From Torpedo marmorata (Eukaryota): a stretch of DNA of 64,000 bases. The position numbers were made by a program, and so were the translations under genes. The stretch spans positions 84,630,001-84,694,000 of the forward strand of contig OZ360228.1 in the NCBI GenBank assembly GCA_977017645.1, in the 5' to 3' direction. Below are positions 1 through 64,000 of this stretch, piece after piece. Position 1 is the stretch's first letter, and every line of letters starts with the position of its first letter. Under the pieces are notes generated by a model. It saw only the letters and a list, made by a program, of their open reading frames with translations. It made no database searches and had not been told where the DNA came from.

Positions 1-57
1 GAAGGGAGGCAACCTGGTGGACTGTGGACCTTGCGGAGTTTGGAATGGGCAGGGAAG

Positions 58-450
58 AGGGTCGGTGGGACGGGGAGGGGAGAGTCAGTGGGACGGGCAG
101 GGAAGGGGAGGGCAGTTGGGATGGGGAGGGGAGGGCTGGCGGGATGGGGAGGGGAGGGCTGGCGGGATGGGGAGGGGAGGGCTGGCGGGATGGGGAGGGC
201 TGGCGGGATGGGGAGGGGAGGGCTGGCGGGATGGGGAGGGGAGGGCTGGCGGGATGGGGAGGGGAGGGCTGGCGGGATGGGGGGGGAGGGCTGGCGGCAT
301 GGGGAGGGGAGGGCTGGCGGCATGGGGAGGGGAGGGCTGGCGGCATGGGGAGGGGAGGGCTGGCGGCATGGGGAGGGGAGGGCTGGCGGCATGGGGAGGG
401 GAGGGCTGGCAGCATGGGGAGGGGAGGGCTGGCAGCATGGGGAGGGGGGG
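58..450 (+). repeat. G-rich minisatellite, 23-bp unit TGGGGAGGGGAGGGCTGGCGG(G/C)A
   Basis: More than a dozen tandem units, with a variant change part-way along; causes repetitive ORFs in all three + frames. Confidence 0.95.
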
Positions 451-761
451 CATTCATGGGCTTGCAGCAAGATCCAAGTGCCTGGGAAAAACGAGAACAG
501 AGCAGTGGCCAAAGTCCATGGTGGCGAGGATGATGGAGATGGTGAACACTGAAGATGTTGATAACACAGCTTTGCATAGAGGGACCTGAGGCAGAAAGGT
601 ACATCCTCTGGGAATTTTCACTGCTGGGCATAGGCGTATCTAGGGTATGGCAGCTTTGGCGTGTGCCCTGGGCGCCACTTGAAGGGGGGCACCACTGAGC
701 AGTTCTTCTGGTCCCGGCCACCTCCAGCCGCACGCACGGCAGGGGGCCTCCAAATGACTGC

Positions 762-1083
762 GGCCGGCCGAGCTGGGAGCTGAGTCAAAACTGCCGCTGT
801 CCCGGGGAGCAGCCAGGCGGGGAGGCGGCACTCAGGAAGCCGGACTACGCCGTCTTCAAGCTCAAGTACTTTATGTGTCTGCTGGTGGGCGTCACCTCCG
901 GAGTCTGGATCTGGTCGGGCAAGACGCTGGAGTCGTGGAGGGCCTTCTGCACTCGCTGTTGCTGGAGCAGCAAGGGGACAGGCGGCTCCACGTACAGCGA
1001 CACCAGCACCGGTTTGACCTGGAGATCAGGCACGACCAGCTCTATGTCTTACCCGAAGCAAAGTGCCGTTATCCCAAGTCTAA
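762..1083 (+). pseudogene. FZD8: Frizzled-8 3' fragment (ECL3, TM7, KTxxxW tail), 5'-truncated and frameshifted
   Basis: GRPSWELSQNCRC...KPDYAVFKLKYFMCLLVGVTSGVWIWSGKTLESWRAFCTRCCW...YSDTSTGLTWRSGTTSSMSYPKQ; removing one base at 1062-1063 restores (M/V)PLSQV-TAA, the FZD8 C-terminus. Confidence 0.92.
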
Positions 1084-1680
1084 CATCTCGACCAGACTTT
1101 CAACATCCACCCCCCCCCCACCAACCGAAGATTCGCGTCCAGCATCTTTATTAACATGTTAATGAACTTCTAATGGTATCCATTAGTCAGAAGTGAAGGA
1201 CTGACCAGAGCAATGTACCTGGCACTAATACTTCTAAATCTTAAAACAATTTGATATGCACAGGACAGCCACCAAATGTTAAATGTGGGAGGAAGAGAGA
1301 TTGCGTTGTGCACAAGAACAGGAACTTTTTAAACCTATCAGGAGTGTGTTTTCTGCTCATGCAATCCTCTTAATTGCTGGCATCTGCTAAAGTAACTTAA
1401 AACAGAGGGAAAAAAATGGCAAACGACATATCTTAACATTGGATGCATCAACTGGCCTTAAAATCGTGAATTTTTAAATATCCCATGTTATACGGGGTTC
1501 TTGCAAAAATCATATTTATATAATTATTTGTACTATGAACACAACTTGTAAATTGTGTACATAACAAATGTGTTTTTGAAGTATATACAGAGTATGTAAA
1601 TTTTTGTATTAAAAAAGTTTTGTGGTTGCTTCAGCCAGAGCAACAAATATTTGAAGCAATTATTCTATTTTGACAATAAA
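1084..1680 (+). other. Probable fzd8-derived 3'UTR
   Basis: AT-rich sequence after the restored stop, with TGTA motifs, ATTAAA (1608) and AATAAA (1675); no poly(A) tract follows. Confidence 0.6.
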
Positions 1681-2903
1681 ACAACTTTTGAATTGATCAC
1701 GTTTGCGAACACTCTCGGGGCTCTCATTTCTGCAGGAATCCTGTACGTTTTACTTGCGGGCAGCATGTCGAGGGATGTTGGTTTAGGAGAAAAACTATTT
1801 TGGTAATTGTTGAACTTTTTACCTGGCTGCCCAATAGCTGAGTACATAATTTCTTAAATGAGGGCCAATTCAATAGGGTTAGTCTGTGGGAGTGAGCCTT
1901 TTGAATCAAATAACTTTGATGTCCCATTTCCAAGCTTGAAGTACTCCCCCCACAACCACCATCTCTCTCTATCTCCCCCCCACCTTGGTTTGCAAGGCCA
2001 CCGGTCAACGTGCTGCCTGAAAATTAATTAAAAGAGCCATTTAGAGACTTAACTCGTTTAAACGGGGATACGAATTGTAACAGTTAGTGAGCATGAAGGA
2101 AAAGTAGAACAGTCTTTTAAACAGCTTTTTCTGTATTGTTGATCAGACTGCAAGCAGTAAGGCAGAGGCTCGGACATATAGAAATCCCCATGAATGCCCT
2201 ACAGGTGGTCCAGCTCACATAATCCCCCAATTTAAGGCGCTCTCCTTAGCAAGACAATTGCATTAGAAAGCCCTCTCTTTTTTGCTCCTAATTGAAGTGA
2301 TGGACAAGTATTATAGACTACAAGTTGTAAAAAAAAAAACTCCATGGCGATTGTCTGCACTATAGTGGCAAGGAGATAAACGGAATGGCAGCGTTGTTCA
2401 GGGAAGTGTATGCTCCTCATAAAAGGCCATTTTATTCCTTTAAGCAGTTTTGGCTGACATAAAAAGAAACTATGCCCAATACACATGCGGCCGGTCTTCA
2501 AAACTAGCCCAATTGTGCATGGAAATCGCCCAACTGGCAACTTTATTTGCGATTTTTTAATTGGGGGGGGGCGCAATTTCAGTGCTTGCCATAGGCGCTA
2601 TTTTACCTTGATACGCCACTGCTGCTGGGCTCTCCGACAGGAGTCCTGTTAGTTTTAGACCTGCAGTTGTGGTCAATGGTATTCAGTCACAGTAAAAATG
2701 ATAAAACACCAATAACCCATCTGATGTTACAAATGTGGTTCACACACTCTGGGCTGGGACCCAACATTCTGTTACACTTACAGACGGTAGACTAGTGATG
2801 GAATTTCACTCTCATATTCTGTAATATAGGGAGATACATTTTCCATTAACCGTGTACCTTGATTTACTTTAGGTACACAGTACATTGCTGACGGTAGACT
2901 CAC

Positions 2904-2995
2904 CTGTGGTAATGAATCTATGCTCTGACCATAAAGTCGCACTACTGTTTCTGAAGAACTAGATGTTGAAGAACTCAGTTCACGCACAATCAATC
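2904..2995 (-). CDS. FRMD6: FRMD6 coding exon 12 (penultimate; terminal exon outside window)
   Basis: (G)LIVRELSSSTSSSSETVVRLYGQSIDSLPQ; cag acceptor, GTGAGT donor; 92 nt. Confidence 0.94.
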
Positions 2996-3404
2996 CTGTG
3001 TCAAATGAAAGAGATGCTGTTAAATTATTGCAAAACTTCTGCAAACACGGGTTGGGCCGGTGGCTGAGGAACTACTGATTCATCCTCCACTAAGCTGTTT
3101 AGAAAAATTAAGAGAATAAAATAATGACATTTGCCAATACTCCAATGAATCAGAATCACGTTCAACAAAACTGAAAAATCCTCAACATCACAGGAGGCTT
3201 CTTGGGATGCAATGAAATACCTTGATTTGCATTGTCAATGTAAATTAATCTCACCACTACCAATTAAATTAGGAAACTCAACCTGATTTACGGTCTTGAT
3301 AGGACATTCAGCATTAAGGCCTAGAAACTGAAGAGCTGCGCCAAGTGAGAAATTCTTCCTGCCGTTATTTTTCATCTGCCTTGGTGATACTTTGTGATAT
3401 TCTT

Positions 3405-4240
3405 GTCTTCCATGCGACAATCTCTGTACATTCTATTAAAATCTACAAATTTGCTGATGACACCACAATTGTTGGCCAAATAACAGGTAAAAATGAGTCA
3501 GAATGCAGGATGGAGATAGAGGATCAGTTGTATGGTGCCAGGACAACAATCTCGCCCTCAACATCAGCAAGACCGAGGATCTTATTGTGAACATTAGGAA
3601 GGGGAAGCTGCGGGACCATGCACTGTCCTCATTGGCAGGAACAACGTGAAGAGGGTTAGTAGCTTCAAGTTCCTGGGAATCCACACATCGTAGGACCTCT
3701 CCTGGAGCCAGCACATCGAGGCAATTGTGAAGGCAGCACATCAACACCACTACTTTCTAAGAGGTCTAAGGAGATTTGGCATGTTGTTGAATACCCTACC
3801 ATACACCTTCTGGTGCATTGTGGGAAGTATACTGATTGGTTTCATCACAGCCTGGTTTGGAAATTCAGGAAAGCAGTCAACATTATAAAGAAACCCTGTC
3901 ACCCTGGTCACAATCTCTTCTTGCTGCTAACTTCAGATGAGGGTACAGAGTCTGAAGTCCAGCATCTCCAGGTTCAAGAACAGTTTTGTTTCAATCAGGT
4001 GCCTGAACCTCCTCGTACTGCCCTAACCATAACACTACTCTAGCACCACCAAAGTTCTCTCTGCATTATTGAAACAGCACCATTTTCTGCACTCTGCAAC
4101 TGTGAATATTTATATATCCTTTTATATTTATTATAATTTTTCTCTCATGGTGCATTATGTTAATTTAATTTCTATCTATTGTTTATTAATGTGTTTTATG
4201 GGCCTGTGTAGCTGCAGCAATCAAGTATATTGCATTGTTA
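3405..4240 (+). mobile_element. Rex1/Babar-type LINE, decayed 3' fragment
   Basis: IYKFADDTTIVGQI motif plus downstream RT C-terminal remnants with frameshifts. Confidence 0.8.
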
Positions 4241-5027
4241 ACAAACTAGGTGTTGAGATTTTATCAGAAAATTAAGGCTTATATATTTTATAACTGATCT
4301 AACCATTATTGTCAATGATCAGTATAACAATCACCAAACACAACCAGCTAGCTAATGATTTTGATCTGTCTTCTCCAATAATTTACTCTAACTCCCTCCA
4401 TTACTTTCCTTTTTGTTTCCTATTTTTTCTACCCCTTTGTTTCATCAGGTAGGAAATGTATCACTGTCCACAACACTCATGTGGTCACAATTCTGCTTTG
4501 ACATTTTGGTTTATTATTAATGCATAATTCCAGGAAGTTGCTTTGTAAATATAGTGTGGTCCACCATTTCATCTCATTCACCAATCTGGCCAGCAATTTC
4601 TGGAGCACTTTGTTACCCCAGTTGTGATCCCAGTTATTTTCCTACATGTTATCCATTTGTGTATGTGTGTGACAAATTGCCAAGAAAGTATACGTAAAAT
4701 ATTTCTGAAATCTAGAATCACCAAACTTGCAGTCATATCTGATAAAAATTGCCTTGAAATATCTTAAGACAACAAACTATTATAAAATGCACGATTAGAT
4801 GTAGACAAATTCTGGTGCCAGTGGTGCTCCAATCATGAGATGTCTGACCAGTTAATCAATGTATTATTTTTATTGCATTTGTTAAAGGAAGAACTACCTG
4901 TCAGAAACCAAGAAAACTCCTGCTCTTTTGATATTGAAACTCCATTTCACTATACAAGTGAACCACTGGAGTAGTCTTGTCCCTGTTCATTCATCAACTT
5001 TGAGGTAGTTAAATAAAGGGGTGTGGA

Positions 5028-5545
5028 AAACAAACTGCTAGAAGAACTCAGTGGGTTGAGCAGCTTCTGTGGAGGCAAAGAGATGGTTGACATTTCAGAA
5101 CTGAAAGTGCTGAGGGAAAATAGCCAGTGGAGAGAATTGAGAGAGAGGCATGACACAGCAGCTGCTAGATGATAGGTGGACCTGGATGGGGATGGGTGAT
5201 AGGACCCAGGTGGGGAGAGGGATGGGTGAATAATGAATTAGACGTAGGTCGCTGATAGGTGAAAGCATCAAACAAAATCAGCAGATCAGGAGCTGGTCAG
5301 TGGAGGGGGAGGGGCAGAGATAGAGGCTGGTTGGTGATAGGTGGAACCAGATAAGGGAGGGATGATAGGCAAGTGGATCCAGGTGGGGGAGGGCAATGAG
5401 TCTTGGTAATGAGGAATAGAAAAGGTAAACAAAGTGAGAGTGACCCTGGATCAACTGGCAGTTTTGGATTACCTGAAGTCGGAAAATTCAATGTTCATGC
5501 CATTGATCTGCAGGCTATCCAGGCGGAATATGGGGTGCTGTACGT
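5028..5545 (-). mobile_element. Penelope-like element 3' remnant
   Basis: Decayed GIY-YIG C-terminus and terminal sequence similar to the 25398-26260 copy. Confidence 0.65.
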
Positions 5546-5777
5546 CAGCTGGAATATTATCAGCCCAGCACTGGCTCCTACAGCAATGCTGGAAAAAAGA
5601 CATCTCAAACCACACTGAATTCAACTCAGGGTACCTGGTAGAACCCATTTATGCTCTTAGGCATAACAGTTCTGATGTTTTCAGGTTAAATTCATTTGTT
5701 TTATAATTGGCAATAAACAATCTAAAGATTTTCATTTCAATTTGTGCTGGCTTCTAGTATGGCATTAAAATGTGTCA

Positions 5778-6062
<285 letters not shown>

Positions 6063-6784
6063 TTACAATTTCACATGGAATTGGAGAAAGGGTCGCATTA
6101 TTTTCAGCCAAAGCCAGCACTGAAATTCACAATCAGCCTTTCATAATCCAGGCCATTAAATCTGAAAATGACAAACCCAAGATGAGTGGAAAGGAATGAT
6201 AATAATATACTTATTATTTGGGGTTAGTTTGTATTTTTATTACATTGACTCTCCTGAGAGAGGAGGTGTGAACACTTTTTCTAAACATTTCCCTTCCCTT
6301 TCCTGTGGAAGAGATTCTGACTGCCAAGCTAAGAACAAGCCACATATGGAATTGTTGATCCATAAATCGGGCTCCTGCCACCTTTTGCCAGCTGCCCACA
6401 GGGCAGGGTGTCAATATGTTATTTCCAGTTTTTATGGGTTGGTCAGCATTTCTTTTTCTTTAATATATAGCATTATGTTCTGATGCAATCATGCATAGTG
6501 TAGTAATCCTGAATTTCTAATAACATTCAACCATTTCGTCCAATATCATATGAAAAAGCAGCTGCTAAAATATTACAGACGTCCCTCCCTGAACAACGGG
6601 GTGCTTACAGAGGAGGAATTAATCTTTGGCCATGAGAAGCAAGTCACTAACTTCAAGGCAGCAAATAGATAGGGAAGTACACCCAGCGGCCAACATTCAC
6701 CCACAGGCTTAGCACCAGCAGCCAAAGACAAATTTCTCCTCCTGTATGGTATGAAAAGAGTGGTCTCTTTTCATTTGCTTTGAA

Positions 6785-7125
6785 CACAAGAACGTGGGAG
6801 CAGCAAGAGGCCACTGGGCCCTTCAAGTCTACCCCACCATTGAATATGATCATGACTGATTTATGCTGGCCTCAAGTCCTCTGCCATTTCTCCATTCCAT
6901 TCTATTCCTTGATCTATCAAATATTTATTTACTTTCACTTTAAAGACTTCCAATGATCCTTTAGAAGTATCATTTCAATTGTACAGTTCTCTGTTCTATG
7001 AACCACCTTAAACCATCCACTGAGGCAGAGAATTCCAGAGATTCACTGCCCTCTCTGAGAAGAAATTTTGACGTACCTCAGTTATAAATGACTGGCACCT
7101 TATCCTGTAGCTATGTCCCCTTGAT
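6785..7125 (-). mobile_element. CR1 LINE 3' fragment
   Basis: Similar to the CR1 3' end at 62672-62990. Confidence 0.7.
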
Positions 7126-7334
7126 AAGGTTTAGAAATTATTATACATCTTAGGCGATAAAGTGAACCTGGCATCAGACTGTCAAACAGGACAACAGGAC
7201 AAGAGCATCTTGGGGAGGGCAGGTTCAGGCCAAATGAAGGGAAGTTTAACTGGACAGGAAATGATGGAAATTATTTTGTGAAGGATGCTTGGAGCCTGAC
7301 AATATCTGCTGGATGAAATACTGCATGTATCTTC

Positions 7335-7622
7335 TCCTGGGGAAGTCTAGATTCATCGACACCCATTTTAGGGGCACACAAGGAAGAATTCCTTCTCTCA
7401 GAGAGGTGTGAATGTTTGGAATTCCCTATTCTGGAGAGCTCGCAAGCTGGGTGTTATACACGCAAGGCTGAAATGGATGGATTTTGAATTTTAAGGGATT
7501 CAAAGATATTGAGCGAATAGACAGTAAAATAGAGTTTAGGCCAAGGTCAAATCAGCTGCTAACTTATTGAATGGAGGAGTAGGCTCTAGGAGTTTGGAGA
7601 CTCACCCCTACTCCTGTTCTTG
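7335..7622 (+). mobile_element. CR1 LINE 3' fragment
   Basis: Decayed ORF2 end (NFxSQRxVNxWN-type) and 3'UTR. Confidence 0.65.
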
Positions 7623-8284
7623 TGAGAGCAAATTGATGGCATGAATTTCTTTATCTGACCAGTTTTGCAAAAATAACCCAAATCATCCAAGAAGCTTGAT
7701 AATGGAAGAAAAAGTACAAACACCGGAAATTTTAAACAAAGGTACAAAATGCCGGAAGCATGCAGCTTTTTCTTTTTATTGTCACTTTTTGAATTCTGAT
7801 AAAGAATCCTCTACCTGAATCCTCCATGACCCTGACAAACTGAGTGCTTCTGGCTTTTTCTAATTATTTTTGTTCTTGATGCATTTGTTTTCTTATTCTA
7901 CATTTTTGACATACCTTTGCATTTCATGAAATGCTTTGCAAAGGTTTCATTTTCTTTAAGGTATTTTATAACCTTCAGCATCAAATTCCCTGGCATTTGA
8001 ATAATCAAACAGTTTTCAATGGATTTTTTATAAAGTATTAGACTTCCGATAAAAAATACATGTAGTAAAAACATGATTGAACTGTAAAGGTCAGGCTATG
8101 ATCTCTGGGAATATGGCCTATAAATAATGTTCATATTCCAGAAACCAAACAATCTGGTTCTGCATAGTTTATGTATTTGTCTGAGAGTAAGGCTTAATCA
8201 GAAATATTTTATTGATAATGGAGGTGAGCTCCCAAGATCAAAATTGTAGGAGATGACTAAGGTTGAGGCAGGCAAGAAGAGTCC

Positions 8285-8658
8285 CTCCACCACCGGCGCG
8301 CAGTGGCTGCAGTGAATGCCACCGACAGATGCACCGCAGTTACTCACCTAGACTATTCTGACCGCTTCTCTCAAACCCACGATCTCTAGCACCAAGACGG
8401 ACAAAGGCTTCAGGCGCAAGGAGACGCCACCACCTGCAGGTTCCATCCAAGTCACACACCATCCTAACTTGGAAATATGTGGCTGGTCGTTCATTGTCTC
8501 TGGGCCTACATCCTATCCAACAGTACTGTAGGAGAACATTCACCAGAGGGTGTGCAGCAGTTCCGGATGCCGACTCAACATCACTACCTCACAAGCAATT
8601 CGGGATGGGCAATAAATGCTGGCCTTGCCAGTGATGGCCACATCCCTTGAATAAAAAA
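8285..8658 (+). mobile_element. CR1/L2-group LINE 3' fragment
   Basis: Ends gggcaataaatgctggccttgccag...cacatccc plus A-run, a LINE-type 3' terminus. Confidence 0.55.
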
Positions 8659-9959
8659 AGTGTTGAGATAAAGGTTATTGGCATGATATCAGCACAATTC
8701 AATTTAGAAGAGGGAGTGAAGTGATAGGTAACCTAATTTTAGCAATGACCAAACCACTAAAAAAGATGGCAATGATTACCTTTGCTACCCTTGTCTTTGG
8801 TTGCTAGCTTCAATAGTGACTACACAGAGCTCTGCCAAACCATGAACAACTTCTCTGGGATGGTGAAGCATGCTGGTGGAAAGTCATCAACCTGAAATGA
8901 TAACTCTGGACTGCTTTCCACCAACGCTGCCTGGCCTGCTCCAAAATTCTAACAGTGTAGCCCGCATTACGCCAAGAGTACATTGTGACTGTAACCTGAA
9001 CGACAATTAAATAGCTTATGGAAAATATCCCAAGGGACTTCACACAACTTCAATCAGCATCAGTTAAACAAGAACGTCTGGAGACCCTGTGATTGTAGTT
9101 CAATGCATAAAAGTGCTGGATAAACTCAGCAAGTCATGCAGAGCTCTTCATCAATCAGCGCCATTCAATTTTAAAGAGTGCAAAAGTGATTTTAATATGT
9201 GCAAATTACTGAAAAGGATGGAGATGATTACCTTTGCAAAGGAATGCTGAGCTCCAGAAGGCAGCAATTTAAGCAGCCTGACTAAATATTGAACAAAGTG
9301 GTAATCTAAAACAAGAGTAAACTGTAGAAAGGTTTAGGAAGCCAAGTTGGTTGAAGGAACGACCAATGATTGGGAAGAAGAGCATGAGGGTAGAAATGAC
9401 TTCTCCAACTAGGCCTGAAGGGTGGTGCAAGCACAAAGTGGAAAAGGAATTTGAACACGAGGTGAAGATCCTGATTTGGAGCTATCGAGAGACAATGGGT
9501 GGGGAAGACCAGGTACATAAAGTTTCGGCACAGCATTGCGGGCTGAAGGGCCTGTACTGCTGTAATGTTCTACAAAGGAGAAGTACAACAGAGTTGTGGA
9601 TGAGCTGAGGCTTGTGGGGAGTGGAGCATCCAAAGCCGACCAGGGGAACAATGGAATCGTCAGTGACTCCTGCCAATTCCCTTCCCTTGTTCTGACTCCC
9701 ATTTTCCTTCACCTTGTAAACACTTTCTTCATGTTAAAGGCACTATATAAATACAAGTATATCAAACACACAATATGAAATTTCAGTTCACAGCTTTCAG
9801 CTCAGATCTTTATATCTACTTAGATTTTTGCTGACATTCAGAGACATTTTGACATTGTTCATTGCATTTTGGCCCCTATTATTCCATTGAAAATAAAAAA
9901 TGAACGTAACATTTTCCTAACTTGAGAGTGCTGCAAATAACAAATTTCTGAACAGCAAT

Positions 9960-10230
9960 TACTGTTGAAAAGTAGAGAAATGCAGCAGACATTAGTGCAC
10001 AATCATGTTCCACAATCAGGAGGACCAGATGATCTGTTTTGTGATTATTGGTGAATTATTGGCTAGGACAAGTGATCACTCCCTCAGTGCTAATTGGAGC
10101 AATCATGTCATGTGATCCTTCACATTCATTTTAGAGATTGGTCTAACCTCTGACTGACTGAAGGCATCTCCACTAACTCCCTAGTACCGCAATGAAGAGT
10201 CAGCCTAGGTTGTACATAGAACACCAAGTA
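9960..10230 (-). mobile_element. Decayed Deu-domain SINE (SacSINE1/AmnSINE-like)
   Basis: Degenerate similarity to the recalled Deu core (gaccagatgatctgtttt...gtcagcctag). Confidence 0.5.
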
Positions 10231-11663
10231 GGTCAAGCTGCATTCAATGTATTCCATGCCTGCCCACTAAGATCCTCTTAACGATCCTCACTTGTGCAGA
10301 TAGTCACTTACTGCAGAGGCTCCAATTGCAAGGAGAAGCCATGAGAGTGCACCTGATATCACAAATACTATCTCCTACACACCAATTCATGGTGTAAGGG
10401 AGCTCAGTGGCTTCATTTAGTAATTACATCTGCATCTGAAACACTTGGCTATAGGGAAATGTCTTCACAATCTCACAGTAACCGGGAGCCAAATGCAGAT
10501 CTATGCCATTCACTGCAAAAACACCTGCAGATTACATTTCTCATGGGGCACAGCCACCTCAGCAACAGTCAGCTACGTCCTCACACCTGCCTTTGCCTTG
10601 CACAAGACATGTTGCAATGCCAACTTGCAGGGATACACTACAATTTATTTGGAATTGTACCCCTTTGTGTAATCATCTCAAACAGAATGACCTCTACCCA
10701 GCAGCCTTCAAGCACAAGGCTGAAACACAGACCCTTTCCTCTTGTCTGCCAGGCCTCTTTATAATTTGCTTATTAATTATGGCAAATTTTGAGTGGATGT
10801 GCTTTTGAAGCCTTTGCAAAGGTTTTGAAATGTATTGGCCTCTTACTCTGAGACCTCACATGAAGTACCCACTGCACCATCCATTTCCAAACTGGTTCTG
10901 CCACCAAGCTGAATCCCTGAACCCATTCAAAGCTTTTAAATGGACAAATAAAACTAAGCTGTCCCTTGGAAACATGTGGGGAAATAACACACTGGTCAGT
11001 CCAACCAGCTGTTCAAGAAGCCACCTCTTTCTGACTACACCCAACAAGTAATGGAAAGTCTATCTTGTTTTAAGAACAAGTGCTTATACCACACAAGTAT
11101 GTAACAAAAAATTACAAATTTATTCTTCAAAAAGTATATTGTTTCAAAAAAATAGTAAATCAGAAAGAATTGTCAATGGAATGCATCCATCAAGATCAAA
11201 GCTATTAATGTCCATCCTGACCCTCCACCACCCCATGATATTGAATGGGAGGGCTTTTGGCTGATTCCATCCATGGCCTCTCAGGCACCTCCTCCTTGCA
11301 CGAACTGCAGTGAATATTTCTGCAGATCAACCTTGCTTAACAAAGTGACTTGCCCCATAGTTTGTTCAAAGTGTAATGAAGCAAAAGGTGTTGTTCTTGC
11401 TCTGAAAACACTCCCTTAGGGATGTGCACTACAAGCAGAACAGAATATGTCATACCATTCTTGACAAATACAATCTTACAAAAGGCAAACTGTTTGACAT
11501 TCTATCTTTTCCATTCTCAAAGCAAAATGTCTGGCATGCAAAAGAAGCCATTATGTTTGCTGTCTTATTTTACTTGTTAATCATTTCTGTTTACACAGTA
11601 ATGACCGTGTTAGATAGCAATAACAAGTAAATGAAGCGGATGCAATGGTAGCTTGCAGTACTA

Positions 11664-12161
<498 letters not shown>

Positions 12162-12977
12162 CTAAATTTTAAATGGTAAATTAAACAGGCAATCAATTAA
12201 ATCTAAGAGCAACCACAGAGCTAAAATCCATTCAAGGTGTTCTGGTAGTATGCTTTTCTGAAGAACTTGAACGAACTCTGTGAAAAAGTAAAAGAAAAAT
12301 TCTAATTTAGCTGGTGGTCAGTGCTGCTGCAGTTCCGAAAGTGAATTTTAAGCACACTCTTGGAATACACAAATCTGCTCATTTTCTCAGCTCTGCGTAA
12401 ATACATCGACACTAAGAATGGTTATGTCTTCAAATAAAAATACTAACAAAGGCATTAAAATATTCAAAGGGCAGTGCAAAGGACAATATAAAACATGCTC
12501 TTATGAACATTTTTTTTCTTTTAATATGTACTTGGCCACCAATTGGCTGTAACAAAGATGAGGTTTGGAAAACACTTTAGAGAATTGTGTGAATCCCATG
12601 GCCAGGTTACAAAGTCTGAGCGATGAGCTTAATGGGAAATTTCAGTCTCTAAAATGACAGGTGGAAGCAGTGCCACGATGGAAGGAATTAGACACACAAT
12701 TGGGTTGGCTGAAGATATCAGCAGAGAGGCAGATGCAAGTTCGTGTAAATGCAAAGAATGCTACTTAGAGAACCACGTACCTGCAAGGTGAAAATAGGCA
12801 GAATAAAAATGATTAATATATGATGAGTATAATGGATGTTTGGTGGTCATCATGGACTTTGTGGGCTGAAGGGACTGTTTTCGTGTTCTATCCCTCTGTT
12901 TCACAGCAGTGGAGCAGGTAAGGTTGAGCCCCCTATAACCATCACCAAAGGTGGCTCAGTTCTATGTTAAGATCTGC

Positions 12978-13037
12978 TTCATTGTGTCAGCTTGTCCGTT
13001 CACAAGAATATGCACAGGGACAAGCTGACACAATGAA
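12978..13037. repeat. Perfect 20-bp inverted repeat with 20-nt loop
   Basis: TTCATTGTGTCAGCTTGTCC (12978-12997) / GGACAAGCTGACACAATGAA (13018-13037). Confidence 0.9.
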
Positions 13038-13608
13038 ACTATATGCTGCCCGCCACGTGATGACAGTGTGCTCACTCAGGCTTCAGTGAACACACAAGTC
13101 TTACACACGGAGCATCTGCATCAAATCTGAGGAGCTTGTTCAGATCATGAGGTCACTTAATGACCCAGTTTTAGAAAGAAAATCCCTTGCGTAGTGCACA
13201 AATCACCTTGTCATGTGAAAGAATCTCAAGGTGTTTCCCTTTCTCAGCGAAGAAACAAGGATGTGTGAATTTAGATGGTAACACTGGGAAATTGACAGAG
13301 ATTTAAAATTTTATATCCAGATACACCCTGAAATTCCTTTAATCTTTTCCACCTTGAATCAATTTTCCAAATATCAAAATTCTACAGGTTTTGCTGTGAG
13401 TTAGCCAACATGCTGTTACTTCCATGTAAACAATCCAAACATTGCTCACTTTAAAGCACAAAACATTGGCATTGTGACTCTGAAGAAGAGTGACCTGCTC
13501 TTTAACCCACTTCCTCTGGCAGAACTGAAGAAGTGACAAGAACTGAGAGCATCCACAATGCAAACAGAACAGTTAATTTCCATTTCCATGGAATTTCAGG
13601 ATCAACTA

Positions 13609-13896
<288 letters not shown>

Positions 13897-14269
13897 CTAG
13901 ATCCAATATCATTTGTAAAGAATTATATACCAATTTAACATTGTAATTTTAACGGATTTCTTATAGAACCATGAAGGCACATTACAGAAGTTTACTCAAT
14001 TTTGACATATGCACTTGTGAAGAGGACATTTGGTGTAAGTGATTGCATGAAAGTACTGTTTTTGGTAAAGTTTTCTGCTTAGAAAAAGATTAATTTGCAT
14101 CATGTAAACCTTTCTTGCCTGTATTCCAACATGCCTGAGAGATACAGCAGTACATCATTGTATCAACTGACCACTGTGCTAACATATTATCTTCATTAGC
14201 TGTGACCATTTACAATAAGCACATTACATTGATATTTTCAGAATAGTTGCATAAAATGCTGGTGAGTCA

Positions 14270-14840
14270 ATAGAACTTAGAACAGTACAGCACTGGAACA
14301 GGCTACTCAGCCCATGTGTCTGTGACAGACATGGTGCCCAAATTAAACTTAAACTCTGCTTCTTGCACATGATACACAGCCTTCTATTTCCTGCATAATT
14401 CATTTGTCTACCTAGAGGCCTCTTAAACACCACTATAGTATATACTTACACCACCACCCTTGGCAGCTCATTCCAGGCATTTAGCACTCCGTGTAAACAA
14501 ATTGCCCACACATCTCCTTTAAATGTTCCCCCCCCCTCCCCATCCTCAATTTAAATGCTTCTATTATGTGACATTTTTTTAAATCCTGGTGAAAAAAGAT
14601 TCTGACTGTTTACCTTTTCTATACTTCTCATAATTTTATAAACTTCTTTCTGATCCCCTCTCTGATGCTCCATAGAAAACAGCCCAAGTTTGCCCAACCT
14701 CTCCCCTTAGCTCATATACTCTAATCCAGGCAGTTTCCTGGTAAATCTCTTTTGTACCCTTTCCAAATCCTCCACATCCTTCCTGTAATGGGTGACCACA
14801 ATTATAATAAATATTCCAAGTGTGGCCTAGCCAAACTTTG
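14270..14840 (-). mobile_element. CR1 LINE 3' fragment
   Basis: CR1 ORF2 end and 3' tail on the minus strand. Confidence 0.75.
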
Positions 14841-14841
14841 A

Positions 14842-15150
14842 GTGCAATACACAAAAGTGCTGGAAAAACTCAGCAGGTCATGCAGTATCTATAGGAAACA
14901 AAGCGATATAACCAACATTTTGGGCCTGATCCTTTTGTCAAGGTATGAGCAAAAAGCAGACAGGCACCTGAATAAAAAGGTGGGGGGAGGAGAGGTGAGG
15001 AGGGAAGAAGGGGCAGGGGGAGGTGCACAGGCCAACAGGCAAGAGGTCATAGGTGGATATGCGTGGAGGGCAGAAGAGAAAAAAAGCTGAGGAGTGATGG
15101 GGAGGGGGTAGCTCTCTCAATGGAGGGGGTAGCTCTCTCAATGGAGGGGG
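14842..15150 (-). mobile_element. Penelope-derived terminal fragment
   Basis: Reverse complement matches the repeats at 49190-49798 and 25960-26260. Confidence 0.7.
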
Positions 15151-16574
15151 TTGTGGGGAGCCCCTTCTGCCTCTTTTTCTTTTACTATAGGGCAGTAATT
15201 GGCAAAATTGGATTTATTCTGTCTTTTGAGAGCAGATCACATCTTGGATATTTTCCACCTTGTGGAATACTTGGTGTAACTGAACTGAAGTGAAACATTT
15301 TGGCAAGAGGATTCGCTGGCTCTCAAGAACATCTGTAGCATTTAACATCTTTAATGAAAGGTGAATTATTTTTCCGACTGTGGGAATGAAAACTTGGCAG
15401 CTCAGCTAGGCAGATGTGCGGAGATGAACAGCATGTTTCCGAAATCACTGTGTCACGCAGGTATTTAAATCTTCATGGTTGCGCTTTTACTGGTGATGAT
15501 GATTTTCTCCACCAGAAAACTGCCAACTGGTCAAGTTAGATAAATAATTTGCAATTTGATATTTGCATCTGTGGAATGTCACCACTAAGGTTATGTTAAG
15601 GTTAGGATTGGGATCTGCAGTCTTTGTGTTTCAGTAGTAGATATTCATAGTGAAGTAAATCAGGCTATTTAGTATCACTGCAAAACACAGCAAATAGAAA
15701 TGATAACAGGTCTTTCACGCTTGATTCAAGATAGTGTATATTCACCTTTTGAAGTTTGTCATTCACTTAAGTCTGTTGAGTTGCTAGAGGATATAGAAAT
15801 TTATTTCAAATCTAACATTTACCTAGCTTTTGCAAATTTATACACATGAAAAAAAACTTATTTTCAAAACTTTTATGTATAGCAAAACTAAAGGTACAGC
15901 ATAATTCAACTGTGCACTGATCAAAAAGCAAATTCAAGAATAATGTCAGAAAATGCAAATGCTGTCTGCTGCATAAAGTACTTTTCTAGGTGTTGGAGTT
16001 GGGGCTGGGGGAGACAGTGAGGAACAGAGTGCGAAAAGCCAGTTCAGTGGTGTGATTAATGGAGGAGGGGTGCGGGTAAACTGATGGCTCTCCGTGTGTA
16101 TTTATCACAGTAATAATCCAATCCAAATCCACAAAGTTAAAGGATCAGAAAGAGAAACAAGCTTTGTTAAATTTACAAATTATTATTGCTAATGGCACCT
16201 TATCCTGAGATCTTGATAAGTATCAAAAAAGCACTTCACTCTTCTAGAAAGGATCACAACTTGGTTAAGATTATATTGTACCCACATCTTCATTTCATAA
16301 CTGTGTATTTTTACAAAACTTGTATTTTACCTCTTTAGATATAGAAAACAATGGTAAAGATCACAAAACTGGTAAATGTTCAGAAATATACAAGATCATT
16401 TAAACATGAATATTTTTGTTCACTCCTACAATTATATCCTGCCAATTCATAATTTGGTTGTGTTTGGTATTTTTAATAAAGCATGTTGTGATGAGACTGA
16501 AGATTCTGTTTTCCCCATATCTATGTCAGATTTCACATGCAAGACCAGACATGGCAAACATTGCCTCAGAATGG

Positions 16575-17860
16575 AGCAAACGATGGGGAGCAGGAGGAAT
16601 TCTTCAGATCAGGCAGCATCCACGAGTGGAAATGGTCCATCAACATTTCAGGTTGGACTCTATCAAGACTAAAGTAGGAAGGGGTGATATCAAGGGGAAA
16701 GGAGTGGGAGAGACAAGCTGGGGAGGGGTGAAGAGAGTAGACAGAAGGGAGAGACAGGTTTGAGGGAAAAATCATTGGGGGGATGTGGGGAAGTTATGCA
16801 AATTTACCTAAAATCGGAAAAATCAATGTTCATATGACTGGGCTTAAGGCTGTCCAAAAGGAATATGATGTGTTGTTCCTCAAGCTTATGTTTGGCCTCA
16901 CCTTGGCAATAGATGAGGCCAAGAAAAGACATGTCTCTGTGGGAATGCTGAGGGGAATTGAAATGATTGGCTAATGGGAGTTCCTCTTAAACCTGCAGCA
17001 AGAGAGCAGGTGTTTGGCGAAGCAGTCATCCAGCTTATGTTTGATATAGAGGCCACATTGAATGCAGTGGATTAGGTTGGACGATGTGCATGGGGAGCTC
17101 TGGATTGTCTCTTTGTGGCCCTGGATGGAGGTGAGGGGGGAGATGTAGGAACAAGTTTTGCACTTTCTGTGATTACAATGGGAAGGGCCTAAGGGAGTGG
17201 AAGGGAGGAAAGAGCTGTCCAGGGAGTCTCAGAAAGAGGGCAGGGTGGAAGTTGGCAGTGGTTAATGGAATTGTCGAGTTCTGCACGGGTACAGGAGGTA
17301 GCACCAATGCAGTTGTTGATGTAGCAAAAGAAGAGCTGGGGAGTGATACCCAAGTAGAATTACAACAGGGACTTTTCCACATACCCAGCTAAAAGGCAGG
17401 CATAGCTGGGGCCTACACGTGTGCCCATGGCTACACCTTGGTTTTAGAGAAAATGGGACGATTCACAGAAGTTAAGAGCAAAGACAAGCTCAGCCAAGCA
17501 GAGGAGATTGTTTATAGAGGGTGACAGAATGGCTTTAAGTTCAGGTCAGAAGCAGATGGCCCTTCCTGAGAGGGAATTCATGTGTAAAGGGCTGCACATC
17601 AATGCTGAAGATGAGGCTGTGGGGATCAGAGAATTAGAATTCTTCTGAGAGGTGGAGAGTGCGTGTCATGTCCTAGATGTCAGAGGGAAGGGACTAGACG
17701 AGGCCAGACAAGATGGTGTTGAGGTACGAGAAGATGAGTTCAGTGGGGCAGGAACAGGCAGAAATAATGGGTCTCCCAGGGCAGTTCTGTTTGTGAATTT
17801 AGGAGATTGAAGTTGGTGGTGCAGGGTTGGAGATGCATCACGTTGGAGGCAATGGCGGAA
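16575..17860 (-). mobile_element. Penelope-like element, decayed RT and GIY-YIG
   Basis: Minus strand encodes GVAMGTRVGPSYACL... and ANFHPAL remnants plus the terminal repeat. Confidence 0.8.
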
Positions 17861-17989
17861 TTATTTGTCTGGTATAGGTATCAATTCAGACTCCCTTCGA
17901 ATCCCAGATTTCCAAAAGCAGTCAAAATTATTGAAAGGAGCCAGATTCTTTCTCATCTACATCTTAGTGTCAAGTAACGTTTTGCCTTA

Positions 17990-18109
<120 letters not shown>

Positions 18110-19998
18110 TTACCTGTCGGCTGATTCCACTTTTGTTTGCAGAAGGTGAAAGACTTTGGAAGGTGTGCGTGGCGGGCATTACTGAGAGAATCAATACTGT
18201 TTTCATGTAAATCCATCCCAGCCTATATTGTTTTACTAAATGGAGATCAAAGTGAAACCCAAAGCCTGAATTCTGCAAATTCATAAGAGTCCAGCAGACA
18301 GCTGAAAGACATTTCCAGTTATACTGAATGGCTCAGAAAAATGTAGCATTTAAATCACATTCTATCTTTTTGATAAAGTGCAGAAATACTCCGGAACAAA
18401 AACATTACAGTGATTACAGTGCAATTATACTCCATGTCAATGTTCTCTTCCCTTCTGCTGAATCACACAGGGGGCATACATAATTTATAATGGCCCAAAG
18501 ATAATTTAGTCTTTTACAAGCAAAACAGCTAATTTTGTGAGCAATCAATATACATTAAATCTATTAATTCTGAAAAAAATGATTTAATTAAAGCAATATG
18601 GATTGTACCACTGACCACCTTCAGTGTTTAGGTCACCTTAGTGCCAAAGGCTGGTATAAAATGGGTGTGTGTTAAGTTTTTTAATAAACTGTGTTAACCA
18701 AATCAGAATATATTCCATCAGACTGATTCTCTGGAGATGAGCCATTTCCTTTTACTGATAGTGACAAAACATCACTCCCTGCAACAGAAAAGGAAGCTAT
18801 TCCAATTAAATGACAGAACTGTGATGTGAACAAAAAAAGAACATATTAGATAAACCATTCCTCATTCAATTGAGGGAAAATGAGGTATAAAATTAATCGA
18901 TGGACACCTTTTATCAAGCTGATGATTTTTCATCATTAAACTATAACACAAAAACAAAGCAAAAGCTGGTGAAAACAAAATATAGATAGAATCATGAATC
19001 CCAAATGTTTTTCTCTATTTTTGTTATTGTATTATCCTTTGTTCTGAATTAGATTTAAAACTAATTTCTGCAGCTTCTTCCACCTCTAAGTGTTCTTTGC
19101 TTTCAGGAAGAGACCGAGGCTTCTTATTGACACTGAAATGTGGTCAGCTGGGCTCACTCTGCTGTTTGATGAACTCACTATTGTAGATTATTTAAAACGC
19201 ATTGAACACTGCTTTGTAAAGTAAACCTAATGATTGGCACTATGATTAATTTGACACAATAAACATCTTTAACTTGCTGGCTATATGGCTTAGAGTCTGT
19301 TAATATGGTGAAATAGAATACTAAAGCAATTTGCTATACATTGATGCTGCTAAGTTTATTAACTTAATCCTAAAATGTTGAAGTTCCTACATTGTGAGTA
19401 TAATTACTGATTCAATTTGCATAACTTGTCAAATTAATCCACTGCAAAAAGTGGGGACAAATGAGGGTTCACATCTTGTGGTGATCCATGTTATCTCAAG
19501 TGTCACAGGAAGTGCCAATTTAACATGCAATGATTACTCCCAGGTGAGGACTTCCTCTGCCCAATCCTACACACTTTTAGATCGGCTTTTCCTGTTAAGG
19601 TCCACATCAGGTGTATTTGCCTTTAAGTTGCATCAGGAGTATCAAATGTACATTGCATAACAATAGGTCTTAAGACTAGCTTCTAACCTCCATAGGCAAG
19701 AACATTACGCAGAGAGACGGCAGTAATTCGGTTTCAAACTGCAATGTGTGTGCATGCTATTTGCATTTTGTGATTGAGTTGCATTTCAGTCACTCACATG
19801 GGGCACATAAACATATCCAGACCAGTCCTTCCTACATGCAGTTGAACTTTTAGCCACTGGAATGATCAGCCCCTTACAAAGTTGCACATGGCAAAGTAAT
19901 TGAACTGCTTTGGCACTTGGCAGATAGTTGAGATTCTGATTCCCAACAGCAGAAAAGCAAGAAGTGAGTTTGACGTGTAGAACTGTTTGCAATCTTAC

Positions 19999-20064
19999 CT
20001 GAAATATCTGAAGACCTTGAAGAGTTAAGCCCAGCATCAGTGAGGCTTCAATTTCTCTCTTATC
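19999..20064 (-). CDS. FRMD6: FRMD6 coding exon 7
   Basis: DKREIEASLMLGLTLQGLQIFQ; tttag acceptor, GTAAGA donor; 66 nt. Confidence 0.94.
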
Positions 20065-20302
20065 CTAAACAGAACAAAACACATCCTGAGCTAAATCAGG
20101 TAACACTTCACGCAGCAAAATGGTAGAGGTGTTCTAACAAATGAAGTGTGCATGGTGACTTAATTAGCTTTTTAGCTATGACAAGAGACAGAATAGACAA
20201 TCATCCGTGCAATATCTTCTAATAGCACTAAATAATTACAATGAAAATGCACCTCAACCTGATATTTCCTAATGAGGAATTTTTGTTTTTAGGAGTTCAG
20301 GT

Positions 20303-21275
20303 CTCAGATTTCAGATTTATTGTCAGAGTACATACATGACATCACATACAACCCCGAAATTCCTTTTTCCTGCGGGCGCACAGAATTACCATTAATTGGT
20401 GGTGCAAAAATAAACTGTATACAGCGTAAACATGTAAACAAATAAAAGAACTGTAAACAGATAATGAATGTAAACAAACTGACTGTGCAATACAGAGAGA
20501 ACAAAAAAAAAATCAATAAAATGCACAAGAGTCCTTAAATGAGTCTCTGATTGGGTTTGTCGTTGAGGAGTCTGATGGTAGAGGGGTAGCAGCTGTTCCT
20601 GAACCTGGTGGTGCGAGTCTTGTGGTATCTATACCTCTTTCCTGATGGCAGCAGCGAGAACAGAGCATGTGCTGGGTGGTATGGGTCTTTGATGATTGCT
20701 GCTGCCCTCCGACAGCAGTGTTCCCTGTAGATGTACTCAATAGTGGGGAGGGTTTTGCCTGTGATGTCCTGGGCTGTGTCCACTACTTTTTGGAGGGCTT
20801 TACGCTCAGGGGTATTGGTGTTCCCATACCAGACCGTGATGCAGCCGGTCAGCACACTTTCCACCACACATCTGTAGAAATTTGCCAAGGTTTCTGGTGT
20901 CATACCAAACCTCCGCAAACTCCTGAGGAAGTAGAGGCGCTGATGTGCTTTCTTCACGATGCCATTGGTGTGTTGGGTCCAGGAAAGATCCTCCGAGATA
21001 GTGACTCCCAAGAACTTAAATGTACTCACCCTCTCCACCTCTGATCCCCCAATGATCACTGGATTGTATACCTCTGGCTTTCCTTTCCTGAAGTCAACAA
21101 TCAGCTCCTTAGTTTTGGTGACATTTAGTGCAAGGTTGTTGTTGGTGCACCATTCAGCCAAGTTTTCAATCTCCATCCTGTATGCTGACTCATCCCCTTC
21201 CTTTATACAACCAACTACCATGGTATCGTCGGCAAATTTGTAGATGGTGTTATTGTCGTACCGAGCTACAGAGTC
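20303..21275 (-). mobile_element. Rex1/Babar-type LINE, 5'-truncated, open RT C-terminal frame
   Basis: ORF 20535-21350: IYKFADDT...NNLALNVTKTKELIVDFR...RFRNSCYPSTIRLLN; 3' tail tgacaataaatctgaaatctga. Confidence 0.9.
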
Positions 21276-21295
21276 CAATGGGTACAGGAAAGTCC

Positions 21296-21978
21296 AGAGG
21301 ACCTTTCCTGGACCCATCATACTAATGTCATCGTGAAGAAAGCACATCAATGCCTCTACTTCCTCAGGAGTTTGCGGAGGTTTGGTATGTTACCGGAAAC
21401 CTTGGCAAACCTCTACAGATGTGTAGTGGAAAGGGTGCTGACCAGCTGCATCACTGCCTAGTATGGGGGAACCAATACCTCTGAGTGGAAAGCCCTGCAA
21501 AAGGTAATGGACACAGCCCAGTACATCACAGGTAAAATTCTCCCCACCATTGAGAAAATCCAAATGGAATGCTGCCGTTGGAGAGCAGCAGCAATCATCA
21601 AGGATCCACAGCACCCAGGTCGTGTTCTGTTCCCGCTGTTAACATCAGGACAGGGGTACAGGTGCGACAAGACTTGTACTACTAGGTTCAGGAACAGATG
21701 CTGCCCTCCACCATTGGACTTCTACACAACAGACTTAATCAGAGACTCATTTAAGGACTCTTACTTTGCACATTATTTATTACTGAATATTTATTTTTCT
21801 GTATTGCAGTTTGTTTACATTTCTTCCTTTGTTTACATTTCTCTCTTTGGTATACATATCTTTCTTCTCGAGTACAGTCTACAGTTACCGATAAGTAGAA
21901 ATTCTGATTGGCCGATAGGATAAATCTCAGGGATGTACGTGATGTCATGTATGTACTCTGACAATAAGTTTGAATTTT
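21296..21978 (+). mobile_element. Rex1/Babar-type LINE, second 5'-truncated copy, opposite orientation
   Basis: EDLSWTHHTNVIVKKAHQ...AAAIIKDPQHPG; same type of 3' tail. Confidence 0.88.
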
Positions 21979-22044
21979 GGTGCTTGCTCTTCTGCTGCAT
22001 GAGAGTCTTGAGCTCTGACAAAGCACCAAATCAGAGACTGTATT

Positions 22045-23340
22045 TTGATCAATGCTTAATAACAAGAGGGAAAAATTCTCCTATTTTTAGGCACTTGCTA
22101 GAAATATGGAATAGAGTGGATAGAGAAATAGGAGCGAAAGGATCAATTTCTCGAAGAATGCCTCTATATCAAAATGAACTTATTCCATTTACTGTTGATA
22201 ATCAACTATTTAAAATTTGGTACCAAAAGGGAATTAAGGAAATAAATGATTGTTTTGAAGCTGGTAAATTTATTACGTTTCAGAGAATGAAAGATAAATT
22301 TAGTATAGCAAATAATACAATCTTTGCTTACTATCAAATTAGAGCGTTTTTAGGGGAAAGGTTGGGCCGCGGTTTGATCTTACCAAGACAGACTGAATTG
22401 GAATTATTAGTTACTAATGGAGGTGTGCCTAAATTTATTTCTCAAATGTACAGATTGTTACAGAGGAAACTTCCTAAAACAGGAATTCATAAATCAAGAT
22501 TAAATTGGGAAAAAGATTTGAATATAACAATAGATGAAGAACACTGGAAAAAATTATGTAAACAAAGTATGACGAAGATTATTAATGTTAGATATAGATT
22601 GGTGCAATATAATTTTTTTCATCAACTATATTTAACACCTAAAAGACTAAAGAAATTTAATCCGACATTATCTGGTTTATGTTTTAGATGTAATAAAGAG
22701 GAAGGTTCTTTTGTACATTCTACATGGTTTTGTCCAAAAGTTTATGATTTTTGGTTGAAAGTTAAAAATTTTTTAGATAAAGTATTAGGAACTACACTTC
22801 CAATGGATCCTATGATATTTTTGTTTGGAGATATTGAAGGAACCAGTGTTGGAGTGAAATTGAATATGTACCAGACGGAGTTTTTGCGTGTTGCTTTGGC
22901 CGTTTCTAAGAAATGTATTGCCACTACATGGAAGTCTGATGTAGATTTGGGGTTGGAAAGATGGCACGCAGAATTGCGTTCTTGCATACCACTCGAAAAA
23001 ATTACATATAATTTACGTGATAAGTATCATTTCTTTTTGGAAGTATGGAGCCCATATATAAAAATTGTGGGTTTAAGGATTTGAAGATCTCTGGACATCG
23101 GGTCTGGCTGGCGAGCCTATCCTCCACAATAAGATCAGTTTATAGTTGTTCTTTTTAGATTGACATTCTCCTTACTCTATCCTTTTCTTCTTCTTTCTTT
23201 CTTTTCGGGAGGGTTAGGGAGGGGAGGGTGGGAGGGAGGGGGGGGTGAAAATGTATCACATGTAATTTGAGAAATTTGCGTTTTAAACTGTGTATTGTGT
23301 GATTTAAAAATTTTAAATAAAATATTTTTTTTAAAAAAAG
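22045..23340 (+). mobile_element. L1-clade LINE, 5'-truncated, open ORF2 C-terminus
   Basis: Uninterrupted frame to 23084 with CFRC...HSTWFCP zinc motif and IPLEKITY; 3'UTR with AATAAA and A-run. Confidence 0.88.
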
Positions 23341-23799
23341 CTGTTGCATGAATGATCAATATCAAGTTGGCACTACCAATGGCCTTGTTGAGGTGCGATG
23401 GACTGGACAGAAACAATCCTATGCACTGTTTCAGGTCCCTACACAGGGTTGCTCCAATATCTACAACATGGCTGGTGCTTAGTGGAGGAGAACACATGTG
23501 ACCGTGGGACCGTCTCAAGCGTCTCTGGTCTTGGAAGATCCAAGTTATGGATTCATCATTTTGGCATGGGGAGCACCAGTCTAATGGCGGACAGGCAATA
23601 ACAGGGACACTAGAGGAGTGGCAGTGGTGTGTTCATAAATGCCATCATCCTGGGAAATGTCCGGTGGCGTTTGGCCAAACGAATAATCTGTCAGAGTTCT
23701 GCTGTGAGACTCCCTTGCAAATGTGCCAAGTGTATGAACTATCACGGCAACATCTCAGAAGCAAGTCTATGGCCAATTTAATTTACAATTTTCCCTCTC

Positions 23800-24445
23800 A
23801 AGAAATGGCTGAATTTTCATGTTTGATTCAAACATGAACCAAAGAGCTGAATTCCAAGGCAAGGCGAGAATGACTTGCCCTCAGTGTTAAGGAAGTATGT
23901 GACTCGGGTTGGCATCAAGAAGCCTTAGTATAAATGAAGTCAATGGACATCAAAGGGAAAGTGTTCCAATTGTTGGAGTCATACCTTGCACAAAGGAAGA
24001 TGGTTGAGATTGTTGAAAGTCCATCATCCCACCCCCAACATATCATCATATTTGTTCCTCAGGGCCTAACTAACAATCTTTATTCCATCTTAAGGTCAGA
24101 ATATGAATATTCAATGATGTTTGCACAAACATCCCTTCAAAACTCCTCATGAACTGAAACAGGAACATCCAGACAACATTTAGGCATAGGCAGATAAATG
24201 CCAAATGTCATACACGTCACAAAACTGCCACACAACTACATCTCCAACAAGAGAGAGTCTAACCACCAGCTCTTGACATTTAGTCATAACTGTTGTTGAG
24301 TTTGCACTTTCAAGATCTGGTGATTCAAATGGACCAGTCACACACCATAGCGATACCGTGGCTTCATGTGCAGATGAGGGCCAGGTATCCTGCAGTGAGC
24401 AACTGGCCCCTTCATATCCCGAAGCCTTTCCACCATCCACAACAT
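23800..24445 (+). mobile_element. Decayed CR1/L2-group RT fragment
   Basis: Remnants LESYLAQRKM...VPQG with many lesions. Confidence 0.6.
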
Positions 24446-24724
24446 CTACTAATCAATCTGTCTCTTTCTTGATCACACCTAATGAGTAAGCCTCTGCAGC
24501 CCATTTGGTTCGAGAATCCAAAAATTCCCCATCCTCTGGGTGCAGAATTTATTTCTGATCTCTGTCCTGAGTAGCTGATCTGTTATTTGAAACTGTGATA
24601 CTGATTCGGGACACCCCAGTCAGGGAAAACATCAATTTCACATCTACCCTGTCAAATGGTTTCAAACTTTTGCACATTACAATGAGATCACCTCTTATGC
24701 TTATAAACTCAAGAGTGTAGGCCT

Positions 24725-25242
24725 GGAGATCGCATTGGCGGTGGCCAGGAAATGTATAGCGGTCACATGGAAGTCTGATTCCCATCTAGGAATGACAAGA
24801 TGGAATGAGGAAATGTACAGTTGTGTTCTCCTTGAGTAGATTACCTATAATCTTAGAAATAGCTTTGATATATTTTTAAAGATTTGGACTCCATATTTAC
24901 AACACATGGCTATAAATCTATAACCAGGCCCCCCCCTCGCCTCCAGGACCTATGTCCATTTCCTCTTCAAAAATCCGAGTATGCCAAGTAATTTAAGCCT
25001 GCGGGGTGGACGACGAACCTCCAACGTCTTCTTTCCTTTTCTATTTCAACCTTTTCTTATTCTATTCCTCTTTTTTTTCTTTTAGGGGGGAATTGGGTTG
25101 GTGGGTTTTTCTTTGTTTGTAATTTTGTTGTTGTTTTTTAGTATAATAGTCAACAGACGAATATTATATTTGATGATGTATTACTTTTGTTATTGATAAT
25201 ATGTTTGGCTTTAAAAAATACAAATAAAATATTCCAAAAAAA
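24725..25242 (+). mobile_element. L1-clade 3' fragment nested in a minus-strand CR1 remnant (~24460-25300)
   Basis: Same ORF2 end as the 22045 element; 11-bp TSD AGTGTAGGCCT at 24714-24724 and 25243-25253. Confidence 0.85.
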
Positions 25243-25397
25243 AGTGTAGGCCTAGTCCTCATCATTGGACAAACCTGCCATCCCTGAAGTCAATCTGGTA
25301 CTGAATCAATCACTGAATATTATGTGACTGGAACATGCAGAGATTAATCAATCCTTAACTGCTTTGAAAATGTGCAAGGGCCATTGAACAACCCCAG

Positions 25398-26260
25398 CAC
25401 ATTATACGCCGGAATTTCCGGCACTTACTACAGGATCCCACCACAAGACACATTTTTCCTTCTCCTCCCCTCTCGGCCTTCCATAGGGACCGCTCCCTCC
25501 GCGATTCCCTCGTGCACTCATCCCTCCCCACCCATCGCACCCCCGGCACCTTCCCCTGTGCCCGCAGGAGGTGCAACACCTGCGCCCACACCTCCCCCCT
25601 CACCACGGTCCGGGGCCCCAAACAGGCCTTCCAAGTGAAACTACACTTCACTTGTACATCCAGAGAACTTATTTACTGCATCCGGTGCTCCCTTTGTGGC
25701 TTTCTCTACATCGGAGAGAACGGTAGTAGATTGGGAGATCGCTTTGCTGAGCACCTCCTTTCCGTCCGCAACAACAGCGACCTCCCAGTAGCCAACCATT
25801 TCAATTCCGGGTCACACTCCCACACTCACATGTCTGTCCATGGCCTTATGTACTATCCCACCCAGACTACCCGCAAATTGGAGGAACAACATCTCATTTT
25901 CCGTCTAGGCACTCTCCAGCCAGATGGCATTAACATTGACTTTTCTGCTTTCCACTAAACCTGCTTGTCGTTTCCTTCCCCTCCCCCCTCACCTGTCCCT
26001 GTTTTTTTCCACCCACCCAGCCATCCCTCCTCCCCCTCTTTGCTGCTGTCCCCTCCCTCCTTTCTCCACCTATCATCTCCTGCCTTTGCCACCCCCCCCC
26101 CCTTCCCCCCTCACTCTTTTGTTCGGACGCCTGCCGGCATTTTCTCATACTTTGATGAAGGGCTCAAGCCCGAAACGTCGGTTATGTATTTCTACCTTTG
26201 CTACATAAAAGACACTGTTTGACCTGTTGAGTTTCTCCAGCATTTGTGTTTTTTTTTTAC
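25398..26260 (+). mobile_element. Penelope-like element: GIY-YIG endonuclease and 3' terminal repeat
   Basis: ORF 25512-25958: CNTC...LIYCIRC...LYIGE...RLGDRFAEH...VANHF...LEEQHLIFRLGTLQPDGINIDF; hammerhead-like motif at ~26151-26185. Confidence 0.92.
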
Positions 26261-26941
26261 TTTAACCCAGCCTTATTTTACTTCTTTATGTCAAAACTGT
26301 GAGCCAGGAACATTTTTTACATACACTTTTCTTAGAACTGAATGTACAGTATAGGGAAAAGAAAGATCGACACTGGCTGTAGGTAAACCACAATCTGAAG
26401 AAGCTGTTTTGTGTTGTCAAATGACTGGTTTGTGCAGGAATCACATTATGAATTCACTACTACTTTGACATGCAAAGTTTACACACAAGTACAAAAGAAT
26501 AAGAGTTTATGCTCAAAAGGTTAATTTAACTCAGCATGATTTTATCCTTGTGTTATATAGTACCGAAGCATAGTTAATTTACTGCAACCGAGGAGCAGCA
26601 AAATAACATTCAAATGCACGTATTTTTACATTACAGCATCTTTGCTGGATTGCGTAGGCAGCTCCTGTAAATTCTGATCATGTTGTTATAAACTCTTATT
26701 TTTGTATGGCCTCAACTGTTACCAAATAAAAATAGAAGAAAAAAAATGAATGCCATGAGCTGCTGATGTGAGCTGTACCTATGTACCACATGACTACATT
26801 TATTTGCTTGCAATAAATGTTGCTCCTTCCCTGAACTTTTATCTTCTTGGCAAAATCTCTCGAATAACATGCATTGCCTTTACATCTGCCCAGAATATGA
26901 TTTGCCCAAGCAACACCAACAACGGCTGCAGGCAACCGTTC

Positions 26942-29900
26942 TATTTCAATATTTTTATTGATTTTATCAAATAAATGATACATAGGTACATGACAATAAA
27001 ATAAAGTATTAACAAATCTTGTATAACAATACAAATAATGTTGAAACCTATGTTACATTAAAAGGAAAAATAAAAATAAAACCACTATACTAATTTCTAA
27101 ATATCGATCTCCTACCTTCGGAGGCTACCGGCTTAACACAAACAATCCACTACTAATAATAAAAAAAAGGGGAAGGTAAACATTGGGTTCAAAAACCAGA
27201 AACTAATTGATCTTACAAATTTTGAAAGTAATTAAGAAAAGAACCCCATAAAGAAACAAAATTAAGATTCATATCAATAGTGGAACATCGAATTTTTTCC
27301 AAAGTCAGACATGTCATCATATCGGACAACCATTGATTATGAGTGGGAGGGACAGCATCTTTCCATCTCATTAAAATGGCCCTTCTTGCGATAAGGGAGG
27401 CGAGGGCAACTTCATGGGATTGTGAAGCAGTCAAAATTAAACCAGTTGGCCCACTTATTCCAAAGAGAGCAATAAAAGGATTTGGAGTCAAAGTAATATT
27501 AAGAACTAAAGACAAGGTACGAAATACTCCTTTCCAAAAATTGGAAAGAGAAGGACATAACCAAAACATATGATACAATGTACCTTCTTCAGTTATACAT
27601 TTGTCACATTTAGAAGAGAGATTAGAATAAAATTTAGCTAATTGAACTTTGGAATAGTGGGCTCGGTGCACTACCTTAAATTGTAATAATGAGTGTCGAG
27701 CACAAAGAGAGGATGAATGCACTCGCTTCAAAATAGAATTCCATGTAGTTTCAGAAAATAACTGTTGAAAATCTTGTTCCCATAGCTTTTTAATTCTGTC
27801 CAGGAAACTATCCCCAGAATTTAAAAGTAATTCATAAAGGCCAGATACCACCCCTTTGTAATTAGGTTGAAAATGATAAATCATCCCTATCATATTAGGT
27901 TCCAGGTCTTCAGGGAGCTTCAAAATTAAAGAATTCAAAAAGCTCCTAACCTGTAAATAGAAAAAAAAAAGATGTCTTGGTATTGTAAATTTGGTGGATA
28001 ATTGTTCAAAAGAGGCAAGATTTTGATCAGAAAAAATATCTAAAAAGGATTGGATACCTAAATTTAACCAATGATGATAACCGCTATCTTGAACCGAAGG
28101 TTAAAAAAAAAGGAATTACCTAAAATAGGACTAATTAATAAGAATCTATGGTACCCAAAATGTTTCCTAAATTGAAACCAGATTCTCAATGTATATCTAA
28201 CGACAAAATTGTCAGTTAATTTGGAGGCCGAAAAAGGTAAAGGTGCTCCAAGTATCGAAAGAGGAGAATACTTTTTAGTAGATTTAATTTCTAAATTAAT
28301 CCAACTTGAAGCACCTAAATTTTCCTTGTGATGAATCCAAAAAACAATGTATCTAATATTAGCTGCCCAATAATAAAACCTGAAGTTGGGTAATGCCAAA
28401 CCCCCATTCTTTTTAATATTTTGAAGGAAGACTTTTCTAAGACGGGGGCATTTATTTTTCCATATAAAAGAAGATATGATGGAATCTAATGAATCAAAAA
28501 AGGATTTAGGAATAAAAACAGGTACAGCTTGAAAAATGTATAAAAATTTAGGAAGAATATTCATCTCAATGATATTGACGTGTCCAATTAATGTCATCGA
28601 AAGAGGGGACCACTGTGTCAAGGACTTTTTGACATGACTCATTAAAGTAAAAAAGTTTTCTTTGAACAGGTTATTGAATTTCTTGGTAATAGTAATACCT
28701 AGATAGTTGAACTGATTTTTAGTTATTTTAAAAGGAATAGAGGAATCTAAAGAACAGGAAGAACCCAAAACGAACAGCTCACTCTTCTGCAAATTCAATT
28801 TATATCCTGAAAATTTCCCGAATTGATAAAGAAGTGATAAAATAGATGGAATTGTCCGGTCAGGATTCGATATATACAACAAAAGGTTATCTGCATAAAG
28901 AGACACTTTATGAACATTTCCTGCTCTTCTGATTCCTGAAATATCAGCCAATTGCCGAAAAGCCACTGCTAAAGGTTCTAAAGCCAAATTAAATAATAAT
29001 GGGCTTAAAGGACATCCCTGTCTAGTTCCACGATACAACTTAAAAGGTTTGGATTTAATTGAATTAGTAAAAATTGAAGCTGTAGGAGATAAATATATCA
29101 GTTTAATCCAATTTATAAATTGGGGACCAAAATTAAATTTCTCTAATACACTGAATAAATATTCCCATTCAACTCTATCAAAAGATTTTTCGGCATCAAA
29201 AGAAATAATACATTCAGAGGACGAAACTGTAGGAGAATAAAGAATGTTTAACAACCGACGGATATTAAATTGTAAGTAACGTCCCTTAATAAACCCAGTT
29301 TGATCCTCAGAAATGACTAAAGGTATAATATTCTTTAACCTATGAGCTAAAATCTTAGACAGTATCTTAGTATCAATATTTAATAGAGAAATTGGTCGGT
29401 AGGAGGAACAGTCTAATGGGTCCTTATTCTTTTTAGCAATAAGAGAGATTGAGGCTTCATAAAAAGTTTCTGGCAACTTCCCACTTACTGAGTAAAGACA
29501 GAGTCCAAATGGGGTATCAATAAATGGGAAAATGATTTATAAAACTCCGCTGGGAAGCCGTCAGGATCAGGGACCTTGCCAGACTGCAAAGAGTTAATAG
29601 CTGCTGCAATCTCCTGCTCAGAGATAGGCTGTTCCAACTTTAATTTATTCTCTGAAGAAACTGTAGGAGTAGTCAAACCATCCAGAAATTGCTGTAAAGA
29701 ATTTCAGTCTTTGATCGAGTCAGAACTATACAATTTAGAATAAAACCGAGAAAAGGTGTCATTAATTTCAACATGATCATTAGTCATCTTACCATCGTCT
29801 CTACAAATCTCATTAATAAGCCGTTTATCTGTGTAATTTTTAATTTGGCTAGCTAAAAGTTTTCCTGCCTTTTCACCATGAACATAATACTTAGATTTAC

Positions 29901-31145
29901 TCTTTAAAAGTTGTGTTTGTACAGGATAAGTAAGAAGCAAGTCATGTTTAGTTTTAAGTTCAACCCTTCTTTTAAAAAGCTCAGGTTTCGGAGTTAAGGC
30001 ACATTGTTGGTCAATACACTTCAACTGATTAGCCAAATCATCTTTCTCAGAATTAGCTTTCTTTTTTAACGTTAGCCATAAATGAAATTATTTGACCTCT
30101 GATGTAAGCTTTAAAAGTATCCCAAATTACTAAAATGGAAAACTCCGGCGAGGAGATTTTACTAAAAAAAAGGCAATTTGATCTTTCATAAATTTCAAAA
30201 AATCAGGGTCTGACAGTAAAAGGGTATTCAACCGCCATTGTTTAGTAATTCTAGGTAAATCTGGGACATTAATGGACAAAATCACTGGAGAGTGGTCAGA
30301 AATTAATATGCTTTCGTAAGAACAAAAGTCAACAGAAGAAATTAATTGTTGGTCCATAAGAAAGTAATCAATACGAGAATATGTATGGTGGACATTAGAA
30401 AAAAAAAAGAGTATCATCAGGATGAAGAAATCTCCATACATCAATAACCCCAGATTGTAACATAAAATAATTTATATATAGCTAACTTATTTAAATTAAC
30501 GATTTTATGAGACGAGCGGTCGAGTATTGGATCAAGCCAACAGTTTAAGTCGCCGCCTACTATCAAAGAATACATATTCAAATCCGGTAAAAGAGAAAAG
30601 AGGCGTTCAAAAAAATTCAGGTCATCAGTATTAGGACCATAAATGTTAACAAAAACGTAAAGTTTATTATATAGTTTACTAGACAATATAAGAAAACGAC
30701 CATTAGTATCGGCGATAACCTCATGTTTAATAAACGGCACTGATTGCTCGATCAAGATTGAAGCTCCCCTAGATTTAGCCAAAAAAGCTGAGTGGAATTG
30801 CTGTCCCTTCCAAAAATTCAAAAATCGCGAGGTATCAGATAGACGAAGATGTGTTTCTTGTAGAAGAATAATCTCAGGTTTAAACTTTTTAATGTGAGAA
30901 AAAACCTTTCGGCGTTTAACCGGATGGTTCAATCCCGCAATATTCCACGACATAACTTTAATACTTGTGGCCATCTGAGAAATTAGAAGTCAATAATACA
31001 AAATTATTAAAAGTGACAGCATGCCCAGTAAAGAATAGCCAATATAGCCTCTCACGTAGCAGCAGCTTGCAGTCAAAACAATGCCCCCAAAACTCACTGC
31101 TGGCAGTTATCCCAGAATATACATACAAGATACAACAGCTCACCA
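26942..31145 (-). mobile_element. L1-clade LINE, complete but disrupted ORF2, no ORF1
   Basis: APE (SWNIAGLN, LQETHL, SDH), RT (YRPISLLN, GTRQGCPLSP, YADN) and CCHC in frameshifted segments; 13-bp TSD CAGGCAAC(C/T)GTTC at 26929-26941 and 31146-31158. Confidence 0.92.
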
Positions 31146-31241
31146 CAGGCAACTGTTCCACTAACCTGGTCACTGGTGACCTTCCCAAGTTGTGAAAGCA
31201 GTCAGACAAAAATAAATCTCAGTAAATAGAAAATTCTTTCA

Positions 31242-31484
<243 letters not shown>

Positions 31485-31696
31485 TTAGTTAGCGCAATGC
31501 TGTTAAAGCGCCAGCGACCCGGGTTCGAATCCGCCGCTGTCTGTAAGGAGTTTGTACGTTCTCCCAGTGTCTGCATGTGTTTCCTCCAGGTGCTCCGGTT
31601 TCCTCCCACCCTCCAAAATGTACGGGGTTGTAGGTCAATTGGGTGGCTCGTGGGCCAGAAGGGCCTGTTGCTGTGCTGTATTTCTAAATTTAAATT
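31485..31696 (+). mobile_element. tRNA-derived V-SINE
   Basis: B-box GGTTCGAATCC, V-domain ggtgctccggtttcctccca, CR1-like tail; copies at 38448 and 62224. Confidence 0.85.
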
Positions 31697-31911
31697 ACTT
31701 AACATGTGATACTCCATAAAAATGTGGCAACCACAAAAAAATAATTGAACTGCTTTTGTGAATCAGACTGGACAAGACTTCTCTCATAGTATTTGGTCAG
31801 TATTCCAATTAACATCTCTACAATCAAGGAGCAGTACACCAGATAGAATAGCTATGAACATAAAAAAATCCACAGCTCATTGTTTTCAGGAACTGAATTA
31901 ATTTACTCCTC

Positions 31912-34122
31912 ATGCAGCACAGGACCTCCAGGGTTGTGATCACAGGATTGTTACCCATTCCACGTGCTAGTGAGATTAGAAATAGGAGGAAAATACAGCT
32001 GTACATGTGGCTGAAGAGATGGTGCAGGAGGGAAGGCTTCAGGCTTCTGGATCATTGGGTTCTATTCAAGGAAAGGTGGGACCTGTTCCGACGGGACAGT
32101 TTGCATCTGAACTGGAGGGGGACTAATATCCTTGCGGGAAGGATTGCTAGTAATGCTCCAGGGGGGTTCAACTAGATTTGCTGGAGGATGGGAACCACAG
32201 TGCCAGAGCAGATAGTGGAGTGGAGGAGGAAAGAGATGATGTTAAGACTGCATATAAAGACAGAAATCACAGGACTGTGCATGGTGGAAATAATGTTCTC
32301 AGGTGCAACTATTTCAAAGCAAAGAGTGTTGTAGGAAAGGCATATGAGCTTAGAGCATGGATTGGCACGTGAAATTATGACGTTGCGACTATTAGTGAAA
32401 CTTGGTTGCAGGAGCGTTAGGACTGGCAGCTCAATGTTCCGGGGTTCTGTTGTTTAAGACACGATAGAGTGGAAGGGATGAAAGGGGGAGGAGTAGCATT
32501 GCTTGACAGGGAAAATATCAAAGCTGTACTCAAGCAGCAAGTTCATGGAACCCATACAGATTAAAGAGGAGGAGGTGCTTGTTGCCTTAAAGTGAATAAA
32601 GGTGGATAAATCCCCAGGGCCTGACAAGGTATTCCCTTGGACCTTGAGGGAGGCTAGTGCAGAAATTGCAGGAGCCCTGGCAGATATATTTAAAACTTTC
32701 TTAGCCACAGGATTGCCGGAGGATTGGAGGGTAGCTCACGTCCCGTTGTTTAAAAAAGGCTCCAAAAATAACCCAGAATATTATAGGCCAGTGAGCCTGA
32801 CATCAGTAGACAATAAGTTATTGGAAGGTGTTTCAAGAGATCGGATAAACATGTATTTGGATAGTCAGGGGCTGATTAGGGATAGTCAACATGGCTTTGT
32901 GCATGTTAGGTCGTGTTTAACCAATCTGATAGAGTTTATCGAGGAGGTTACCTGGAAATTTGATGAAAAAGTCTGTGGATGTTGTCTACATAGACTTTAG
33001 TATGGCCTTTGACAAGGTCCCACATGGGAGGTTAGTCAGGAAGTTTCAGTCGTTCGGTATTCATGGTGAAGTAGTAAACTGGATTCGACATTGACTTTAT
33101 GGGAGAAGGCAGAGAGGAGTAATGGATGATTGCCTCTCTGACTGGAGGCCTGTGACTAGTGGTGTGCCTCAAGAATTGGTGCTGGGTCCATTGTTATTTA
33201 TCATCTATATCAATGACCTAAATGATAATGTGGGAAATTGGATCAGCAAGTTTGCAGATGACACAAAGACTGGAGGTAGTGGACAACAAGGAAGGCTTTC
33301 GAAGTTTGCAGCAGGATTTGGACCAGCTGTAAAAATGGGTTGCAAAATGGCAGATGGAATTTAATGCAGACGAGTGTGAGGTATTGCATTTTGGAAGGAC
33401 AAGCCAAGGTAGGACATACACAGCAAACAGTAGGGCTCTGAGATGTTCTGTAGACTGGAGCAATTTAGGAATACAGATACATAATTCCCTGAAAGTGGAG
33501 TCATAGGTAGATAGGGTCATAAACAGATCTTTTGGCACATTGAGTATATGAGTTAGGATGTTATGGTAAAATTGAGGCCAAATTTGGAGTATTGTGTGCA
33601 GTTTTGGTCATGTAACTACATGAAAGATATCAATAAAATTGAAAGAATGCAGAGGAGATTTACTGGGATGATGCCAGGACTTGAGTTACAGGGAAAGGTT
33701 AAACAGGTTAGGACTTTATTCCCTGGAGCGTAGAAGAATGAGGGGAGATTTGACAGAAGTATACAAAATTATGATGGGAAAAGATAGAGGAAATGCAAGT
33801 AGTCTTTTCCCACTGAGGTTAGGTGAGATACAAAGCAGAGGACATGGGCTAAGGGTGAGAAGGGAGAAGTTTAGTTGGAACATTCGGGGGAAATTTCTTC
33901 ACATAGAGAGTGGTGGGAATATGGAATGAGCTGCCAGCTGAAGTGGTGAATGTTTCAACATTTAAGAAAAATTTGGACAGGTACATGGATGGGACAGGTA
34001 TGGAGGAATATGGAATGGGTGTAGTTCAGTGGGATGCGGCAGAATAATAGTTTGGCACAGACTAGAAGGGCTGAAGGGCCTGTTTTCTGTGCTGTAAAGT
34101 TATATTGTTCTATGGTTCTATG
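31912..34122 (+). mobile_element. CR1 LINE: ORF1 end (esterase-type), EN start, internal deletion, RT and 3' tail
   Basis: RVVITGLLP...LHLNWRGTNIL; ISETWL; DKSPGPD...YRPVSLTS...KFADDTK; tail gttctatggttcta. Confidence 0.9.
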
Positions 34123-35033
34123 ACTAATAGTTCAGTTTACAAGTGACAGTAGATAACAGAGCCTCTTATGCCACGAATGGGTAAGTATTTTACTAAAGTG
34201 TCAGGTAAACTCAATATTAACTTTATATACAAATTATATCCATGCAGGTATCCAGTTAGAAGGCAATACCCCAGTGATTTTTCAGATCCTAAACAATGTG
34301 ACTTTGTTATAATTCTTTGTCTCCAATTATTTTAGTATAATGTGAAGCATAGCCTTCAAAATATGGCAAATGAATTGTAAAGAATTTGGAAACAATTGGT
34401 TCCCAATATTTTATGTCATAGCTCTTGAATTTCGGCATCCAAAATAAGTCAACACCAGCTGCCCTTCAAATGAAGAGAATAACGTTCAACCAAAAATTAG
34501 CAGTTTAAAAGGAGCGACATTTTACTTGGAATTTATCTCTTGGCTCAGACTTTAGAGAGATACAGTCTACAGCCCAGCAAGTCTGCACTGACCATCAATC
34601 ATCCATTCATGCTAATCCTACATTAATCCCAATTTTTATTCTTCCAACATTCCCATCAACTTTCCCCAGGTTATACCACTCACCTGCACAGAGAGGCAAT
34701 TTACAATGGCCAATTTATCTACTAACCACTGTAACTCCTTTTTAGGAGCAGAGCCCAGAGGTTGAGAAAGCAATTATTGGACATATCAAAGTACACTAAT
34801 GACCTCAAGAGGTTCCACTCCAAATGCTTATGAAATGTGATTTTTGTTCTCCCCAATTCCTGCTTCTGGAACACACAGCTGACACCTACTGTCTAATTTG
34901 TATCACAATGTTCGAATTTGTTATTTGGATCATCTCTGTTGGAGTATATACAAAAAAAACTATTCAAAAAGGCAAGCACATTTGTCAATCTGAAATCCCT
35001 GTAATTGCAGTAAAATCTCGATCATCCAGCATT

Positions 35034-35268
35034 NNNNNNNNNNNNNNNNNNNNNNNNNNNNNNNNNNNNNNNNNNNNNNNNNNNNNNNNNNNNNNNNNNN
35101 NNNNNNNNNNNNNNNNNNNNNNNNNNNNNNNNNNNNNNNNNNNNNNNNNNNNNNNNNNNNNNNNNNNNNNNNNNNNNNNNNNNNNNNNNNNNNNNNNNNN
35201 NNNNNNNNNNNNNNNNNNNNNNNNNNNNNNNNNNNNNNNNNNNNNNNNNNNNNNNNNNNNNNNNNNNN
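35034..35268. other. Assembly gap
   Basis: Run of 235 N. Confidence 1.
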
Positions 35269-35875
35269 AACTGTAGGGGAATCTGCAATTTCTGCCCGAT
35301 CACAATTAAAATAGAGCTTTAATTACATATCCGTTAACATATACAAGTGCATAGTTATGCACAAATCAAAGTTATATATGATTCATTCTGGAAGCTTATC
35401 AAAAAGATACACAACCTTTAATATGTAGAGACACATAGTGTAATTTATAAGCCCTTGATGCTCTTAAATGCTCTTAATTACAGAGCTGTACAAGACCCCT
35501 ATTACTTTGTGGTTTCTGTGTTCAGGTGGGTTTTTTTCAGTCTGGCTCTGAGGTCTTTGTAGGTCTTCAGCATCAGATTTGGCATCAACTGCATTAGAGT
35601 CACCACAGCAACCAAATGACTGGTTGCTGATCAACATGGGCTATCCATGAAGACAAGGGATGACCTCACTGCGCAACTCATGTTCAGAAACCGTTTCCAC
35701 TGTCCAGTTGCTCTGCACAGAACAGGCCTGGTTCACATCTACCTCTCACCAACATCTGCACTCAGCAGCTGAGAAAGAGGGACAGAGGATGAGGAGGAGG
35801 TCAAGGAAGACGGAATGAAGCAGTACCCTAAACAGACCCTTTCTGTTCACGCACCCTGAGAAGAATATAACCCAA

Positions 35876-36310
35876 GTGAAACACGAACATCTGCAGACAC
35901 TGTGATTGAAGTAAAAAAAACAATGCTGGAGAAACTCAGCATGTCAAACAGTGTACTTTATATACCAAAGATAAAGAAACAAAAGCAACGTTTCGGGCTT
36001 GAGCCCTTCATAAAGGTCTGACAAAATGTACACAGGCGCCAGAACAACATGATGGGGGGAGGGGCAGGAGAACAGTCCCACAGACAGGAGGCAATAGGTG
36101 GATAAGGGAGGGAGGGCACACCAGCAAACAAGGGGGAGGGGGGTGGCTCTGTGAATGGAGAGGGAAAGGGGTGGAGAGCTGGAGGAAAGAAGACAGAGGG
36201 ATGGGGAAGAGAGGGAGAACGGGGAGTAGGCTAGCAGAAACTGGAGAGGTCGATGTTAATGCCATCCGGTTGGAGAGTGCCCAGATGGAATATTAGGTGT
36301 TGCTCCTCCA
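35876..36310 (-). mobile_element. Penelope-like 3' fragment
   Basis: LEEQHLIFHLGTLQPDGINIDL plus terminal repeat with hammerhead-like motif (~35985-36016). Confidence 0.85.
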
Positions 36311-36415
36311 GAATATAACCTAGTACAGTTCCAGGAATCATAGTAATTCCCAGTTCATCCACAAGGCTCGACTGTTCATTTCCTCCATATCTGACCAACT
36401 CATATATGTTTGTAC

Positions 36416-36712
36416 CACAGCCGGCGCCAAGGGAGAGCATTCGCGCACATTACCCCCCAAATTAGTTATTGTGCTCCCCCCACCCACACCACTAGCGTCG
36501 CTCGTCTCCACGCGATATAAGCAGCGTGTTTGTCTGTTACGTGGGAGGGAGGAGGAAGTGTGACAGCGGCGCACAGAGGAGGTTCATGGCAGGTAGGCAC
36601 CACCACCCCCCCCACCCCCCAGCTGAGTGAGTTTTTGAACGTCAGATTGTGCCCCCCCCTCCAACGCGGTTACCCTAATGCCCCCGATTAGACTTGTCTG
36701 ACGCCGACCCTG
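36416..36712. mobile_element. hAT-type MITE
   Basis: TIRs CACAGCCGGCGCCA / CAGGGTCGGCGTCA; 8-bp TSD GTTTGTAC / GTTTGTTC. Confidence 0.7.
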
Positions 36713-37236
36713 GTTTGTTCACTTTGAAAACAGTGACCAGAGAATAGACATTCAGAATGGAAATTACAAATGAATTCAATCCAACTTCCATTCAACTAAT
36801 CACCCACTAAATCCCCTTAGTTCTTGCCTTCCATTAGCTTTTGTATGTCTGGTGCTTCTCCTCCCTCCTTCCCCCATGGACGAGAGTGGAAGTGGCCTTG
36901 GACAACGACCTGAAAGAGTTCCAGCTCTGGATCATTGTCCTCGCAGCTGCTTTCCAGACCATCTGGCTCTGGCAAAATGATGACCGTTGTCTTCCCGAGG
37001 TAGGACATGAGGTTCGTGCTCCAAGGAGCCACCTCACTGCCCCACAGCAGCAGTTCTAGCAGCCACTGGAGGACTGCAGTGAACCCATTTGACCTTTGTA
37101 ATCCACATCGCAACACTTCCAGCTTCCATTACGCGGCCCTGAAACACGGGCAGGCTGTTGTTTGTGAGACTGCAACATCAGTGCAACTTCAGCCATCAGA
37201 TTGGTTGGGCCACAAATGTGTGGATGGATTTGACTA

Positions 37237-37876
37237 TAGCAGGTCCTCACTTAACATTGTTGATACGTTCTTGGAAAGTGCTACTTTAAGTGAAACTGCA
37301 TTAAACGAAACCAATTTTACCNNNNNNNNNNNNNNNNNNNNNNNNNNNNNNNNNNNNNNNNNNNNNNNNNNNNNNNNNNNNNNNNNNNNNNNNNNNNNNN
37401 NNNNNNNNNNNNNNNNNNNNNNNNNNNNNNNNNNNNNNNNNNNNNNNNNNNNNNNNNNNNNNNNNNNNNNNNNNNNNNNNNNNNNNNNNNNNNNNNNNNN
37501 NNNNNNNAATCAGCGGCGACGGTGGACATAGTGGTGGTGGCTGGTATGGGGAGGGAGGCTACTGGGATCCCGCAGTGGTCATCATCACTCAAGGGCAGAG
37601 AATCAGCTTGGTCATCATCATCACAGAAGTAATGTTGCAGAATGAGTGTTGCAAGAAATTCCTGAGGGACCTGGTGTTGCCATTGTGTGGGAGAGAAGCA
37701 CAGAAACAGCTGTGATGGGAGAGCGAGCAGGTGCGAGAAGAACGGCCACCTTCAGGTCTCACGGAGGTCATGGTTCTGTGGTCTGCTGCATACCGGTTCA
37801 GTTCAAACCCAAACAATAACAAAGTGTGGCGCTGCATTCTATTTATTTATTGCCTCATCAACGTTATAACGAAACG
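37237..37876 (-). mobile_element. TcMar-Tigger (MER6-like) deletion derivative spanning a gap
   Basis: TA + tagcaggtcctcacttaac...aacgaaaccaattttacc; other subterminal ctcatcaacgttataacgaaacg; both resemble recalled MER6 ends. Confidence 0.65.
37322..37507. other. Assembly gap
   Basis: Run of 186 N. Confidence 1.
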
Positions 37877-38447
37877 GCTCCAAACTGCACAAAGTGCCCA
37901 GTGCCGGGGTGTCAGTAAGCTCTGCTCCGGCCAGGCTAGTTGGGGATGTGAAATGAATAACAATTTAGGTGCAGTTGTCAGGAGACAGGGTGTAGGAGCC
38001 ATGGGCACATGTTCACATCACTTGCACTTCATAATAAATATGGCCTGAGGGGGAGGCGCGTTGTGAGAAGGGTTAGGTGCGAGGATCGCCAGCATGTTTC
38101 CAATCTACCACTGGCCACAGCCTCCTGCAACTACCCTTACACAGATCAGGGTATGCAGTTGCTGTTGCCTCCATTGTGCACACCCTTTCTCCAGCAGTCG
38201 AGAGGAAGCCTGTTAGTGACGGTTAACCCTCCTGTCTGGGCAGTGTGTCTGCTTTGATTGAATGGCTGGCAGTGTGTACAAGAGGGGAATGTGGCTGCAG
38301 GCACCATAGCAGAGCATGTCTGTGGAACGCAGGAACCTAAATTACGTGTCCTGAGTGATCGATCTTTTCCCAGGTTGAACAATGGTTTATTGGGAATTGG
38401 GCAGTGTCTGAGGCTAGTGGCGCAGATGGCAGGATATAGTCATTGAT

Positions 38448-38675
38448 GACGGCATGGTTAGTGCAATGCTATTACAGCGCCAGCGACCTGGGTATGAATC
38501 CGGCGCTGTCTGTAAGGAGTTTGTATGTTCTCCCAGTGTTTGTGTGGGTTTCCTCCGGGTGCTCCGGTTTCCTCCCACCCTTCAAAACGTACAGGGGTTG
38601 TAGGGTATTTGGGTAGCAAGGACATGCGGGCCGGAAGGACCTGTTACCGTGCTGTATGTCTAAATTAAATTTAAA
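38448..38675 (+). mobile_element. tRNA-derived V-SINE
   Basis: A/B-box head, V-domain and CR1-like tail; same family as 31485. Confidence 0.85.
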
Positions 38676-38677
38676 TA

Positions 38678-39218
38678 CCATATATGCTGGCATACAAGAC
38701 AAATTGTGTATAAGATGACCCCTAAATTTCCACCTAAAATGTAGGTTTTGAGCTATACTTGCTGCATAAGACTACCCCAAGTCTTACTGCCCCAATAGTC
38801 CATTACCAACCATCCCACTGATCAGTGGAGTGATGCTGTCAAAATTTTATTAGCATATATTAAAATAAACCACTGTCGGCTCCTTTAACAGGTTGTTTGA
38901 AGCCTGTACAGAGCTGATGGCAGTTGGACTGGGCGGATGGACCCCGCAGGGGAGCGCTGAGACTTCGCTGTTAAGGTTCATATTTTATACTTGGCGCGGG
39001 GGAGAGCAGAGACTTAGCCGTTAAGTTTCGTATTTTATACTTGGCGCGGGGGAGCGCTGAGACTTCGCTGTTAAGGTTTGGATTTTATACTTGGCGCGGG
39101 GGAGCGCTGAGACTTCGCTGTTAAGGTTCGGATTTTACACTTGGCGTATAAAATGACCCCTGGTTTTGGGGTGATATTTTTAAGATTCAAATATCGTCTT
39201 CTACGCCGACATAGACGG
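38678..39218. mobile_element. Tc1/mariner-superfamily (pogo/Tc2-like) MITE inserted in the SINE tail
   Basis: TA on both sides; TIRs CCATATATGCTGGCATACAAGAC / CCGTCTATGTCGGCGTAGAAGAC. Confidence 0.8.
38949..39146 (+). repeat. Tandem repeat, four copies of a ~49-50 bp unit inside the MITE
   Basis: Unit ggggagcgctgagacttcgctgttaaggttc.tattttatacttggcgc. Confidence 0.9.
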
Positions 39219-39602
39219 TAAATTAAATTAAATGATTCATTCACTGGAACATTTGGTTACAAATGGACCCATGGACTTCTAAAAGTGCATACATTCACAG
39301 GACTAGTGTTTGCGGGGAGGAGTTCGTGGGGAGAAGAACAGATTATAAACAAAGTCAGTTCAGTGGGTGGAGCACACAAAGACAGGTTAGGGAACATGAG
39401 GTTGCAGGCAGCCTCAATTGCATTAATTTTAATGCAAGAAGCATCGTGGAGTGTCAGATGTGTTTAGAACTTGGAATTATGATATTATTACAATCGCAGA
39501 AACATGGTTGAAGGAAGGACAGGACTGGCAGTTCAGTTTTCCAACTCAGTTAAGGCTTAAATACAATTCATGGATAAAGAGACAAAAGTTTTAATAAGTT
39601 CA

Positions 39603-39842
<240 letters not shown>

Positions 39843-40079
39843 TTAAGTTCTGCCTTCCTATATCAATTTTGAATATTTTCCTACCTTTGTTTTTTCGGTT
39901 GTTGGTAATCTCTGTCAGTGAAACTTTGGGGAAACCAAAGCATTTATCACTGGTTCTTAACCTCCAAGTCCATTGCCACACATTTTACCCTTATTTTTGC
40001 TTTACAACTACCTGTTTGGCTGCAGCAAGTAAGAATTTTGGCACATATGTACAATGTGCATGTCAATAAAGTCATCATC

Positions 40080-40852
40080 CAAGGACAAGCTTGCCCATAT
40101 TTTTCCTAATTTTAATCCAATCTGTGATAAGTGTAATTTGCAAGTGGCTTAATTGACCCATATGTTTTGGTCTTGTCCGGTTCTGGAAAGATATTGGAAA
40201 GATGTCTTTGGTACTCTTTCAGTAATCCTCGCAATTGATTTACAACCAAATCCATTAACTGCTCTTTTTGGAGTTTTAGGAGCAGATGTTGGTCGTTGTC
40301 CGGCTTCTGCTCATCGGATGATAGCTTTTACCACTCTGATGGCTAGGAGAGCAATTCTTCTTAAATGGAAGGACCCCACTCCACCTACTATAGTTCAATG
40401 GTTTTCTCAAACCATGACCTGTTTGAATTTAGAGAAAATTAGAAGTGCTACATTTGATCCCTCCGTTAAATTTGAAGATACTTGGCGCCCATTCATACAA
40501 TATTTTCGTATGATATAATTTCTAACGTTTTCTGTGATTTATTGTCCCTTCCTGATACCATTAAGCTTCTTTTTTGGAGGAGGACCAAGCTTCTTATGTG
40601 TGATGAACGCTGATCCAAGGCTTTCCAGTTTGTTTGTTTTTTTCTTTATTAGATTAGTATAGGGGGTTTTTACCATAATGTGAATTTTTTCCTTCCTTTT
40701 TTTTTTTCTTTGATTGAGTATGGGGAGATGAAGATACTATTATTATGTACTGATTGTTGTATATTGTAATCCTTTCAATCATGTATCCTTATTCTCTCCA
40801 TTCTTAGTTTATTGTATGTTTTATATTAAAATCAATAAAAAGATTGAAAAAG
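40080..40852 (+). mobile_element. L1-clade 3' fragment inserted in a Rex1-type tail
   Basis: CDKC...HMFWSCP...LEKIRS; 12-bp TSD AAAGTCA(T/C)CATC at 40068-40079 and 40853-40864. Confidence 0.85.
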
Positions 40853-42540
40853 AAAGTCACCATCATCACTTGCCCTGACCGTATCTCAAGTTTACACAGC
40901 CCTAATTTCTGACTGTCCACCAAACAGAATATCCATTCTCACGCACCTTCATTCTGATTTAACCCATCTGCAACTGAAAAGCTCATTAATATCTTTGCCA
41001 TATCTGTATCTGAAGATTACTGCTCACCTTCCAGTCCTCCAATTCTTGTTAGTTTATGTGGACAGATTCGTCTCACATCACACTCCACACACTCATCATA
41101 TTTTCCCTGCTGACTTGCTTTGCCTCACATTCCCCAACACATCCCTGTATTTAAATGCCTGGTCCCGTTAAGTAATCTCTTCTAAAGCAACTACTCTCTC
41201 CAACATTTTCTTTTCACTCCTGCATCACAGTTTTATTTCCCATCAAACACTCAACGCTCTCAAATTCCTTTTAGTAAATTCCTCCACCTCAAATTCTTTA
41301 CTGTCAAATTTAAACTCCACATTTACTTGATACTACTATTGGATATGAGCACCATTGCCAAGGCCAACATTTTTGCCCATCCCTCATTGCCTTTCAGTAG
41401 GTTATGGCGAGTTGCTTTCTTGAACAGCTGCACTCACAAGCTTAACATTATTTCCTCCCTACCACCCCCCCCCCCCCACCACCACACTGAAATTTAGGGG
41501 AGATTTATAGGTTTTGAACTCAGTGCCGCAAATCAGTTTAGTGTTTGATGGAGAGGAATCTGCAGGTGTTAGTGGATTTCTCTTGACTTTCTAGTTGCTA
41601 GATGTTAGAAGTATTTGAAGGTGTGCCTTCAGAGCAACCTTGGTTAGAAGTATTTGAGGTGTATTTAAGTAACCAGTCCGTACACTGCAACTAGTAACGG
41701 AGAGTGGAAGAATTCAGAAGATGGATGGTGAGCCAAGTAAACAGGTTAGTTAGTTCTGAACTTGATAAGTGTGTTGGAGCTGCACTTATTCATGTTAGTG
41801 TATCCCATCAAACCCCGACCAGATGGTTGGATTTTTGGAGTCAAGGCTGTGTTTTTTTTTTAAAAAAGGATTGGCCTTCCATTCAATGTGCACAGCACTA
41901 TGATTCTGTACCAATATGCCCTTCTGCACAACACTGACCTAACATCAGGTGCAGACAAAATGCAAGAATCTATAATGAAGCAGAGCACTGGAGAATGGAG
42001 TTGAGGCAGAAGATCAACTATGGATTTGGCGAAGGATGGAAAAGGCTCCAAATTGCTCCTATTTCTTTTATATGTTCTTATATGCTCCACACAATTTTCT
42101 TGTGAAGTTTTCCATTTTAAAGGCAGAATGTTAAGAGTGGTATTAGGGAAAGCAGTGATAGATGCATTAATGAGATGACTGATGAGAAGTTAGAACAGAC
42201 ATAGGACATTATATAAGGAGGCAGAATACTTCTCTGTAATTTTTCTAATTCTTCCTGCACTGTTTCTTGCAAATTGTGTAGATTAAGACAGTAGTGCAAA
42301 AATAGTGAGAAAACATAAGCAAATGACAAAACAGGTTGACTTCAGGCTGGGCCAAAGACATGAATGAATCCACTGATGCAAAGAGAACATCTGGACATGC
42401 TCTGTAAAATATTTCATCAATGAATATTTATGGGTACAGAAATTTGACCAAAACTCTTAAAAGAAGTGCATACCTAAACACTATTATTGGCATACCATCT
42501 GCACTCATGCTAATAAAATTCTTCAATCACATTAGTCTCA

Positions 42541-42726
<186 letters not shown>

Positions 42727-43067
42727 TCATTGCTAACTAAAGTAAATCTTCACATCTAAAAAACAGTGAGTCAGAATTTGATCTATTAAGTCAACTGGGT
42801 GCAGTGTAAACCCACATCTAATTTGCTATGAGCTTGCTTTGTAGTACAATTCCATCTGATTTGAATTCTGGTAACTGATATTCATTCATATCACATATTA
42901 TGTATTGTATGCCCTGAAAGTTAGAATGCACACATGCATTTGTCTTTTGCAGCAGCTTTGTGCTTTCTCACCACAGTACATCACAGTATTCTCTCCACAG
43001 CTGTGACAATTTTAGTGTCTTTTAGTGTCAAGCTTTCCCTTTTTCTGTACATAACTCTCAACAGTTA

Positions 43068-43346
<279 letters not shown>

Positions 43347-46022
43347 TCAGATTACATAAAAATTGCTAACTTTATCCTATGCTGATAGTGTTGAGCTGAC
43401 CTTAACATATCTCTGTATTTTAATTCCAAATTTAGACAGAATCCACAGTGATGGTATTTTCCTTTCTTTTAATACATTTCATAAATATATCAAAATGATA
43501 GTCTAGCTTCCTAAACATTTCCTGAAAGATCATGTCTAACAGCTTCCCTCATATATTAAGGATTTCAGAAAAAAAAAATCCTACATTTACAGAATGTTGG
43601 AAAATTTCCCTTCTACACTACCACAGGACATCAACAGTATTTTCAAATATGAGCTTAATGTCGTGCTGAAAGTACTCAGCAGATAAGACAGCGTCTGTGG
43701 GCAGTGAAACAGGTCAAATATCTTTTGAATTCGTGATGAGAGGAGCAAAGTAATGGCAGGAATTTCAGAGCTCAGGCTGCTGAAGGCCTGGCAGCCAGCA
43801 GAAGAGTGCTACATGTGGGATGATTATGTGACTAGAAATGAAGGAACACAGATGTTTCAGAGATTCTTGTGGTGAAGAGGATTTTCCTGTATTTGCAGTT
43901 CTTCTGATTTTCATTTACTTCAAAATGAGACTGGCCGACTAGGTAATTTGGCCTTTCTTCAGTCCAAGCAGTTTGGGATGGAAACAATACTCCAGACAAG
44001 CAAGCAGTCTCACATCTGTGCTCTCTGTAAGAGTTCTGCATGTGTTTTTGACCTCAGCTCAAACTGGAGGCCAATCTGTTGGCTGGGCAGTATTTGGCCA
44101 GAAGATAAAGGGAAGACTCATGACTTGGGAAAGAGGCAATATTTTCCATAATGTTGTACAAAACATCAATGGAAGTAAACATCTTTGAGTAAATTCAAAG
44201 GTAGTTAATTATAATGTTGAACTCTACAAAGAAGTTATTGATGTAGACACCCCCACACCATCTCCACACATAGCAGCTGCAAATAAATTGCCGCACAAAG
44301 AACTCTAAGATCAGAAAAATCACTAAACACATATCAGAGGTCATAATCTATCTTTTAATCTTAGAATTTCAAAAATAATTTAATTTCATGAAGATAAATT
44401 TGAGTCATTTTGCCAAAGCTGTCAGCACTGTGCGCTATGTACAAAGGAAGGTCAGAGTGTAAAACCCATTGAAATTAATAAAATCCGAACAAGCCAGGAT
44501 ATGATCTCTTTCCACAAGAAACACTGTCAAATAACTTGACATTGCAACATATTATGTGGTATAATTAATATTACAATTTATGCAGAGACATCGGCATAAA
44601 AATTATGCCTCTATTTTTTTCCAATCCTGCTATTGAAGTAATGAGGCCTGTTATTTTGGTGTCCTGAGCAGTCCTCTCTTTAATAGCATCTTTTCAAAGT
44701 GAATCATTTTCTGGGCCCTCTCTGCCCAAGACTTTTTAGCAGATGAAAGGCAGGTCATAAGTAACCCTAGTTCCTGTAGAACCACAGGAAGTAGGCCTGT
44801 TCCCTCAATTAGCAGGTCCAAATCAATTCCATCCCTTCTCCACAGTATACAGTTCACTCAATCTCACCACCACCCCACCTCTTCCGACAGCTAATGCAAC
44901 TTGATATGTTCTTCACTGGACTACATCTTAAGATTACTAGCAGGCATCCTCAGCTCAACTGACTTATTTAAATAATTTTGAGCAGGCCTTGGGCTTGCCT
45001 ATTTCTGTGTTTAACCCATTCATCGTGCTGAGTTTGTGTTGGCAGACTCATTTCCCCATTTATCTTGGGTAAATTACACTGTTCTCCACAAAATACGTCA
45101 CTACAGGTTCCAATGCAATTTATACCTGTCACCAGTATCTTGAAAAACATAAATTGATACAGTTCCATCAACAAATACCTACTTCTCAAGCTTATATTTT
45201 TGCCAGTTTTTCATAATTTTATTATCCATGCAGATTCTCATGTTCACATATTTAAATGAAAATTGCCTCCTTTTAAAGTTGTCATACTATAATTCCATCA
45301 TCCTATCAATGGTGATTCTATAACACACTGATCATCTCCCTATACTTCATCTTGTCCTGCAGAAAAACTGCTGTCCTACAACCAAATATCCTCCCCAAAC
45401 TCCCCTTGCTCCACTAATAGTTAATTTTAAATAACATTAAATCAAAGTAATGTAGCATGTTCAATTTGCAGTCATATACATTCTCTGACAGGGAATAAGG
45501 ATAAGACACCACAAGATAGGAATAATAAAAGGTCACTGATCCCATCCAACGACCTGTGAAGATGCAGGTACAATGTCGTTGGGTTAGAAATTCCATGATT
45601 AGGACCAACAAACACAAGCGGCTGATAGGAAAGCAGTGTTCCCATGTATGTGCTACCCTTGTCTTTCTTGGTGGCAGAGACTGTGGGTTTGGGATGTGCT
45701 ATCAGTCACTGAAGCAAGAAACTGCAGTGCATTTTGCAGATGGTATATTCTGTAGCTATGGTAGAGGGTATTAATGTTTAGGGCAGTGGATGGGATACTG
45801 ATCAACCAGGCAGCTTTGTCCCTAATGGGTCAAGTTTTTGAGTGCAGTTGAAGTCATCCATGCAAATAGAAAATCCTTTTCATCATGCATCTTACTTGTG
45901 CCTTCTACAGGATAGAGAGCATTTGAGGTATCAGGGGCTTACACCAAAACCTGATGAAGGCCATTGACCTGAACCATCCACATTTCCTCCTCCCACTCCC
46001 CCTGAAATAAGTGCTGCTAGAC

Positions 46023-46185
46023 CAGTGGTTCTCAACCTCCCCCCCCCCCCACTCACATACCACCTTAAGTAATCCCTTACTAACCACAGAGCATCTGTGG
46101 CATAGGATTCCATAGGTGCTCTGTGGTTAGTAAGGGATTACTTAAGGTGGTATGTGAGTGGGCAAAAAAAGGTTGAGAACCACTG
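46023..46185. mobile_element. Palindromic hAT/Charlie-type MITE
   Basis: TIR CAGTGGTTCTCAACCT; 8-bp TSD TGCTAGAC / TACTAGAC; inner ~52-bp arms. Confidence 0.92.
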
Positions 46186-47489
46186 TACTAGACCCACTAT
46201 TTGCTTTTTGCTCCAGATTCCAACCTGCAGTCTCACGTGTCACCAAATGAATATTGCTGGCTCATTTGGGTTCTGGTCGCTGGTGACTCCCAGAATGCTG
46301 AGGGTTGAATTGGTGATACTAAAAGTCCTGGATTCAAAATGCTTTTAAATTATAACAAAAAAGCTATACATTTTATAGTAATTGCAGCAAATAAATTATT
46401 TTAGCTTCCTCTTCTGGTCAGAAACAATTATTTCTCTGTAAGACCATCATTAACTGCATTTCTTAATCAGTGAGATTTGTGTTTAATAAAGCACATTATA
46501 TTCTGGGCTTTATTTCTTGTTTTGCTTTCAGTTTTATCATTTAGTTGCATTTACTTTTTCTCTGAAGGATTTATTTCCTTTTGTAATTTCCTCAATTTAG
46601 ATTGCAACATGTTGGATGCTTCATATGGGATGTGTGGAATATTTATCTTCAGTTGCCAAAAGGGTTGAAAATGGAAGGCCACTGTAAATATAAACAATCC
46701 CATCATCAGGGTCCTTGGGCCATGTATTGCTCACTGGGGACCACGTGCCTTTGTTTCAGCAATACAAAATCAACAGTGTCAGGACAATCCAGAGGAGGAT
46801 GAGGCTGGCCTCCTGTATTTGTAAAGCTGGCAGGGTGTAGTGCAAATTGTCCAGCATTTTGAGACAATTCTCAACTCACAGTGTACTTTTATTCAGCCTT
46901 CAACTTGCTGGGGTTTGTATGCTTTAATAAGTCTGCTATGAACCCTCATTATGTTTTCAGTAAATCTGTTATATTTATTCAGAGGATATTAATTTCTTGA
47001 GGAATAGACCATTGGTAATGATAATCAGGCTGATTTTACTCAACTTTTACAGCACTTTAATTTTTAACAGGCTTCAATGGCTTTTTATTTAATTAAACCT
47101 CTGTAATCTTTAATTTTAATTGATGTAATGTTTCCTGTTTTAATATAAATTCTTTCCTCTTCTTAAGTTCCTTTCTTGAAACATCACACTGTCTCACCCA
47201 GAAGATGGTCAAGAGATTAGATACCTGAACATCAAAGCAACTTTAACACATGACTAACAAGAAGAATAATTTGCCCTCCAATTTGCTCTTCATTTGCCTG
47301 CTTTCACCCTCTCTAAAATATGCCTGAGATTAATTTCAATGGGACATTAATGCTTTGCTTACAAAACAATGTTAACAAATCAGAGGTCACAGTATAAAAT
47401 AAGTACAATTCTATAGTAGTTAACTCTGTGTAATCACAATTTTAGATTTATTGCCTGTTTTCTCCTGTTTTCAATTAGTCACAAACTTT

Positions 47490-47712
47490 GAAACAGTAAA
47501 ATCTCCCAACACGATGTTTCAAAGAAGAGGAGAGGAATTCGCTTGATATCTAGACAATATTTACCACTCAGTATCATCTAAAAATGAATTAATTGACTTT
47601 TTATTCCACAGTACCTTACAATACTTTGCTGCTGGAAATGAATTGTCTCATTTCTTATAATAACCTGGTGACTGTACTTCACAAAAACATCCTTGGTTGT
47701 AAAGCAGATTGG
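47490..47712 (+). mobile_element. Decayed Deu-domain SINE
   Basis: Degenerate Deu core and 3' part (gtgactgtacttca...ttggttgtaaagc). Confidence 0.45.
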
Positions 47713-47714
47713 AC

Positions 47715-48040
47715 AATAATGATAATGAGTTTATTGTCATACACAAGCATACAATGTGCATATGCACTGAAATTCTTACTTTCTATAGCCAAACAGGTAC
47801 TTTTGTTTAAAAAAAAGCAACAATCATGTATATTAAATTACCCTAGGAAGGAAAAAGATAATAAACAAAAAGACAGATAGATAATATTCACAGATATAGA
47901 TGGTGTAAGGCAGGTCTTTTTATGGTCCTGGAGCAGCCTACGGTTAGGGTAGTAAGGGGAGGTTCAGGAGTCTGATAGCTGTTGGAAAAAACACCGTTCT
48001 TGAGCCTGGAGGTGCTGGACCTCAAACTTCTGTACCTTCA
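47715..48040 (-). mobile_element. Rex1-type LINE 3' tail
   Basis: RT end plus gtaagaatttc...tgacaataaa tail on the minus strand. Confidence 0.65.
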
Positions 48041-48819
48041 AATAGTGGCCATAAAATGTCAATTCAAATGCAGACCTTTGAATCAAAATCTGTTCTAATT
48101 GTTTTGATTCTTAATACTCTATACACTTTGTCGTCTGATTGCCCCAATGAATCCTGCAGTTTCACACAACAACACCAACAAAGGAACATTCAGTCCTACC
48201 TATAACCCCAGATTTAGCCAATTTCTCGAGAGGGGTTTCTTTTGTACTCTTCCAGTTCCTGTCCAAAGTATTGAATTAATTTTGGAGTCCACATTTTACA
48301 ATGATATATTGCTGTTGTTTAGAACTTCTAAGCGGAAATATTTCCAGAAGAGAAAATTGTACTTAAAAGTGCTCTTTGAAAATACTTCCAGTCAAAGCTA
48401 AACCCAGTAAATGATACAATCAGGTGGCATCAGACATTGTGACTTTGGCATCTTCCGGCACTCCCACACAGTATTCAATCGCACTGAAACTAATGGAACT
48501 GAACTTCAGAAGAGGAGAGCATAAGGCCAATTTATTGGTAGTTTCTAAAGAAAAAATTTCCACCTTTAGGATTTAGAAATGCTGACTGGATCACCATTTA
48601 TAAAGGAAACAAGGAAGATACAAAACCCTTCAAGACAACCAGAAATCCTGAGCCAGATATTGCCCGATTGGACCCAGAAACTCAGGAAGTCAAATTAATT
48701 TGTGCTGAGTTATAAGTAAATACAGAAGAAGCTGAAGTAAAACGCAATATGATACAAATACATGAATGGTAAGAGTATTAAAAGTAAGATGGTTGGACCA
48801 GAACCATTAGCATAGTGAT

Positions 48820-48962
48820 TCTTTGATGAAGGGCTCAAGACCGAAACGTTGGTTATGTATTTCTACATTTGCTACATAAAAGACACTGTTTGAACTGCTG
48901 AGCTTCTCCAGCAGTTGTGTTTTTTACTTCAACCACGGTGTCTACAGATTTTCGTGATTTAC
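48820..48962 (+). mobile_element. Penelope terminal fragment beginning at the hammerhead-like motif
   Basis: Highly similar to 26150-26260. Confidence 0.8.
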
Positions 48963-49189
48963 TTCCCATTAGCATAGTGGAACTACTAGGAATTGTGTGT
49001 AGCAAAGGGAAAATTGCAATCAAATCCTGAGGATGGAAATAAGAACAAAATTCCAAGTATAGGATGCTTCATCCCTGGGGATTGCATCATGATGCATTGA
49101 GAGATTTGCATGCTTGCGAGTTCTGCTAATGGGAGTCCGTTCATCCTTGCTGCCACTACCAATGAATCATGATCCTAACCTTCCACCCA

Positions 49190-49798
49190 ATTAACATCTT
49201 TTGTCTGTTGGCCTGTGCTCCTCCCCCTGCCCTTTCTCCCTTTCTTGCCTTGTCCCAGCCTTTTAATCCAGACACCTGCCTGCTTTTTACTCATACCTTG
49301 AGGAAGGGCTCAGGCCCGAAACTTTGGTTATATATCTTGACCTCCTTTTGACACTGCAAGACCTGCCGAGTTCCTTCAGCATTTCTGTGTTTTTACGATA
49401 ATTACAGCGTCTTCAGACTTTAGTGTTACACTCCATTCAGTTGCTCCACTGCAAAATCTCTTCAAGGGATGCCTACCCTGAAGAAGTTCCCTTCCTCTTA
49501 TTTGAAGGGAGTTCTGTGAGAGCCTCTCTCACTGCTCCCCATCTGCACGCCCTGCTGCTCTCAAACTCTAATCAACACCTTTTGCCTGTTGGTCTGTGCT
49601 CCTCCCCCTGCCCTTTCTTTCCTTCTCCCCAGCCTTTTAATTCAGGCACCTGCTTGTTTTTTACTCATACCTTGAGGAAGGGCTCAGGCTCAAAACATCG
49701 GTTATATATCTTTACCACCTAGGGACACTACGAGTTCTTCCAGCATTTCTGTGTTTTTATTACAATCACAGCATCTGCAGACTTTTGTGTTTCACTTC
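49190..49798 (+). mobile_element. Tandem pair of Penelope terminal repeats
   Basis: Two diverged ~230-bp direct repeats; hammerhead-like motifs at 49297 and 49671 (374 bp apart); no RT or EN between. Confidence 0.8.
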
Positions 49799-52694
49799 CA
49801 CCCAACCAGACAACTGGGATGCTCTTGCCCCTTCGCACCCTAATGCCCTGCTCCTGCCCTTGGAGTTTCTGGTGCTGAACCTGGCTGATGTTCTGATCCT
49901 CCCACAAACCCCATGCCTTTCTCCACAGCCACTTGATCTACCTTAGTACCTCTGCTAACTCCACAATGTGTGTTTAGTAATAAGGCCTGTTTATCACACA
50001 CAATGCTTTGGGCAGAGCTAATTGGTTTAATACATGACTGCTACTTCATCCAGTGTGCCAAAGAAACCACAGATGACAATTCATCAACAAAAGTACAAGA
50101 ATGCATCAGCAAGTGGATATGAAATGAAGGTCTTGGGAAGCCTGGGAAAAACAAATCAGGGAATTATAATTTTTGTTGTGACCTAGGAGTCAGAAATGCC
50201 CTAGACTAGGAACAATGATAAAAAGTAAATTGGGGGAGATTGTTTACAGCAGTTCAGAATGGGACAAACATGAAAGTTATTTTTTTTTTTAAACCAGCAG
50301 ACTCCATAACAGATGTATGGCAAAATTAACAAAGACATTAAAAGAACCAGCTGAAGAGAAAAACAACCTGTGGAAATCCTGTGAGGAGGCAGTGCAAGGC
50401 CAATACTGGAATTCATTTAAAATGCACAAGGATGTTCAAACGGAAAAAAAACCAGAACCAGAAAATGACTTAAAAATGGGGGCAAAGTACAAAATATTTT
50501 AATACCACAGAGCTAGTCAGAGAAGTGAAAAACATGAAATGGAAAATGAAATAGAGAATGAGAACAAATGAGCTAATATATTCAATAACTATATTTGCCA
50601 AACTAGAAATTATTTTACTACCATAACGATCACAAGATTCAAATGTGAGTTCACAGAACAGCAATGTCAAGTAATCTAACATCATGCCAATTCCACTACA
50701 ATGCACCCTAATGATCTTCTGAAGGTTTTCACAGCTGGTAGTATTTAGTGCAGTAGCTACCTTCTCAGCAGCCACTCTGAAAGGGATATATCGCAATATA
50801 AACAGTGTGCTTCCAGCTACAGGGGCATGCTGGTAGCTTTTGAATGGATATTGCAATGATGGGAGTAAGTATGAAGTTCATTTGGACATCCCATGTGCTG
50901 GTTACCTGCAGGCAATATGAATTCAGAAAGGGAACGCATACTTCAGAAGCTTTCTTAACTGCAAGGAGGTAACAAATGAGACGGACCACAGAAAGTAGTA
51001 GATGGTGTATCTCAACATCTCAATAGCTCTTGATGAAGTTCCAGATGAAATGATAGGAAATAAACTCAAAGCTGTGGGTAGTTAAAGAGAACCATAAGAG
51101 TAGCTGGTGGGCAGAGAACAACTAGTCTTTGATACAGGAGGTTTGATAGAATGAGCTAAATGGGGCAGGAAGAGGACTGACTGAGTTGTGCTTGGGTTTG
51201 ATGTTTCTAATTTCCTTAATACCAAACATTTGGACCAATTTTTGGTTCCTCCTAACAATTTTTTACCCTCAGCTTGGGAGTCATTTAATCTTTGAAAGAA
51301 TTTTTTAGCTTATAAAAAAGGCAGATGGTTGATCTGAAGTTCGTGCAACCATGATACATGTGGCCTTACTAAAGCTCCACAAATTATTTTAAAAGGAAGT
51401 TTCAATAATTTCAACATTTTGGAAAAAAACCTAGTTTAATTTAAAAGGTTTAATTATGTTCTTTTGTTAATTGATTAATATTTTGCTTGACCATACAACT
51501 TTCAATGCACTTCAGAGTAATTCATTCCATGGCAAGATCCTTCACAATTTCTGAGGGACCACACAAATGTAATTTTTTCCGCCGAATAGTGTTTGAATGG
51601 CTGAAAAATTGGGATAGAAATAAGTAATGAACTTGGCAAACTCCAAATATGCCAATGGTTTTAAATCATGAGTTCAAAATGATTTGCTTCAATATTTAAT
51701 CATGGCTTGTTTGTATAATTACTCATCCGATTTTCCCGCTGATCAGATCGTATGAAGGATATCAATGTTCCATTCTTGCATGGTATTTTTTTTTCATTCA
51801 GTTTGTGTTTGAGACTCTGTCATGAAGCCTATTTCATGAAGTCAATTTGCCTGAACAGAGCACAAAGAGGAGAATCAGGCAGAAGATCCCCATGTTCCCA
51901 ACAAAGCCTGCCTAGTTGTCTTCCCTTTAGATTCATGGAAGGAAAATCATTGGCCAGAACTCAACGCTCTGACAGGAGAGAATAAGATCAACCTGCATAT
52001 CTATATGACCACCATTGAAATTATGCAGAGCATTAAATTGGCTTGGCTCCCGTGTTTTACACTAAGCAATAAAATATTGCTCTGAAAAATTAATTAATAA
52101 AGTCAATCAGCTTAGAGTTTACGTTAAACTATGCAAAAGTTCCTTAAATTTGGATCTGAGAAGCTAGGTAAATATAATCTTTCTTATTTTACAGTGCAGC
52201 CAGACTTAAGAAATTCCCAATGCACTTAACTGTTCAGGCATCACAATTACCATTTTGTAGACATGACAGCACTCCACCTCTAATTACTGCAAAAATATAT
52301 ATTTTTTTAAAAATCACAATATTCACAACTGTATGCTTTTTCCCCCCAGAATGCAATTTTCTTTGTATGAATTCCCAACCCAGCATGTAAAGGGACTAAA
52401 CTGTACAAGGTTGTCCCAATAGCCATGCGATAGAGCTGTATTCCTACACTCTGCAACATTACCCACCTGTTGGCAAAGTGTCTGGGAATGTGACCTGAAC
52501 AAATTACTTACAGTAGGAGGGAAATGAACCCTATCTGTCACTGCATCCTCAAGGATTCAAATGCACAACTCTCAGCATGCAAATCCAAACTATTAAATCA
52601 AGGACTAATTTCAAGGTAGTGAAATGACTGAGATAATTTTTCTTACTTTGCTCTGGGGTGGGTTGAAGGGAGGTAACAGGCATTGCTAACTGGC

Positions 52695-52985
52695 ATCCCC
52701 CCTCCTCTTCCCCTTTCCAGTTCTCCTCCCTCCCTTCCCCCTCCCTTCACCTAGCCATCCCTCCTCCCCTTGATCTCTGCTGTCCCATCCCTCCCTTCTC
52801 CACCTATCACCTCCTGCCTTGCGACCACCCCTTCCCCCCTCTACACTTTTGTTCGGACGCTTACCGACATTTTCCCAAACCTTGATGAAGGGCTCAAGCC
52901 TGAAACGTCGGTTATGTATTTTTACCTTTGTTTTATAAAGGACACTGCTTGACCTGCTGAGTTTCTCCAGCTTTGTGTTTTTACT
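52695..52985 (+). mobile_element. Penelope terminal fragment
   Basis: Matches 25970-26260 including the hammerhead-like motif at 52878-52913. Confidence 0.85.
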
Positions 52986-53258
52986 ATTGCTTCCTAGTTG
53001 ATTGGTTCTTTAGTATCTGTCAATTTACAACTTTTTAAATTATTATTAAATAATTCAATGATGCCCATATTCCAGCACTTGTAATAGAACAAAAGAAAAA
53101 GGCTCAGATCTGGTAAAATAGCAAGGAAATATTACACATAATTAAAAATGTGAATATAAATAAATATGTAGCATTGAATATAATTTCAAATAGATATTTA
53201 TATTGCAGATATTGTTTAATCTCATTGTTGGGGTCACTGAAAGCAGTCACTAAACTCA

Positions 53259-53354
<96 letters not shown>

Positions 53355-54221
53355 CTACAAAAAAAGCAACATGAGATTTTAAAAGTATTTAGCAAAAAGG
53401 AGTTTCCAATCATTTCCAAGATCCAATAACTTCTTAAGAATTGAAACTCTGAAACATGTCACATTGAGCCTTTTCTTTAGATGAAAATGCTAAAACACCA
53501 CCACACCCTTTCTTTCCATTGCTACATCCTCCAATTGCAAATTCACCTTCAGCTCTGCAATATTACATTCTCAAAGCAAACAAAGCAGAACTTACAACAA
53601 ACTTTGTAGTTATCTTGTTAATAGGTTATGCTTGTGTTCATCAAAAAGATGCATTAAGTGCATTCTATCAAATAAAATTATTCATCATAAAATGTTTTAA
53701 GAGGGGAAGAATAAGCTCTTCGACCATTTAAAGCAATTTCCAAAGAATTAACTGATTATCGAGAAGCTTTGAAGAGGGTGCAGAGATTTACCAGGCCACT
53801 GCCTGGATTGGAGAATGTTTTATGAAGAAAGTTTGAGCCAGCTAAGGATTATATAGGTTGGCACAACATTGTGGGCCAAAGGGGCTATACAGTGCTCCTC
53901 TATGTTCTGTGAGCAATGTCTTTCAATGTTTAATGCTACATTAGGTTGGCTTAAGCAAGAAGATGCTTCCATTTGGTGAAACAAAGGATGTGTAATTGGG
54001 GCCCATGTTCATTAGAAAAAGTTCAAAGTTCAATCAAGAAGCAACAACGCATTTGGAATAAACAATTCATGATTTCCATTTTGATTTTAACTCATTCTGC
54101 TCCAAAATAAACTATTGAATGGGACAATCAACAAAAAACTACATCATGTTGAAGTGTGGTGTAGATTCTAGTTTTCACTTTGAAATCGCCATCTAGCTGC
54201 TCACTGAAGGAAACAATGTCA

Positions 54222-54567
<346 letters not shown>

Positions 54568-55373
54568 CTGTAATTAGAATACCTCTTGGGCAAGCTTGGG
54601 CAGAATTATTAATTTAAATGCAAGGTTACCTAATTGCTGTGGATGGTTTAAATTTGGAGGCTGCTCTTCAAAGACTTATCATGAAATAATTATACCACAC
54701 GTGGAAAGACCAATTACACAAATAAGTTTTCACAAACACATCAGGATCTTGAACATTTATATCAGAACTTCCAAACTCTTCTGCTTTAGAAAGTAACGTT
54801 ATGAATCGGCCCAAGGAATAGCTTAAATGGAGGACAAACGGTTCTCCTAATTTGGATCAAATGCACTGATATTCCTGAAGGACCTAATGTTTGACAGAAC
54901 ATCATTGCAGGCTTCAGAATAACCGCTTTTTAGTGCAAAGAACTTTAAAAATAATTTTCCAACCAGCAAGCTCAGTCCTCAAGTGCCACAGAACTTATGA
55001 TCTGATGAATGATGTTTGAAATAAGTTCCTAGAAACTGTACCTTCTTGCACCTTTATGTGTATATCATGTGCATCGGAAAATTGGACCAGCACGTCCTAT
55101 CATAATTCATCCCAAACCCACTGTCATTTCCTCAATCCATCTGCTGCATGTGATAATATTTTACATGTGCATGTCTCATTTAATTTGTTGACAAAAATTA
55201 AATCCAAAATCACAACCATCATAAATAACAAAATAAAATGAGCATATTAAGCTGAATGTAATGGACTATGAGATCACCAGATAGGTTATGTAGACGAAGA
55301 AAAAAAAACACCTTTTACATTTTTTCTTTAAAAAAAATCAATGCCAGAGCTGCTCTGTAAAGATCTGAAATAT

Positions 55374-55613
55374 GGTAAATGTAAAGGTAAAGATTCCATT
55401 ATTGTCACGTAATACTACATTTAGAATGTAACATACATGAAATTCTTTAATTTTTGTCTACCGTAAGGCAGACAGAGGGTCGCTACTTTGTCCAGCGCCC
55501 CTCACAGAAACCTACAGCACCTGGTGTTCCTTGGCGGTCTCCCCTCCAAGTACTGACCAGTCCTGTGGCTGCTTAGCTTCCGAGATCAGACAATCCCAGT
55601 CGTATTCAGGCTA
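55374..55613 (-). mobile_element. 5S rRNA-derived SINE (SINE3 type)
   Basis: Minus strand 55612-55508 reads gtctgatctcggaagctaagcag...tggtcagtacttggaggggagaccgcc..ggaacaccaggtgctgtagg (5S-like), then ~130 bp body and tail. Confidence 0.85.
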
Positions 55614-55899
55614 TGAGGTGCTGTAAGTTCACAGAACCCTCAGTTGTGACCCAGTGCAGCCACTGACAGCACATTCGAATGACCCTTTGACTCACTATGG
55701 TCAGATTGCAATGAGGCCTCTGCATGATGACTCACCCTTACACCCTGTTACCCATTTCAACCACAGGCTGCCATGGACACACCTCTTTAAAAGGACTGAT
55801 GCTGCCTGTCTAGAAAGCAGCTGCAACCTGTGGAATGTGAAGGATGGGCTTTATTTCTCTTCGAGGGGAGCAACCATGATAACACTTTCTTAAAGCATA

Positions 55900-56914
55900 C
55901 AGTGCCCTCCATAATGTTTGGGACAAAGACACTTTTTTTCCTTTATTTGCCCGTGCTCCACAGTTTTAAATTTGAAATCAAACAATTCACATGTAATTAA
56001 AGTGCACATTCTTGATTTTATTCAAGGTTATTTGTATAAATTTTGGTTTGACTCTGTAGAAATTACAGCAAGATGCAAACCATGGCAAAGGTGGTATGCT
56101 TTGAATCTTGGGCAGTTCCTTTACACCTCCGCACTCTGATATAGGTTAATCTTGGTCCCATCTGTCCACAAGACCTTTTTCCAGAATTCTGCAGGCTCTT
56201 TTAAATACTTCTTGGCAAACTGTTATCTGGCCATCCTTTCTGGGGCTAACTGTATTCTGTATTTCTGTTCATGAAGTCTTCTGCAGACAGTAGCCATTGA
56301 CATATCCACACCTGCCTCCTGAAGAGTGTTTCTGATCTATCGGACATACTGTATGTTTGGGGATTTTTCTTCATTATAATGAGAATTCTTCTGTCATCAG
56401 CAGTGGAGGTCTTCATTGGAATACCAGTCCCTTTGCAATTACTGAGCTCACCAGTACGCTCTTTCTTCTTAATGATGTTCCAAACTGTTGATTTTGGTGA
56501 TCCTAAGGTCTGGGTGACGTCTCTTACTGTTTTCTTTTTCGATTCATAATGGCTTCTTTGACTTTCATCGGCACAATTCTGTTGAAAAATGGCAACTACA
56601 GACTCTAAAGGTGATTGAAAGCTCAGAAGCAAACCAAGCTCTCTTATATCTGCACCAATGAAGTAATTAAACATACCTGAGTACTCACAAACACCTGTGA
56701 ACCCAAATGTCCCAAACATTATGGTGTCCTGAAATGAGGGATCTGTGTATAAAAAGTGTTATAATTTCTACATGGGCAAACCAAAATGTATACAAATAAC
56801 CTTGAATGTGCACTTTAATTACGTGAATTGTTTGATTACACATTTAAAACTGTGGAACACAAGGGTAAATAAAGGAAAAAAGTGTCTTTGTCCCAAATAT
56901 TATGGAGGGCACTG
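55900..56914 (-). mobile_element. Tc1 DNA transposon, internally deleted
   Basis: TA on both sides; long TIRs starting CAGTGCCCTCCATAAT; HTH remnant TVRDVTQTLGSPKSTVWNIIKK; no intact DDE domain. Confidence 0.92.
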
Positions 56915-58604
56915 TACACGTCCCAATTTTGTAATGCTTCTGTTACTTCCAACAAGACGTTAGCGCTGTATGCAGAACCCAATTAATGTGCCAAAAATGC
57001 GTAAAGTTCAATTTGTAGGCAAATACCCTTTCCAGGGCAGAAAATGAGCACGGTGCCTAAAGTAATAGAATGAACAGCTGTCCCTCCAGGGCTGCCTCAT
57101 AGCAAGTAACCAATAAAAGTTCAGTTTTCACAATATATTTCTTCCAACCCCAAAGCTCAACAATGAAACTTGATTACAAAAAAAAATTGTTTCATTTTCA
57201 CCACAGCGTGCACAATACAGCAAATCAAGTGTGAGCATGTATGCCAGATTCGCCAGTTGTTTTTTGCATTTATTCAACTATATCCAACCATATAAATTAA
57301 TTTTGCAGTCACAACGGACAAGCCTTTGCAAGGGTAGAGGTTGCAACACAAGCCCCGTACAAGATCATCGTATTAATTATTTTTTAGCATGTCAATGTTA
57401 TGAATTGTGAAGTAGTTCCAAAAACATAAACAGGAAAGCAAAGAAATGGACTGAAAAAAATTGTTGACACTTTATTCCAGAGGAATTTAATAAAATTATG
57501 TTCTCCTTAACTCAAAGGAAATAAATATGCTCTCACAGGTTGTGGTTGGAAGAATTTTAACAACATGTCATATTCATATGATTAATTTAGTATACGCTCC
57601 TACATAACTTGTTTTAAAATGTCCTGCCAAAGTAAAGTTATTGGGGAAAAAAAATACAATTGCTACAATGCAAACTAAAATAAAACATAGTCTCTCTTGT
57701 CAGGAAGTGAGTGTGGCTACATTTCTGAACTCTCTTCTGGAGGCTTAAGATAAAATCACTCCAATGCAAAGTTTACAAAGTGACGATTTGAAATAGTGTA
57801 TGATCATAAACCTTTTCCTTCATTGTGTTTTTAAAAATATAATCATCTGATTAACCTCTGCTGACTCACACATAGGAACAGACTTGAATAAAGCAGTATG
57901 ATTGGATACACAGTGAAATCAATTTCATGATCTTGGTTAAGAAAGACAAATGATAACAGCACTGGCTATACCAGTTCTGACTAAGGGAGAGACTAGCTTG
58001 CAAAATATCTGCTTAAAGAGGGAATCTGATTACCGTAATATATGACAAACCTCACACCTGGTTATACATCATTTGTTTAGTTTTATGATAAGTATTTTGG
58101 TCAAAACACACATTTTCATCTATTAGAGGATATTAATAGAAGATATTGTGTCAATCAAATTTACTTGAATATATTTCATCCCTTTAGTATTAGTGCAGGT
58201 ATAAATCAATATTTCATGTCTATATTTTAATGACATTTGGTATTTATGTTACTTTTTTCCACACAAAAAGCACTTCACTAGAGTGTTATCTTTTATTTTA
58301 ATTTTTAAAATATTTTAATAAATATGACCCTATGATATAAGGTGGGATGATCTAGTGCTTGATCAACAATGCGGGCATTGCAGCTTGCTAAAGGAGAAAA
58401 GCAAAAGGGTGTGGAGGTTTACGTGGGGTCGTTACTTGGGGACTTAGGAACTGAAGGTACAGCCATCAGTGAAGAAATGACAAACTGTGGGAATGACTGA
58501 GGTCAGAATTAGAAGAGGACTATGATATTGGTGTGTTATCGCATTGAAGAACATTGAAGAGATAAGAGACTTGAAAACAAGATTGAGATTTTTATTCTCG
58601 AGTC

Positions 58605-59834
58605 ACATGGCTTGGAAACAGGCCCTTCAGCCAACTTGCCCATGCCAAACCACCCACACTCGTCCCACCTGCCTGCATTTGGCACATATTCCTCAGTCTA
58701 AACCTATCCAATCCATGTATCCATTGCAATAGTACCTGCCTCAACCACCTTGTCCAAAAGCCTGTTCCATACACTCACTATTTTCTGTGTGAAAAAAAAA
58801 AATCCCTTAGGTTCCTGTTAAATCTCTCCCACCTCACCTTAAACTTATCTACCTCTGACACCACTTCCAAGGTACGATGTACTCCTAGATCCCTCTGCTC
58901 GACAACTCTCCAAGACTGTGAAGGTCCTACCCACGTTAGACCTCCCAAAATGCAACATCTTACATTTCTTGTATTAAATTCCATCAACCATTCCTCTGTC
59001 TATCTACCCAACTGATCAAGATCCTGCTACAACCTTTGGCAATTGTCTTCACTATCTACAATACCAGGCACTTTAGCATCATCTGCAAATCTGCTAATCA
59101 CGACATGTACATTTTCATCTAAATCATTGATGTAGATGACAAATAGTAATAGACCCAGTACTGAACCACAACTCAAAGGCCTCCGGTCCAAAAAACAATC
59201 TTACACCATCACCCTCTGCTTTCTTCCATGAAGCCAATTTTCTATCCATTCTACCAGAGCAGCCTTCTGTATGGAACCTTATTGAATGTCTTGCTGAAAT
59301 CCATATATACATCTACAGCTCTGCCCTCGTCAACCATCTTGGTCATATTTTTTAAAAAAACCAATTGGATTTGTGAGACATGACTTCCCACTTACAAAAC
59401 CTTGCTGACTATCCTTAATCAGTCCTTGTGCATCCAAGTGCATGAATATCTTCTCCATCAGAATACTCTCTAGTGACTCACCAACTACAGATGTTACGCT
59501 CACAGACTTGTAGTTCACAGGCTTTCCCCTGCAGCTCTTCTTGAATAGAGGCACAACATTTACCACCCTCCAGTCTTTTGGAACGTCACCTCCACTTAAT
59601 GACGACTTAGAAATCTGTGCCAGGGCACCTGCAATTTCCTCTCCAGCTTCCCAGTATCCTTGGATATATCTGATCAGACCCAGGAGATTTGTCTACCTTC
59701 ATATACATCAGAACCTTTAGTTCCTCCTCAACTGTAATACTAACTGATCTTAAGACTGCTCCAAGTTCTCCAGTTCTCATGTCTTTCTCCACTGTAAAGA
59801 CAAAGGAGAAATACTCGGTGAGAATCTTGCCCAT
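58605..59834 (-). mobile_element. CR1 LINE 3' half (RT to tail)
   Basis: MGKILTEYFSFVFT...DKSPGSD...NVVPLFKK...KSCLTN; tail near 58605. Confidence 0.85.
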
Positions 59835-61012
59835 CGTTGGTACTAATGACATAGATAGGAGTAGGGATGAGGTCCTGAAGAGGGAATATAGGGATTTAGA
59901 AAGGAAGCTGAAAAGCAGGACCTCAAGGGTGGTAATCTTGGGATTGCTGCCTGTGCTATGTGCCAGTGAGGGTAGGAATAGGAAGTTGTGGCAGATGAAT
60001 GTGTGGCTGAAAAGTTGGTGCAGGAGGCAGAGGTTCAGATTTGTGGATCGTGGGGATTTCTTCTGGGGAAGGTATGTCCTGTACAAAAAAGGACAGGCTG
60101 CACCTGAACTGGAGAGAGACTAATATCCTGGCGGATATTGAGACCAATTCCCTTTGCTCGAGCTGTTGGGAACAGTTTAAACTAGTTTGGCAGGGGATGG
60201 GAACCAGAATGTGAGGGCAGAGAATAGAGCAGAAGGTGGAACGGATGACGCAATGTATTGTGGGTTTGTGAGGACGGACAGGCAGAGTGAAGCATAAATG
60301 TAGTCAGTTGGAGGGTTTGAAATTGCCTATTTCAATGCAAGGAGTATAAGGAATAAAAGGAGATGAACTGAGAACATGGATCAGTATGTGGAATGTTGTG
60401 GCGTTACAGAGTCTTGGCTGACAGAAGGACAGAATTGGCTGATGCAGGTACCGGAGTTTAGATGTTTTAAAAGGGATAGGATGGGAGGTATAGGGGGGAG
60501 GGGTGGGGGAAGGAGTAGCATTACTGGTCAGGGATAGTATCATAGCTGTAGAAAGGGTGGACGCTGTGGAGGGAGTGTCTACTGAGTCGGTGTGGATGGA
60601 AGTCAGAAATAGGAAAGGAGCATTCATTGTATTGGGAGTAATCTATAGGCCTCTAAGTAGCCCTTGGGACACTGAGGATCAAATAAGTAGGTAGATTTTG
60701 AAATGATGCAGAAATAACAGGGTTGTTATGGGAGACTTCAACTTCCCAAATATTGACTGGCACCTCCTTACTGCAAGAGGGATCAATGGGGCAGAATTTG
60801 TCAGGTGTGTCCAAGAAGGATTCCTGACACAGTATTTGGACAAGGCGACGAGAGAAGAGGCCATATTGGATCTAGTACTGGGTAATGAACCTGGTCAGGT
60901 GACAGACCTCTCGGTGGGGCAGCATTGCAGTGATAGTGACCACAACTCCCTGAGCTTTATCATAGCTATGGTCAAGGATAAAAGCAGACAAACTGGGAAA
61001 GTATTTAATTGT
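59831..61012 (+). mobile_element. CR1 LINE 5' part (ORF1 esterase and EN), inverted relative to the 3' half
   Basis: VGTNDI...RVVILGLLP; GVALLV...IYRP; MGDFNFPNIDW...AILDLVL...SDHN. Confidence 0.88.
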
Positions 61013-61877
61013 CAGTGACCTTGACTATCAGATTTGGGCTTGGCTCTTTCTGGGGGGAAAATCAAGCATCATAGCAAGTTCATCTTGTTTGGTTTGTTGG
61101 CGCTTAGGGTGTTAGAAGGATCAATGTTTAGTTCATCACTTCATGAATAAAGCCTAAATTTAGTGAACTTAGATCAGATAGTGCCAGCACCTTGAGACAT
61201 CTGCAATTGGCACAGCCATAGAAATTTGTCCAAGGGAACACAAAAATAGATGACAGGGGGCTTTCCTCCAGGTGCTCTAGTTTCCGCCTTTATGCCAAAG
61301 GTGTGTGAGTTCATGGAGATTGCCCCCAGAGTGTAATGGAGCAGTTGATGGGAATTTGGGGAGATCAGGTGACAGGGAAAAATTGGTGAGGGAATAGAAC
61401 TGCCCATGACCCAGCATGGACTCTAAGGATTGGATGATCGTCTATGCAGAGAAGACAATATGTATAAAACATGAATGCCTTTGTGTTCATTTTGACTTGC
61501 TATCTTGTGCTCTTAAAACTGTATGAGCATCATTGGTGGGCACCCAGACTTTGAATTTCAAACTGCACATCAAGACTCCTCCAAAGTTAACACAATCTTC
61601 AGTGTTATTTTAAAAAAAAATCAGCATATTGTAAACATGACTTCTGGCATCATCATTTTGAACTGCTCTGTCAAATTGTGTAAATATTAAAACGTGTACA
61701 TCCCTATTATTTTAGGCAATATTTTAAACATTCCTTTTCTCATTCTATTTGGTCTTTTTTTTTATACTTGTTGAGCTCTATGTTATCACCTTATGCTCAA
61801 CATTTTCAATATTTCCTGTTCGTGAATTTCACTACTTCTCTGGTTCTTCTCTTGATCCCGGAAAAGTTTTATTTTTA

Positions 61878-62068
61878 TTCACATTTTAATTGACCGTGCA
61901 TCATGGAATCTTCTGGTTTTCCTAAGGATATACATGCCTTGAATTTTCAATGTTTTAAAAATGGTTCCTTTTTCACATTTTAATTGACCGTGCATCATGG
62001 AATCTTCTGGTTTTCCTAAGGATATACATGCCTTGAATTTTCAATGTTTTAAAAATGGTTCCTTTTTC
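61878..62068 (+). repeat. Perfect tandem duplication, period 94 bp
   Basis: ttcacattttaattgaccgtg...aaaaatggttcctttt appears twice with no visible difference. Confidence 0.92.
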
Positions 62069-62223
62069 TTAAGTAATGATCAACAATATTCCTCACAAAG
62101 TGCAGATGACACAAAAAATTGGCAAAGTTGTTGAGAGTGAAGAAGGTTATCAAATGATACAGCAGGATTATAAATCAGTTGGAGATAGGGATGGAAAATA
62201 GCAGTTGGCATTTAATCCAAACA

Positions 62224-62425
62224 ACGGTTAGCCTAGCAGTTAGCGCAACGTTGTTACATAGCCAGCGACCGGGGTTCTCCCCGTATCTGCATGGGTTTCT
62301 TCAGAATGCTCCGGTTTCATCAGGGGTGTAGGTCAATTGGGGGTATTTGGGCGGCACAGGCTCGTGGGCCGAAAGGGCCTGTTACCATGCTGTATGTCGA
62401 AATTAAAATTAAATAATTAAAAATT
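62224..62425 (+). mobile_element. tRNA-derived V-SINE (internally deleted)
   Basis: Same head and tail as the 31485 and 38448 copies. Confidence 0.8.
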
Positions 62426-62671
62426 AACTATGAGGTGTTGCAATTTGGGAGGGGGTCAAATGAAAGTTCATAACTCCCTGAAAGTGGCAACACACATAAT
62501 ATGGTGGTAAAGAATGTGCACGACATTGGTTGAGGCACTGGGTAGAAAAGTCAGGATTTTAGCAGTGAATAAAACTTTGGTTTGGCCACATTTGGGGTAT
62601 TGCATGCATTTCTGATCATCACAGAAAAGCTATGGAGGCTTTGAGAGGGTGCAGAAGAGGTTCATTATGAT

Positions 62672-63727
62672 AAGACCATAAGACATAGTAGCAAAAATAT
62701 GCTATTCAGCCCATCGAGTCTGCCCCACCATTTAATCATGAGCTGATCCATTTTCACACTCAGCTCCACTGCCAGGCCTTCTCCCCATAACCTTTGATGC
62801 CCTGGCTAATCAAGAACATATCAATCTCTGCTTTAAACACACCCAATGACCTGGCCTCCACAACTGCCTGTGCAACAAATTCCACAGATTTACCACCCTC
62901 TGGCTGAAGAAATTCCTCCGCATACCTGTTCTAAGCAGATGCCCTTTAATCCTGAAGTTGTGCCCTCTAGTCCTGGACTCTCCCATCATGGGAAACAAAC
63001 TTTCTACATCTACTCTGTCCATGTCTTTCAACATTCAAAATGTTTCTTGCGAACCCTCTCCATGCCAGCACATCCTTTCTTAAATGAGGAGCCCAAAATT
63101 GCTCACAAAACTCCAAGTGAGGTCTCACCAAAGAGCCTCAACATCACATCCCTGCTCTTATATTCTATTCCTCTTGAAATAAATGCCAGCATTGCATTCA
63201 CCTTCTTCACGGCCAACTCAACATGCAAGTTTACCTTCAAGCTATCCTGCACGAGGACTCCCAGATCCCTTTGCATCTGGGTATTTTTAATTTTCTCCCC
63301 ATTTAAAAAAGTCTGCCCATTTATTTTTTCTACCAAAGTGCATGACTGTACACTTTCCAACATTGTATTTCATTTGCCACTTCTCTGCCAATTCTCCTAA
63401 TCTGTCTAAGTCCTTCTACAGCCCCCATGTTTCCTCAACACTACCTGCTCCTCCACCTATCTTTGTATCATCTGCAAAATTGGCCACATAGCCATTCATT
63501 CCATAATCTAAATAATTAATATACAACATAAAAAGAAGCAGCCCCAACACCGACCCCTGTGGAACACCACTAGCAACTGGCAGCCAATCAGAATATCATC
63601 CCTGTATTCCGACTCTCTGCTTCCTGCCAATCAGCCAATGCTCTACCCACGGTAATACGTTTCCTGTTATACCATGGCAGTATCTTGTTAAGGAGCCTCA
63701 TTTGCAGCACCTTGTCAAAGGCCTTCT
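62672..63727 (-). mobile_element. CR1 LINE 3' portion
   Basis: KAFDKV...SGVPQGSVLG...FADDTK...RNFFSQRVVNLWN; tail near 62672. Confidence 0.88.
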
Positions 63728-64000
63728 TGTTGTCAGGATTACCTATAAGGAGAGGTTGGACAAAATTTAGTTGTTTAGGGGAGACAAGATAGATCACAAA
63801 ATGCTGAGAGGTATAGATAGGGTATCATCAATATTTTCCCCTAGGGTGAAAATGTTAAAGACTACAGGGCATAGGTTTAAGGTGAGAGGTAGAAATTGTA
63901 AAGGGAATGTGAGGGGCAAATATTTTCATACAGAAAGCAGTATGTGCCTGGAGCACATTGTGAACAGGGGTAGTGGAAGCAGATACAACAGTGACATTTA

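Follow-up and report, generated by a model that had tools for sequence, protein, structure and literature searches.

The window analyzed here is a 64-kb stretch (64,000 nucleotides) of the genome of the ray Torpedo marmorata (contig OZ360228.1). Twelve tblastn segments trace FRMD6, which acts in the Hippo pathway, over the minus strand between 54347 and 2904. One of its coding exons (2904-2995, minus strand) ends at codon 520 of 615 and is followed by a GT donor at 2903, while the exon at 11679-11996 agrees at 98% with Hemitrygon, at 97% with Narcine and at 92-93% with skate and sharks. The element that is the subject of this analysis lies within the intron that follows codon 520, at a distance of 274 bp from the GT donor, and carries a piece of FZD8 as cargo in antisense orientation to FRMD6. 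The FRMD6 introns also contain LINE remains, namely endonuclease and reverse-transcriptase ORF pieces at 27213-30989 (minus strand) and a zf-RVT-bearing ORF at 21924-23084 (plus strand). A LINE reverse-transcriptase fragment at 20535-21389 (minus strand) scores also on Pfam ALKBH8_N and has similar sequence near 3450-3950 and 21189-21923. The assembly is scaffolded and has gaps at 35034-35268 and 37322-37507 (421 N in total), none of them within 32 kb of the element. A G-rich minisatellite with a 23-bp unit, ~18 copies and G-quadruplex-type runs occupies 41-460, 170 bp from the element, and may have caused replication forks to stall close to where the capture occurred.

The element is framed by an exact 8-bp repeat, CTGCTGGG, whose two copies (621-628 and 2622-2629, with no strand assigned) are separated by 1993 bp and which is absent elsewhere on the plus strand of the 64-kb window. 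Inside this target-site duplication (TSD) are imperfect terminal inverted repeats (TIRs), CATAGGCGTATCTAGG at the left end (629-644, plus strand) and, when reverse-complemented, CAGTGGCGTATCAAGG at the right end (2606-2621, minus strand), which share an initial CA and agree in 13 of their 16 bases. As a blind signal across the window the ends carry modest weight: with 18 nt compared and at least 13 matches demanded, the window gave three matches where shuffles averaged 0.6, and at least one match appeared in half of the 60 shuffles; with 16 nt, a length picked post hoc, it gave two matches, compared with an average of 0.07 over 100 shuffles. When the TSD and TIRs were anchored around the FZD8 cargo, the frame was found in 0 of 3000 shuffles. 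The TSD and the inverted ends that enclose the cargo are thus a real frame, in agreement with an earlier note on this DNA that had claimed an 8-bp TSD with imperfect TIRs starting with CA.

We listed 38 frames of at least 30 aa in the element and compared five of the longest with Pfam, which returned Frizzled alone; the four longest frames outside FZD8 contained no transposase domain, and an Rfam scan of 500-2800 gave no match. The element lacks a transposase ORF and is therefore not classed as an autonomous hAT. Its ends are reminiscent of the Tip100 group of hATs. The 8-bp TSD and the short, imperfect TIRs are features of the hAT superfamily, whose TIRs measure 10-25 bp, and the element resembles non-autonomous hATs and MITEs in these features and in having no coding capacity (PMC3942097).

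The best-defined part of the cargo is an FZD8 coding fragment at 764-1083 (plus strand) that comprises the third extracellular loop, TM7, the KTLESW motif and the tail, with the stop codon at 1081-1083. Read in the frame that starts at 765, it aligns with the final part of Pfam Frizzled (E 3e-14). The cargo holds FZD8 codons ~489-593, of which tblastn homology covers codons 488/489-587, and this homology ceases ~135 bp inside the left end, with nothing upstream aligning. Among the best 120 of 215 longer proteins, the closest were the FZD8 proteins of Amblyraja (85%) and Hemitrygon (83%), with sharks next at ~75-78%. By tblastn, the protein agreement with the FZD8 of two other batoids was 83/97 and 85/98 residues, and a tree of 17 rows placed the fragment closest to two batoid FZD8, with no starred support for the grouping. 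These results uphold the earlier identification of the last loop, TM7, KTLESW and tail of FZD8, batoid FZD8 being the best among the listed matches, and place the stop in homology close to the ~130 bp from the left TIR that had been claimed. An origin from FZD5, the best PDB match, was considered and ruled out: no full-length FZD8 chain was among the 14 PDB matches, the larger protein search put FZD8 first among the listed matches and the tail fits FZD8. Horizontal transfer or contamination was ruled out as well, since the best matches were batoid for both the cargo and the host gene.

Past the stop codon the cargo continues as AT-rich, 3'UTR-like sequence (1084-1700, plus strand; ATTAAA occurs at 1608, AATAAA at 1675), which by its continuity with the coding fragment would be derived from FZD8. 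It extends ~800 bp beyond the AATAAA, and the part past this canonical poly(A) signal (1701-2485, plus strand), which gave no Rfam or Pfam match and no copy in the window, is presumably FZD8 downstream DNA or a longer UTR. FZD8 identity is established for 764-1083 only, out of a cargo of ~1.72 kb, a size within the 100-5000 bp of internal non-TE host sequence that defines Pack-TIRs. The cargo is without promoter, start or extracellular domain. It bears no poly(A) tail, its A-runs (at 1410 and 2329) being purely internal; together with the negative Pfam result for the longest frames, this confirms the absence of transposase and poly(A) noted before. A DNA-level origin is not provable by introns, because FZD8 is a gene with a single coding exon. 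We consider it likely that the cargo was copied from a DNA template rather than from RNA.

On either side of the cargo lie the arms of a putative non-autonomous hAT-type element, the left at 629-767 (plus strand, 139 bp, 66% GC, with FZD8 homology absent before ~764) and the right at 2486-2621 (plus strand, 136 bp). The motif GGCG/CGCC, which was drawn from the TIR core and selected after inspection, occurs four times in each arm (in the left arm, always in the first 72 bp) versus twice in 1402 bp of non-coding cargo. A 9-bp repeat, TGCGGCCGG, is found at both inner junctions: the first copy (759-767, plus strand) overlaps the start of FZD8 homology with its final four bases (CCGG), and the second (2486-2494, plus strand) marks the putative boundary between the cargo and the right arm, 136 bp from the right end. 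With both strands searched, these are the two only copies in the window. For 9-mers that span 764, a copy fell in the last 300 bp in 26 of 5000 shuffles and anywhere in 1084-2621 in 51 of 5000, and a looser shuffle test gave 110/5000 and 516/5000, p being about 0.005-0.1 depending on the test. The repeat at both junctions suggests that ~1.72 kb of cargo interrupts a hAT-type MITE of ~270 bp (~266). The CCGG would represent ~4 nt of microhomology with FZD8, given that the conserved Asn-Arg-Pro of FZD8 accounts for these shared bases at the left switch, provided that the Asn codon was AAC. The complementary ends, the single TSD, the common motifs and the junction repeat would fit two arms of one TIR element, and an origin of the arms from a hAT transposon is probable. 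The first reading of the segment was sound in its overall structure but had overlooked the 9-bp junction repeat, as well as a +1 frameshift and six replacements in the coding fragment. We also observed that 616-640, which spans the left flank, TSD and left terminus, resembles 2577-2601, an inner part of the right arm read in the same direction (21 identical columns among 25 aligned; the score was reached in 1 of 1000 shuffles), which might reflect a template switch accounting for the CATAGG/CAGTGG asymmetry of the ends, or chance.

The frameshift results from an extra base at 1062 and displaces the last six codons of the fragment. The replacements (H>Q, M>K, I>V, M>T, A>T and A>T) affect six codons that are conserved in nine chondrichthyan proteins, although part of them could belong to the host's own FZD8; a seventh flagged replacement, in the codon at 831, was discarded because it falls in a variable loop and stems from the alignment. 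Replacement-site divergence of the cargo amounts to 6 of ~179 sites, or 3.4% (95% interval 1.2-7.3%), and the fragment's end branch is 0.11 versus 0.028 and 0 for two intact batoid FZD8 genes. Judged at the protein level, the cargo has decayed since capture. A functional truncated protein was rejected as an interpretation: in the 699-1154 frame there is no in-frame ATG before 873, the Met-to-Lys change falls at a position invariant in 13 of 13 intact proteins and the frameshift deletes the PLSQV end.

The element had been described as young, on the grounds of its perfect TSD and retained CpGs. The ~3.4% replacement-site divergence and the frameshift contradict this, and the perfect TSD is no sign of youth, since an 8-bp pair has a survival probability of 0.58 at such a divergence and would be expected intact in 58% of cases. 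The retention of CpGs is clear in the coding piece (observed/expected 0.74) but modest in the non-coding cargo (0.45, a level that 22 of the 119 bins in the window also reach), compared with 0.29 for the remainder of the window. Replacement-sensitive CpG bases were changed in the fragment at 1 of 19 positions, which is somewhat low and is the strongest point for a young age. Using the epaulette-shark mutation rate of 7e-10 per generation (PMC10587355), the divergence dates to 48 million generations, or at least 8.7 million at the most favorable limits. As 48 million generations is implausible, either the shark rate is untransferable or some of the changes predate or accompanied the capture. 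The capture is not recent.

Self-BLAST of the element, arms, cargo and flanks within the 64-kb window revealed neither a further copy nor a paralogous empty site. No sister FZD8 fragment of >85% identity was found in the best 120 of 215 longer proteins, among 18 proteins of similar length or in the best 150 of 256 cluster representatives, tests that are weak because pseudogene fragments seldom enter protein sets. A 23-nt right-arm motif had 0 matches in the prokaryotic genomes scanned, a result of no weight for the ray element. The element is probably single-copy. Its earlier designation as a Pack-hAT is upheld insofar as a non-autonomous hAT-type element contains the 3' end of an FZD8 that stems from the lineage of the host, but travel of the element with its cargo is unsupported, and so is the multi-copy family that had been suggested. 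In Hemitrygon-named records FZD8 (a six-member cluster) is on a 181.7 Mb contig and FRMD6 on a 210.7 Mb contig, and the FZD8 donor is probably located on a chromosome other than that of FRMD6.

The interpretation that we favor, with moderate confidence, is that of a Pack-TIR made in place by template-switch gap repair in a resident element. A ~270-bp non-autonomous hAT-type element would have inserted, presumably by transposition, in the FRMD6 intron and created the 8-bp TSD, and a break or stalled fork would have arisen inside it. The broken end would have annealed to FZD8 via a few bases (CCGG) and switched template, and repair would have copied ~1.72 kb of FZD8, including the stop codon, the UTR and sequence beyond, until the copied strand rejoined the element and left the 9-bp duplication seen at the junctions. 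The cargo would then have decayed while being carried passively, antisense in the FRMD6 pre-mRNA. The resulting FZD8-bearing Pack-TIR is most likely non-functional. Our preference for capture in place comes from base rates: in the animal survey only 4 Pack-TIRs (1.4%) were multicopy, and an empty element was present at the orthologous site for 91 of 97 primate Pack-TIRs (PMC8277862). It is also favored by the TSD and inverted ends around the cargo, by the 9-bp repeat at both junctions, by the replacements, frameshift and long end branch of the fragment, by the batoid affinity of both cargo and FRMD6, by the lack of poly(A) and by the continuation of the cargo past AATAAA; a short TSD is found in at least 7 of 12 human distal poly(A)-less repair duplications in TEs (PMC2671141). 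Against it are the probable distal donor, a cargo that greatly exceeds the 224-bp median and begins with GC-rich sequence, and the weaker result for the junction repeat in the looser test (110 and 516 of 5000). In the animal survey, multicopy Pack-TIRs were linked to cargo that is distal, larger and rich in GC, and of five interchromosomal cases in frog three were multicopy (PMC8277862).

It is fairly unlikely that the capture took place elsewhere, for example near FZD8 through fork stalling and template switching, and that the loaded 2-kb element then transposed as part of a multicopy Pack-hAT family. The intact ends and TSD would agree with such a history, as would the probable distal donor and a long GC-rich cargo like that of multicopy frog cases, e.g. 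Pack-hAT-N8_XT (PMC8277862), and the single changed base among 19 CpG bases could indicate that the element has not been exposed to intronic methylation for long; had it jumped with its load, its arrival at the FRMD6 site could be later than the capture. The rarity of multicopy cases in the animal survey argues against it, as do the lack of a second copy in 64 kb and of any >85% match among the listed proteins, both weak tests.

An RNA-templated origin seems distinctly unlikely. In this scenario a 5'-truncated FZD8 cDNA from a long-UTR or read-through transcript would have entered a resident MITE through LINE machinery or served to patch a break, and TGCGGCCGG would be its TSD. The 5' truncation in mRNA orientation and the 9-bp flanking repeat fit this explanation, LINE-type reverse-transcriptase and endonuclease ORFs are present in the window, and the intron test is inapplicable to FZD8, a single-exon gene. 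Marks of retroposition accompany 17 of 29 human interchromosomal insertions in TEs (PMC2671141), and L1-type processed insertions (class 1 TSIPs) are likewise 5'-truncated, transcript-sense fragments with a flanking repeat of at least 5 bp (PMC5110952). Unlike class 1 TSIPs, however, the ray cargo is without poly(A), without an adjacent poly(A) signal (none lies 10-30 nt before 2486) and without a TTTT/A site, the junction site TGCGGCCGG being GC-rich (PMC5110952), and it extends ~800 bp past AATAAA.

It is very improbable that no transposon is involved and that a chance 8-bp repeat and inverted ends surround an FZD8 piece which arrived by ordinary insertion or was joined here by misassembly. 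In favor of this reading, the TIRs match at only 13 of 16 positions, the 18-nt window-wide test was not significant, the assembly contains gaps (35034-35268 and 37322-37507) and the left boundary resembles the interior of the right arm in direct orientation (1/1000 shuffles). Against it, the anchored frame was found in 0 of 3000 shuffles, GGCG/CGCC motifs are common to both arms, a live FZD8 joined by misassembly would lack the six replacements and the frameshift, and the nearest gap is >32 kb from the element.

Capture in place by gap repair agrees with what is known of such elements. A survey of 100 animal genomes found 370 Pack-TIRs, 208 of them hAT-associated, nearly all single-copy and mostly from gap repair in an already inserted element (PMC8277862); the earlier statement that gene capture is much less described in vertebrates therefore overstates the novelty. 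Like the hAT Pack-TIRs of Tan et al. (2021, PMC8277862), the ray element is a short hAT-type element split by 100-5000 bp of host sequence, with putative junction microhomology, exonic and UTR cargo and an intronic site; unlike them, it has a ray host and a cargo of ~1.72 kb compared with the survey median of 224 bp. Frog case 343 of the same survey is a hAT-N2A_XT with ~2 kb of interchromosomal cargo, and the elephant shark, the sole cartilaginous fish found in its species table, had 0 Pack-TIRs (PMC8277862). The repair-mediated duplications in TEs of Pace et al. (2009, PMC2671141) share host DNA in a resident TE, microhomology and the lack of poly(A) with the ray element and sometimes bear a short TSD, as it does, but they are mostly within 5 kb of the donor and up to 619 bp long, whereas the ray cargo is longer and probably interchromosomal.

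No report of an FZD8-bearing element or of Pack-TIRs in rays or cartilaginous fish was found in the literature searched, which consisted mostly of papers other than subscription ones. The terms fzd and frizzled are absent from the supplements of PMC8277862, but this absence is uninformative, as the examined part of its main table gives coordinates rather than gene names, and the main text of bioRxiv 10.1101/2025.06.08.657570 makes no mention of hAT or of DNA transposons. Transposons that carry genes have been described from many animals, and the ray element is a new example, not a new mechanism. It extends Pack-TIR gene capture to cartilaginous fish and has kept readable junctions, with a probable 4-nt microhomology and a 9-bp duplication, that bear on the two models proposed by Tan et al., capture in place and capture followed by transposition. 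In practice the element may also mislead, as its partial FZD8 match with UTR can draw annotation or reads wrongly to itself. Unless more copies or antisense RNA exist, a biological effect is unlikely. We regard as quite improbable a once-mobile ray Pack-hAT family that spread the FZD8 tail and 3'UTR widely, with antisense RNA from the FRMD6 copy that could tune FZD8. If this were true, the FRMD6 copy would add ~1.7 kb of FZD8-antisense sequence to a Hippo-pathway pre-mRNA, double-stranded or small RNA could form, and the multicopy family would be a rare vertebrate case with coding sequence of a developmental receptor.

The window contains other repeats. A 5S rRNA-like copy (Rfam RF00001, 43.7 bits) lies at 55509-55628 on the minus strand; the segment that includes it (55502-55636) is bracketed by an exact 8-bp repeat, TCACAGAA, its ends pair at 13 of 16 positions and it has no obvious tail, features consistent with a dispersed 5S pseudogene or a 5S-derived small element with a TSD. 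A 94-bp exact tandem duplication at 61878-62068 (two copies, 100% identical) could be an assembly artefact, and a 50-bp unit forms an array of four copies at 38945-39146.
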